The notes under the pieces were generated by a model that was not told the origin of the DNA, ran no database searches, and worked only from the letters and a program-made list of their open reading frames with translations. A DNA stretch of 64,000 bases from Spirochaetia bacterium (GTDB taxonomy: Bacteria > Spirochaetota > Spirochaetia > WTKD01 > G963693115): positions 539,257-603,256 of the forward strand of contig CBDAKK010000008.1 of NCBI GenBank assembly GCA_965196605.1. The letters are read 5' to 3'. Both the position numbers and the translations under genes were made by a program. Below, in pieces: positions 1-64,000 of the stretch (the first letter of the stretch is position 1; every line of letters starts with the position of its first letter).

Positions 1-6
1 GCGCCC

Positions 7-633
7 TTGTGTAATGTGTTTCTCGATACGGTGCCTTATTGGCTGGTGCTCCAAGCACCCGTGTCAATGGAAACATTGCTCGGTTACCCTGACTCTGGCT
101 ATGCGTGGTTTCCAAAACAGGACGACGGCTTTGGCAAGGACCCTACTATGTTGTGGTATGACTTAGAAGATTATGATCTCAATGACCTTGTCGAAGCAGC
201 ACTGTTAGTAGAAGCAACCTTACGTGATAGAGACGTGTTCTCAGAGCAGGTGGCGCTTGCGGGTTTTAGCCAAGGCGGCATGATAGCGACCGAAGTTGCC
301 CTACAGCGCGCGCGCGCATTGAGTGAAAATGACGGAACAACGCATAATTACGCTGCCTTGCTTTTGTTTTCCTCCGCGTTTCTTGCACGAAAGCGGCGTA
401 CTGAGTTGGTACAAGCAGCAGCTGCTTCAAACAAGGCTTCTTTTCCGCCGGTTATGACTGCGCATGGAAAAAACGACGAGGTGCTACTTTACAAGCAGGG
501 CTTAGCACTCCATGAATTTTGGAAGACCTACGCGCCGCATGCTGAATTTTGCTCATTTGACGGCGGACATGAAGTAAGCGATAAAGTATGCGAACAGGCA
601 GCGGCGTTTTTAGATACATCTCTTAATACGTAA
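7..633 (+). CDS. alpha/beta hydrolase, phospholipase/carboxylesterase family; the N-terminus may be cut off by the window edge
   Basis: GxSxG nucleophile motif GFSQGG, followed by HGxxDxxV and a C-terminal GGHEV, as expected for this serine hydrolase family. Confidence 0.6.
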   Translation: MCNVFLDTVPYWLVLQAPVSMETLLGYPDSGYAWFPKQDDGFGKDPTMLWYDLEDYDLNDLVEAALLVEATLRDRDVFSEQVALAGFSQGGMIATEVALQRARALSENDGTTHNYAALLLFSSAFLARKRRTELVQAAAASNKASFPPVMTAHGKNDEVLLYKQGLALHEFWKTYAPHAEFCSFDGGHEVSDKVCEQAAAFLDTSLNT

Positions 634-1735
634 GGCGTGCACTACATGTGTGGGAACCTAACGCTGCATCAATGCGCGTGAGTTTTTCTTGTAAGCCATT
701 GGGAAATTGCACCTCATTCCACAGTGTTTCGCAAATGCTTGCAGTATCATGCCAATTTCCTTTAACAAGCCAATCTACTAAAGGCGTGGGGTCATGAGGA
801 AACACTATGGGCCGAGCATTGGGTGATTCAAGCCATTCTTCAATTTTTTCAGTGTTCAAAGTATTCATACTGTGGCATAGTTCAAACTGCGATAGGATAA
901 ACGCATTTGTCAATTGCTCCCATTGTCCGAGCAGCGGCTTTATGAGCATTTTTTTTCCTAATTGCAAGCATTCACTCGCCAAATAAAAGCCGCCATTAGC
1001 AATTACACCTACACATTTTTGTAAACTTTGTTTAAACTTGGTTCTTGAGACTTCATGCCATTGTATATGACCATCTTCTCTTTCTTCTCTAATATCTGGA
1101 TGATAACAGAGAAAATTTACACCCTTGAGCGGCTTCAAGGTTGCCTCAATATCCTCAAGATTCTCAAATGGCAAATATACAAGATAGCACTCATGCGCAT
1201 TATTGTTTTGTGTTTCAGGGCGTTCTTCGACAAAAGGAGGCAAGATGTTTTTTGCGCCAAAATGATGCCAAAATACTCCAAGCTGTACATTGGCGGGGGC
1301 AAGGTGCTTAGTTATCAACTTATCTATAAACGGGTATCCTTTTCCAGTCTTTGGTACTTCATCATGAAAGTATGACAAAAGGTGGCTCATAGAAATTGAC
1401 GGCTTTTTTTGCAATTTTGCAGACCACGCTGAAATAGGCTCGCCATCACTAATAACCACATCGTAACGCGACACATCAATAGTCCGTATGTCTTTGTAAA
1501 ATGTTAAGGGCTTCAGGGCCATTATGGTTTTCCAGTGGCATTTGCATCCTTTATGATAAATAAAACTGATTCCATCTTTCGTTTGATAATTACCAAAAAG
1601 GTCCATATCAAAATATTTATCTCTTTCACGACCGCTAAAAATGTAGTCAATTTCTATGTCGTCTCTCTTTGCAAGAGTACAAGCGCGACTAATATGACCA
1701 TTCCCCGTAGCGTGAGCACCATAGAGTATTCTCAT
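623..1735 (-). CDS. putative GT-B fold glycosyltransferase (MJ1255/UDP-glycosyltransferase-like)
   Basis: 370-aa ORF with the N-terminal glycine-rich motif YGAHATGNGHISRA typical of GT-B nucleotide-sugar transferases. No closer assignment is possible. Confidence 0.4.
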   Translation of the reverse strand: MRILYGAHATGNGHISRACTLAKRDDIEIDYIFSGRERDKYFDMDLFGNYQTKDGISFIYHKGCKCHWKTIMALKPLTFYKDIRTIDVSRYDVVISDGEPISAWSAKLQKKPSISMSHLLSYFHDEVPKTGKGYPFIDKLITKHLAPANVQLGVFWHHFGAKNILPPFVEERPETQNNNAHECYLVYLPFENLEDIEATLKPLKGVNFLCYHPDIREEREDGHIQWHEVSRTKFKQSLQKCVGVIANGGFYLASECLQLGKKMLIKPLLGQWEQLTNAFILSQFELCHSMNTLNTEKIEEWLESPNARPIVFPHDPTPLVDWLVKGNWHDTASICETLWNEVQFPNGLQEKLTRIDAALGSHTCSARLTY

Positions 1736-2061
1736 AATAATTCCTTAGTGAGACCTTAGGAAATACCTTATAAGAATTCAATATTAAAACAAACATACTT
1801 ACATAAACATCATGGTACATACATAGAAATGCCAAAATGTCATAAAAAGAGTCGCATATATTATGAGTGCTAAATGCTCATAGCTCTTACATTCGATGAA
1901 AATCTATTTTCAATTTCAGTTTTCTTAAGCACTGTGCCTCATATAATAATAATTAAGGAGGCAATACTGTTAATGATAATAATGTATTATAGTATTACTG
2001 TTACAAATTATATCTAACATTTTATAGTTCATTGTCATAAATATAATGAACACTAATTTCT

Positions 2062-3471
2062 TTGGAGGAAAGCATGGAACTACTCAATTCTTTGGTAAAT
2101 ACCATGAACACGGTATTGTGGTCATATATTCTCATTTTTATGCTTATTGGATTAGGGCTTTATTTTACACTTAAGTCTAAGTTCGTTCAATTTAGGCTTT
2201 CAGGCGAGATGCTGCGATTGCTGGGCGAGAACACAACTCGTAGTGCTGCAAAAAATCAGATATCGCCATTTCAAGCATTCTGCATTAGCGCAGCATCTCG
2301 CATTGGGACTGGCAACCTTGCGGGTGTAGCAATTGCAATTGCCGTAGGCGGGCCAGGCGCTGTTTTTTGGATGTGGCTCATTGCCCTTATCGGCGCGGCT
2401 TCCGCATTTATAGAAAGCACGCTAGCTCAGGTATATAAGGTAAAAGACCCCGAGGGTTTTAGAGGCGGACCCGCGTATTACATGGAGAAGGCATTGAATG
2501 CGCGATGGATGGGCATAATCTTTGCCATACTCATTACGCTCTGCTTTGGCCTCGCTTTTAATTCCATTCAATCAAACACCATCAGCTTTGCATTTGAAGA
2601 AGCCTTTAACATTAACAGGCTAACCATAGGTATTATTATAGCGGTGCTTACCGCACTTATCATTTTTGGTGGCGTAAAGCGCATCGCCTATGTGTCATCG
2701 ATTATTGTGCCCATCATGGCACTCATATACATACTCGTAGCACTTGTCATCATCATCATAAACATAGCAGCAGTACCATCGGTTATTGCACTCATTTTCA
2801 AAAGCGCCTTTGGAATAGAACAAGCCATAGGCGGTGGCATTGGCGTTGCCATGCTACAAGGCATGAAGCGCGGCTTGTTTTCAAACGAAGCAGGTATGGG
2901 TAGTGCTCCTAATGCCGCAGCAATCGCTACCACGTCGCACCCCGTCAAGCAAGGTCTTATTCAAGCGCTTGGCGTATTTGTTGACACCCTGCTCATTTGT
3001 AGTGCGACGGCATTTGTAATTCTCATTAGTGGTGTGTACACCAATGCTGATTTAAGCGGCATACAACTTACCCAAAACGCGATAAGCTCATACGTGGGCT
3101 CATGGGGGACCATGTTTGTCGCAGTGTGTATCTTCCTCTTTGCCTTTAGCTCGATTATCGGTAACTACTACTATGGAGAAACAAACATCGAGTTTATCAA
3201 AAAAAGCGCGATAGGACTCTTTATTTACAGAATTGCCGTAATTGCAATGGTGCTCTTTGGCTCAGTACAAAGCTTGAGTACGGTGTGGAACTTAGGTGAC
3301 TTGTTTATGGGACTTATGGCAATTGTCAACCTCATTGCTATTACCCTACTTGCAGATGTAGCATTTTCAGCATTGAAGAATTACCTACAACAAAAGCGCG
3401 AAGGTAAAGAACCCACTTTTAGGAGTAGCAGTATTGACACTCCACAAGGCATTGAATGTTGGGACGAATGA
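2062..3471 (+). CDS. agcS: sodium:alanine (or glycine) symporter, AGCS family
   Basis: 469-aa polytopic membrane protein carrying the AGCS signature GTGNLAGVAIAIAVGGPGAVFWMW. A GGAGG RBS lies 8 nt upstream. Confidence 0.85.
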   Translation: MEESMELLNSLVNTMNTVLWSYILIFMLIGLGLYFTLKSKFVQFRLSGEMLRLLGENTTRSAAKNQISPFQAFCISAASRIGTGNLAGVAIAIAVGGPGAVFWMWLIALIGAASAFIESTLAQVYKVKDPEGFRGGPAYYMEKALNARWMGIIFAILITLCFGLAFNSIQSNTISFAFEEAFNINRLTIGIIIAVLTALIIFGGVKRIAYVSSIIVPIMALIYILVALVIIIINIAAVPSVIALIFKSAFGIEQAIGGGIGVAMLQGMKRGLFSNEAGMGSAPNAAAIATTSHPVKQGLIQALGVFVDTLLICSATAFVILISGVYTNADLSGIQLTQNAISSYVGSWGTMFVAVCIFLFAFSSIIGNYYYGETNIEFIKKSAIGLFIYRIAVIAMVLFGSVQSLSTVWNLGDLFMGLMAIVNLIAITLLADVAFSALKNYLQQKREGKEPTFRSSSIDTPQGIECWDE

Positions 3472-3749
3472 TGGAAGATAGCATGAATAAAGAATTAAAT
3501 ACTATAAGCGTTGAAAATATTTCAGCGAAAAGTAGATTGGTAGCCTTATTATTATGTATATTTTTTTCTTGGCTCGGTGTGCATAGATTTTATGTCGGCA
3601 AAATAGGTTCTGGTATTGCAATGATACTCATAGGATGGCTTACTTTTGGCATTTGGCATCTCATTCATTTGGTTGTTCTCCTTACGGGCAATTTTAAAGA
3701 CAATGAAGGCAAGGTAGTAAGAAAATGGATAGACGACTCTAGTCTATAA
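3456..3749 (+). CDS. TM2 domain-containing small membrane protein
   Basis: 97 aa with two TM helices and the TM2-like motif FFSWLGVHRFYVGKIGSGI. It overlaps the stop of agcS. Confidence 0.55.
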   Translation: MLGRMMEDSMNKELNTISVENISAKSRLVALLLCIFFSWLGVHRFYVGKIGSGIAMILIGWLTFGIWHLIHLVVLLTGNFKDNEGKVVRKWIDDSSL

Positions 3750-3821
3750 ATAAAATTTCTATGCAAGTGTTATGAAAAAATTCATCATTGCCCATCATTA
3801 CCTTAGACGAATAAAAACGTG

Positions 3822-3858
3822 CTCTTCAAAGCCTCATGTATTACGCACATGGGGCTTT
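3822..3858 (+). terminator. rho-independent terminator-like hairpin followed by a T-run
   Basis: Imperfect inverted repeat gcctcatgt-N7-acatggggc followed by ttttatt, downstream of the TM2 gene. Confidence 0.45.
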
Positions 3859-4053
3859 TTATTACTTACTCTCCACGCTTCTTTTTTTTGCGTAGCGTGG
3901 CAGTATGCGCGTCTATCGTGTACTGATGTGTGTCACCCTAAGCCCACATGAGCCTTCGCTAACTTCTACATGCATTTTCCCAAAAAGTACAGGGCTATAC
4001 ATTACCTGCGAATGTGTGTTTTGCGTTTGTGTGTTTTTTGCAAGGGCTGAGAT

Positions 4054-4896
4054 TCAGCGCACAGTCTGTGCCGAACACCCCAAGACTTTTTTATATATAT
4101 GATTCGCATGTCCCGAACTCTGCCTATAATCACACAACTCCTGAGGCACTTCATCAAAAGTAAGATTCAAGGGCCTCATGCCACTATCTATAAGCACCCT
4201 ATCATCAAAGACAAAGCATGCGCCTTGCCACAAACTTTCGCCTTCGGGCATGCGGTTAAAATACTCCAATATACCCCCACGCAGTTGGTAGACCTTGGCA
4301 AAATTTTGAGCCATTAAAAATGCGGAAGCCTTTTCGCATCTAATGCCACCCGTGCAATACATGGCTATGGCTTTGTAACCAACGTGCTTGTCAGCAAAAT
4401 GCTGTGCTACAAAGTTTGGAAATTCTTTGAATACCTTTGTCTCGGGGTTTACTGCATTGCGGAAATGTCCGAGGCAATACTCATACGTATTGCGTGTGTC
4501 TATGACAAGCGTAGCCTCATCGCGTAGCAGTTCGTTCCATTCCCACGGGTCTACATGGTCACCTATGGCACACGAAGCATCACCGGGGTTAAGGTCGGGC
4601 ATGCCTAAGGCAACTACTTCATCCTTTACGCGCACCTTAAACTTGCGGAAAGGCAATTTCTCATTTTCGGTAAAACGCGTAACAAAAGGGTTAAAAGAAC
4701 TCTTGAGTTCGCTTTGCAAAAAGTCCATAAAAGCTGTGACTACTTCATCACTTCCACAAATGGAAACATTGACCCCCTCAGGTGCAATGAGCACCGTGCC
4801 CCGCACCCCCAGCGCTGCACCCACAAGGCGCACTTTATTGCATAAAGCCTCACAATTTGTAATAGGAAGAAAGGCGTAAAAATTTTGTAACTGCAT
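4054..4896 (-). CDS. trhO: rhodanese-domain tRNA U34 hydroxylase TrhO (YceA/UPF0176 family)
   Basis: Conserved MYCTGGIRCEKASAFL and GGILEYF motifs, with the family's N-terminal domain organisation. Confidence 0.75.
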   Translation of the reverse strand: MQLQNFYAFLPITNCEALCNKVRLVGAALGVRGTVLIAPEGVNVSICGSDEVVTAFMDFLQSELKSSFNPFVTRFTENEKLPFRKFKVRVKDEVVALGMPDLNPGDASCAIGDHVDPWEWNELLRDEATLVIDTRNTYEYCLGHFRNAVNPETKVFKEFPNFVAQHFADKHVGYKAIAMYCTGGIRCEKASAFLMAQNFAKVYQLRGGILEYFNRMPEGESLWQGACFVFDDRVLIDSGMRPLNLTFDEVPQELCDYRQSSGHANHIYKKVLGCSAQTVR

Positions 4897-4929
4897 ATTT
4901 TATACTATAAAATAAAAAGAAATTTTCTT

Positions 4930-6234
4930 ATGTATAAATACCGTAATTTTATAATTATAAGCCTTCTCTCTTGTGTGCTTGCTCTGCAGCCTCAGCGTGC
5001 ACATGCGCAGCCTCATGCCAACGGCGTGCTTGTCATAGACATGCCCGCTACCGTCAACACACAAGACAGCTACGTGTTAGAGCTACGCTACACATACAAA
5101 ACGCCCTTAGAAGCTATTCCCACGCTTCGCTTTGCCCAGTACAGTGCCACGCAGCTTCACATGCTACCAAATCTATTTTCACTTGATGTAAAAACCACAA
5201 GGCGTGAATATTCATACACGGTGCTTATGCAGAAGGGCACGCATTCACTCTACCTCTACCCACATATGCTCGAAGGAGATGTTGTGTCGCTGACGCTGGA
5301 AGTACCACAAGCCTTGCTCGACATTTTTGGTAGTATACAAAACACTATAGAAGTGCAAATATACGCGCGCGGTGTTGAAACCATGCGCAAGCTGTGGTCA
5401 CACGCCTTGCCGCTTTCTGTAGAAGACATGCTTTTTTGGAAGAGCTCTCTGCATACCGACATAGGCAATGGAGACGGTGACGTGTTTCGGTGGAGCGCGT
5501 ACCCGTCTGCAGTAGTGCTTGTCTTTAAGTCAAATGCCGTGCAAGCACAGTACTTAAAAAGACTTGCCTTTTTTGTAGAAAAAAAAGGCACAAGAGGTAG
5601 CTTGCTCACCCAAGCGGCATTACAAGCGCGCAAGGGCTGGGGTGCGCATGACTACAAGGCGGATGACCTCGCGCGGTTTTTTGAAGCAGCACGTTTGCAA
5701 AACGTAACACTTACCCTTAAGGAATATGCGCTCAAAAAACTCTTGCTCGACCTCGGCATTTTGCAATATAAAGAGCCGCGCTCGGCAGAAACTGATATTG
5801 CACGCAGCGCCGTGACCCACGCAGTAGGCACCATATCTACCATATCGCGTAGTTATTCTCAGGCATTGCAAAAAACCTTGCTCACACATGAGTTGCTACA
5901 CGCGTGGTTTTTCACAGACGCGCGCCTACGCGATGTGGTGAACGAGCAGTGGGTGCAAAGCTCCCCCGCGCTGAAAAAAGCTTGGAAAGCTTTTCTTGCG
6001 CGTAAGGGGTATGACTCCAACTTTGAGTATTTAGTACAAAATGAGTTTTTTGCCTACTTGCTACAAAACTCTAAAGACAGCTTAGCGCGCTCTGTAAACT
6101 CATGGTTTGCCTATGCAAAAGTAGAAACACGGCGTGCTTTTTTGCAAGAAATGACAAGTGTTGCGGAAAAATTGGAAGCATACGTGCGCCAAGTATATAA
6201 TGCACAAGCGGGCTTTCTACAGTACCGCTTTTAG
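4930..6234 (+). CDS. hypothetical secreted protein
   Basis: 434-aa ORF with an N-terminal signal peptide (LLSCVLALQPQRAHA). I recognise no domain. Confidence 0.5.
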   Translation: MYKYRNFIIISLLSCVLALQPQRAHAQPHANGVLVIDMPATVNTQDSYVLELRYTYKTPLEAIPTLRFAQYSATQLHMLPNLFSLDVKTTRREYSYTVLMQKGTHSLYLYPHMLEGDVVSLTLEVPQALLDIFGSIQNTIEVQIYARGVETMRKLWSHALPLSVEDMLFWKSSLHTDIGNGDGDVFRWSAYPSAVVLVFKSNAVQAQYLKRLAFFVEKKGTRGSLLTQAALQARKGWGAHDYKADDLARFFEAARLQNVTLTLKEYALKKLLLDLGILQYKEPRSAETDIARSAVTHAVGTISTISRSYSQALQKTLLTHELLHAWFFTDARLRDVVNEQWVQSSPALKKAWKAFLARKGYDSNFEYLVQNEFFAYLLQNSKDSLARSVNSWFAYAKVETRRAFLQEMTSVAEKLEAYVRQVYNAQAGFLQYRF

Positions 6235-6441
6235 CGTGAATTGGAGTCTAGGTACGTGGAACTCCTAAATTTATGTGTTAGCAGATGGTGTGATTCTATA
6301 AAATTATAAAAATAATTAAACACTTTTTATAGACCTGCCGATACAAATATATACTTAGGTACATTAGAATGTATGTTGATGACATTATGTGCTTATTTGT
6401 TTACGCTAATAAATAAGTAGACATACAGAGTTAGGGATAAC

Positions 6442-7380
6442 GTGAATATAGAGAAGTCAGAAAAAAATAAATTATTCACTCTTATGGTCGTGCCTCACAA
6501 TGGTAAAAAAATACTTTCTTTGGAAGTTAGTATTTTTTTTATGGCTATGATTGGGTTTTTGCTCTGCCTCACGCTATTTTCCGCATTGTTTTTTTCGTAT
6601 AAGCACATAACAAACCAAGCAAGCGTCTTGCAAAGCACTGCGCAACTCAGCAGTGAAAAAGAAAAAAGTAAGAAACTTGCAAGTGATATTCAGAAGGTTT
6701 CTCAATTAAATAATACGTTTAGCGCTGAATTAGAAAAGACCAATGGCATTTTGAATAACCCTCCCAGTAACACAAGCATATCATCAGAACAAGCTGGCGA
6801 TTTTTCACAGGCATTGTACCTAGACGTAGCAGAGCAAGAAGACGATGCTATTAAAACCATTGCGAGCCTTACAGAAACGCTTAATAAAAACATTCCCTTG
6901 CTAGCAAATGTAAACAAGGCTTTGGAAACGCACACAAGTCTTATGAAGGAACTCCCTGTATATTGGCCTGTCCCTAATTCTGTAATTAGCGCAGAATGGG
7001 GGGCCAACATACACCCTGTTTACGGGAGTTGGTACATTCACAAAGGGCTTGACTTTGCAGCGGTAACAGGCACCCCCGTGTATGCCGCCGCCGAGGGCGT
7101 TGTTACTGAGACGGGCTACGACAGAGGGCATGGGCTTAATGTATATGTTTCGCACAAATACGGGTTTAAAACCCACTATTCACACTTAAGCGTCATAAAG
7201 GTTACTAAAGGTCAAGAAGTAAAACAAGGCCAACGTCTTGGCAATGTTGGGGCTACCGGCTTGGTTACTGGTCCACATCTCCACCTTGAGGTATATCTTG
7301 GTGAAGAAATCATAGACCCCGGTGTGTACATGAAGCTTTTACATTCTAAAAGATATGCGCAAGTAATGCGCATTCGTTAA
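6442..7380 (+). CDS. M23 family (LytM-type) metallopeptidase with an N-terminal membrane anchor and coiled coil
   Basis: HKGLDFAAVTGTPVYAAAEGVV, NVYVSHKYGFKTHYSHL and GATGLVTGPHLHLEV match the HxxxD/HxH M23 motifs. Confidence 0.8.
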   Translation: MNIEKSEKNKLFTLMVVPHNGKKILSLEVSIFFMAMIGFLLCLTLFSALFFSYKHITNQASVLQSTAQLSSEKEKSKKLASDIQKVSQLNNTFSAELEKTNGILNNPPSNTSISSEQAGDFSQALYLDVAEQEDDAIKTIASLTETLNKNIPLLANVNKALETHTSLMKELPVYWPVPNSVISAEWGANIHPVYGSWYIHKGLDFAAVTGTPVYAAAEGVVTETGYDRGHGLNVYVSHKYGFKTHYSHLSVIKVTKGQEVKQGQRLGNVGATGLVTGPHLHLEVYLGEEIIDPGVYMKLLHSKRYAQVMRIR

Positions 7381-7424
7381 AATGCTCAATTCACTTCATT
7401 TACCACAAGGCTTACAATAAGAGT

Positions 7425-7880
7425 ATGGCAAAAACAACTATTATAAACTCTGTCATTGGGGAAGGAACCTTTTATAACGGAAGTATAGATGCGGTAGATA
7501 TTCTGCGCATCGATGGAAATTTTGCAGGCACTGCGCATAGCAGAGACGTTATAGTCATAGGCATACACGGAAAAGTCAAAGGGACATTATCAGCACCTCG
7601 AATAATAGTAACAGGGGTCATAGATGGCGTTGTGCAAAATACATCCTTGGTTATCTTGCAAGCTACAAGCATCGTATTAGGTCGCATAGAAGCATCAAAC
7701 ATCATAATAGAATCAAGTGCACTCATAAGTGCCAACCTCCAGTCTGCGCATGTGAGCTACGTTGAAACCGATGCTCTGGAAAATGAAGAGACTCATAACG
7801 CTGCCGCATTTCAAAAACCCTTGATAAGAATAGTAGAGCGTTTTTCAGGCAAGACACTTGCAAACATGTTCTCTGAATAA
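7425..7880 (+). CDS. bactofilin (CcmA-like polymer-forming cytoskeletal protein)
   Basis: 151 aa with a beta-helical repeat pattern (IIVIGIHGKVKGTLSAPRIIVTGVIDGVV) typical of the bactofilin DUF583 domain. Confidence 0.75.
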   Translation: MAKTTIINSVIGEGTFYNGSIDAVDILRIDGNFAGTAHSRDVIVIGIHGKVKGTLSAPRIIVTGVIDGVVQNTSLVILQATSIVLGRIEASNIIIESSALISANLQSAHVSYVETDALENEETHNAAAFQKPLIRIVERFSGKTLANMFSE

Positions 7881-7894
7881 GTAAATACGCACCA

Positions 7895-8440
7895 ATGGAC
7901 CGCATACGAGATAAGCGTTCTTCGAGCTTGTGGAGTAAGAGTACGGGCTCAAACGCAAAAAAGGCGCAGCATGCCGAAACCACTCAAGGCGGCACGGCTA
8001 CAAAAAAAACCTCATCGTTTTCAGAACGCTTACAAGTAGAGTTACAGCCCCAACAAGCAGAAGGCGTTTCTATACTCCTTGCAGATGGCAGTTTTGACAC
8101 CGCAGCCCTACAAGAGTTGCAGGACACCATACATCAAGTTGGTGATAAACTAGTACAAAACCCGCGCATAGACACGGCTATGGAATACAAAAAAGCGGTG
8201 CAACAACTGCTACAGTCAATAGTACCGCATCTCCACAACAAACAGACACACACCATAAAAAAGGGGACCATGACTGCCAATGGACCCGACTTTACGGAAT
8301 ATAAATTTACCATTGTTACCAAAATAAACAAGAAGCTAGACGACGTGCTTAAGCTCATACTCGGAACGCAAACTGACCAAATGAAACTTATGGAGTCCTT
8401 AGACGAAATAAAAGGCCTTGTCGTAGATTTACTTCAATAG
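7895..8440 (+). CDS. hypothetical protein, possibly DUF327/YaaR-like. It sits in the same operon as the M23 peptidase and bactofilin
   Basis: 181-aa hydrophilic ORF following bactofilin with a 14-nt gap. No firm domain call. Confidence 0.45.
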   Translation: MDRIRDKRSSSLWSKSTGSNAKKAQHAETTQGGTATKKTSSFSERLQVELQPQQAEGVSILLADGSFDTAALQELQDTIHQVGDKLVQNPRIDTAMEYKKAVQQLLQSIVPHLHNKQTHTIKKGTMTANGPDFTEYKFTIVTKINKKLDDVLKLILGTQTDQMKLMESLDEIKGLVVDLLQ

Positions 8441-8454
8441 GCTTTGGTGCATGC

Positions 8455-9330
8455 TTGCCTTTGTGGGGGGTGTATACCCCCACGCCCCCCGTGGGTAAGA
8501 TGCGCATTTGCGCTACGCGCGCGAGGCTGCACGCCGTGTGTGTTCTGCTTGCGCCGTTTTTTATGAACGCTTCTGCGGCTAAGACGCTAGCGTGCTACCA
8601 GCGGTATTGTATGAACGTCTCTTGTTGCCACGACGTAGGATGCACTATGAAAACATTTCGGACGGCTGTACTTTCTTTTTTCTTTTTTCAAAATAACGCG
8701 AGCAGAGCGAGCGGGCGCCACTGCTAGATAGTGGAGCGTTAGCGAAACATGAAATAGAGCAAGCGACAACAAGAAAGGTACCAAAGAAAAAAAGAAAAAG
8801 GAGCCTGCGGCTACAGCCGCAGGAACAGTGTTACGCTGCACGCAACATATGAAAACTATACACAAATAAGTTTGTGTGAATGGCCTTCCCCCCGGCGCTC
8901 AATGCGTCCCATCCATGGGGCGGCTGTGATGACGCTCACAAGCGTAGCGAGGGGATGCAAACTATTGCATAAGCGCCGCTGTGCGGTGCAAAGATGGAAC
9001 TTGCATCAAAAGAGTCGAGAGCCGAAGGCGACAGCCGTAGCAGGGATGCTACGTATTGGCTGCCATGGATGGTACGGGTGCAAACTACTGCATAAGTGCC
9101 GCGATGCGGCACAAACATGGAACTTGCACCAAAGTCGGGAGCGCTGACAAGCGCGATCGGCTAGAAACAATTAAAATAAGTGTCGCGCAGCGACACAGAC
9201 ATGGAGCTTATAGCAAACTCGCTAGTCTTATGAGATATGACACGGACAACGCGCTTACGCGCGATTATTTTATTTATATCCGTAAGTACCTTGAGGTGCT
9301 ACACACAAGTGGCGCAGATTTGCTTCAGAT
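8455..9330. repeat. composite intergenic repeat cluster 1. Contains the G-rich palindrome module, the 'cacgccgtgtgtgt...cgcgcgtagcgc' module and about three reverse-orientation copies of the ~98-bp 'gcaaactattgcataagcgccgc' unit
   Basis: These modules recur at 17270-17840, 40064-41230, 43300-44110 and 46460-47300 (see findings). The ORFs within are artefacts of the repeats. Confidence 0.8.
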
Positions 9331-9334
9331 GTGG

Positions 9335-9465
9335 GGCTACGCCATAGGGAGCAAGACACGAGTATAGGAAGCTACGCGGGTGAGGCTACGCCATAGGAAC
9401 TAAGATACTGAGTTTAGGAAGCTATGCGGGCGAGGCTACCGCCATAGGGGGTAAGAGACAAGCGC
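9335..9465. repeat. tandem repeat, about 2.7 copies of a ~49-bp unit (ggctacgccataggga.caagacacgagtataggaagctacgcgggtga)
   Basis: Direct reading: copy 1 at 9335-9383, copy 2 at 9384-9433 and a partial copy 3. Confidence 0.8.
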
Positions 9466-9640
9466 AAATTGTAAAAAAGACACCAATGACGAGCGCGCGG
9501 TGCTGGGAAGCTGGCGTGTAGGCACACAAGCTTATATACATGCGTGTTTCTGCACGGGTGGCTTTGCGCTGTGTGCTTTGGTACTCATGGGTGAGGTGTT
9601 GGTGTATGGTGTGTTTGAGTTTGCAGAGCAAAAACGAGAA
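9445..9640. repeat. left copy of a ~190-bp direct repeat flanking the two-lipoprotein cassette (partner at 12525..12740)
   Basis: Shared blocks acaagcgcaaattgt..caccaatgacgag...ggctttgcgctgtgtgctt..., about 70-75% identity with the partner. Confidence 0.7.
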
Positions 9641-9660
9641 AGGTAAAAAATGATTTTTTC

Positions 9661-9689
9661 TTGCAAACTTCCTTTTAGTGAGGTATAAT
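9661..9689 (+). promoter_or_regulatory. consensus sigma70-type promoter, TTGCAA-N17-TATAAT
   Basis: ttgcaa at 9661-9666, an exact 17-nt spacer and tataat at 9684-9689, upstream of a small ORF and the lipoprotein gene at 9981. Confidence 0.6.
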
Positions 9690-9980
9690 TTAATTGCATA
9701 ATTGTTTCATAAATCTTTCATTTTTGGCATAGAGGTAGATATGAATGCTCATAAAAGAAGGGTATTGTTCATTTTCTTTTTTACTCTTACACTCGCTGCA
9801 ACTACATTCTTGTACACAAAAGAGGGCGCGTGCCTACAAGGCCGCGTAGAAGCGCGTACACATGTGCGCATAACCATAACAAATACAGGAGGTGTGGCGT
9901 AGATAAGTCTTGCATATTTTTTCTCAGGTCTGCGTTTTTATGGCGCATAAAACAAAGCGTGAGTTTTATAAGGAGTTATC

Positions 9981-19129: not shown

Positions 19130-19960
19130 ATGGTGTTTGTACATACATGTGTATATAAAATAGTATGTGGAATAGGGTGTAATGGTGTAACGATGATGGT
19201 GTATCAAGTTTTGCTTGTAGCGCAGTATGTAATGGCTGCAATTGTTTTTGTGGCTCTTTTTAAGTATGTAGCAGCCTATGGCCGCTATGTTGATGATAAG
19301 AAGGGGGCTGCAACGCGCTTTATTTCCTATAGGCGGGGCTGGCTTATTATGGAAGTGCCTGCGGTTTTTACGATACTTATTATGTATGGTGCGGCACTTG
19401 CTCTTGGTAAAAAGCTCAGCATCTTTGCGCTTGCCTTTCTCATTGTGTGGGAAATACATTATGTATATAGAACCTTTATATTCCCTTTTTTAAACCGAAA
19501 CAAGGCGCATGAGTTTACGCTACCCGTAGTCATTGGTGGGCTTGTTTTCAATATCATCAATGGGTTTATCAATGGTTGGGCCTTGTTTTTTACGCCACTC
19601 TTAGAAACGGTGTTGAGTAGAATGATGTATGTGTACATTGGGGTAGCGGTGTTTTTTGTGGGATTTGTTGTTCACGTTACCAGTGATAAAATATTACGGG
19701 ATGTGAAGCGTGCCAATAAGGGGGGCTACGGGGTGCCTCATGGCTTTTTGCATAGTTATGTGGCTGCTCCTAATTATTTTGGGGAAATCCTCCAGTGGTT
19801 TGGATTTTATATTGCAACTGCGTCTCCGGCAGCCTTGGCCTTTGCCTTATTTACGTGTGGAAATCTCATTCCTCGTGCGTATAGGCACAGAAAGTGGTAC
19901 AGGAGTAATTTTACAGAATATCCGCAAAGTCGGAAAATAATTATTCCCTTTGTGTGGTAG
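19130..19960 (+). CDS. 3-oxo-5-alpha-steroid 4-dehydrogenase (SRD5A/DUF1295) family membrane protein
   Basis: C-terminal motif KGGYGVPHGFLHSYVAAPNYFGEILQWFGFY matches the steroid 5-alpha-reductase family signature (GG..EYVS.ANFLGEI.EW). The true start may be the Met at about 19192. Confidence 0.65.
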   Translation: MVFVHTCVYKIVCGIGCNGVTMMVYQVLLVAQYVMAAIVFVALFKYVAAYGRYVDDKKGAATRFISYRRGWLIMEVPAVFTILIMYGAALALGKKLSIFALAFLIVWEIHYVYRTFIFPFLNRNKAHEFTLPVVIGGLVFNIINGFINGWALFFTPLLETVLSRMMYVYIGVAVFFVGFVVHVTSDKILRDVKRANKGGYGVPHGFLHSYVAAPNYFGEILQWFGFYIATASPAALAFALFTCGNLIPRAYRHRKWYRSNFTEYPQSRKIIIPFVW

Positions 19961-19987
19961 AGACACGGGGGAGATAGGGATTGATGT

Positions 19988-20971
19988 ATGGATAGTATAG
20001 CAGTTACAGGTGCTTCGGGGCATTTGGGAAATGTGATAGTCCGAAAGTTGCTGGAGAAGGGGCTCTCGGTTCGAGTTTTGGTGCACAAGGATGCTCGTGC
20101 CTTGGAAGGCTTGGATATTGTGCGAATACATGGGGATATACAGGACATTAATGCATTGCGTACTTTGTGCAAGGGGTGTAAGACGCTGTATCACTGTGCT
20201 GCGCATATTTCTATAGTGTCGTATGAAAAGAAGAAGCTGCACAACGTGAATGTGGAGGGAACCCTCAACGCCATGAAGGTTGCGCGTGAGCAGGGAATGC
20301 GACTGGTGTACATAAGCTCCATAGAGGCTATAGGAAAACAGCATGAGGGCGTGCACAGTGAGAGTGATGGCTTTAGTCCTGAAGATACGCCTATAGATTA
20401 TGGGAAAAGCAAGGCTGAAGCAACTTTGAGCATTATTAAGGCGGCGCAGTCTGATGAACTGGATGCCGTGGTGATATGCCCCGGCGGAATAACGGGGCCT
20501 TTTGAGTTTGGTACGTCTAAAATAGGCAAGATGGTGCGCGACTTTGTTGGCAAGAAATTACCCTCCGGTATTAAAGAGGGGGGCTTTTGCTTTGTGGATG
20601 TGCGCGATGTTGCAAATGCAGCTATAGCTGCTGCGGACAAGGGGAGGCGTGGAGCACATTATATTGCTTCATCTCAATACATAGAGCATAAGGCAATGTT
20701 GGGTATGATTGCAGAACATAGCGGCACGCCCATGCCTAAGTATTATATTTCCACGGGGTTTCTTAAGCTTATTGCACCGCTTGTGGAGTTGTGGGGTTTG
20801 CTCAGTATGAAGGAGCCTTTGTTTTCTTCTGGTGCAGCGCGCGTCTTAGAAAGCAAGTTTAAAGTGCATTCCGCTTGTTTGGAGCAAGACTTGGGGGTGG
20901 TTCCACGCCCATTGGTGGAGTCGCTTATAGACCAAGTTGCGTGGTATGAGGGCAAGAGCGTTCCATTATAA
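19988..20971 (+). CDS. NAD(P)-dependent epimerase/dehydratase (extended SDR; 3beta-HSD/cinnamoyl-CoA-reductase-like)
   Basis: N-terminal Rossmann motif VTGASGHLGNVIVRKLL and the extended SDR length (327 aa). Confidence 0.7.
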   Translation: MDSIAVTGASGHLGNVIVRKLLEKGLSVRVLVHKDARALEGLDIVRIHGDIQDINALRTLCKGCKTLYHCAAHISIVSYEKKKLHNVNVEGTLNAMKVAREQGMRLVYISSIEAIGKQHEGVHSESDGFSPEDTPIDYGKSKAEATLSIIKAAQSDELDAVVICPGGITGPFEFGTSKIGKMVRDFVGKKLPSGIKEGGFCFVDVRDVANAAIAAADKGRRGAHYIASSQYIEHKAMLGMIAEHSGTPMPKYYISTGFLKLIAPLVELWGLLSMKEPLFSSGAARVLESKFKVHSACLEQDLGVVPRPLVESLIDQVAWYEGKSVPL

Positions 20972-21058
20972 AAAAGCAACAGGCGCCATGCTTGTAAAGG
21001 CTTAGTACATCGTCTACGCCCAGCCGTAATGCAAGCTTTGCACATGCATAAAAATGCC

Positions 21059-21964
21059 TTAGTGTTCCGTGGGCTTGTCTAAAAATAGTACTTCTACCGT
21101 TTCTGTTTTTTTTCCTTTAGCGCGCCTTGCGTATGCTTTTTGTAGGTGCGCGCCAAGTGCCAAGGGTCCCCATATTTCAGTAAAGTAATGCCCCGCGCTC
21201 AGCACATGCATGCCGAGTTCTTCAGCGCGCAAGGCGGCTATGTGAGAGGCGTCTCCCGTTATCAACATGTCTGCGCCTTGTGCATGAACCTCGTCTAAAA
21301 AGGCATGTCCCGAGCCTGAGACCACGGCGACCTTTTGCACCATGGGCGCGCCGTGGAGGGCAAGAGACAGGGGACGTGGAAGCGTTGATGCTTGGGTGTT
21401 CTCAGATGTAGATGCTACCGCATGGCTGATAAGTCCATAGGGCGTGGCGTATGGGATGCATGCGTTTTGGTTTGTGGTGGGGCTGTTGGGGTAGGCAAAG
21501 AGCTTTTTTATTATGGCATGAGGGCTGAGCGCGCGTGTAAGCTGCCCGCACACGCCTATGGGGGTGCCTTTGTGCATGGCGCAGGGCTTGCAGTTTTTAA
21601 GCCCTATTTTGCGCGCGAGTTGGGCGTTGTTGCCAAGTGGTATGTGTGCGTCTAGTGGTAAGTGTACGGCGTAGAGCGCAATGTCATGAGCAATGAGCGC
21701 CTGTAGCTTTGTGTGCATGGCCTGCGTTATGGGCGCTGTGTGTCCCCAAAACAAGCCGTGGTGTACCACAAGCAGGTCTACGTTGTGCGTTGCCGCCGCG
21801 TTTATAATGGGCACTGAGGCGTCCACGGCAACGGCAATGCGCGCTATGTTTTTTTTTGACGGCGATGCATTGGCAACCTGTATGCCGTTTATTGTGTCTA
21901 TGTCTTTAAAGGCTTGAAAGTCCAGGGTTTTGCTGAGCAGTGCATGTATTTCTTCTAAGGTCAT
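21059..21964 (-). CDS. Nif3-like dinuclear metal centre protein (YqfO/YbgI family)
   Basis: N-terminal VVHHGLFW and a C-terminal metal-binding region (ITGDASHIA...SAGHY). The length suggests the PII-like insert typical of the family. Confidence 0.7.
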   Translation of the reverse strand: MTLEEIHALLSKTLDFQAFKDIDTINGIQVANASPSKKNIARIAVAVDASVPIINAAATHNVDLLVVHHGLFWGHTAPITQAMHTKLQALIAHDIALYAVHLPLDAHIPLGNNAQLARKIGLKNCKPCAMHKGTPIGVCGQLTRALSPHAIIKKLFAYPNSPTTNQNACIPYATPYGLISHAVASTSENTQASTLPRPLSLALHGAPMVQKVAVVSGSGHAFLDEVHAQGADMLITGDASHIAALRAEELGMHVLSAGHYFTEIWGPLALGAHLQKAYARRAKGKKTETVEVLFLDKPTEH

Positions 21965-22012
21965 ATTTGTATTGTAGAAAAAACAGGCATGGTAAGAATG
22001 AGCACAAGGTGC

Positions 22013-22513
22013 TTATGAAAAGAAAAGAATATTTAGTGCTACGAAAGAGGGTTTAAAGAACTTTATTATTTTTTTCTGTACCTTGTTGCCTGCAGAGTCT
22101 ACTACAACCTTGCCATTGTCCTGCATGGTGAGCGTGTCTTTTATGATTCTGCCTCGCACATTTGCAGAGAGCTGTATGGTGCTTGCAGAACCTGTGCTTT
22201 TTTGCGTCCCTGCAAGGTCAAAGCCTTTTTCAAAGCTGCGGCTTGTTTTGTTGCCAAACCACAGAGAACCACGCACGCTGTTGTTTTTTCCGCGTGTAAG
22301 TCGGTATTGCACAATGAGGTTTTTTGTGCCAAGTGCTAGAGAAAAAGAAAGTCGTTTTGCAAAAGGAAGGCTGCGTCCCCCACGAGCTGCCATAGATTTT
22401 GTTTCCATAGGGTCTATGGTTCCTTCATAGGTGCCAAGTGTGTGTTGTGGCGTGTTCTCACAGCTGGTGAAAACAAAGCTTACAGTTAATAAAAAGCATA
22501 AAAGTTTTTTCAT
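22013..22513 (-). CDS. small lipoprotein, tandem paralog family member 1
   Basis: Signal peptide plus lipobox FVFTSC. Shares the G(T)YEGT motif and the C-terminal DNG..L.D..GNK..KK with the two neighbours. Confidence 0.55.
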   Translation of the reverse strand: MKKLLCFLLTVSFVFTSCENTPQHTLGTYEGTIDPMETKSMAARGGRSLPFAKRLSFSLALGTKNLIVQYRLTRGKNNSVRGSLWFGNKTSRSFEKGFDLAGTQKSTGSASTIQLSANVRGRIIKDTLTMQDNGKVVVDSAGNKVQKKIIKFFKPSFVALNILFFS

Positions 22514-22551
22514 ATGTAATTACCTGCCTGCAATAAAGGTGCATAAAAAAA

Positions 22552-22589
22552 CTCCCAAGGCGTAGAGTACGCCCGACGGGAGTTTTTTT
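22552..22589. terminator. bidirectional rho-independent terminator
   Basis: ctcccaaggcgtagagtacgcccgacgggag hairpin flanked by an A-run (22545-22550) and a T-run (22583-22589). Confidence 0.7.
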
Positions 22590-22616
22590 ATATATCAAGG
22601 TTAAACGAGCAATGTG

Positions 22617-23195
22617 CTACTTCTTTTTGAGTTTGTTGCCCATAGAGTCTTCTAATACCGCGCCATTGTCCTTTACCTTCAATTCTCCAGGGACTTTTTT
22701 TCCAAAAGCAGATTTTGGATTTACAACTATTTCTTCCAATTGCTTTTTTACTTTTTTGCGTTGCTCAGGAGATAAAGGTAGGGAGTTTAAAGAAGAAAGT
22801 TGTGTTGTTGCAGTTTTTTTTGTTTCTTCTAGTACTATTTTTTGATCTTCTGTACTTAAGCCTTCCAATGTAGTTTCTAGTGTGTACGCCAATATAACCA
22901 TCCCAGCTCTATCTTCTAAATTTCCTGTTATCTTACCAATCTTGATAAACTTACTATCAAATTTTCTTAAAACAGTTCCAGTAACTTTATTGTTGCTTTC
23001 TCGTTTGAGTTTGAACTGACTAGTTACGTTGTTAGCAGTTCCTTCATACGTGCCGTCTATGTTGACAGACGATGCATTATTGCAGCCCTCCGCTGACATG
23101 GAAATAAGTAGCATGAGACCAAACAAAGCGGCCATTGATGTGATTATTCTTTTCATAGAATACTCCTTTTTATTATTAAAATAATAAGTTGTCAA
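22617..23195 (-). CDS. small lipoprotein, tandem paralog family member 2
   Basis: 192 aa with signal peptide. VNIDGTYEGT and C-terminal KDNGAVLEDSMGNKLKKK, paralogous to 23432..23977. Confidence 0.55.
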   Translation of the reverse strand: MTTYYFNNKKEYSMKRIITSMAALFGLMLLISMSAEGCNNASSVNIDGTYEGTANNVTSQFKLKRESNNKVTGTVLRKFDSKFIKIGKITGNLEDRAGMVILAYTLETTLEGLSTEDQKIVLEETKKTATTQLSSLNSLPLSPEQRKKVKKQLEEIVVNPKSAFGKKVPGELKVKDNGAVLEDSMGNKLKKK

Positions 23196-23373
23196 TACAA
23201 CTTATTATTTATTAATAGTAGGATGCTATGATTTTTTTTCAAGTCTGCGAAGAGAAAAATTATGAAATATTTTCTTGATGAAAGCAACGTGAAAGTGTGC
23301 CTTTATGTAAATAAGGCATTTTATTATTGTGGTGTTTCTTGTGTGTTTTTTTATTACACATGCAATAAAAAAA

Positions 23374-23405
23374 CTCCCACGCGTAGGGTACGCGGGGAGT
23401 TTTAT
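23374..23405. terminator. rho-independent terminator, a duplicate of the 22552 module
   Basis: ctcccacgcgtagggtacgcggggag hairpin with flanking A/T runs, followed by the same 'tatatatcaaggt.aaa..agcaatgtgctacttcttttt' context. Confidence 0.7.
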
Positions 23406-23431
23406 ATATCAAGGTGAAAAAAAGCAATGTG

Positions 23432-23977
23432 CTACTTCTTTTTGTACTTCTTGCCGGCAGGGTCTTCTAAGCTAGCGCCGTTATCAAGTACTTTGAACTT
23501 GGCCGCCTTGTTGTCCTTAAACGTGTACAAAGTTTTGAATTGAGCGAGAACTTTTCCAACTAATGTTGTATCTGCTGTAGCCGCTGCGCTAAACGCCTGC
23601 TTTAATTTTTGATTAATTTTATCGGGAACTTGTTTCCCAAGTTCTTTGTCTTGCACTGGTGTTACGGATGTGTTGAGTGTAATGCCACCTCCTTCATCTT
23701 TTAGGTCTCCCTTTATATCGGCAACTTTAATAAAGCCAAGAAACCCATTGGCGTTCATTTCTATGGTTCCGCTGACCTTTTTATTATTATCGCGTTTCAT
23801 GGTAATCTTAAGGGTGCCTTGGAATTTTTCTTTTCCAATTAGTGTTTTAAAATTCCCAGCTGGTAGTTCATCGGTTCGTTCGTAGGTGCCGTCTACGTTG
23901 ACGTTTGAGGCGCACTGCGCTGAAATAAGTAAAACAAGCCCCAGTAACGAAGCCATTGGTATGATAATTCTCTTCAT
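23432..23977 (-). CDS. small lipoprotein, tandem paralog family member 3
   Basis: 181 aa with signal peptide. VNVDGTYERT and C-terminal LDNGASLEDPAGKKYKKK. Confidence 0.55.
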   Translation of the reverse strand: MKRIIIPMASLLGLVLLISAQCASNVNVDGTYERTDELPAGNFKTLIGKEKFQGTLKITMKRDNNKKVSGTIEMNANGFLGFIKVADIKGDLKDEGGGITLNTSVTPVQDKELGKQVPDKINQKLKQAFSAAATADTTLVGKVLAQFKTLYTFKDNKAAKFKVLDNGASLEDPAGKKYKKK

Positions 23978-24321
23978 AAGAATTTCTCCTTTATATGTGT
24001 GTATTTTTTGAGTTTTTTTTGTAACTACTCTTTAAACAATAATAAGTTTACTTAATGTTTTTAGTCAATAATATTAATGAAAATAAATAAATATTTTTGT
24101 TTTTGTGTAAATAAAAATTTTAATTATGCTATAATAAACCTTTCGTTTTAAGGGTGGTTAGAAAGACTGCTGCATGCATGCTGTTGTCGTGGTACTCATG
24201 CATGTCTTTTTTCAAGGCTGTGCTAGGTTGCAATAATCTTGTTTAGGCGTTTCCTACTGCGCTTAATGGCTTGAGTGTAACTTAAGGCTAACACGTTAGC
24301 ATTGTGAGTAAAAGCTGCATA

Positions 24322-24915
24322 TCAATAATATTTGCTTTCGCGATATGTTTGTTCTCTCATTATTTGCGGGGAAATGAGTCTTAAAAATAAGTCAACATCC
24401 GACTTGTCAAGGTAAATTGGCTCTAAGGTTAACGCCACATTAGAGGTGGAAGTCAAGGAGCCAAACATTATAACCAGCTGGTGTCGCTGCGCGCTTTGAG
24501 AGAAAAAAACAAATACAAGTTCTGCCGAACGCTCTAGTATTGGATAAAAGGTTTTTTCAGGAAAAACCTTTGAAATATGAATGCTTGCATTGAGGTTGTT
24601 TATACTCGTTATTTTCTTTTCTAGGGCTTCTTTGTTGTTCGTTGCTATTCTAGCCCACACGTAGTACTTTTCAAGTGCATCCCGCATCGCTTGTACACTG
24701 GCGGGGTCAAAGTAATAGTAGGCGCTACTGCCTATGGAGTTATAAAATTTTACGTATAAGGCATTATCTTGATAATAAATAGCGCTCTCTTGTTCTACAA
24801 ATTGCTGTGAAGCGCTGTCGTATAATTTATATGTAAATGCTTGGTTCGTAACATCTGTAGCAAAAACCAAAGACACGTGTACGAGTATAAATAACACACT
24901 ACATATTTTTTTCAT
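24322..24915 (-). CDS. hypothetical secreted protein in an AT-rich island
   Basis: 197 aa with signal peptide (VLFILVHVSLVFA). Flanked by intergenic DNA of about 25% GC (24000-24320; 24916-25100). Confidence 0.5.
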   Translation of the reverse strand: MKKICSVLFILVHVSLVFATDVTNQAFTYKLYDSASQQFVEQESAIYYQDNALYVKFYNSIGSSAYYYFDPASVQAMRDALEKYYVWARIATNNKEALEKKITSINNLNASIHISKVFPEKTFYPILERSAELVFVFFSQSAQRHQLVIMFGSLTSTSNVALTLEPIYLDKSDVDLFLRLISPQIMREQTYRESKYY

Positions 24916-25228
24916 TTGTAAACACCTTTATTTTATTATTGTTATTTTAAATATTTTACCCTATATAATTTATTATAATGAATTTATTTAATAATTCAAT
25001 CATTTATAGTTATAATTAAATATCTGTAATGTAATTATAACGTAAAATACGTTTGCACTTTTACTATGTGCATTTTATGTGAATTGCAAGGTCACAGGTT
25101 TTTTACACCCGTTCAAGTTTTAAAATTTACAGTTGCTTGCATGCAAGGTGCGTAACTGTAGGTTGGCTCGCAAGTAAACGCTACGGCGCACTCAGGCAGG
25201 CTACAAGCTAACTGCGCATAATTTTAGG

Positions 25229-27376
25229 TTAGAAAACACCGCCATGTTTCTTGACTTTGGCGACAGTGGCGCTGCCATTAATACGCTTATGTAGCATGTC
25301 AAAAACATCGACTCCAAGTTGTTCCAGTACGTCTATAATGTCTATCATCACCCAGTTTTCCTTCAACAAGTTGCCTTCGCGCCTCCAAAAGTCCATAACT
25401 CGCATGGTGCAGGCAATGCCCGTAGCCTTGAGGCCGAGCCAACCATCACCCGTGTGTGTTGCGTACATGGAGGGGAAACCAAAGTCGCACGCGTAGTTTC
25501 CTTCAGCGTATGAGGCAAAGTAATTCTCTGTGTTCTTGGTCATAATACCCCTGTTGGGGAATGCCGTGAGGTAGGGAAACTGGTGATAATTTTGAAACCC
25601 TGCGAGTCCTCGCGTGGTGCCAATGCCTGCGGGGCTGTACCACATCATTTCCTTTGCATTCCAGTATTGAGACAAGTCTCCCATAGAAGTGGGGTCTTTT
25701 CCATCATAACGGCAGAGGGCATCAAGCATGGCTAAGGTGATATTCAGCGTTTTCTTGCTCTCCGTTTTTTCTACGGGGTATGTAATGATGCCGTCACAAG
25801 TCATGGGGGTGCCTACCATGTATGCCGCACCCCTGCTGGGGAAAATATCAAAGCCCGCTTGGTGTATGAGGTCTAATACATCAAGGAGGTACCAAGCGCG
25901 TGTAATTTTTCCATGTTCTAGAACAAAGTGTGCTTGGTATCGTATGGACGCAAGCTGATAGCTGGGTGGAATGCCAAGCCATGAATGCTCAAAGCTTCCT
26001 AGAAAATTCCCGGCAATACTTACGCATTGCTTTTCTTTATACGTGCCGCCCATGACTATGTACGGGGTATCCTCAATGTCGGGGAAGGCATGGTACAGGG
26101 GCTGCAGAAACTGCGTGCAATAGGCCTGTACTCCGTGTATTTCATGAAAGGGCTTTGAGGCATGAAGTACTACATCATCCGACATATGCGCAGCGACTAT
26201 GCCCATGGGCACGGCATCTGTGCGCGCAATGTCGCGATTAAATGCGTTGATATAGGAGAGTACCGTTTTTTTATTTCGTGTGTTAGCATCCGCTGTGTGA
26301 AGTAATGTATGCCTAGTTTTGGGGTGTGCGGGCAGTGCGTATATTTGGCAGAGTACATCGAACATATCGAACACTGACCATTCTTCTTGAATTTTGCCAT
26401 CTACAACTTGAAAGTGCGTTATGCCAACGACGTGTATTATTTTTTCTGAGGGAGCGCCAAAAACTCCATAATTGCAATGAACTCCTGTGATAGTCCAACG
26501 CACTGCAACCTTGTCTCCCGTCTTTCCCGTGTTGCACGTTATTCGTTCTATAAAAATATCCGCATTGGGAATGGAAGAAAAAAACGCGACAAAGTAGTCC
26601 CGGATTTGTCCGGTGCCACAATATTGCTTTTCGCGAATAGAATGTAAGACGGCATTCTCAGCGTAATATTGTTCCACGCGGTTAAAATAGTGCTTGTGCC
26701 ACAGCTCTGTAAAAAGATCCACGACAAGGTCTATAGAACTACCTCTCGTGTTGTTTGTAAACTCGCAACTCGCAATATTGCATGGGGTAATGGCGTTTTC
26801 TTCTCGTACCACGCGTTGGTCTTCTACTTCAAAGTTGAAATTGTAATGATGAGACTCTTTTGCCAACTCAAGCGGGTCACAGCCCAGTTGTTCAAGTATG
26901 TAATAATTATCGCGCACAAGCCATTCCTCTTCTATAATGTTGTTTGCAATAATGCAGTCCGCTATGCCCCGAAGGAAGATTTTTCTCCCCGTAGGCGCGC
27001 CATAGGCTACGCTGTGTCCCAAATGGGTGGCGGTGCTGCCCAAACGGTGCGAAGAGAAAAACTTGTCCCCCTTGGCTTCAGACCAAATGACCTCTTCGCC
27101 ATAAGGTACACGGTCGGGAAAGGTTTGCAAGGTCTTAAGCGTACCGCTGATAACCGCATCCCTACCACTATGAGTGAACAAGCCCATGTGCAAGGTTATG
27201 TCTTCAGCATAGGTGTTGTACAACTCCCCAATACCTTTGTTTTCCCAAATATCATGCGTAATGGAAAGAATGTAATCGACAATGTTTACGTACTTCTTAT
27301 CAAAATTTGTTAGCGTTTGTTTTTCTCCCTTTTTAAGCTGCTTTGCGCTGTAGACAAGTGCATCTATGCCATTCAT
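25229..27376 (-). CDS. protein with four tandem SnoaL/ester-cyclase-like (NTF2-fold) domains
   Basis: Four ~175-aa repeats, each ending in a G(I/A)P.TG(K/R)...EEW.V.D....L.QLG motif (for example GAPTGRKIFLRGIADCIIANNIIEEEWLVRDNYYILEQLG and WLGIPPSYQLASIRYQAHFVLEHGKITRAWYLLDVLDLIHQAG). This resembles the single-domain COG5485 ester cyclases. Confidence 0.45.
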   Translation of the reverse strand: MNGIDALVYSAKQLKKGEKQTLTNFDKKYVNIVDYILSITHDIWENKGIGELYNTYAEDITLHMGLFTHSGRDAVISGTLKTLQTFPDRVPYGEEVIWSEAKGDKFFSSHRLGSTATHLGHSVAYGAPTGRKIFLRGIADCIIANNIIEEEWLVRDNYYILEQLGCDPLELAKESHHYNFNFEVEDQRVVREENAITPCNIASCEFTNNTRGSSIDLVVDLFTELWHKHYFNRVEQYYAENAVLHSIREKQYCGTGQIRDYFVAFFSSIPNADIFIERITCNTGKTGDKVAVRWTITGVHCNYGVFGAPSEKIIHVVGITHFQVVDGKIQEEWSVFDMFDVLCQIYALPAHPKTRHTLLHTADANTRNKKTVLSYINAFNRDIARTDAVPMGIVAAHMSDDVVLHASKPFHEIHGVQAYCTQFLQPLYHAFPDIEDTPYIVMGGTYKEKQCVSIAGNFLGSFEHSWLGIPPSYQLASIRYQAHFVLEHGKITRAWYLLDVLDLIHQAGFDIFPSRGAAYMVGTPMTCDGIITYPVEKTESKKTLNITLAMLDALCRYDGKDPTSMGDLSQYWNAKEMMWYSPAGIGTTRGLAGFQNYHQFPYLTAFPNRGIMTKNTENYFASYAEGNYACDFGFPSMYATHTGDGWLGLKATGIACTMRVMDFWRREGNLLKENWVMIDIIDVLEQLGVDVFDMLHKRINGSATVAKVKKHGGVF

Positions 27377-27420
27377 AGTCTCTCCTCGTTTTAAAATTGC
27401 ATGGGCATATTTACCCCGTG

Positions 27421-28449
27421 TTATTCTTTATTGCTTCTCTTATTTATCTCACTCATTCTGCCCAGCACATCGAGTCCTTGTTTATAAAGATAGTGGAGCA
27501 AGTCTATAAATACCCAGTTCTCAGCTATTTTGTCTTTGTGTCTGCGGTAGACGTCCACAACGCGCATAGGTGCATGTACCTCACTCGCGGGCAGTCCTAA
27601 AAACCCGCCTACGTTTTTGTTGTTTAAGTTAGGCCAACCAAAAAAGGCGCAATACGCACCTTCGGCAATGCGCGCGACGTGTCCATTAAAAACTTTATCG
27701 CGCAAGTTTTGTCTAAACGGCAGTTGATGATGCTCTTGATATCGCTCTATGGTATATGATGAACCAATTCCAACGGGCCCATGCCATATCATGTCTTCAT
27801 GCCACGTTTGTTCCAAAACCGACTTGGGGCATGTGTTGCTCTTAGACTTGTTCAAGGCATCCAAGTCACCAATCATGCGGTTAATAAGCGCTAAGGTAAG
27901 TGCGCCTTCGCGTTCATCTTGCACGCTTATAAGCAAGCCGTCATGCGTGCGCGGCGCGCTTTTGTAGGCGCAAGGCGTACCAGTCATGGGAGGCAAGGGG
28001 TACACACCTGCTTGGTACATAAGGCTCAAAATGTCAATAAAAAGCGCCGTCTCTACAATGACCCCGTTCTCTACAGCGTGAAACTCCGCATAGGGTAAAA
28101 AAGCCATCTTCCCGTTTGAGGGTATGCCGAGCCAATTGTGGTCAAAGAGTCCTAAAAAATTCCCAATGCTCGCCACCCATGTGGTTTTACCACCATCGCA
28201 GTCATTTGCTCCTGCAAGGAATATGTCCTCACGCCTTTGCAAGGACAAGAGCGCGCGCCGAAGCGGCAGCCAAAATGCATGCGCAACTTCCGCCGCTCCA
28301 TGTTTTTCGTCAAAGGGATGCATGCCCCGCCAGTAATATGAAGTGCTTGTATAGCGTTCTAAAATCCTCAGCAGGTCTTCATCGCGCGCATCCTCTAAGG
28401 CTTGGTGGTACTCTCGCACCACACGCTTGTCTTGAGCAAAATTATTCAT
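27421..28449 (-). CDS. protein with two tandem SnoaL/ester-cyclase-like (NTF2-fold) domains
   Basis: Two repeats with NWLGIPSNGKMAFLPYAEFHAVENGVIVETALFIDILSLMYQAG and GFLGLPASEVHAPMRVVDVYRRHKDKIAENWVFIDLLHYLYKQG, paralogous to the 715-aa protein. Confidence 0.45.
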   Translation of the reverse strand: MNNFAQDKRVVREYHQALEDARDEDLLRILERYTSTSYYWRGMHPFDEKHGAAEVAHAFWLPLRRALLSLQRREDIFLAGANDCDGGKTTWVASIGNFLGLFDHNWLGIPSNGKMAFLPYAEFHAVENGVIVETALFIDILSLMYQAGVYPLPPMTGTPCAYKSAPRTHDGLLISVQDEREGALTLALINRMIGDLDALNKSKSNTCPKSVLEQTWHEDMIWHGPVGIGSSYTIERYQEHHQLPFRQNLRDKVFNGHVARIAEGAYCAFFGWPNLNNKNVGGFLGLPASEVHAPMRVVDVYRRHKDKIAENWVFIDLLHYLYKQGLDVLGRMSEINKRSNKE

Positions 28450-28458
28450 TGCAGGTGT

Positions 28459-30066
28459 TTAGACAAGACTTTGGAACACAAGCAAGAACACAAAGGTGAT
28501 AACAAAAAACGCTAGTAAGTAATAACTGTATTTTTCAAGCTTCCCGGGAACAACAAACCAACCATTATCTGTTTCGACTTTTCCCTGTTCCTTAAAAAGC
28601 AGCTGCTGCCCCTTAATGGAGTAGGGCGACCATGCCTGTTGCCTTCCATCCAGGGCAAGGCTCATGGGCAGTAAAACGGCAATGTTGACTGCAGCCCCAA
28701 TTACGGCGTACCACGGCCACGCTATGCTTGTGTAGGTTGAAACGAGAATAAGCACCACCATGCCCGCGGCAACACCTACAAGTAGCCCTTTTTCTGTTGT
28801 GTGCTTTGAGAAAAAACCCAAGCCATACATGCTAAGTCGTGCCCCCACAAAGTACGAACCGACCTTACTTAATATTTCCAGAATAGAACCCGTAGACTTT
28901 GTGTACATGAGCGCAGGAATGATAATAAGCACTGCCCAAATAATGGTAAAGTAGCGCGTGGCTTTTAAGTAGTGTTGGGGCGACTGCCCCTTTTTAAAGT
29001 AGCGCTCGTAAAAGTCGACTGTCGTACACGTTGCCAATGAATTAAACGCGGAGTCTAAACTCGACATGCTTGCTGCCATGACGGACGCCACAATGAGTCC
29101 CATAAGTCCGGGAATCTTCAATTCATCTATAAATTCAAGAATGATGGTGTTTGCATTATCAAAGCTTTTTCCGCCGTAATAGCTGTAAAACAAGGTGCCC
29201 ATGAGAATGAACAAAAAGTAAATAAAAAACGCAGCAAAGCCCATGAGCAAAAAGGACTTTTTCGCATCACCGATGTTTTTTGCGGCAAGCGTGCGTTGCA
29301 CCATCATTTGGTTAGCGCCGTACACCGTAGTGTGATAGAGCGACATTGCTATGACCCCCGCCCATATGGTAGTACTTTTAGTAAGATCAGCTGACCAGTC
29401 TATGGCGTTCATCTTGCCTGCGCTTTTTAACTCGCTCAGTGTTTCGCTTAATGGTATGGGCATTTTATGCATGAGTTGGTAAATTACAATAATGCCGCCG
29501 CCAAGCAACATGAGCGCTTGTAGCACATCCGTCCATATAACCGCGGTAATACCGCCCATCACCGTGTACAGCAAGGCAACAAGGGTTACAATGATGATGC
29601 AATAGACTACGGATATGCCGGTGATGTAGGCTATGACCAAGGCCGTGCCGTAGAGTATGGCCGCGGAAGACATTGCTTGACTTATGAAAAAGACAATGGA
29701 CATGATGATTCTCGATGTAGGGCCAAATCGCTTTTCTTGGTACTCATAAATAGAGGCAACATCGCTATTAAAAAAGAAGGGAAGGAAAAACGACATGACA
29801 ATTACCACGACAATGGGGTAGTTCATGTGTATTGCAATAACCGACAGGACTGTAGAGTATGACCATGCGGGAGCACCCAAAAAAGTCATTGCGCTTACGT
29901 AAGTGGCAAGCACTGACAGCCCTATAGCCCACCATGGCGTGGTTTTTCTTCCTACGTAAAAATCGCTTGCAGTTTCTACTTTTTTACTCAACAGAGCACC
30001 AAGCACTAAGGTAAGCACCATGTACAACAGCAATACTGCAAAGTTAAATGAACCAAATTCTGCCAT
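28459..30066 (-). CDS. sodium:solute symporter (SSS family)
   Basis: 535 aa with about 13 TM segments and the SSS-family organisation (conserved GG..V.YT.MGG region). First gene of the operon with the two SnoaL-like proteins. Confidence 0.7.
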   Translation of the reverse strand: MAEFGSFNFAVLLLYMVLTLVLGALLSKKVETASDFYVGRKTTPWWAIGLSVLATYVSAMTFLGAPAWSYSTVLSVIAIHMNYPIVVVIVMSFFLPFFFNSDVASIYEYQEKRFGPTSRIIMSIVFFISQAMSSAAILYGTALVIAYITGISVVYCIIIVTLVALLYTVMGGITAVIWTDVLQALMLLGGGIIVIYQLMHKMPIPLSETLSELKSAGKMNAIDWSADLTKSTTIWAGVIAMSLYHTTVYGANQMMVQRTLAAKNIGDAKKSFLLMGFAAFFIYFLFILMGTLFYSYYGGKSFDNANTIILEFIDELKIPGLMGLIVASVMAASMSSLDSAFNSLATCTTVDFYERYFKKGQSPQHYLKATRYFTIIWAVLIIIPALMYTKSTGSILEILSKVGSYFVGARLSMYGLGFFSKHTTEKGLLVGVAAGMVVLILVSTYTSIAWPWYAVIGAAVNIAVLLPMSLALDGRQQAWSPYSIKGQQLLFKEQGKVETDNGWFVVPGKLEKYSYYLLAFFVITFVFLLVFQSLV

Positions 30067-30315
30067 AATTCCCCCTTAAATTTTTTTGTGTCTTTGTACG
30101 CTTTCAAGTTAAGAACTTTAATATTATTGTATCAAGAATGCTCGAAAGAAATATGATGTATGCAAGGTGGTTTATAAAAGCTATAACACAATTGAAGGGG
30201 TGTTATTTGTAAGTGAGTAGTAGTAAAAACCAATCATGCCGGAGAATTCTGTTTCGTTCGTAGAAATTTGTGTACAAGCCCATTATGATGTCATGTGGTA
30301 TAATTTGAACGTAGT

Positions 30316-32034
30316 ATGGAAGAACCACAGAAAAATTCAGGCGATGCTTTACATTCTGCTCTTGCAGAAGTTGAGGCTGAAGGTGTAAAAGATTTTTCCG
30401 AGTACATGGAGGTTTCTCGGGACTTTGGTACTGTGTCTGAGGCGGAACAAAAAGAGCTTTCTAATACCGAGAAGGCACTGCAAAAAATACAAGAAGGAGA
30501 AAAAGAGTACTTACAGGAGTTTGAAAAATTTTATTCGGCTATACCTTTGCACCCGCCTAAGTCACAAGAGACGTATGACTTGCTGATTAACCCCAGTGCT
30601 TTTTATAAAACACTTATGGATTGGGGAGGCGAAGCTGCCAACAAGTTGCATGGCAACATACAGATGTTTTTATCAAACACAGATTCAAAGACACAACAGG
30701 TTGCCCGGCAGAGAATTATAACCTCTTATTGGAATTTTTATGAAGCTGTCATAGAAAATATAACGGGAGCGATGCCCGATGCCCTGTTATTCATGATGCG
30801 GTATGGTATTCTCATTAGTTCTTTGGTTTCAAAAGAGGTCTTGAGTGTTATTGCAAACATTGATATAAAGGCAGCCAATGAAACGACGTTTTATTATGTA
30901 GATGAATGGCTGAGCGCGGTTTCGTCTGGGGTGCTTACGCCTACCGTGCTTAATGAGCAAGGGCCGCAGAATGTGGGTGCAAACTTGGTTGCCATGAAGC
31001 AAAAAAAGGACAACATACAGAGGCAACAGGAACAAAAAATAAGCGCATGCCAAGGCCTAAACTCAGAGATGGGGCAGGTTTTTGACCAAGCAAAGGCTAT
31101 ATTAGACAAGCTTGAACATATGCGTAAGAATTCTGATTTTGATTTTGCTGCTCCCTACACCTCTACAGAGCTACAAGAGTTCAAAAATATTCACGAAGTA
31201 TTAAGATCGATTGTCGGTAAGAACTCTCAATTAGAAGTAGAGTATAATAGCGTTCTCTACAATAAAAAAAACTTGGATAGTTTAAGCGAAGAAGTTGCTG
31301 CATTGGAAGCAAAGGCGGATTCCTCTCAATCCAATGAACCGCAAATACATAAGAGTTTGATTGTCGATGAGCTTACCGTTGTAAGGCAGATGTGTAAGCT
31401 TTGCGTTGGTGCTCGTGGAAATCATTTTCCCCTTTTGTATAAAAGCTATTTTAGTAGTCCCTTTAAGAACATGGGGTATAGAGAACAAGCCGTGCAAGTC
31501 TTTAAAGAAATAGAGTCGATTGATTTTACGCTGTTTCAGAGAATTGTAAAAAGTAACGTCATGCGTAACGCACCCATTGTCTTGCTTGTGCCTTGTTATG
31601 GAAGCCGTGGTTTTTGCTGGGAGCCTTTTGAAAGAGGGCAGCGCAATACCAGTTCTTCAAAATTAGTTGTGCCAATGTATTCACGTGATTTATACACCGC
31701 GGTTGTCTATGCCGTAGGTGATTATCGCTGGCAAATAGCAAAAGAGCTAGCAGGACAATTTTGGATGAAAGAAGGACTTACGGGCTGGTACTTTCAATGG
31801 TTTGACTCAAATATCAAGAAGGGTGACATTAAGGAAAAATTCATAGAAGACTACATATTGTGGATGAAATGGGAACAAAAAGGCGTGCAAAAACTTTCCA
31901 AAGAAGTAAGAGAGATATTTTGGCGTTTTATTCCCTTTACGAGAAAGGTTAAGAAAACCCTTGTTAAAATGGGCCCCGTATATCGCGAACTTAGTAAGAA
32001 AGAGCAGAATCGCGCTGTTTCGGAGATGATGTAA
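30316..32034 (+). CDS. hypothetical cytoplasmic protein
   Basis: 572-aa ORF with coiled-coil-rich composition and no signal peptide. No recognisable domain. Confidence 0.5.
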   Translation: MEEPQKNSGDALHSALAEVEAEGVKDFSEYMEVSRDFGTVSEAEQKELSNTEKALQKIQEGEKEYLQEFEKFYSAIPLHPPKSQETYDLLINPSAFYKTLMDWGGEAANKLHGNIQMFLSNTDSKTQQVARQRIITSYWNFYEAVIENITGAMPDALLFMMRYGILISSLVSKEVLSVIANIDIKAANETTFYYVDEWLSAVSSGVLTPTVLNEQGPQNVGANLVAMKQKKDNIQRQQEQKISACQGLNSEMGQVFDQAKAILDKLEHMRKNSDFDFAAPYTSTELQEFKNIHEVLRSIVGKNSQLEVEYNSVLYNKKNLDSLSEEVAALEAKADSSQSNEPQIHKSLIVDELTVVRQMCKLCVGARGNHFPLLYKSYFSSPFKNMGYREQAVQVFKEIESIDFTLFQRIVKSNVMRNAPIVLLVPCYGSRGFCWEPFERGQRNTSSSKLVVPMYSRDLYTAVVYAVGDYRWQIAKELAGQFWMKEGLTGWYFQWFDSNIKKGDIKEKFIEDYILWMKWEQKGVQKLSKEVREIFWRFIPFTRKVKKTLVKMGPVYRELSKKEQNRAVSEMM

Positions 32035-32058
32035 ATTGCGCTTGCGATTGGAGGTATT

Positions 32059-32766
32059 ATGAAACGCTTATTATTTATACTTATTTTACTTGTTGTGACT
32101 TGGGCACTCTGCGCGCAGTCATCAAACACAAGTGAGCAAACCAACAAAGGAAACTGGCTTTTGAGCCGTGTTTCTTCAGATAAACAAGCAATGAATGCGA
32201 GTATAGAAACTGCCATTCGTTCGGGGCTCATGCCGCAGGCAATGGAGCGCAATGAAGACGGTGTGTTTTTAATGCTTTCTCAAACAACTCCACCTGCGCG
32301 TTTTAGCAAGAGTTGGCAGCTTTTGCGTTACGCTTCTGAACGGAAGCTGATGGAAGAAATGCGCGCGCTTGCACAAGAGGACTGGACGCCAATAGCCATG
32401 GACGTACAAGATGATGGCGCATTTGTGCAATACGTAAAAAACGGATTACGCATTACCAATGCGCGCATGATAAGAATTTCACAGAGCAGTGAAATTCAAG
32501 ACACCGTGCAAGTCTATCGCGACTTAGGATTTTTCCCCGCTGCCCTAAGCACGTATAAGGACGAACTGTGGTTTTTGTTTGCACAGTATGAAAACATGGC
32601 AGTCGAGGACTTTGAAATTTCTATCAAAAGTGGCGATGCTGTAAGCATAGAAGACATTATTGAACAGGGGCTGGCAAGTGAAAAAACACAGTTTATTGAT
32701 ATGGCAATAACCGTGGATAATCAAGTCATCATAGCCTTTATAGAGCCAATTACGCAAAGTCAATAA
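32059..32766 (+). CDS. hypothetical secreted protein
   Basis: 235 aa with signal peptide LLVVTWALCAQS. Confidence 0.5.
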   Translation: MKRLLFILILLVVTWALCAQSSNTSEQTNKGNWLLSRVSSDKQAMNASIETAIRSGLMPQAMERNEDGVFLMLSQTTPPARFSKSWQLLRYASERKLMEEMRALAQEDWTPIAMDVQDDGAFVQYVKNGLRITNARMIRISQSSEIQDTVQVYRDLGFFPAALSTYKDELWFLFAQYENMAVEDFEISIKSGDAVSIEDIIEQGLASEKTQFIDMAITVDNQVIIAFIEPITQSQ

Positions 32767-32839
32767 TGCATAAGCGCGCAAGGCGTGTGGAAAAATTTAA
32801 GGTTTTAGGAAGTTTTGTTGCTCTCAAAAAGCGCTAGAA

Positions 32840-33268
32840 CTACCCCTTGAAGTCCATGTTATGCTTGTTGAAAAATTGCGGGAGGAGTTCTTCCATGCTC
32901 CACGTTTTGTACGCATTTCCCTTAAGGTTTGTGCATATGATGATGGTGTGCTCACTAGCAAACTCTGCCGTAACTTGCCGACACGCGCCGCACATGCTCA
33001 CAGGTTCTTGAGTGTCCGCTATAACTAGCAAGGTGTGTAACTGCCGCATGCCATGCGCCGCAGCGGTAAACAAAGCCACGCGCTCTGCACAGCAAGAGAG
33101 TCCGTACGAGGCATTTTCTATGTTAGCCCCCGAATACAGTGCGCCGCTCTCAGTACACAAGGCTGCGCCAACCTTAAAGTGAGAATACGGCACATAGGCC
33201 TTTTCGCGTACTTCGCGCGCTTGCTCCAGTAGCTTCTCGCGCAACTTCTCGTTGTCTTCTTGCAGCAT
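32840..33268 (-). CDS. cdd: cytidine deaminase
   Basis: Zinc-binding motifs CAERVALFTAAAHG and SMCGACRQV. The ORF-track start (33298) overlaps deoC; an internal Met (about 33268) is more likely. Confidence 0.85.
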   Translation of the reverse strand: MLQEDNEKLREKLLEQAREVREKAYVPYSHFKVGAALCTESGALYSGANIENASYGLSCCAERVALFTAAAHGMRQLHTLLVIADTQEPVSMCGACRQVTAEFASEHTIIICTNLKGNAYKTWSMEELLPQFFNKHNMDFKG

Positions 33269-33269
33269 A

Positions 33270-33998
33270 TCAATACTTCCCCTTATTCTCATCTGCATTT
33301 TCAGCAGCGCGCATTTGCACTATGTCCACACCCGCGCTTGTACCAATTCTATCAGCGCCCGCTTCAATCATGGCACGGGCAGTCGCATAATTCCGTATGC
33401 CCCCCGCAGCCTTTACGCGCGCCTTTTTTCCAACTACACGCTTCATAAGACGTACATGCTCTACCGTAGCCCCAGCGTCCCCAAAGCCCGTGGAGGTTTT
33501 TACAAACTCAGCGCCCGCGCTTATGCACATTTCGCACAGCCGCACTATGTCCTCCTCTAAGAGGTAGCAGGTCTCAATAATAACCTTAAGCAGCGCATGC
33601 GTGTTTTTCACGGCATTGCTTGCTTTGCCAATTGCCTCACGCACCGCGCGTATTTCCTGCAAGACGTAGTCGTAGTCTTGGGAAAAATACGCGCCCAATG
33701 AAACCACCATGTCTATTTCCGTAACACCCTGTGTTACTAAATGCTGCGCCTCACGCGCCTTGCATGCGCTACTCTCATTGCCAAGCGGAAAGCCCACAAC
33801 TGAACAAACACGCGTTGCGCAGCCCTCAAGCTCATGCACACACAAGCTAGCCCACTGGCCGCTTACACACACACAAGCAAACTCATGCGTCCTCGCCTCT
33901 TTGCACAAGGCCACTATATCGCTGCGCTGCGCTGTGGCTTTGAGTACCGTTGCATCTATATATGACGCTATGTCTTTCTCCATCATCAACTCCTCCAA
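33270..33998 (-). CDS. deoC: deoxyribose-phosphate aldolase
   Basis: IDATVLKATA N-terminal motif and Schiff-base lysine region VKTSTGF. Confidence 0.85.
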   Translation of the reverse strand: MEELMMEKDIASYIDATVLKATAQRSDIVALCKEARTHEFACVCVSGQWASLCVHELEGCATRVCSVVGFPLGNESSACKAREAQHLVTQGVTEIDMVVSLGAYFSQDYDYVLQEIRAVREAIGKASNAVKNTHALLKVIIETCYLLEEDIVRLCEMCISAGAEFVKTSTGFGDAGATVEHVRLMKRVVGKKARVKAAGGIRNYATARAMIEAGADRIGTSAGVDIVQMRAAENADENKGKY

Positions 33999-34000
33999 AT

Positions 34001-35317
34001 TTATAACACTTCGTAAATAAGCGGCACAGAGGGTGCAGCATCTGAAGTAGTATACGCCGACTGTATAAGCGCACTCACTTCATCCCGCGTGTGCTCACTC
34101 ATCCCGCGTGCATAATATATACGTGCAAGCGCCTCTCCTTTTTCCAGTTTCTCCCCGGGCTTTTTATGCAGCACTATTCCAACCGCGTGATCTATATCGT
34201 CGCTCTTTGTCTTTCTTCCCGCGCCCAGCATCATGGCAGCCGTACCAATGCGCTGCGCATCAATGGCTTGCACCACCTGCGCGCCCCCGCTGTCCTCGTC
34301 ATAAACAACCTCCATATGCTGCGGCTTACCCATATATGACTTCTCTTCAAGCTCTCGCGGGTCTGCTCCACAGCACACAATAAAGCGCTCTAACATCGTC
34401 AAGGCCTTACCCGTTTTTATAACACCCTCTACCAGCACCTTGCCCGCTTCATATTTTTTTACATCTCCCCGTGCAAGCAACGCCATGCCTGCAAGCGCGC
34501 AGGTGAGTTCGTACACATCACTCGGAGTTTCTTCCCCGCGCAGCATGCTAACGGCCTCATGTACCTCTAGCGCATTCCCCACCGCGCTACCAAGCGGCTG
34601 TCCCATGTCCGAAAGTACGCAGCGCACGTCGCGCCCCGCGCCCTCTCCAATTTTTTTCATGGTCCTTGCCAAAGCGCTTGCGGACGCTACATCCTTCATA
34701 AACGCGCCTGAACCAACCTTCACATCAAGCACTATTGCATTAGACGAGACAGCAAGCTTCTTACTCATAATAGACGAGGCGATGAGCGGAATGCTCTGCA
34801 CGGTACCCGTAACATCGCGCAAGCTGTAGAGTTTTTTATCCAGCGGCACTATGCGCTCTGAATAACTCATGAGCGCCATGTTAGACTCCTTGAGCGTCCT
34901 TTCTATTGCACTGTCCTCCGAAGAAAAGTGGAAGTTCTGCAATGACTCAAGCTTGTCCACCGTGCCGCCCGTGTGCCCAAGCCCGCGCCCGCTAATCTTG
35001 AGCACGGCAAAATCAAGTGCCGCGAGTATGGGAAGGAGCGTAAGGCTTATTTTATCACCCACGCCCCCAGTCGAATGTTTATCTATAACGTACTTGTCAC
35101 TTGGCACGCTTATGGTCTGCCCTGAAGCACGCATGGCCTCGGTTAATGCAGAAAGCTCAGCATCATTCATGCCGTTAAAATACACCGCCATAAGCAGCGC
35201 GCTCATTTGATAGTCGGGAATATCACCCCTTTGATAGGCTTCGCACATCTCGCCTATGGCCTCAGGCCTAAGCGCCTGAGCATTGCGTTTTTCCACAATG
35301 CAATCAACCATTCTCAT
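34001..35317 (-). CDS. pdp: pyrimidine-nucleoside (thymidine) phosphorylase
   Basis: Conserved DKHSTGGVGDKISL phosphate-binding motif. 438 aa. Confidence 0.85.
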   Translation of the reverse strand: MRMVDCIVEKRNAQALRPEAIGEMCEAYQRGDIPDYQMSALLMAVYFNGMNDAELSALTEAMRASGQTISVPSDKYVIDKHSTGGVGDKISLTLLPILAALDFAVLKISGRGLGHTGGTVDKLESLQNFHFSSEDSAIERTLKESNMALMSYSERIVPLDKKLYSLRDVTGTVQSIPLIASSIMSKKLAVSSNAIVLDVKVGSGAFMKDVASASALARTMKKIGEGAGRDVRCVLSDMGQPLGSAVGNALEVHEAVSMLRGEETPSDVYELTCALAGMALLARGDVKKYEAGKVLVEGVIKTGKALTMLERFIVCCGADPRELEEKSYMGKPQHMEVVYDEDSGGAQVVQAIDAQRIGTAAMMLGAGRKTKSDDIDHAVGIVLHKKPGEKLEKGEALARIYYARGMSEHTRDEVSALIQSAYTTSDAAPSVPLIYEVL

Positions 35318-35320
35318 ACG

Positions 35321-36265
35321 TTACCGAGCTCCTTTTTCATATGGTATGCCGAGTGCTTTAGGAACCACTGTTTTACGACTAAAACCAACAAGCGCAAGCA
35401 CTGTCAAAACGTAGGGCAATGCCTTAAAGGCTTCGAGCGGGAGGAAGGCCAAAAACGCAATGTCGTTTGAATAAATGACAAGTATTTGCGAAAACCCAAA
35501 AAACAAGGAAGCAGCCATAACCCCCAGCGGCTTCCACTGCCCAAAAATGAGCGCGGCAAGGGCAATGAACCCCGTGCCATGTACGCTACTCACCGAATAT
35601 TGTGTGTCTTGTGTCAGCACCATGATGCCGCCTGCAAGTCCCGCACAAAGCCCCGAAATAATCACCCCCGCATAACGCATGTAGCTAACGTGTATACCCG
35701 CGCTGTCTACCGCTTGCGGGTGTTCACCTGTAGCGCGCAGGCGTAAGCCAAAGGTGGTTTTGCTAATAACAAACCACGCCACTACAATACACACAATCCC
35801 CAGATATACGGGAGCGTATATATTGGTGAAAAACATGTCCCCTACAATGGGAATGTCTTGCAAGAGTGGAACAGACACCTTTGAAAAGCCGCGTTGAAAG
35901 GCCTGCGTGCGCTGCTGTCCAAAGAATATCTCACAAAAGTATATGGTAGAACCAAGCGCAAAAAAGTTTAGCGCTGTTGCCGATATAATCTGATCTCCTT
36001 TCATGCTCACGCTTATGAATGCATGAATAGTAGCCACCGCCGCGCCTATAAGCGCTCCTACAAATATTGCGAGCCATGGTGCAAAAGCTGTAAGCGGCTC
36101 CAAGACCACGGTGATACTAGCTGCAACAAAGGCGCCAATCATCATAAGCCCCTCAAGCGCTATGTTGGTAACACCACTGCGTTCAGAAAAAAGCCCACCC
36201 AATCCTGCTATGACTATGGGCAAGGAATACGTGAGCGTTTGACTCATCACTGCTGAAAGATTCAC
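35321..36265 (-). CDS. nucleoside ABC transporter permease (BMP-family system, RnsD/NupQ-like)
   Basis: Polytopic membrane protein in an operon with the BMP lipoprotein and the tandem-NBD ATPase. Confidence 0.75.
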   Translation of the reverse strand: MNLSAVMSQTLTYSLPIVIAGLGGLFSERSGVTNIALEGLMMIGAFVAASITVVLEPLTAFAPWLAIFVGALIGAAVATIHAFISVSMKGDQIISATALNFFALGSTIYFCEIFFGQQRTQAFQRGFSKVSVPLLQDIPIVGDMFFTNIYAPVYLGIVCIVVAWFVISKTTFGLRLRATGEHPQAVDSAGIHVSYMRYAGVIISGLCAGLAGGIMVLTQDTQYSVSSVHGTGFIALAALIFGQWKPLGVMAASLFFGFSQILVIYSNDIAFLAFLPLEAFKALPYVLTVLALVGFSRKTVVPKALGIPYEKGAR

Positions 36266-37371
36266 TTTGAGCCTCCTGTACCCCTATGCATGCGCTTTAT
36301 GCGATGGTAGGCAAGCGCATCTTGTAAGCCACGCTTCATTGCTATAAAAAAGATGATGGAGGCAATTACTATGATGGTAATGTCCTTGGAAACTCGCTGC
36401 ACTTGCATGATGGGCTGTGCCGCCTGCAAGGAACCAAAGAGCAGTCCCGAGTACAAAACGCCCAGCGCGTTGTTGTTACCGAGCAGCGCAACCGCTATGC
36501 CATTAAACCCAAAGTTTTCAAAGGCAATAAGTATGCGTCCGTAGTTGTAGGTACCTATGGTTATAAAAACACCCGCCAAGCCCGCAAAGCCACCAGATAT
36601 TGCCATGGAAAGCACAATGTTGCGCTTGACATGCATGCCCGCGTGCCGCGCAGCAAAAGGGTTGCCACCCGTTGCCTTGAGCGTAAAGCCCAAAGTGGTG
36701 CGCTCTGCTATAACGTAAAACACAATAAACGCGACAACACTTACCCCTATGCCCCAGTGCAAGCGTGAATTGTTGGTAAGCGCGCTCAGAAACTCACTAT
36801 GCAAAAGCGCACTTTGCGGGAACAACGCCGTCTTGGTATTAACGCTATCCGGCAGTGAACGTATGATGAAGTTAGCTCCATAAAGCGCTATGTAGTTGAG
36901 CATAATGGTCACCACCACTTCATGCGCTTGAAACACCGCCTTGAGTACTCCCGGTATCAAGCCCCACAGCATGCCCATGAGCACCCCAGAAGCTATGACC
37001 ACCACAAAATGGAGTCCCGCGATGGGAGGAAAACACAGCGCTGCGACGCTACTTGCAGCCGAGGCAGCTATAATCTGCCCTTCCGCGCCTATGTTAAACA
37101 AACCCGCCCTAAATGCAAATGCAACGGCAAGCCCCGTCATCCACAGCGGCATCACCGATACAAAAAACTCGCCTACATAGCGCGCATTAAACAACCTGCC
37201 CCCGCGCGCTAGTGCAGCAAAATCTATACCCGTGGCACCGCGTATCATCGACTGTATGAGTATAAGCGGATTGTAACCACTGATGAGCATGAGCAAAAGC
37301 CCCAAAGCCATGCCGCTAAAAATGGAAATAAAAAACAATAGGTTTGCATCGTGCTTATGATTCATTGCCAC
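36262..37371 (-). CDS. nucleoside ABC transporter permease (RnsC/NupP-like)
   Basis: 369-aa polytopic membrane protein. Overlaps its neighbours by 4 and 10 nt. Confidence 0.75.
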   Translation of the reverse strand: MAMNHKHDANLLFFISIFSGMALGLLLMLISGYNPLILIQSMIRGATGIDFAALARGGRLFNARYVGEFFVSVMPLWMTGLAVAFAFRAGLFNIGAEGQIIAASAASSVAALCFPPIAGLHFVVVIASGVLMGMLWGLIPGVLKAVFQAHEVVVTIMLNYIALYGANFIIRSLPDSVNTKTALFPQSALLHSEFLSALTNNSRLHWGIGVSVVAFIVFYVIAERTTLGFTLKATGGNPFAARHAGMHVKRNIVLSMAISGGFAGLAGVFITIGTYNYGRILIAFENFGFNGIAVALLGNNNALGVLYSGLLFGSLQAAQPIMQVQRVSKDITIIVIASIIFFIAMKRGLQDALAYHRIKRMHRGTGGSK

Positions 37372-38942
37372 TCCTGCGTAAGCTTCATGGGGACAGAACT
37401 TGTCATTGCAAGCCCCAGCTGCCTTTCATTGGTTTCGCTCGTTGCCACGCGCTCGGTAATTTGCCCCTTGCTTAAAACCGCAATGCTGTCGGTAAGCTTT
37501 AAGAGCTCATCGAGATCATAAGAAATAAGCAGCACGGCAGCACCACGATCGCGCTCTACAAGCATGCGCTTATGCACGTACTCTATGGCTCCTATATCCA
37601 AACCCCGCGTAGGTTGAATGGCCAACAGCACCTTAGGAATACGAGCTATCTCCCGCGCTATGATGGCCTTTTGTTGGTTTCCACCCGACATACTCGCGGT
37701 ATCGGTAAGCCACCCTTCCCCGCAACGTATGTCAAAGTTCTGTATCAAAGTATCCGCATGCTCATGTATGGCCTCCGGCTGTAGGGTGCCATGCCGTGAA
37801 AAGGGCACTTTGTAATAGTCGCTGAGCACAATGTTTTCACCCAGCATAAAATGTGGCACCATACCAAACTTATGCCTATCCTCAGGTATGCACGCAAGCC
37901 CATGCGATATGCGATGCCGTATATCCATGCCCGTAATGTCTACCCCATCGAGTATTACGCTACCCTGTGTAGGCGCAAGCAAGCCCACAATAACATCACT
38001 TAACTCATGCTGTCCATTCCCCTCAATACCCGCTATACCCAGTATCTCTCCCGCATACAAAGTAACGTTACAATTGCGCAGTTTTTCAACACCCCTCTCG
38101 TTGGTAAAGCTAATATTAGCAAGCTCAAGCTGCACCTTCTCGCCATGCGTAGGACGCTTCTCCAAAGAAAAACTCACCGGACGCCCCACCATCATCTGAG
38201 CAAGCGCTTCCTTACTTGTGTCTTGCACATCAACAGTACCAATGCTCAAACCCTTACGCAACACCGTGCAACTGTCAGCAACCGCGAGTATCTCCTTAAG
38301 CTTATGCGTAATAAAAATAATCGACTTACCCTCTTGCACAAGCCTTTTCATAATGGCAAGCAAGTCCTCAATCTCCTGTGGCGTTAAGACTGCCGTTGGC
38401 TCATCAAATATCAAAATGTCGCTCTTGCGGTACAGCATCTTCAAAATTTCAACACGTTGCTGCATGCTCACAGGAATGCTGTCTATGCGTGCATCCAAGT
38501 CAACCTTAAGCCCCACGGCGTTTGACATGGCGCTAATATCTGCATACGACTGCTTCTTTTCAAACATGCCGAGCACATTGTTCTTCTCAACTCCCAGTAT
38601 GATGTTCTCAAACACACTGAAATTTTCCACAAGGTGAAAATGCTGATGCACCATGCCTATACCATATCTCGTAGCATCATTGGGGTTGCGGATGCGTGAC
38701 TTCTCCCCCCGTATGTAAATTTCGCCGCTATCGGGCTCATAAAGTCCAAAAAGCAAACTCATGAGCGTGGACTTCCCCGCGCCATTTTCTCCGAGTATTG
38801 CGTGAATCTCTCCCTGCCTTACACGCAAAGTCACGCTGTCATTGGCAACCACCCCCGGAAACTGCTTAGTAATGCCTTGCATTTCCACTACATACGGCGA
38901 TGCGACAGAGGACAATGCAGTATCTTGATCTTGTATTTCCAT
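37362..38942 (-). CDS. nucleoside ABC transporter ATP-binding protein with two NBDs (RnsA/NupO-like)
   Basis: Walker A GENGAGKST, signature motifs and a second NBD (GIAGIEGNGQHEL...MSGGNQQKAIIAREI). 526 aa. Confidence 0.85.
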   Translation of the reverse strand: MEIQDQDTALSSVASPYVVEMQGITKQFPGVVANDSVTLRVRQGEIHAILGENGAGKSTLMSLLFGLYEPDSGEIYIRGEKSRIRNPNDATRYGIGMVHQHFHLVENFSVFENIILGVEKNNVLGMFEKKQSYADISAMSNAVGLKVDLDARIDSIPVSMQQRVEILKMLYRKSDILIFDEPTAVLTPQEIEDLLAIMKRLVQEGKSIIFITHKLKEILAVADSCTVLRKGLSIGTVDVQDTSKEALAQMMVGRPVSFSLEKRPTHGEKVQLELANISFTNERGVEKLRNCNVTLYAGEILGIAGIEGNGQHELSDVIVGLLAPTQGSVILDGVDITGMDIRHRISHGLACIPEDRHKFGMVPHFMLGENIVLSDYYKVPFSRHGTLQPEAIHEHADTLIQNFDIRCGEGWLTDTASMSGGNQQKAIIAREIARIPKVLLAIQPTRGLDIGAIEYVHKRMLVERDRGAAVLLISYDLDELLKLTDSIAVLSKGQITERVATSETNERQLGLAMTSSVPMKLTQEWQ

Positions 38943-39002
38943 AAGTCAAAAAACAAAAAAAGCCGTAGACATATGCTGCGACTTTTATTGGTGCTCCTCC
39001 TA

Positions 39003-40058
39003 CTACTGAAGACGTGAAGGCTTCTTAGGCACGCTTATTTCACCAGCAAGCACCTTCGCCTTGTAGGCTTCAACGCTTTCCAAAAACTCTGCTTCTACGT
39101 TAGGGTTTTCTTCGGGAATAGCAACGCCATTATTTGCTAAGGAAAAAATCAAGATCTCCCCTCCGGGAAACTTTCCTTCATGCGAGAGCTGCGCAACATC
39201 ATGAGAAACTACATCCACGCGTTTTACCATGGAAGTGAGCATAACCGACTTTCCGTCAGCGTATACCCCATCTTGATACTGGTCGCGGTCTACCCCTATG
39301 ACCCAAACAGCCTCCCCTGCCAGTACACGATCTTTTGCTTCTTTAATAGCGCCATTACCCGTTGCTCCCGCTGCTGAAAACACCACACTCGCGCCCGCAT
39401 CATACATTTTTGCCGCAAGCGCCTGTCCAATTTGCGGCGCTGCAAAGTCCCCTGCATACTCGACAATAAGTTCAAGATCTGGAGCAACCGCTTTCACACC
39501 TGCCTCAAAGCCCGCTTCAAATCGGTGTATGAGTTCAAACTCCATACCACCTATGAACCCTACTTTTGTTCTACCTTCTGCCTTCGACTGCAAGCCCGCT
39601 ATAATTCCCACCAGAAAAGAACCCTCCTCTTCATTGAAGATTGCGCTTACCACATTGGGGCCTGGAGCTACTGTGTCTACAAGTAGAAACTGCGTGTCGG
39701 GAAAATTCTTTGAGACTTCTGTCATAGCATCTTGAAACAAAAAGCCCGCCGCAACAATAAGCGTAGCACCCTCATCCGCAAGCGTACTCAAGTTTGGAAT
39801 ATAATCCGCATCCGTACCCGACTGCAAATACTTATATTGGCTTTCGGAAAAGCCATGTTCATTTGCAAATCGCTCAATGCCTTCCCACGTACCTTGATTA
39901 AATGAGGCATCATCAATACCCCCTATATCTGTCACCAAAGCAACTGAGAATTGAGGCTCCTCAGCCTTTTTTTCCTTTGTGCACGCAACGGCAAAAAGGA
40001 CTGCTAGCGCTGTGAACACCGCCACATATATATTATGTTTCTTCATACATTCCTCCAA
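39003..40058 (-). CDS. BMP family (TmpC/PnrA-like) purine-nucleoside-binding lipoprotein
   Basis: Lipobox LFAVAC, then FSVALVTDIGGIDDASFNQGTWEGI, closely resembling Treponema TmpC/PnrA. Confidence 0.85.
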   Translation of the reverse strand: MEECMKKHNIYVAVFTALAVLFAVACTKEKKAEEPQFSVALVTDIGGIDDASFNQGTWEGIERFANEHGFSESQYKYLQSGTDADYIPNLSTLADEGATLIVAAGFLFQDAMTEVSKNFPDTQFLLVDTVAPGPNVVSAIFNEEEGSFLVGIIAGLQSKAEGRTKVGFIGGMEFELIHRFEAGFEAGVKAVAPDLELIVEYAGDFAAPQIGQALAAKMYDAGASVVFSAAGATGNGAIKEAKDRVLAGEAVWVIGVDRDQYQDGVYADGKSVMLTSMVKRVDVVSHDVAQLSHEGKFPGGEILIFSLANNGVAIPEENPNVEAEFLESVEAYKAKVLAGEISVPKKPSRLQ

Positions 40059-40063
40059 ATGTT

Positions 40064-41230
40064 TTAACTATTACCATGGTGATGCTTTTGGCTCGTTATG
40101 TAAAGAATGAACATGCCTAAGCCGAGAGTGGGGGAGCTGCCCCCACGCCCCCCTTGGGGTAAGACACGGTATTGCGCATGAGCGCTTTGTGGGTGAGCGC
40201 CCCCCCACCCCCCTTTGGGCAAGACGCCTCTTTGCGCTATGCGCGAGTGTTTGTGCCATGGCTCACGCGATGTGTTGCTCACGCTATTTGTTGCCAAGCA
40301 GCTATTCTAAATACGCTATTCATTCGGATGGCCGTTCTTTCTTTTCTTTTTTACCATCCATGGCAGCCAATGCGCCCCGTCCATGGGGCGGCTGTGATGA
40401 CGCAAAAAGAGTCGAGAGCCGAAGGCGAACGGGTGCAAACTATTGCATAAGTGCCGCAATGCGGCACAAACATGGAACTTGCACCAAAGAAAGAACCAAA
40501 GAAAAGAAAAAAACATCCTGTGTGCTAAAGCAGTAATGGCATAGATACTGTGCGTAAGTATTAAAAAGTACCCAAGAAAGTCACGAACGTAGTGAGGGGA
40601 TGCAAACTATTAAATGGCGGAGCGAAGCGGTCGCTCGCCCCATGGATGGGGCAAATAAGAGCGCCATGGACGGTGCAGAAATGGAGTACTCGCACCAAAG
40701 AAAGAAAGTAAGCTATCCGAAGATTTAGCATATCGCGCTAGCGCCTTAGTCGCAAAAGGCGTTCACGCAATGCTGCGCAAGCAGAACACATACGGCGTTA
40801 GCCCCCGCGCGTGTAGCTCAGTACAGCGTCTTACCGCAGTGGGGGTGTGGGGGCGTGCTGTCCCCACAAAGGCACGTATGGCACGCAGCGTGTTTCTTGT
40901 GTGGTTCGCTCGGTGTCCCTTAAGTGGTATGTGTATGCCTTGCAAGGACGAAAGACGAAAGCCATAGGCGAAATAAGCAACGCGCTAAGGAAACGCTAGG
41001 AAAACGGAAAACGCTTTGCGCAAAGCGTCATTGCGTAAAAAGGGGGCGGTGGGTGGAAAGCCACGCGGCTCGGGGGCTTGGGGCTCAAGTTGTCATGAGC
41101 CTACGCCTCATGTGTATATTCCGCGGCGCGGCTTAAAGCCTCAAGCAGTTGTCCGCTGTCGCTTGTGCTGCGTACTACACGGTAGCATGAGCCCGCCGCG
41201 CCTACATACGCGCCTTAGCTGCTACTTACA
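40064..41230. repeat. composite intergenic repeat cluster 3 (reverse orientation; includes a second sub-copy at 40740-40900)
   Basis: G-rich palindromes at 40130-40215 and 40838-40872, ~98-bp units at 40370-40500 and 40560-40700, and the 'gtgccatggctcacgcgatgtgttgctcacgctatttgttgcca' module. The ORFs within are spurious. Confidence 0.8.
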
Positions 41231-41615
41231 ACGCGCGGCAGTACTCGGCGTAGGCGTCTTCGTCCATAAGGGCTTGCAGTTCTTCTTCTAGTTTGAGCAA
41301 GTCTGAGACTTGCAGCTTAAGCACCCAACCCTCACCAAAGGGGTCTTTGTTTACACACTCGGGGTTGCGCTGCAAGGCCTTGTTTGCCTGTACCGCGGTG
41401 CCTGATATGGGGGTGTAAATGTCCAATGCCGCCTTTGAAGACTCAATTACTGCAACCACGTCCCCCGCCGCATAGTGTTTCTCGTCCTCTGGCACATCCA
41501 CATATACCACATCACCCACTACGGACTGCCCATAGTCTGAAATGCCCATAACGAGAACTGCCCCATCGCTCGTCTCTCTTTCAACCCATTCGTGCGTGCT
41601 TGTAAAATACCTCAT
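41226..41615 (-). CDS. gcvH: glycine cleavage system H protein (lipoyl carrier)
   Basis: Lipoyl-lysine motif ESSKAALDIYTPISG. 129 aa. Confidence 0.85.
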   Translation of the reverse strand: MRYFTSTHEWVERETSDGAVLVMGISDYGQSVVGDVVYVDVPEDEKHYAAGDVVAVIESSKAALDIYTPISGTAVQANKALQRNPECVNKDPFGEGWVLKLQVSDLLKLEEELQALMDEDAYAEYCRAL

Positions 41616-41689
41616 TCCTACCCATGTATTGTAGCACCTCTTTCCATTTTTGCGTTACGTCTGCGCGCGTGGACTACACTGAAGAGTAT

Positions 41690-43294
41690 ATGCCTTGCAC
41701 TCCTTCAAAAAACATGCCCCCCCTGTTGCGCGTGCACAACTTGTGTGTAAGCGCACCCCACCATTCACAGCGCATTGTACGTGACGTGTCGTTTTGCATG
41801 CACCGTGGAGAGCACATTGCGGTCATAGGTGACTCGGGCTCGGGGAAAACAACGCTGCTCAAGGCCATTGCGGGGGTTCTCCCTCATGCGTGGCATGCAT
41901 CGGGTTGTGTGCAGGTGCCGCACCATGAGCTTGCGTACATTATGCAAGAGCCCAAGGCAGCGCTTAACCCCATACGCAGCATTAAGGCCATGTTTGCAGC
42001 GCTGCGTCATAGCAGGCGCTTTGCCGGCATGAGCGCAAAGCAAACAAGCGAGCGCATTAGGCAGCGCATGCATGCAGCATTTAATGCAATGAAACTCATT
42101 GACAATGCTGAGGCAGACCTTGCAAAGAACGGGTCGGGCTTTTCGGACTTACACAACTTGCTTGCAAAGCGCCGTACGCAGGTCTCAGGAGGCATGGCGC
42201 AGCGCATTATGGTGGCCTTGGCCATTACTGCGGGTTCTACGGTGGCACTTGCTGATGAAGTGAGTTCCGCGCTCGATGAGAAGCACGAACGCAAAACCAT
42301 TGAGACCTTGCTTGCCGCTATGCAAGGCGTGCTGTTTGTAACGCATAGAATGAACCTTGTTAAGGACTACTGCCATAAAGTGCTGGTGCTTCAGAATGGT
42401 GCAGTGCATTTTTTTGGTGACGTGGCGCAGTGGTTGCGGGAGCACGGTGATGATGAACACAACGCGGCAGGTGTTATGACGGGGCATGCTAGCACGCAAG
42501 GGCGTAAAAAGAGCCATGCGCGCGCTCAAAACGGCAGCACTGCTAGGCATGGCGGGCTTGGTGGCGTTGTGTTGCGCTGTGAGCGCGTAGGCGTGTACTA
42601 TGACAAGCCGTCGTTTTTGCCACGCGCAACAAGCGGTGTGCGCAACTTTGTGCTGCAAGGCCTCAACTTTAGCGCGCGCGCGCGAGAGGTTGTCTTGGTG
42701 CGTGGCGAAACCGGCTGTGGCAAAAGCACCTTTGCGCATGTGTGCGCAGGGCAGCTTCAGCCTTGCACGGGGGCGGTGTGCATGCATAATACCCCCATGC
42801 CCTATGGTTCGGCGCGTGCCATGCGCATTTTTAGGCGGGACGTGCAGCTTATTTCGCAAGTGCCCTCCTTGAGTTTTAACCCGCTGCGCACGGTGCTCAG
42901 CAGCCTCATGGACGCGCACGCCACAATGTCGCGGGCAGAAAAACAGCGCAGTCAGGAGTACCTGCAGCAGCTGTGTAAGACCATGCACATTTCTCAGGCG
43001 CAGCTTGCGCGCTTCCCCCATGAGCTTTCTGGTGGGCAGCTCCAACGCATCGCCATTATACGCGCCTTGCTGCCGCACCCAAACATCCTCATCCTCGACG
43101 AACCGGTGAGTCACTTGGACCCACGCATACGCATACAAGTGTTGGAGCGCATAGCTGCATTGCACGCACAAACGCGCATAACGCTTATTGTTATTTCGCA
43201 CCTTGAGGAGGTATGCGCCTTTATAAAACGTAGCTATGCGCAATACACCGCCTATGCCCTAGAACATGGCGCGCTTGTGCCGCTTGAAACCTAA
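41690..43294 (+). CDS. ABC transporter ATP-binding protein with duplicated NBDs (DppD-DppF fusion, YejF/GsiA-like). No cognate permease is adjacent
   Basis: GDSGSGKTT/VSGGMAQRIMVALAI and GETGCGKST/LSGGQLQRIAIIRAL. The ORF-track start is 41624; the likely start is MPCTPSK or MPPLL. The gene is notably GC-rich (about 60%). Confidence 0.7.
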   Translation: MPCTPSKNMPPLLRVHNLCVSAPHHSQRIVRDVSFCMHRGEHIAVIGDSGSGKTTLLKAIAGVLPHAWHASGCVQVPHHELAYIMQEPKAALNPIRSIKAMFAALRHSRRFAGMSAKQTSERIRQRMHAAFNAMKLIDNAEADLAKNGSGFSDLHNLLAKRRTQVSGGMAQRIMVALAITAGSTVALADEVSSALDEKHERKTIETLLAAMQGVLFVTHRMNLVKDYCHKVLVLQNGAVHFFGDVAQWLREHGDDEHNAAGVMTGHASTQGRKKSHARAQNGSTARHGGLGGVVLRCERVGVYYDKPSFLPRATSGVRNFVLQGLNFSARAREVVLVRGETGCGKSTFAHVCAGQLQPCTGAVCMHNTPMPYGSARAMRIFRRDVQLISQVPSLSFNPLRTVLSSLMDAHATMSRAEKQRSQEYLQQLCKTMHISQAQLARFPHELSGGQLQRIAIIRALLPHPNILILDEPVSHLDPRIRIQVLERIAALHAQTRITLIVISHLEEVCAFIKRSYAQYTAYALEHGALVPLET

Positions 43295-43299
43295 GGCTT

Positions 43300-44058
43300 C
43301 ACATGTGAAAGGTTGCCTTGTGTGGCACGCCCCTGCAAAGGCAAGGCACAGGGTGCGGCGCTCCACCGTAGCGTAGTGCTAGGGAGTCTGACAGCACTAT
43401 GTCAGAGAGTCTGACAGCACTATGTCAGGGAGTCTGACGGCACTATGTCAGACACCACCGTAGCATAGTGCGGTACTCCACCGCAGCATAGTGCGCTGCC
43501 GCCTTGCCACATGTGCTAAGACACAGCCCCCCGCAGCACTGAGACGTGTAAGCTGCACGCCGTGTGTGTGATGGCTCACGCTATTTGTACCATTCATGGC
43601 ACACAATGTGTCCCATGAATGGTGAGCAGCGCACTCACACAAACTTACTTCCATACAATCTTCATACTTGCGCACAGTATCTATGTTATTATTGCTTTAG
43701 CACACAGGATGTTTTCTTTTCTTTCTTTGGTTCTTTTCTTTCTTTTCTTTTCCGTCCTGAAAAGAAAAGAAAGAAAGAACGGCCAACCGAAGTGTTTGCT
43801 TAGTGCGCTCACGTCATGGCAACAAGAGGCGTTCACGCAATACTGCGCAAGCAAAACACACACGGCGTGCAGCCTACCCGCGCGTAGCGCAATATAGCGT
43901 CTTACCCCAAGGGGGGTGTGGGGGCGCTCCCCCACAAAGCGCTTATGCACATATAGCGTCTTACCCCAAGGGGGGGGGTGGGGGCGCTCCCCCACAAAGG
44001 CAAGACACAACGCTATGTGGTATGAAGGGTAGTTGCTTTATATATCATGCTTACATTT
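43300..44058. repeat. composite intergenic repeat cluster 4, bounded by 38-bp perfect direct repeats (43241..43278 and 44061..44098)
   Basis: Contains the 23-bp array, the 'gtgatggctcacgctatttgt' module, the 20-bp-arm hairpin 'ttctttctttcttttcttttccgtcctgaaaagaaaagaaagaaagaa' and two G-rich palindromes (43915-43990). Confidence 0.8.
43381..43449. repeat. three tandem 23-bp units, each containing the palindrome CTGACAgcactaTGTCAG
   Basis: Units at 43381-43403, 43404-43426 and 43427-43449, flanked by 'ccaccgtagcatagtgc' motifs (43362, 43454, 43476) that are complementary to the unit core. Confidence 0.85.
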
Positions 44059-44129
44059 GTGCAGTACACCGCCTATGCCCTAGAACATGGCGCGCTTGTG
44101 CGTCTTGAGAATAAAAGTTTACTTTGTGC

Positions 44130-45173
44130 TTATTGTAAGCGCGTTGGTACTTTTGGTATGGTAAGTTTGCCCGATAATACCTGTTGTTTGTAGCGCGATA
44201 CGAGCTCTAAAAATTCCGCGCTTACGTTGGGGTTTTCTTGTGGTATACCCACACCTCCGTTTTCTAGCGAGAATGTAAGTACTTTTCCACCAGGAAAATT
44301 GCCTTGCTTTGCTAAGTTTGCAACATTGTGTGTGGCAACATCTACGCGTTTTACCATGGAGCTGAGAATTACAGATTTGTCTTTAGCGTAAATGCCTTCT
44401 TCATATTGGTCTCTATCAACCCCAATAATCCATACACGTTCTCCGTTTAGTGCACGATCCTTCGCTTCTTTAATAGCACCGTTTCCAGTAGTTGCAGCTG
44501 CGTGAAAAATCACGCCAACGCCAGCGTCGTACATTTTTGCAGCAAAGGCTTGTCCAAGGGACGGGGCAGAAAAGTCAGCGGCGTATTCCACAAGTATTTC
44601 TAAATCTGGTGCAACTGTTTTCACGCCTTTTTCAAACCCGGCTTCAAAACGATGTATCACATCAAATTCCATTCCACCGATAAAGCCTACTTTTTCTTTC
44701 CTTTCTGCTTGTGATTGAAGCCCCGCTATAACTCCAACGAGGAATGAGCCTTCTTCTTCTTTAAACACAGCGCTTACAACATTGGGCTTTGGGACGGCGG
44801 TGTCAATGATGAGAAACTGTTTGGTGGGGAAATTTTGAGCAACTTTTGTAATGGCTTCGGTAAATGTAAAGCCCGCCGCCACAATAAGTGTTGTATCGTT
44901 GTCGGCAAGTGCGCTCAAATTTGGAAGATAATCGGAATGAGTACTTGATTGCACATAGGTATACTGCGCCTTTGAGAGATTTTCTTGAGATGCAAATTTT
45001 GTAATACCTTCCCATGCGCTTTGATTAAACGCCTTGTCATCAATGCCACCTATGTCGGTTACGAGCCCCACAGAAAATGACGTAGATTGTTTTTTAGTAC
45101 AGGCGTTTAAACCGCCTCCCATGATCAATGCTATTGATAGTATGTAGAAAGTCGTCTTCATAAGTTCCCCCAT
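44130..45173 (-). CDS. BMP family lipoprotein, orphan paralog of 39003..40058
   Basis: Lipobox GLNAC, then FSVGLVTDIGGIDDKAFNQSAWEGI. About 60% identical to the first BMP protein, with no adjacent transporter genes. Confidence 0.85.
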   Translation of the reverse strand: MGELMKTTFYILSIALIMGGGLNACTKKQSTSFSVGLVTDIGGIDDKAFNQSAWEGITKFASQENLSKAQYTYVQSSTHSDYLPNLSALADNDTTLIVAAGFTFTEAITKVAQNFPTKQFLIIDTAVPKPNVVSAVFKEEEGSFLVGVIAGLQSQAERKEKVGFIGGMEFDVIHRFEAGFEKGVKTVAPDLEILVEYAADFSAPSLGQAFAAKMYDAGVGVIFHAAATTGNGAIKEAKDRALNGERVWIIGVDRDQYEEGIYAKDKSVILSSMVKRVDVATHNVANLAKQGNFPGGKVLTFSLENGGVGIPQENPNVSAEFLELVSRYKQQVLSGKLTIPKVPTRLQ

Positions 45174-45242
45174 GGTTTCTTATTCAGGGTATCAAATCTG
45201 TATCTTTTTAAAGATAGCAATATTGTATACTACAATAGTTGC

Positions 45243-46457
45243 TTGTTTATGTTTAGGATAATGACTTTTATGAAACTTCTGCTCCGCTTTTATTGCTTGG
45301 TATTCTTAGGGTTTTTTGTGGCTGTGGTTTGTGAGCCGCTCATGGCTCAAGAGATAGATGCACGGCTTGAGACCAAGCAGCAGGATGATGGCTCTGTTGT
45401 CTTTTCTGTTACAAACAATGAGGCTGTGCCTGTGTTTGTAGCGGTGCATTTTACTCAGTTGGATGGGCTTGTTGCAGATAGGGATGCTCCGATTGTTATT
45501 CCGCTTGAGGTGGGAGAGAATGAGGGGGTGCTTGCCTTGCGTCGCAAAGAGAACGCGAGGAGGCAGACCTACCGTGTTTCGTATCATTTTTTGTTTGTAA
45601 ACCCTGCTGAGGTACAGCCTGATGGTTTTTTGTATTATTTGCCTTTTGAGCATGGAGTGAAGCATGTAATAACGCAGGGGTGGCATGGGAGTTTTAGCCA
45701 TAGTGGGCAGAACACGTATGCTGTGGACTTTGACATGCTTGAGGGCGAAAAGGTCTATGCTGCTCGGGAGGGGGTAGTGGTTGCGGTGAAGCGGGACTCT
45801 CGTATAGGTGGGACTTCCCAAGCTTATGCAAAACACGCAAACTATGTGCTTATTCGGCATGCTGATAACACCATAGCGAGTTATGTACACTTGATGTTTA
45901 ATGGTGCGCTTGTAGACGTGGGGCAGCGCGTGGTGCTTGGGCAGCATATAGGCTATGCGGGCAAGACGGGCTTTGCAAGCGGGGCGCATTTGCACTTTGA
46001 TGTGCGCGCGTCTACCTTTGACCGCGGCATGCAGAGTGTTCGTTTTAGCTTTAGAGACAAGGACGGCGCGGCTGTAGAACCACAGGCTTACGCTACGTAT
46101 TATGGGCGCTTTCCCGGCGGTGCGGATTTTACTGAACTCCGTGGAAGCGACATTAGCGCGGCTACCTTTGAGGATCATAGTGTGGAGCTAGCTAGCACCA
46201 CTGCCTTTGATGGGCTGCACATACGTAAGGAGACCTACGACTCGGTGGTGGTGCTTTTTATAGCCAATGCATTTTCGTACGCGGTAGACGCGCGTGTTAC
46301 GCTTACGCTGGGTAATTTGCGCATGGAGCAATCCATGCCCATAGGCGTAGTAATACCCGCTCGTAGGGAAGTCTTTCTCGGTATTGCGCGTATACAAAAT
46401 GCGCGCAAGGGTATTGCCGTGCGTAGTAGCATTCGTTACAACCGCGCACAGGAGTAA
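45243..46457 (+). CDS. M23 family metallopeptidase (second copy) with an N-terminal membrane anchor
   Basis: YAVDFDM...VYAAREGVVVAV...HANYVLIRHADNTIASYVHL...GKTGFASGAHLHFDV. Confidence 0.8.
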   Translation: MFMFRIMTFMKLLLRFYCLVFLGFFVAVVCEPLMAQEIDARLETKQQDDGSVVFSVTNNEAVPVFVAVHFTQLDGLVADRDAPIVIPLEVGENEGVLALRRKENARRQTYRVSYHFLFVNPAEVQPDGFLYYLPFEHGVKHVITQGWHGSFSHSGQNTYAVDFDMLEGEKVYAAREGVVVAVKRDSRIGGTSQAYAKHANYVLIRHADNTIASYVHLMFNGALVDVGQRVVLGQHIGYAGKTGFASGAHLHFDVRASTFDRGMQSVRFSFRDKDGAAVEPQAYATYYGRFPGGADFTELRGSDISAATFEDHSVELASTTAFDGLHIRKETYDSVVVLFIANAFSYAVDARVTLTLGNLRMEQSMPIGVVIPARREVFLGIARIQNARKGIAVRSSIRYNRAQE

Positions 46458-46459
46458 GT

Positions 46460-47300
46460 GCCTTGTGGGGGCACGCCCCCACACCCCCGCGCGTCTTGAG
46501 TGCTAAGCACGGGTTACTTCGTGTTTGTTGCTTACGCTATTTGTGCCATCCATGGCACAGTTGTCGCCTTCGGCTCTCCACTCTTTTGATGCAAGCTCCA
46601 TGTTTGCACCGCACAGCGGCGCTTATGCAATAGTTTGCATCCCCTCGCTACGCTCGCGACTTTTTGGTTCTTTTTCTTTTCTTTTGATGCAAGTTCCATG
46701 TTTGTGCCGCATTGCGGCACTTATGCAACAGTTTGCATCCCCTCGCTACGCTCGCGACTTTTTGGTTCTTTTTCTTTTCTTTTGATGCAAGTTCCATGTT
46801 TGTGCCGCATTGCGGCACTTATGCAACAGTTTGCATCCCCTCGCTACGCTCGTGACTTTGGTACTTTCTTCTTTGGCGCGAGTATTCATACAAACTTACT
46901 TACATACAATCTTCATACTTGCGTAGAGTAGCTATGTTATTACTGCTTTAGCACACAGGAGGCTTTTTTCTCTTTTCTTTGGTACTTTCTTTTCTCTTTT
47001 TTGCATCCATAAAAAAGAGAAAAGAAAGTACAGCCGTCCGAGGCATCATCATATCGCGTCACGCGCCGTGGCAACACAGAGCGTGAGCAACATACCGCGT
47101 GAGCCATCACACACACGGCGTGTAGCTTACTCGCGCGTAAGCGCAGAACGACCAGCAGTAGGGGTGTGGGGGCGTGCTGCCCCCACAAAGGCACGCGTGG
47201 AGCGCAAACAAGGGGGGTGGGTGGGGTGTTATTGCTATAAAATGGGTATTGTCGTATTCTTTTAGGTAGTGATACTTGGGTATTGCGGGTGCTATGTTCC
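46460..47300. repeat. composite intergenic repeat cluster 5, including three tandem ~98-bp units at 46583..46876
   Basis: G-rich palindromes at 46465-46495 and 47160-47225. Units 2 and 3 (46681-46778, 46779-46876) are near-identical. Hairpin 'ctttcttttctcttttttgcatccataaaaaagagaaaagaaag' at about 46985-47030. Confidence 0.85.
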
Positions 47301-47328
47301 CTTGTTTGTGGATATAGTCCTAGTATGA

Positions 47329-48282
47329 GTGGGTCATAAATTAATGAGAACAACGCAGAAGAAACTAGTTATATCGCTTTTTATTGTATGTATTGCTATT
47401 GGTGGGTTTTTGTTCCATCGCCTTGTGCGCGATTCTTCGCGTCTTAAGAATCAGCGAGAGGCTGCGTTGCAGAGTATTGTGGCCTTGTGGAATGAGAGTG
47501 ATTATGAGGCGACTATTGAGGAGTCGGGGAAGTATTTATTGGATTACCCTGATGATAGTTATGTGCGGGTTTTGCGCGGTATTGCCTTGCTTAACAGTGC
47601 AGAGTTGGGGGTGGATAGCGTATATAAAAAGGATATAGAGAGTATTTGGCAGACTGTGTACGAAATACGGAAGGCGCTTGTTATTAATCCGAGCATTGCG
47701 TATAAGGACGAGGCTTTGTATGTGCTGGGTAAGGCGTATTACTTGCTTGGTGGTGCGCAGATACCTAAGGCTATACGCTACTTAGAGGGTGCGGTTAAAA
47801 ACAAGGTTGCTTCTGCGGACTTGTATGAGTTTCTGGTTGCCGCGTATAAAAGCGACAATCGTTATGACGAGGCTATAGCGCTTATTAACAAAATGCTCAA
47901 GAAGTCTAAGAGTAATGGCGCGCCATCGCGTATTAGCTTGCAGTTGAGCTTAATAGATTTGCTGCTTGATACGGAGGATATAGTGGCAGCTGAGGAGCAG
48001 ATACAAAGAGGGCTTGCGGATGCAAAGGTTTCTGAGCAGGAAAAGACTGCTTTTACTATACGCTCTGCGCAGGTGTTGTTGATACGAAAGGATGCAAATA
48101 AAGCAATGCAGATTTTATCTGCTATCATTAAGAAAGACCCTAATTCCTTTGAGGCGTTGTACTACATGGGTGTTGCGCATGATATTAGAGGGGAGTCGGG
48201 TAAGGCACGCTATTATTGGCGGAAGGCGCTGGCTATAAATCCGTATTGGGATAAAATACTTGAAAAGCTCAATACTACGTAG
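47329..48282 (+). CDS. TPR-repeat protein with an N-terminal transmembrane anchor
   Basis: N-terminal TM helix followed by several TPR-like helical repeats (for example ALYVLGKAYYLLGGAQ... and ALYYMGVAHDIRGESGKARYYWRKALAINP). Confidence 0.6.
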   Translation: MGHKLMRTTQKKLVISLFIVCIAIGGFLFHRLVRDSSRLKNQREAALQSIVALWNESDYEATIEESGKYLLDYPDDSYVRVLRGIALLNSAELGVDSVYKKDIESIWQTVYEIRKALVINPSIAYKDEALYVLGKAYYLLGGAQIPKAIRYLEGAVKNKVASADLYEFLVAAYKSDNRYDEAIALINKMLKKSKSNGAPSRISLQLSLIDLLLDTEDIVAAEEQIQRGLADAKVSEQEKTAFTIRSAQVLLIRKDANKAMQILSAIIKKDPNSFEALYYMGVAHDIRGESGKARYYWRKALAINPYWDKILEKLNTT

Positions 48283-48321
48283 TGGCGCAACTATTTTAGG
48301 AATAGGGTAAGGATAAGAAGT

Positions 48322-49335
48322 ATGTTTAATTTTTTACGTGCTGATATAGGCATAGATTTAGGAACGTGTAATACGCTTGTCGCAGTGAGGGGAAAGGGCA
48401 TAGTGCTTGATGAACCTTCTGTTGTTGTTGTAGATAACCAAACACAAAAGGTGCTTGCTGTTGGTAAGGAGGCGAATAGAATGCTCTACCGCGCGCCGGG
48501 CTATATTTCTGTTGTGCGTCCTTTGCGCGATGGGGTTATTGCGGACTTGGGCGTGACTGAGAAAATGATTCGCCATTTTATTAACCGAGTGCTTAATAGC
48601 AAGTGGTTTACTAAGCCGCGCATTGTTATAGGTGTGCCCTCGTGTATAACCGATGTTGAAGAGCGCGCGGTGCTGGAATGTGCAGAGCGCGCAGGTACGA
48701 GGGAGACGCGCGTTATTCCAGAGTCTTTGGCGGCGGCAATAGGCGCAAAGTTGCCTATTTACAATCCCGAGGGCAACATGATATGCGATATAGGTGGCGG
48801 CACTACGGAAATATCGGTTTTGTCGCTGGGTGGCATGGTTATATCAAACGCAATTCGCGTAGGTGGTGATGAGTTTGATGAGGCTATAATACGGCGCGTG
48901 CGGAATGCTCACAATCTTACTATACGGCAGCCCACCGCAGAGCGCATAAAAAAGCAAATTGGCACATTAAACCCTAATCCTAAAAATGTGCAGACTATGG
49001 AAATTCGCGGTCGAGATGCGGTTTCGGGCTTTCCGAGAAAGCTAACGGTGAACAGCAAGGAGATATCAGAAGCCTTGAATGAGCCTTTTTATCAAATAGT
49101 CGACTCGCTTAAAAGCACGCTTTCACAAACCGCGGACGAGCTTGTCGCGGACATTATGGAGCGAGGCATAGTGCTTGCAGGTGGTGGTGCCTTGCTTGAC
49201 GGCATAGACATTGTGCTTGCAAAGGAGTCGGGGGTTCCGGTTATTATTGCCGAAGATCCGCTTTTGTGTGTGGCAGAGGGCGCGGGTATGTACTTTGACC
49301 ATGAGAAAAAAGTGAAACAAATATTTGAACACTAA
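48322..49335 (+). CDS. mreB: rod shape-determining actin homolog MreB
   Basis: IGIDLGTCNTLVAV N-terminal phosphate-1 motif, DIGGGTTE and GIVLAGGGALL. Confidence 0.9.
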   Translation: MFNFLRADIGIDLGTCNTLVAVRGKGIVLDEPSVVVVDNQTQKVLAVGKEANRMLYRAPGYISVVRPLRDGVIADLGVTEKMIRHFINRVLNSKWFTKPRIVIGVPSCITDVEERAVLECAERAGTRETRVIPESLAAAIGAKLPIYNPEGNMICDIGGGTTEISVLSLGGMVISNAIRVGGDEFDEAIIRRVRNAHNLTIRQPTAERIKKQIGTLNPNPKNVQTMEIRGRDAVSGFPRKLTVNSKEISEALNEPFYQIVDSLKSTLSQTADELVADIMERGIVLAGGGALLDGIDIVLAKESGVPVIIAEDPLLCVAEGAGMYFDHEKKVKQIFEH

Positions 49336-49338
49336 TTA

Positions 49339-50271
49339 ATGGTGCTGCTACCATACATGGGTTCCTTCTTTCGGCTTAGAGTATTTTGGTTTCTTCTCTG
49401 TAGTGGGGCAAGCGTTTTTGCTATGTTCTCAGCTAATACGCAGGGTTCTTTTTTTCGGAGTCTTCTGTTCAGTGGTAGCAATGTCTTTCGTAATCTTACT
49501 GGGCGTAGCGCTGTTTGGTTTGAAAGTGTTTCTGGAAAGTTTATAGCTCGTAAAAAAACGCAGCTTGAGAATGAGCAATTGAAGCAAAAAATAGGGGAAT
49601 ACGAAGCGCGTATGCAGTCTATTAGTTCCTTGGAGTTTGAGAACGCGATGCTTCGTAAGATATTGGAATTTTCTCTAAGCATCGATTATAACTTGTTGCC
49701 TACGCAAGTTATTGCGGCTAATGGTGAGGCCGGAGAGGTGCAAGGTATTCTCATAGATAGGGGAAGTACCAGTGGCATTCGTGAAAACATGGCTGTTGTT
49801 GGAATACACAATAACGATATTGTCGTTGTTGGTTCTATATCGCAGGCTGCCTTATATACCGCGCAAGTTATTCCGCTAACCCATGTGAACTTTTCGGTGC
49901 CGGTACAGACTTCTCAATCTACACAGCGGGGTATACTTTCAGGGCATAGTGGACAGGATGGTTTATTGCTATTTATCAGTGATGTGATATATGATAGCGA
50001 TTCAAGCTTTGTTTTTGTTGGAGAACAAGTGGTTGTCAATGCGTATTCAAAGTTTCTCCCGCGCGGTATGCTCATAGGGTCTGTGGTTGAAATTTCTTCG
50101 GATATTGAAGATCGTATATCGCGTTCGTATGTAAAGCCATATTTGCTGCCCGCTAATCTTGATTATGTTTTTGTTATAATTCCTCAAGACAAGCAGGGTG
50201 AGAATAACGCTGTTTCTGTGGAGTCCGTAGAGAAAGCCATTACTTCACAAGCAAAGGTGGCCACGCCATGA
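49339..50271 (+). CDS. mreC: rod shape-determining protein MreC
   Basis: N-terminal TM segment and coiled coil, then a beta-rich domain. Position between mreB and mreD. Confidence 0.75.
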   Translation: MVLLPYMGSFFRLRVFWFLLCSGASVFAMFSANTQGSFFRSLLFSGSNVFRNLTGRSAVWFESVSGKFIARKKTQLENEQLKQKIGEYEARMQSISSLEFENAMLRKILEFSLSIDYNLLPTQVIAANGEAGEVQGILIDRGSTSGIRENMAVVGIHNNDIVVVGSISQAALYTAQVIPLTHVNFSVPVQTSQSTQRGILSGHSGQDGLLLFISDVIYDSDSSFVFVGEQVVVNAYSKFLPRGMLIGSVVEISSDIEDRISRSYVKPYLLPANLDYVFVIIPQDKQGENNAVSVESVEKAITSQAKVATP

Positions 50272-50768
50272 TGAGAATGTTCTTTGTGCAGCTCATCCCG
50301 GGCCTGCTTATTTTGACGTTGCAAAATGTGCTTGCCGCACGTATTCATAGCGTTGTGTTCTTTTGTGATGTGCTTATTATCTTCTTAGCACTTCAAATAT
50401 TTTTTGCACGCGATAATCAATGGTTGTTTATAAGTGCATTTATCCTTGGTTTTGTGGTAGGGGTGTGGTCAGGGCGTACTCTAGGATTTGATGCCTTGTT
50501 TTATGGGGGCTTGGCGTTTCTTCTGCATGACGTGAAAAAAGTTATACTTATGCATCTTCTTACTTTTCTTACTTTTGTTATTGTGCTTTTTGTCATAAAG
50601 TTTTTGTTTTATCTCACGCTTGGGGTCTTGCTGCATCAGGGTGCTTTGTATTCATTTGCAATGAATATTTCGTTTTTATATATGATGCTTGTAAGCCTTG
50701 GTATCTCCTTTATGTTGTATGTAGTTATGCAGATGATAAGGGGCTATATGAGGCGCTACCATGAATAA
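50268..50768 (+). CDS. mreD: rod shape-determining protein MreD
   Basis: 166-aa polytopic membrane protein that overlaps mreC and mrdA, in the conserved position. Confidence 0.65.
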   Translation: MMRMFFVQLIPGLLILTLQNVLAARIHSVVFFCDVLIIFLALQIFFARDNQWLFISAFILGFVVGVWSGRTLGFDALFYGGLAFLLHDVKKVILMHLLTFLTFVIVLFVIKFLFYLTLGVLLHQGALYSFAMNISFLYMMLVSLGISFMLYVVMQMIRGYMRRYHE

Positions 50769-52578
50769 ACGGTTTATTATTCTTGGGGTAATTGTCTCCT
50801 CTTTTGTGATACTCTTTGCGGGTATTTTGGTGAGGTTGCAAATATTAGAACAGGCCTTGTACAAAGAAAAAGTAGATACACTTGTTACGCAGGACAACAC
50901 GTTCTTGTCATTGCGAGGTAGAATTTTTGACACTCATGCTGATAAAGCGCTTGTTTACAACATAAGTAGGTATAGCATATACCTCATGCCCGAGCAGGTT
51001 CCAACGAAGGATAGGGAAGGGTATATAGCTGCTATTGCTGATATGTTGTCTATAAGCGAAGAGAAGGTACGTAATGCCTTGGCGAAGAACAAGCATGAGC
51101 AGATGAGAACTCTTTTGCGTGGATTGAGTTATGAAGAACTTACGCAATATTTGGAGTCGCTACGAGCGTTTGAGGGACTCACGTGGAGGCGTGATTTACA
51201 GCGTTATTATGAGCATAATGAGTCCATGTCTCACATACTCGGTCATGTTGGTGATATATCAGCTTCTGAGTTGCGGGAATTGCAATATAAAAACTACGGA
51301 AGTTCGGAAATAATTGGAAAGACTGGCGTAGAAAAACAGTATGAAGATGAGCTTAGGGGCAAAAAAGGCCGGGTGAGAGAGCGTGTTAACGTTTTTGGAC
51401 AAGGTGTTTCAGATACGCAGCGAATTTTGGAGGCTTCTGAACCGGGATACGATATTGTTTTAACTGTAGATAGAGATATACAGGAGCTGGTAGAAAAGGC
51501 ATTGGGAGAGAGAATTGGCGCAGCTGTTGTAATGAAACCGACGGGTGAGATACTTGCTATGGCTTCTTATCCAAACTTTAATCCTAATTTGCTTGTTTCA
51601 TCTGTAAATAAAAAGCATCTCGCTGCCATACAAAACAGTGTGCACTCACCATTTATAAATAGAACTATACAAGCACTTGCGCCACCTGCATCGACGTTTA
51701 AGATTGTGATGTCTTCTGCGTTTTTGCAAGAGTTTCCACATCAATGGAATTTTAGAGTGCGGTGTATTGGACATATATATGTAGGAAATCGTCGTTTTCA
51801 TTGTTGGGTGCTCACCGGACATGGATGGCTTGACCCTGCAGGTGCACTTGCCCATTCTTGTGATGTGTTTTTTTATACAGTAGGCATTAGAAGGCTTGGC
51901 GCACCAATGATTGCTCAATACGCGCGCTCATTCGGATTGGGGCGCTACACCGGTATTGATTTACCTTTTGAAGTAATGGGAACAGTGCCTTCACCAGCGT
52001 GGAAAAAGGATAGATTTCGTGAAGTGTGGCAGGACGGAGATACTGCGAACATGTCTATTGGGCAAGGGTTTTTGGAAGTAACTCCATTGCAGTTAGCGCA
52101 GGTTACGGCAGCCATTATGAACGATGGGGTTATTTATAAACCGCATGTCTTAAAAGAAGTGCGAGATCAAGTTACGGAACAGGTTGTTCGTTCTGTAAAG
52201 CCAGAGATTGTACATTCTATAAAAGGCGTAAGCCCAAAGGTATTTCGTGAAATGCGTAATAGTATGAGAGGGGTTGTAACACGTGGTTCTGCTCGTGCGG
52301 TTATTACTACAAAGCAAACAAAGGTGGCAGCCAAAACAGGCACCGGGCAGATAACAGGCTTACATCATAAGCAGTGGCATTCCTTGTTTGTCTCTTATGC
52401 ACCCTTTGGCGGTGATAGAAAAGACCAAGTTATTGTAGTGTTTTGGATTGATGCAGCAAACGAATGGGAGTGGTGGGCTCCTAAAGCGGCAAACATTGTG
52501 TACGAAGGCTTGTTTTCTGGGCTTTCATATGAAGAAGTTATAGCAAAATTTAAAAAGCAAGGGGTATGGTATTTGTAA
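50761..52578 (+). CDS. mrdA: penicillin-binding protein 2 (elongasome transpeptidase)
   Basis: N-terminal TM anchor, SxxK motif in PPASTFKIV, and SxN/KTG (AKTGTG) motifs. Confidence 0.85.
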   Translation: MNKRFIILGVIVSSFVILFAGILVRLQILEQALYKEKVDTLVTQDNTFLSLRGRIFDTHADKALVYNISRYSIYLMPEQVPTKDREGYIAAIADMLSISEEKVRNALAKNKHEQMRTLLRGLSYEELTQYLESLRAFEGLTWRRDLQRYYEHNESMSHILGHVGDISASELRELQYKNYGSSEIIGKTGVEKQYEDELRGKKGRVRERVNVFGQGVSDTQRILEASEPGYDIVLTVDRDIQELVEKALGERIGAAVVMKPTGEILAMASYPNFNPNLLVSSVNKKHLAAIQNSVHSPFINRTIQALAPPASTFKIVMSSAFLQEFPHQWNFRVRCIGHIYVGNRRFHCWVLTGHGWLDPAGALAHSCDVFFYTVGIRRLGAPMIAQYARSFGLGRYTGIDLPFEVMGTVPSPAWKKDRFREVWQDGDTANMSIGQGFLEVTPLQLAQVTAAIMNDGVIYKPHVLKEVRDQVTEQVVRSVKPEIVHSIKGVSPKVFREMRNSMRGVVTRGSARAVITTKQTKVAAKTGTGQITGLHHKQWHSLFVSYAPFGGDRKDQVIVVFWIDAANEWEWWAPKAANIVYEGLFSGLSYEEVIAKFKKQGVWYL

Positions 52579-52593
52579 ATGCCGTAGCGTAAT

Positions 52594-53922
52594 ATGAGGC
52601 GTATAGATTTTGTGCAATGTTTCGTCGTTTTAGGACTTGTGGTTTTTAGTTCTTTATTTGTCTACTCAAGTTCTCTCGACATAGAAGGCGTTATGCAGTC
52701 TGTTGAATTCTCGCGCCAACTCTTGTTTGTGATTATAGGCTTTATTTGCATGTTTATAACCATGCTCATACCCATAAGCAAGGTCAAAGAATTTATTCCC
52801 GTGATATATGCCCTTGCCCTTGCCTTGCTCGTTCTTACCTTGTTTATTGGTGAAGTGCGCAATGGCGCGCGCTCATGGTTACAAGCCTTTGGGTTTAGCC
52901 TTCAGGCATCTGAGTTTGCAAAACTTGCCACCATACTCATGTACGCGTTTCTCATAGAAAAATATACTCCTCATTTACAACGCTATCGCTATGTGTTGCT
53001 TTACGTCTTGGTAGGTTTTGCTCCTATGGCGCTCATTCTTCTGCAACCTGATATGGGAACTTCACTGGTCTATATTCCGCTTGTACTCGCTATTTTGTAC
53101 ATAGCGGGCATTCCTGCAGAGCGCGCCTTGTTTGTCATTGGCGCAGGAGTTATAAGCATTGTTACGCTTATAGTTTCCTATAGCTTGCAAAGTATCGTAG
53201 CATCAGACCCCACTGCCATTACCTTATTGCGTACGGAGCATTTTGTAACCTATGTAATAATATTGGTCATTGTGTTCATGTTGAGCGCCTTTGGAACGCT
53301 CATTGGTTTTTTGCCGCGAATTTTTGCTACGCTTCGTTATTGCTCATTTATGACCTTAAGTGGTGCAGCCATGGCCTTTGTCGCAACCATAGTACTAAAG
53401 CCATACCAACTTCAAAGACTCCTTGTGTTTGTGCGACCTGAAAGCGACCCGCTCGGTTCAGGTTGGCATATATTGCAGTCAGTCTCCGCCATAGGCTCTG
53501 GTGGGCTATTGGGTGCGGGGTTTTTGCAGGGTAAGCAGAGTAGTCTGCAGTTTTTACCACAAAAATCCACAGACTTTATTTTTTCCCTCATAGGTGAGGA
53601 GTTTGGCTTTGTAGGAAGTGCTTCTGTTATACTGCTCTACGGTATACTCATGTGGCGTATCATTTTGGTTGGAATGGCGAGTAAAACCATGTTTTCAAGG
53701 CTCTGCTGTGCGGGCATTCTCGCCGTGTTTTTCACACACTTTATGGTAAACATAGGCATGACGCTTGGCATAATGCCCATTACCGGCATTCCTTTGCTCC
53801 TCGTCTCCTACGGTGGCTCTTCTATGTTGAGCGCATTTCTTGCCCTTGGTGTGGTGCAAGGTATTTATAGACACGAGGTACGCAATAGCAGCCTCATGAC
53901 ATCGGCTGCGTTTTCTGAATAA
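52594..53922 (+). CDS. rodA: peptidoglycan glycosyltransferase RodA (SEDS family)
   Basis: 442 aa with about 10 TM segments. SEDS-family conserved C-terminal region; its position follows mrdA. Confidence 0.85.
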   Translation: MRRIDFVQCFVVLGLVVFSSLFVYSSSLDIEGVMQSVEFSRQLLFVIIGFICMFITMLIPISKVKEFIPVIYALALALLVLTLFIGEVRNGARSWLQAFGFSLQASEFAKLATILMYAFLIEKYTPHLQRYRYVLLYVLVGFAPMALILLQPDMGTSLVYIPLVLAILYIAGIPAERALFVIGAGVISIVTLIVSYSLQSIVASDPTAITLLRTEHFVTYVIILVIVFMLSAFGTLIGFLPRIFATLRYCSFMTLSGAAMAFVATIVLKPYQLQRLLVFVRPESDPLGSGWHILQSVSAIGSGGLLGAGFLQGKQSSLQFLPQKSTDFIFSLIGEEFGFVGSASVILLYGILMWRIILVGMASKTMFSRLCCAGILAVFFTHFMVNIGMTLGIMPITGIPLLLVSYGGSSMLSAFLALGVVQGIYRHEVRNSSLMTSAAFSE

Positions 53923-53923
53923 T

Positions 53924-55615
53924 TTGGCGTATACTAACATTATGGAAGATTTCATTCGTAAGAAAATACGTGAAGATGTGGAGCGGTGTGGCATGAGCAT
54001 ACACACGCGTTTTCCCCCAGAGCCCAATGGTTATTTGCACATAGGGCATGCCAAGGCTATAATATTGAACTTTGAAATTGCACGGGAATTTCATGGGCTT
54101 TGCAATGTGCGTTTTGATGACACCAACCCCGAAAAGGAGCGCGTGGAATATGTTCATGCAATACAAAACGACATACGTGCTCTTGGCTATGAATGGAATG
54201 ATAACGAATATTATGCTTCGCAGTATTTTGATAAGTTTTATGCCTACGCGAAGCAGCTCATAGAAAAAGGCCTTGCCTATGTCGATAATAGTAGCTTTGA
54301 AGAGATACGTAGCTTGCGAGGTACTCCCACTATGCCGGGGACAGACAGTCCGTATAGGACGCGAAGCGTAGAAGAGAATTTGAAGCTTTTTGGGGAAATG
54401 AAGGAGGGTGTCCATGAACAAGGCTCTTGTGTGCTTCGTGCGAAGATAGATATGAAGCATCCCAATATCATCATGCGTGACCCCACCATATATCGCATAC
54501 GCATGCAGCAGCACCACAAAACAGGCGATGCGTGGTGCATATACCCTATGTACGATTTTGCTCATTGCTTGTCTGATGCCATAGAGGGCATTACGCATTC
54601 CTTGTGTACGCTTGAGTTTGAAATACACCGTCCCTTGTACGACTGGTTTTTAGATGCGCTTGAAATAGCGAGTCCTCGTCCGCAGCAAATTGAATTTGCA
54701 CGGCTTAATATTACGCACACGGTGCTCAGTAAGCGCGTCTTGAAAACCTTGGTTGAGCGCAAGGTGGTAGACGGCTGGGATGATCCACGCATGCCCACTT
54801 TGTCGGGAATGCGTCGCCGTGGTTATACTGCGCCTGCGATAAAAGCGTTTTGTCAATCAGTGGGCATTACCAAAGCACAGGCTACGGTAGAAGTAGAACG
54901 CTTAGAAGAAGCGGTGCGTCAAAACCTCAATGTGCAGGCAACGCGCGCCATGGTTGTCATAGATCCTATAAAGTTGGTAATAACAAACTACCCCGAAGAG
55001 GCTAGCGAGGTGTTTCAAGCTGAAAACAACCCCGAGCAAGCGGAGTCTGGTACGCATGAGCTTGCCTTTAGTAGGACGCTCTACATAGAGCGCGATGATT
55101 TTATGGAGCAGCCGTCGAAAAAGTACTTTAGGCTTGCGGTGGGGCAAGAAGTACGGTTAAAGTACGCCTACTATGTTACATGTACGGGCTTTGTGAAAAA
55201 CGATGATGGAAGTATACGCGAAGTACACGCGGAATATGACCCTGCCTCTCGTGGTGGTTGGAGCGATGATGGGCGCAAGGTTCGTGGCACCATTCATTGG
55301 GTTTCGCTGCATGATGCAAGGGACATTGTAATACACCAGTATGAGCGGCTCTTTCTTGCGCCTCACCCTGATGAGTTTGTAGACGATGAAAAAGCCATGC
55401 TGGAGTCTGTAAATCCCCGCTCTTTTTCTTGTGTGGAGGGTGCAAAAGCAGAGCCGTATGTGCATGCTTGTTTGCATGCTCACAATGAAGAAGACGAGGT
55501 GCTGTGTATGCAGTTTTTGCGCAAAGGCTACTTTGCCTATGACAAAGCTGCTTCAAAAGCAAGGCAGCACCCGGTATTTAACAGCACCGTAGCGCTCAAG
55601 CAAACGTGGAAATAA
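53924..55615 (+). CDS. glnS: glutaminyl-tRNA synthetase
   Basis: HIGH motif in HTRFPPEPNGYLHIGHAKA, a KMSKS-like VLSKR, and a GlnRS-type anticodon-binding C-terminal half. Confidence 0.85.
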   Translation: MAYTNIMEDFIRKKIREDVERCGMSIHTRFPPEPNGYLHIGHAKAIILNFEIAREFHGLCNVRFDDTNPEKERVEYVHAIQNDIRALGYEWNDNEYYASQYFDKFYAYAKQLIEKGLAYVDNSSFEEIRSLRGTPTMPGTDSPYRTRSVEENLKLFGEMKEGVHEQGSCVLRAKIDMKHPNIIMRDPTIYRIRMQQHHKTGDAWCIYPMYDFAHCLSDAIEGITHSLCTLEFEIHRPLYDWFLDALEIASPRPQQIEFARLNITHTVLSKRVLKTLVERKVVDGWDDPRMPTLSGMRRRGYTAPAIKAFCQSVGITKAQATVEVERLEEAVRQNLNVQATRAMVVIDPIKLVITNYPEEASEVFQAENNPEQAESGTHELAFSRTLYIERDDFMEQPSKKYFRLAVGQEVRLKYAYYVTCTGFVKNDDGSIREVHAEYDPASRGGWSDDGRKVRGTIHWVSLHDARDIVIHQYERLFLAPHPDEFVDDEKAMLESVNPRSFSCVEGAKAEPYVHACLHAHNEEDEVLCMQFLRKGYFAYDKAASKARQHPVFNSTVALKQTWK

Positions 55616-55827
55616 TGCACAGCACGTTTATTTGTTGAGCATAGGTCTCAGAGAAACCCCGCCGCCATTGAGTGGGCTTTCAGAGTTTCTCTGTAGCACT
55701 TTATACCGGGGTGTAGTTTTTCCTTTCGATAGCTTTTATTATTGGCTTAGAGTATGTCTTGACTTCCAATCAGCTGCTCAGTGCTTGTCTGTTGCTCTTG
55801 CCCCTTGAATTCACCCACCTGTACGTA

Positions 55828-55857
55828 TTGACATTGGCACAAGAAGCATTCAATAAT
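55828..55857 (+). promoter_or_regulatory. candidate sigma70 promoter for the tRNA pair, TTGACA-N18-AATAAT
   Basis: ttgaca at 55828-55833 and aataat at 55852-55857, about 9 nt before the tRNA-Thr 5' end. Confidence 0.4.
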
Positions 55858-55866
55858 ATACATATT

Positions 55867-55939
55867 GCCATCTTAGCTCAGTTGGTAGAGCGCGTGACTT
55901 GTAATCTCGAAGTCGTCGGTTCGACTCCGACAGATGGCT
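55867..55939 (+). tRNA. tRNA-Thr (anticodon UGU)
   Basis: Hand-folded cloverleaf: 7-bp acceptor stem gccatct/agatggc, D arm gctc-agttggta-gagc, anticodon loop cuUGUaa, T arm gtcgg-ttcgact-ccgac. There is one U-U mismatch in the anticodon stem. Confidence 0.8.
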
Positions 55940-55942
55940 AAG

Positions 55943-56024
55943 GGGGAGTTTCCCGAGCGGTCAAAGGGGGCAGACTGTAAATCTGTTGACTTCGTCTTCG
56001 CAGGTTCGAATCCTGCACTCCCCA
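55943..56024 (+). tRNA. tRNA-Tyr (anticodon GUA), type II with a long variable arm
   Basis: Acceptor stem ggggagt/actcccc, anticodon loop cuGUAaa, long variable arm, T arm gcagg-ttcgaat-cctgc. Confidence 0.8.
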
Positions 56025-56093
56025 TAACGAGTACCCTATGATAGTACAGTATATAAGAAGTTTCGATAGTGTATAATACATGTAAGGTTTTGT

Positions 56094-57047
56094 ATGGATT
56101 TTTGTTGTTATGGCGTTCGAGGTTCGCGCCCTGTTTTATTATCTGTTGATACCGTATTATCGACTTTTTCCAAATTACAGGGTATGCTCTCAAAAAAGGC
56201 ACTTGGAGATTGTAAGAACAGCGAAGACTTCATGGCTTGTCTTACTAAGAAAATACCTACCGAAATGTTGCACACAATTTTTGGGGTAGGTGGAAATACT
56301 CCTTGTGTAGAAGTCTTTCCAAAGGTTCGCGATGATGCACATATCTTGTTTGACATGGGTACGGGTATTACGAATGTTCAAACCCATAAAAATTCACGTG
56401 TTTTTCATGTCTTCTTCAGCCATTTTCATTATGACCATATTCAAGGCTTTCCTTTTGCCCCGTGGCTCTACGATGAAGATGTGACGGTGCATTTTTATAG
56501 TCCATTTCAGGGTTTTGAGGGTATTCTTCGCAATATTATGAAGCCTCCGTATTTTCCTATTACTATGGCGAGCATGACGAAGAATATACATTTTCATGAG
56601 CTATGTAACAAGGACTGTGTTGAGCTACAAAGTATGCGCATAACGTGGAAAGAACTTAACCACCCTGGTAAAAGCTATGCGTATAAGGTTGAAGAGGACG
56701 GCAAAACATTTTGCTATTTTACAGACGTGAATATGCAGGGCGATTTGTTTGAGGATAGTGATGATAATAAGGCGTTTTTACAGGATATTGATTTTGTAGT
56801 ATTGGATGCGGCTATGGGCTTTGTTAATGCGGTCGAAAAACAAGACTGGGGACATACGAGTTTGTTCAAGGGTTTAAGCTTTTGTAAGAGGTGGAAGATA
56901 AAACATGCGCATCTCTTTCACTTTGAGCCTTCTGATACCATAGAACTTGGGTTATTGCACTATCAAGTAGCGTTATGGTATAACAAGGCAATTAAGTCTA
57001 AAACGCAGGTATCCTTTGCGCAGGAAAACATGCTTGTTTCAGTGTAG
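56094..57047 (+). CDS. MBL-fold metallo-hydrolase
   Basis: HxHxDH motif FFSHFHYDHIQG and downstream His/Asp ligands. The start may be an internal Met (about 56182). Confidence 0.65.
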   Translation: MDFCCYGVRGSRPVLLSVDTVLSTFSKLQGMLSKKALGDCKNSEDFMACLTKKIPTEMLHTIFGVGGNTPCVEVFPKVRDDAHILFDMGTGITNVQTHKNSRVFHVFFSHFHYDHIQGFPFAPWLYDEDVTVHFYSPFQGFEGILRNIMKPPYFPITMASMTKNIHFHELCNKDCVELQSMRITWKELNHPGKSYAYKVEEDGKTFCYFTDVNMQGDLFEDSDDNKAFLQDIDFVVLDAAMGFVNAVEKQDWGHTSLFKGLSFCKRWKIKHAHLFHFEPSDTIELGLLHYQVALWYNKAIKSKTQVSFAQENMLVSV

Positions 57048-57329
57048 TGACATTGCGCAGTATTTTTCACGGTATAGTTTCATGAGTACTTCAAATACAA
57101 TTTCTTTTTCTGATGAAGAGATACGGTGTTTGTACACGCTTTTGTGTATGCCCCCTCACTTGCCTTCTTCGTATTGGAGTATAAAAGAAAAAATTGAGCA
57201 GCATCTTAAAAATAAGCTTACCTTACGTGATCTCATGTCCATTCAGAATTCAGCGAAGGCCATGAGTTCCTCGCGCCATGTCCCATAAAGCATGTGGCAT
57301 TTGCGTTGGTAGCTTATAAAAGAGGAGCT

Positions 57330-59141
57330 ATGGCGCGTATTCCACAAGAAACAATACAAGAGATATTAGAACGCTGTGATATGGTTGCCGTGGTAGGACG
57401 CTATGTTGCGCTTGCTAAGAAAGGAGACCGATTCTGGGGCTTGAGCCCCTTTAAGAATGAAAAGACACCTTCTTTCAGTGTTGATGCAAGGAGTAAGTTA
57501 TTCTACTGTTTTAGCACAGGGCAGGGTGGAAGCATTTTCACTTTTTTGCAAAAAATGGAAAACATAAGCTTTGTGGAAGCCGTGAGAACACTTGCGCAAG
57601 AAGTTGGTGTTTCCCTTCCTCATCAATCACAGGGGATGCAGCAAGAACAAAAAAGCGAAAGCCTTTTGGCGCGTGATATGCTGCTGCGTATTACAAAAAC
57701 TTTTGAGCATTTTTTTTGGGGCGAGACGGGGCATGCTGCGCGTGAATATATGCACTCAAGGGGTTTTGAAGAGGACGCGTTGCGGGCGTTCCGAGTAGGG
57801 TATATTCCCTATGACAAATATTGGTTACATAAATTCCTTATAAGCAAGGGCTATAAAGCTACAGAGCTTGCAAACAGCGGGCTTTTCAGTGCGCGGTATC
57901 CCACCATTAGTCTTTTTTCTCATAGAATAATGTTTCCTATTATGGGAGTGGATTCCTCAGTGTTGGGATTTGGGGGGCGCCTGCTCATGGGTGACGGTCC
58001 AAAGTATATTAATTCGCCACAAACGGAAATTTTTTACAAGAAGCGCATTTTGTATGGACTTAACTACAGTATTAAGGGTATAAAGGAACATAAAAAAGTA
58101 TTTCTTGTGGAAGGGTATTTAGACGTTCTTGCGCTGCACCAAGCGGGGGTTTGCGCCGCGGTAGCACCGCTTGGCACTGCTTTTACTGACGAGCAGGCGC
58201 ATATATTGCGGACAATGACTAGTGAAGTTGTTATGTTGTTTGATGATGATGAAGCGGGGAAAAATGCTGCAATCAAGTCGGCAATAGCTTTTGAAAAGGC
58301 GGGCATGCCGTCCATTAAAATAGTGCATTTGTCCGCCGCTGACCCCGCAGAAACACTGCAGAAGCATGGAAAAGAGGCACTTCGTGAAGAATTACTTGAA
58401 CAGCAGGAATGGTTTGAATATTATATAAGTAACGTGCATTCTTTGTATAACTCAACCTATCAAGAACGTGAGCAAGTGTTGACAAATATAGTCAATTACA
58501 TTGTGAACGTTCGTTCTGACTATAGACGTTCTATGTATACTTCGCGTCTAGCAGAAGTTTTTATGATGGATGTCCATGTCATACGCAAGCGTGTTGAGAA
58601 TGCTGCATCTGGAGAGAGAGACAATCTTATCGGCGTGCCTTCTAGTAAGCATGAGCAACTAGAAGATGCGAAGGCTTTTATAGTGCCGGTGCATACCTGG
58701 GATTTTGTGGCGATGGTTGGTCTATGTAATTGCCCGAGTTTGTTTGACAAGGTGCATGTGGTGTGTAAAATTACGGATCTGATGGATGATAATGCTCGTA
58801 AGGTATATATCGCTCTTCAAGAGGCGCATCGAAGTGGTGCGCTTCATACGCAAGCAGTGCTCGCGTTATTAGAGAAGCCTTTGGCTCTGTATATTACAAA
58901 ATTGATTGCTCGTGGAGAAGTCCCCGAATATTCAGATGATATTGTTGAGTATTTTAAGTATCATGTCAAAGTGTCTCGGCTAGAGAAATGTAGTCGTGAT
59001 ATTGACATGAAAATACGTAAGGTGAGTAGCCGCAATGAGGATGCCAAAGTTTTGCGTGAACTGTTAGAAGAAAAAAAGTTTTATGTGCAGCGTATAAATG
59101 AACTTAAAAAGTCTCATGTACTTTATGATGCTCGTGCATAG
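57330..59141 (+). CDS. dnaG: DNA primase
   Basis: PFKNEKTPSFSV primase motif and TOPRIM EGYLDVLALHQAG...DDDEAG. The likely start is MARIPQE rather than the ORF-track 57294. Confidence 0.85.
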   Translation: MARIPQETIQEILERCDMVAVVGRYVALAKKGDRFWGLSPFKNEKTPSFSVDARSKLFYCFSTGQGGSIFTFLQKMENISFVEAVRTLAQEVGVSLPHQSQGMQQEQKSESLLARDMLLRITKTFEHFFWGETGHAAREYMHSRGFEEDALRAFRVGYIPYDKYWLHKFLISKGYKATELANSGLFSARYPTISLFSHRIMFPIMGVDSSVLGFGGRLLMGDGPKYINSPQTEIFYKKRILYGLNYSIKGIKEHKKVFLVEGYLDVLALHQAGVCAAVAPLGTAFTDEQAHILRTMTSEVVMLFDDDEAGKNAAIKSAIAFEKAGMPSIKIVHLSAADPAETLQKHGKEALREELLEQQEWFEYYISNVHSLYNSTYQEREQVLTNIVNYIVNVRSDYRRSMYTSRLAEVFMMDVHVIRKRVENAASGERDNLIGVPSSKHEQLEDAKAFIVPVHTWDFVAMVGLCNCPSLFDKVHVVCKITDLMDDNARKVYIALQEAHRSGALHTQAVLALLEKPLALYITKLIARGEVPEYSDDIVEYFKYHVKVSRLEKCSRDIDMKIRKVSSRNEDAKVLRELLEEKKFYVQRINELKKSHVLYDARA

Positions 59142-59165
59142 GCCTACGTTATAGGGAGAATTATC

Positions 59166-64000: not shown

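Follow-up and report, generated by a model that had tools for sequence, protein, structure and literature searches.

The 98-bp units of this DNA most probably form a non-coding module within an interspersed mosaic element that is specific to its lineage and of the BOX, BIME or MITE type, a reading to which we give a probability of roughly 70%. Sequence comparison shows the units to be a single module inside a larger mosaic insertion, which an earlier note on the tandem arrays overlooked. All-against-all BLAST of the window, the whole 64,000-nucleotide stretch analysed, reveals six spacers that have modules in common, in similar order, at 70–93% identity and in both orientations. These mosaics account for 6.6% of the window and fill six long intergenic spacers. 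Their GC content is 46–54% (48–54% in the five large copies), compared with 44.5% in the remaining window.

The array that first drew attention, array F, consists of three head-to-tail units at 46582–46875 on the plus strand, as had been described. Tandem Repeats Finder reports a period of 98 with 3.0 copies and 93% matches at 46582–46874. Unit F1 (46582–46679; covariance model 86.4 bits; repeat family D1) carries the hairpin variant GCACCGC-ACA-GCGGCGC and an alpha tail, unit F2 (46680–46777; 90.5 bits) carries GTGCCGC-ATT-GCGGCAC, and the terminal unit F3 (46778–46875), detected by both Tandem Repeats Finder and the covariance model, combines the head of F2 with a variant tail that joins the next module. 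The near-identity of units 2 and 3 stands, their first 75 nucleotides being identical, but F1 differs from F2 at 7 positions rather than about 10, every one of them in the hairpin half. The stretch 46632–46754 is matched exactly by 46730–46852, that is, over 123 nucleotides at an offset of 98 bp, which points to a single and very recent 98-bp tandem duplication with its footprint at 46632–46852 on the plus strand. This exact repeat bears out the proposed recent growth and shows that array F expanded from two to three units very recently. The exact duplication in this genome also shows that change in unit number is apparently active. Such changes may arise by replication slippage or unequal recombination at the near-identical pyrimidine tracts (TTTCTTTGGTTCTTTTCTTT) that flank each unit and also constitute one arm of a long hairpin. 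Either process would also allow units to occupy different positions in the mosaics.

Scanned with a covariance model, the whole window yields ten unit copies (three in F, three in A, one in D and three diverged ones in C) at four loci, not at five as the earlier note had it, and all ten are confined to long intergenic spacers. The core 21-mer occurs 7 times in the window against a chance expectation of 0.08. Homologous units do occur in the same orientation within 17270–17616 and in reverse within 8916–9222 and 40394–40491, but their description as arrays of two to three units fails for A and D, and true head-to-tail 98-bp arrays exist only at F and C (17421–17604, 81% matches). The A units lie at spacings of 123 and 84 bp instead of 98, and locus D comprises a full unit and a half unit with a different module between them. 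On the minus strand, unit A1 (8916–9013; 84.5 bits; repeat family I1) has the hairpin variant of F1, and its homology to F runs 35 nt past the unit (8941–9048 against 46654–46547, 92.6%). Unit A2 (9039–9136, minus; 88.6 bits) reads GTGCCGC-GAT-GCGGCAC on the plus strand, and its beta-type tail is split by a CCATGG-hairpin insert. The diverged unit A3 (9137–9222, minus; 69.6 bits) has compensated stems, GTGTCGC/GCGACAC and, outside it, GCTATAA/TTTCTAGC. Unit D1 (40394–40491, minus; 91.8 bits), the sole full unit of D, has a beta tail and sits within the pyrimidine/purine hairpin of its mosaic, and the half unit D2 (40559–40611, minus) consists of the 3' half only and is separated from D1 by a module termed P. 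On the plus strand, unit C0 (17277–17374; 26.3 bits) has the G5 hairpin GTGGGGG-TTT-GCCCCCA in the usual place of the GTGCCGC hairpin, and its 3' half is 98% identical to F1. Units C1 and C2 (17421–17616, plus; Tandem Repeats Finder period 98, 1.9 copies, 81%) are diverged, chimeric 98-bp units that score 18.1 and 28.4 bits and lack the stable inner hairpin (fold z = −0.2 and −0.7). Their junction at 17503–17527 is a 100% match to the pyrimidine arm of mosaic E (43721–43745).

The five large mosaics, A, C, D, E and F, are 0.6–1.2 kb long, GC-rich and nearly all hairpin. They end in inverted REP-like G5 hairpin modules (GTGGGGG-N-CCCCCAC), and their interior contains CCATGG-centred palindromes, zero to three 98-bp units, the P module, a long pyrimidine/purine hairpin and a GCGTGAGC-rich module. 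G5 hairpins of the form GTGGGGG-N3-6-CCCCCAC occur at ten sites (13 overlapping pattern matches, with 0.06 expected), all within mosaics. Inverted G5 modules are 638–673 nt apart, and close tandems occur only in the same orientation (43912–43997 and 40128–40245). The number of units per element across the five mosaics is 0, 1.5, 2.5, 3 and 3; mosaic E has all other modules and lacks the unit. The inverted repeats at the ends match over 17 of 17 nt in F (about 30 bp in the fold) and over 39 nt at 79% in D. The whole F insert is predicted to fold with −300 kcal/mol (z = −10.7) into a panhandle with paired termini.

Mosaic F (46458–47225, plus), which contains the flagged array, is a 768-bp insertion that extends from the stop codon of an M23 peptidase gene to the conserved upstream sequence of a TPR gene. 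Its left terminal inverted repeat is a G5 hairpin module (46458–46488, plus) in which 46471–46487 are fully complementary to 47161–47177, and the pairing of the left end reaches to about 47197 in the right terminal G5 module (47155–47206, plus; repeat family D11). The P module of F (TTCATACTTGCG...ATGTTATTACTGCTTTAGCACACAGGAGG) lies at 46912–46970 on the plus strand (repeat families D4, I8, I10, I15 and I24), and the repeat families place further P modules at 17369–17427 and 43661–43719 and, in reverse, at 40502–40564 and 12477–12523. A perfect 21-bp pyrimidine/purine hairpin of F (46982–47031, plus) has its counterpart in E at 43735–43776. In C, D and A the arms of this hairpin are 100–150 nt apart, and the insert between them includes units in C and D. 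Mosaic E (43295–44042, plus) is 75% identical to F over 313 nt (repeat family D3), and mosaic D (40120–40890, minus) has inverted G5 modules at its ends (40139–40177 and 40816–40854). Mosaic C (17277–17850, plus) lies between a divergent acyltransferase gene and an apparent ribosomal protein S21 gene, and mosaic A (8441–9600, minus) begins 19 nt past the stop codon of a DUF327 gene. Fragment B (12477–12661) consists of a reversed P module and a module in common with 9457–9578 (repeat families D12 and D13), and overlaps the final codons of the ORF at 11638–12492.

Comparison with L015, a syntenic relative (64% amino-acid identity), shows the mosaics to be insertions into spacers between core genes: L015 has the same gene order, short spacers and zero modules. 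The spacer at the locus of mosaic F is 872 bp in the window and 131 bp in L015. Because L015 11241–11279 matches window positions 47226–47264, the boundaries of F can be mapped to the base. Mapping F, the only insertion placed to the base, against L015 detects no target-site duplication, a point against the favoured reading: no direct repeat is shared by the left flank, ...GGAGTAA, and the right flank, GTGTTATTGC. IS200/IS605-type single-strand transposition is expected to leave no target duplication, and in this respect mosaic F resembles REP elements. Next to mosaic E, a gene end is duplicated over 66 bp (repeat family D10), which is atypical for a target-site duplication. At least two further mosaic copies are present outside this contig, on one contig of 300 kb (P0095) and one of 485 kb (P0096), where they appear as spurious ORF calls that run through the modules in unchanged order. 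The family probably owes its spread to transposition of a non-autonomous element or to recombination. Among the 30 ORFs of the 64-kb window scanned against Pfam there is no transposase and no RAYT (REP-associated tyrosine transposase), and mobility is for this reason something that we infer. Elsewhere the window agrees with L015 in synteny, and no transposase family is listed for L015; we know of no parent insertion sequence with ends that match the mosaics.

The long spacers could instead be decayed gene remnants or an assembly artefact. They are unusually long, the source contig of 1.14 Mb contrasts with 1.8 Mb in the relative, and the 66-bp piece next to mosaic E is a remnant of a gene end. 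However, this explanation is very improbable. Six unrelated loci have these modules in common, in both orientations, and L015 has no genes at the syntenic positions. Copies at 70–93% identity are unlike collapsed or duplicated reads, and unit variants are common to separate loci, F1 with A1 and F2 with D1 and A2. Furthermore, the only matches to translations of the unit array in a collection of 5.8 billion proteins are two spurious singletons, P0095 and P0096, whose readings of the unit differ from each other in strand and frame.

The 98-bp unit appears to be non-coding. Because 98 equals 3 × 32 + 2 and is not divisible by 3, the frame shifts from unit to unit. The peptide ANYCISAAMRHKHGTCTK and its two synonymous differences between the copies at 9074 and 40429 are as the earlier note described. 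However, when two substitutions are placed at random in the 61-mer concerned, some stop-free frame makes both of them synonymous in 20% of cases, or in 39% if they are transitions. No frame bias of substitutions is seen: in an alignment of seven core copies, the 24 variable columns split 6/11/7 over codon positions, whichever the frame. In the frame of this peptide, codon differences from F2 number 7 synonymous and 27 non-synonymous, copy A3 has a stop codon, and stops close the frame inside each unit of array F. The 98-bp period, the lack of a third-position excess, the broken frames and the chance-level synonymy speak against a conserved peptide encoded by the unit; no frame with a start codon is kept open across copies and tandem units, and the candidate was rejected. 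A 2263-aa six-frame translation of the mosaics, taken as a protein query, yields nothing at E ≤ 1, probably owing to its length and X padding.

The LDR and QUAD repeats of E. coli proved to be loci of the type I toxin-antitoxin kind in multiple copies, and the repeats of the window could likewise encode small proteins, either the peptide above or a hydrophobic, lysine-rich peptide that starts at an ATG in the P module. In mosaic E this ATG opens a 62-codon ORF (MFSFLSLVLFFLFFSVLKRKERKN...), C and D also have it, and gene callers have placed ORFs across two other copies. On the other hand, the ATG is absent from F and A, and the putative Shine-Dalgarno sequence AGGA abuts it directly. Because C and D have units inserted after the ATG, the downstream 'protein' is wholly different among copies. 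Since pyrimidine tracts are translated into F/L/S and purine tracts into K/R/E in any frame, the toxin-like look is explained by base composition alone. The singleton status and discordant frames and strands of P0095 and P0096 also count against small proteins, as do the period, the in-frame stops and the missing codon-position bias, and we consider such coding hardly credible.

Each 98-bp unit consists of an extended hairpin of about 55 nt and a pyrimidine tail. The perfect GTGCCGC/GCGGCAC stem that had been ascribed to every unit is found in four of the ten (F2, F3, A2 and D1). F1 and A1 have GCACCGC/GCGGCGC with one mismatch, A3 has the compensated form, and the C units are without the stem. 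The loop AAT belongs to the opposite strand; the plus strand of the flagged array has ATT. Unit folds have z = −2.5 to −3.8, and the extended hairpin of F2 gives −3.2 on the plus strand and −3.8 on the minus strand. In the aligned unit hairpins, 95% of cells are paired and four pairs show double compensatory changes, a result matched by none of 500 shuffles. Both unit stems are kept by compensatory double substitutions. Copies are few, with seven good units of which six are distinct, and some of this covariation could come from shared ancestry. The compensatory changes suggest that the hairpin is needed for propagation or stability of the element, as single-stranded DNA or as RNA, or that it is kept by intra-palindrome repair. 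They also leave room for a function at the level of the host.

If such a function exists, the units may be structured RNA elements recruited by the host, such as tandem small-RNA genes, protein-titrating hairpins, terminators or insulators, with an effect tuned by unit number. The compensatory substitutions in both stems and the significantly stable folds on either strand are in line with this idea. Three of the five mosaics (C, D and F) aim their G5 end at the start of the next gene, and BOX modules have been reported to alter the expression of neighbouring genes (PMC3049150). However, a scan of the window against Rfam 15 at gathering thresholds recovers RNase P and two tRNAs only, and even at E ≤ 1 the generic miRNA-like matches fall on the pyrimidine/purine hairpin and none on the units. 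In a consensus scan, sigma-70-like promoters and intrinsic terminators are not more numerous than in shuffles, and there are none within units. The orientation of the mosaics is inconsistent, A and E being convergent with the neighbouring gene. This mixed orientation argues against a single regulatory role, which does not in itself prove selfishness. G-U versus A-C asymmetries in the stems indicate opposite strands in different pairs, so that the transcribed strand cannot be deduced from them. In addition, the hairpin is lost in the C units, and L015 runs the same operons without any unit. Recruitment as structured RNA thus seems unlikely. If the units are instead modules of a mosaic element, as we favour, any host effects such as transcription termination, insulation or protection of mRNA 3' ends would be by-products, as for REP, BIME and BOX.

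A further reading, which we regard as quite unlikely, treats the mosaics as a large (~0.75 kb), panhandle-forming, non-autonomous element of an undescribed kind. Such an element would have REP-like G5 ends, carry the 98-bp unit as a selectable 'cargo' and, by colonising intergenic spacers, occupy several per cent of a small spirochaete genome, with unit number tuning or insulating adjacent operons. The unit would then be a structured RNA or a single-stranded-DNA signal maintained by compensatory evolution. An mreBCD-pbp2-rodA cluster lies downstream of mosaic F and, if this reading were true, would be an example of an operon tuned by unit number.

The exact core pattern, searched in a genome-contig collection, hits an unrelated Desulfobacterales motif and a single Omnitrophica locus and nothing else, with about 9 chance matches estimated. 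In metagenome contigs it gives 5 matches, all of 20–24 nt with unrelated flanks and attributable to chance, and in viral contigs no match. The 768-bp F insert has no blastn match among plasmids and phages, and a literature search on intergenic repeats of spirochaetes or symbionts returned nothing relevant. The arrays are not CRISPR arrays, the units being 98 bp long and abutting without spacers, with no Cas domains among the flanking genes. Three other candidates were rejected on the sequence alone: integron attC sites (no cassette genes, and the flanks are syntenic core genes), template/variable repeats of diversity-generating type (DGR; no adenine-specific differences) and iterons (the unit is too long).

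If the favoured reading of a mosaic element is true, the repeats would be a new family of intergenic mosaics, restricted to a spirochaete-like lineage of which little is known and amounting to about 6–7% of the window although the genome appears small. Its hairpin module would be visibly kept by compensatory substitutions while copy number is in flux, which bears on the persistence of such repeats in compact genomes. The family adds no new functional category. The repeats generate spurious ORF calls such as P0095 and P0096, complicate assembly and provide variable-number tandem-repeat markers for strain typing.

In REP sequences, by definition, a palindrome follows a 5' GT[AG]G tetranucleotide (PMC3686654), and the G5 modules of the mosaics, which start with GTGG and continue into a palindrome, fit this definition. 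Like BIMEs, they are strictly extragenic, often right after stop codons, in inverted pairs and mixed into mosaics. However, inverted G5 modules lie about 640–670 nt apart instead of the tens of nucleotides of a REPIN, and no close inverted doublet occurs. The unit's own hairpin starts with GTGC and not GT[AG]G, and, unlike REP and BIME, the mosaics have long non-REP modules inside. With MITEs such as Correia/NEMIS and RUP they have in common that they are non-coding, below 1 kb, multicopy and intergenic, with terminal inverted repeats and strong single-strand folding; unlike MITEs, they show no target-site duplication and are structurally heterogeneous mosaics instead of uniform elements. BOX elements of Streptococcus pneumoniae and S. 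suis consist of boxA, a variable number of boxB modules and boxC, are intergenic and measure 67–637 bp as whole elements, and the length of their arrays is thought to vary by slipped-strand mispairing or unequal crossover (PMC3049150). The mosaics differ from BOX in the phylum of the host, in a unit of 98 bp as against the short boxB, in element lengths of 0.6–1.2 kb, in many more module types, in units at two mosaic positions and in the absence of a target-site duplication. The two have no apparent sequence relationship, the comparison being one of architecture. In architecture, the mosaics are, like BOX, composite interspersed intergenic repeats with fixed ends and an internal module in variable tandem number (PMC3049150), here from 0 units (E) to 3 (F and A) among otherwise homologous mosaics. 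They also resemble BOX in their terminal inverted repeats, in a predicted stem-loop RNA with a self-folding internal module, and in open frames on both strands that gene finders call as genes (PMC3049150).

The flagged tandem array lies within mosaic F, one of six repeat-filled intergenic spacers that have modules in common at 70–93% identity, as revealed by all-against-all BLAST of long intergenic regions and by a repeat finder. These are mosaics A (8441–9600), B, a fragment (12477–12661), C (17277–17850), D (40120–40890), E (43295–44042) and F (46458–47225). They make up 6.6% of the window, are strictly extragenic, often right behind stop codons, and have a GC content of 46–54% (48–54% in the five large copies) versus 44.5% in the rest of the window. 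The common modules are a G5 hairpin (GCGTCTTACCCCAAGGGGGG-TGTGGGGG-N-CCCCCAC), CCATGG-centred palindromes, the 98-bp unit, an ATG-bearing P module (...CTATGTTATTACTGCTTTAGCACACAGGATG), a GCGTGAGC-rich module and a long pyrimidine/purine hairpin; in F it pairs perfectly for 21 bp and in E for 18 bp, with arms that differ between F and E and yet are mutually complementary. The pattern GGGGG-N(2-12)-CCCCC matches 13 times, overlaps included, compared with 0.06 expected; these matches mark ten separate hairpin sites, every one of them within a mosaic. Every large mosaic carries G5-type modules in inverted orientation at its bounds (17/17 nt in F and 39 nt at 79% in D; those of A, C and E were read from the sequence). 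When the whole 768-nt F insert is folded, its two ends pair with each other (minimum free energy, -300 kcal/mol; z = -10.7). Unrelated loci carry the same modules, and the copies have diverged from one another (70–93% identity); both facts contradict an origin of the mosaics as pseudogene debris or as an assembly artefact.

The mosaics are flanked by ordinary core genes, namely those for DUF327, acyltransferase, Bmp/PnrA-type lipoproteins, ABC ATPase, M23 peptidase and a TPR protein, followed by mreB, mreC, pbp2 and rodA. Apart from the source genome's own 100% entry, the closest database homologue of the M23 peptidase shows 64% amino-acid identity and sits on a 1.8-Mb metagenomic contig (locus L015); the nearest named homologues, from Alkalispirochaeta, show 38–42%. 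The gene order of L015 is the same as that of the window, and its spacers are compact: the M23–TPR spacer is 131 bp long versus 872 bp in the window, and the bmp–gcvH spacer 129 bp versus 1167 bp. None of the mosaic modules is present in L015. Because the only intergenic likeness, between L015 11241–11279 and window 47226–47264, is a conserved sequence upstream of the TPR gene, the F insertion can be placed at 46458–47225, where it begins directly behind the stop codon of the M23 gene. It shows no visible target-site duplication, and a Pfam scan of 30 window ORFs identified no transposase domain. The mosaics are insertions into such spacers; they probably spread by transposition or recombination and may affect the adjoining genes.

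A duplicate of the final 66 bp of the ABC-ATPase gene (43222–43287) lies beyond mosaic E at 44043–44108 (83% identity) and is followed by an extra Bmp/PnrA paralogue at 44130–45173 on the minus strand. Because L015 does not have this paralogue and its ABC gene is separated from the M23 gene by 20 bp, a rearrangement or insertion at the 3' end of the ABC-ATPase gene is suggested to have regenerated its C-terminus. Repeat modules at 12477–12523 cover the last ~16 nt of ORF 11638–12492 (no Pfam match), and those at 17277–17388 reach into the 5'-extended part of ORF 16387–17388, the longest one for the acyltransferase; at these two places a few terminal codons may come from the repeats, or else the starts and ends of the longest ORFs are wrong. 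Elsewhere in the window, the neighbouring ORFs 22617–23195 and 23432–23977 (minus strand; ~190 aa; no Pfam match) are 74% identical at their 3' ends (22603–22682 versus 23418–23497) and appear to be paralogues in tandem that encode a small, uncharacterised protein; the nearby ORFs 22013–22513 and 24322–24915 likewise have no Pfam match. The adjacent large ORFs 25229–27376 and 27421–28449 (minus strand) contain SnoaL-like polyketide-cyclase domains, with two matched stretches in the 715-aa protein, a content unusual for a seemingly small spirochaete genome.

The 21-nt core of the unit occurs seven times in the window compared with 0.08 expected by chance. A covariance model built on the seven good copies and run without filters across the whole window scores these at 70–92 bits: three in F on the plus strand, three at 8950–9217 and one at 40428–40488 on the minus strand. 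Three diverged units at 17270–17584 score 18–28 bits, and no further unit rises above noise. The units thus occupy four loci instead of the five proposed in the earlier note. Tandem Repeats Finder detects head-to-tail period-98 arrays only at F and 17421–17604; the three units near 9000 are spaced by 123 and 84 bp, and the 40.4-kb locus contains one full and one half unit with a different module in between.

Whichever strand is folded, every good unit forms an extended hairpin of ~55 nt with an outer stem GATGCAA/TTGCATC and an inner stem GTGCCGC-N3-GCGGCAC, after which come a short segment rich in GC and a tract of pyrimidines. Unit tails are of two types, alpha (CCCCTCGCTACGCTCGCGAC...) and beta (CCCGTTCGCCTTCGGCTCTCGAC...). 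The fold z is -2.5 to -3.8 for F2 and D1 on both strands and F1 on the plus strand, and -1.3 for F1 on the minus strand. No inner hairpin remains in the two units at 17421–17616 (z = -0.2 and -0.7), and the copy at 17277–17374 has a G5 hairpin in its place. In the seven-copy alignment, 95% of cells are paired, and double-sided changes occur in four pairs, two per main stem (A-T to G-C or C-G; G-C to A-T; T-A to C-G; C-G to T-A). Because this covariation is matched by 0 of 500 column shuffles and is lost when the 3' partners are slid, the palindrome is maintained, although with six distinct sequences the evidence is suggestive rather than overwhelming. Wobble and mismatch asymmetries in the stems are few and opposite in direction, so the covariation is equally compatible with RNA or single-stranded DNA on either strand. 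A host-level RNA function of the hairpin units would agree with this covariation, but it draws no support from promoter, terminator, orientation or conservation.

The flagged array spans 46582–46874 (period 98, 3.0 copies, 93% matches in Tandem Repeats Finder). Pairwise alignment shows that F1 and F2 differ at seven positions, all within the first 50 nt, and are identical over their 48-nt tails, and that F2 and F3 are identical over the first 75 nt. As a result, 46632–46754 is an exact copy of 46730–46852. This stretch records a single, very recent duplication event in which a former two-unit array gained a 98-bp segment, and hence the recent growth proposed in the earlier note is correct. Slippage may have been the mechanism.

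Mosaic E lacks the unit although it matches F at 75% identity over 313 nt, so the unit number varies within the family. The unit position also differs, being inside the pyrimidine/purine hairpin loop in C and D and upstream of the P module in F and A. The pyrimidine tract between C1 and C2 (17503–17527) matches the pyrimidine arm of E (43721–43745) with 100% identity, which suggests that such tracts are the substrate for recombination or slippage. Hairpin variants are shared across loci and not by the units of one array: A1 is like F1, and D1 and A2 are like F2 and F3. Together with the A1–F1 similarity of up to 92.6%, which reaches 35 nt past the unit, this indicates that composite pieces were copied or converted between loci. 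Other modules are tandem as well. The left part of E (43384–43452) contains three exact-period 23-bp units (GAGTCTGACAGCACTATGTCAGA), each a small palindrome (TCTGACA...TGTCAGA), with degenerate CACCGTAGC(A/G)TAGTGC repeats on both sides; a degenerate G5-type module forms a 50-bp x 2.4 tandem in A (9331–9448), and G5 modules form ~60-bp x 2 tandems in D (40128–40245) and E (43892–43999). Amplification in tandem thus characterises the mosaic regions generally and is not confined to the 98-bp unit.

The unit had been considered as possibly encoding a conserved peptide, but its period, stops, substitution pattern and protein search lead us to reject a coding role. Because 98 is not a multiple of 3, read-through shifts frame at every unit. 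Six-frame translation shows that the proposed frame (...RGDANCCISAAMRHKHGTCIK...) is stop-closed within all F units, and it has a stop in one copy. Substitutions show no frame bias: the 24 variable columns among 60 gap-free core columns fall 6/11/7 by codon position, and codon differences relative to F2 in the proposed frame are 7 synonymous and 27 non-synonymous. Both differences between the copies at 9074 and 40429 are indeed synonymous, as had been noticed, but simulation puts the probability that a random pair of changes leaves the peptide unaltered in at least one frame free of stops at 0.20 for any substitution and 0.39 for transitions. Translations of the F array, read through on both strands, matched only two singleton predicted proteins, P0095 from a 300-kb contig and P0096 from a 485-kb contig. 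Local tblastn revealed these to be ORF calls crossing several repeat modules, in which the unit is read in different strands and frames. The ATG of the P module could likewise start a small hydrophobic peptide or type I toxin, but its toxin-like look is accounted for by base composition and the peptide is not conserved from copy to copy.

The exact unit core gave only chance-level matches with unrelated flanks in 596 Gb of genomes and JGI metagenomes; the viral collection, plasmids and phages gave no match, and no Rfam family matched any mosaic module. Within the reach of these searches, the mosaic family is thus specific to its lineage. The chance core-pattern matches on Desulfobacterales/Deltaproteobacteria MAG contigs (L001–L006 and L008–L014) belong to a different multicopy conserved element, unrelated to the window repeat except for the 21-mer. 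It consists of ...TACGCCCCCTTATGCATGAGTTTGCATCC, a GC hairpin (CGCCNNGGCGGG) and ACTGATGATTCATG (e.g., L001 900–1040), lies upstream of unrelated genes at 13 loci and matches no Rfam family at gathering thresholds.

With its inverted fixed ends, an interior of hairpin modules, one internal module of varying tandem number and an extragenic site, the architecture matches a known class, the interspersed mosaic repeats of bacteria. We classify it as a newly found mosaic repeat that probably functions like BOX, BIME or MITE elements, a comparison that claims no sequence-family membership. The G5 ends conform to the REP sequence definition, GT[AG]G plus a palindrome (PMC3686654), and are similar to Pseudomonas REPs such as GTGGCGAGGGGGCTTGCCCCCG. 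However, REPINs are tight doublets, whereas the G5 ends of the mosaics are ~650 nt apart. In architecture, the analogue that comes closest is the BOX element of pneumococci (boxA - boxB x n - boxC), in which the number of boxB varies, boxB folds independently, terminal inverted repeats and spurious ORFs are present, and slippage or unequal crossover has been described (PMC3049150).
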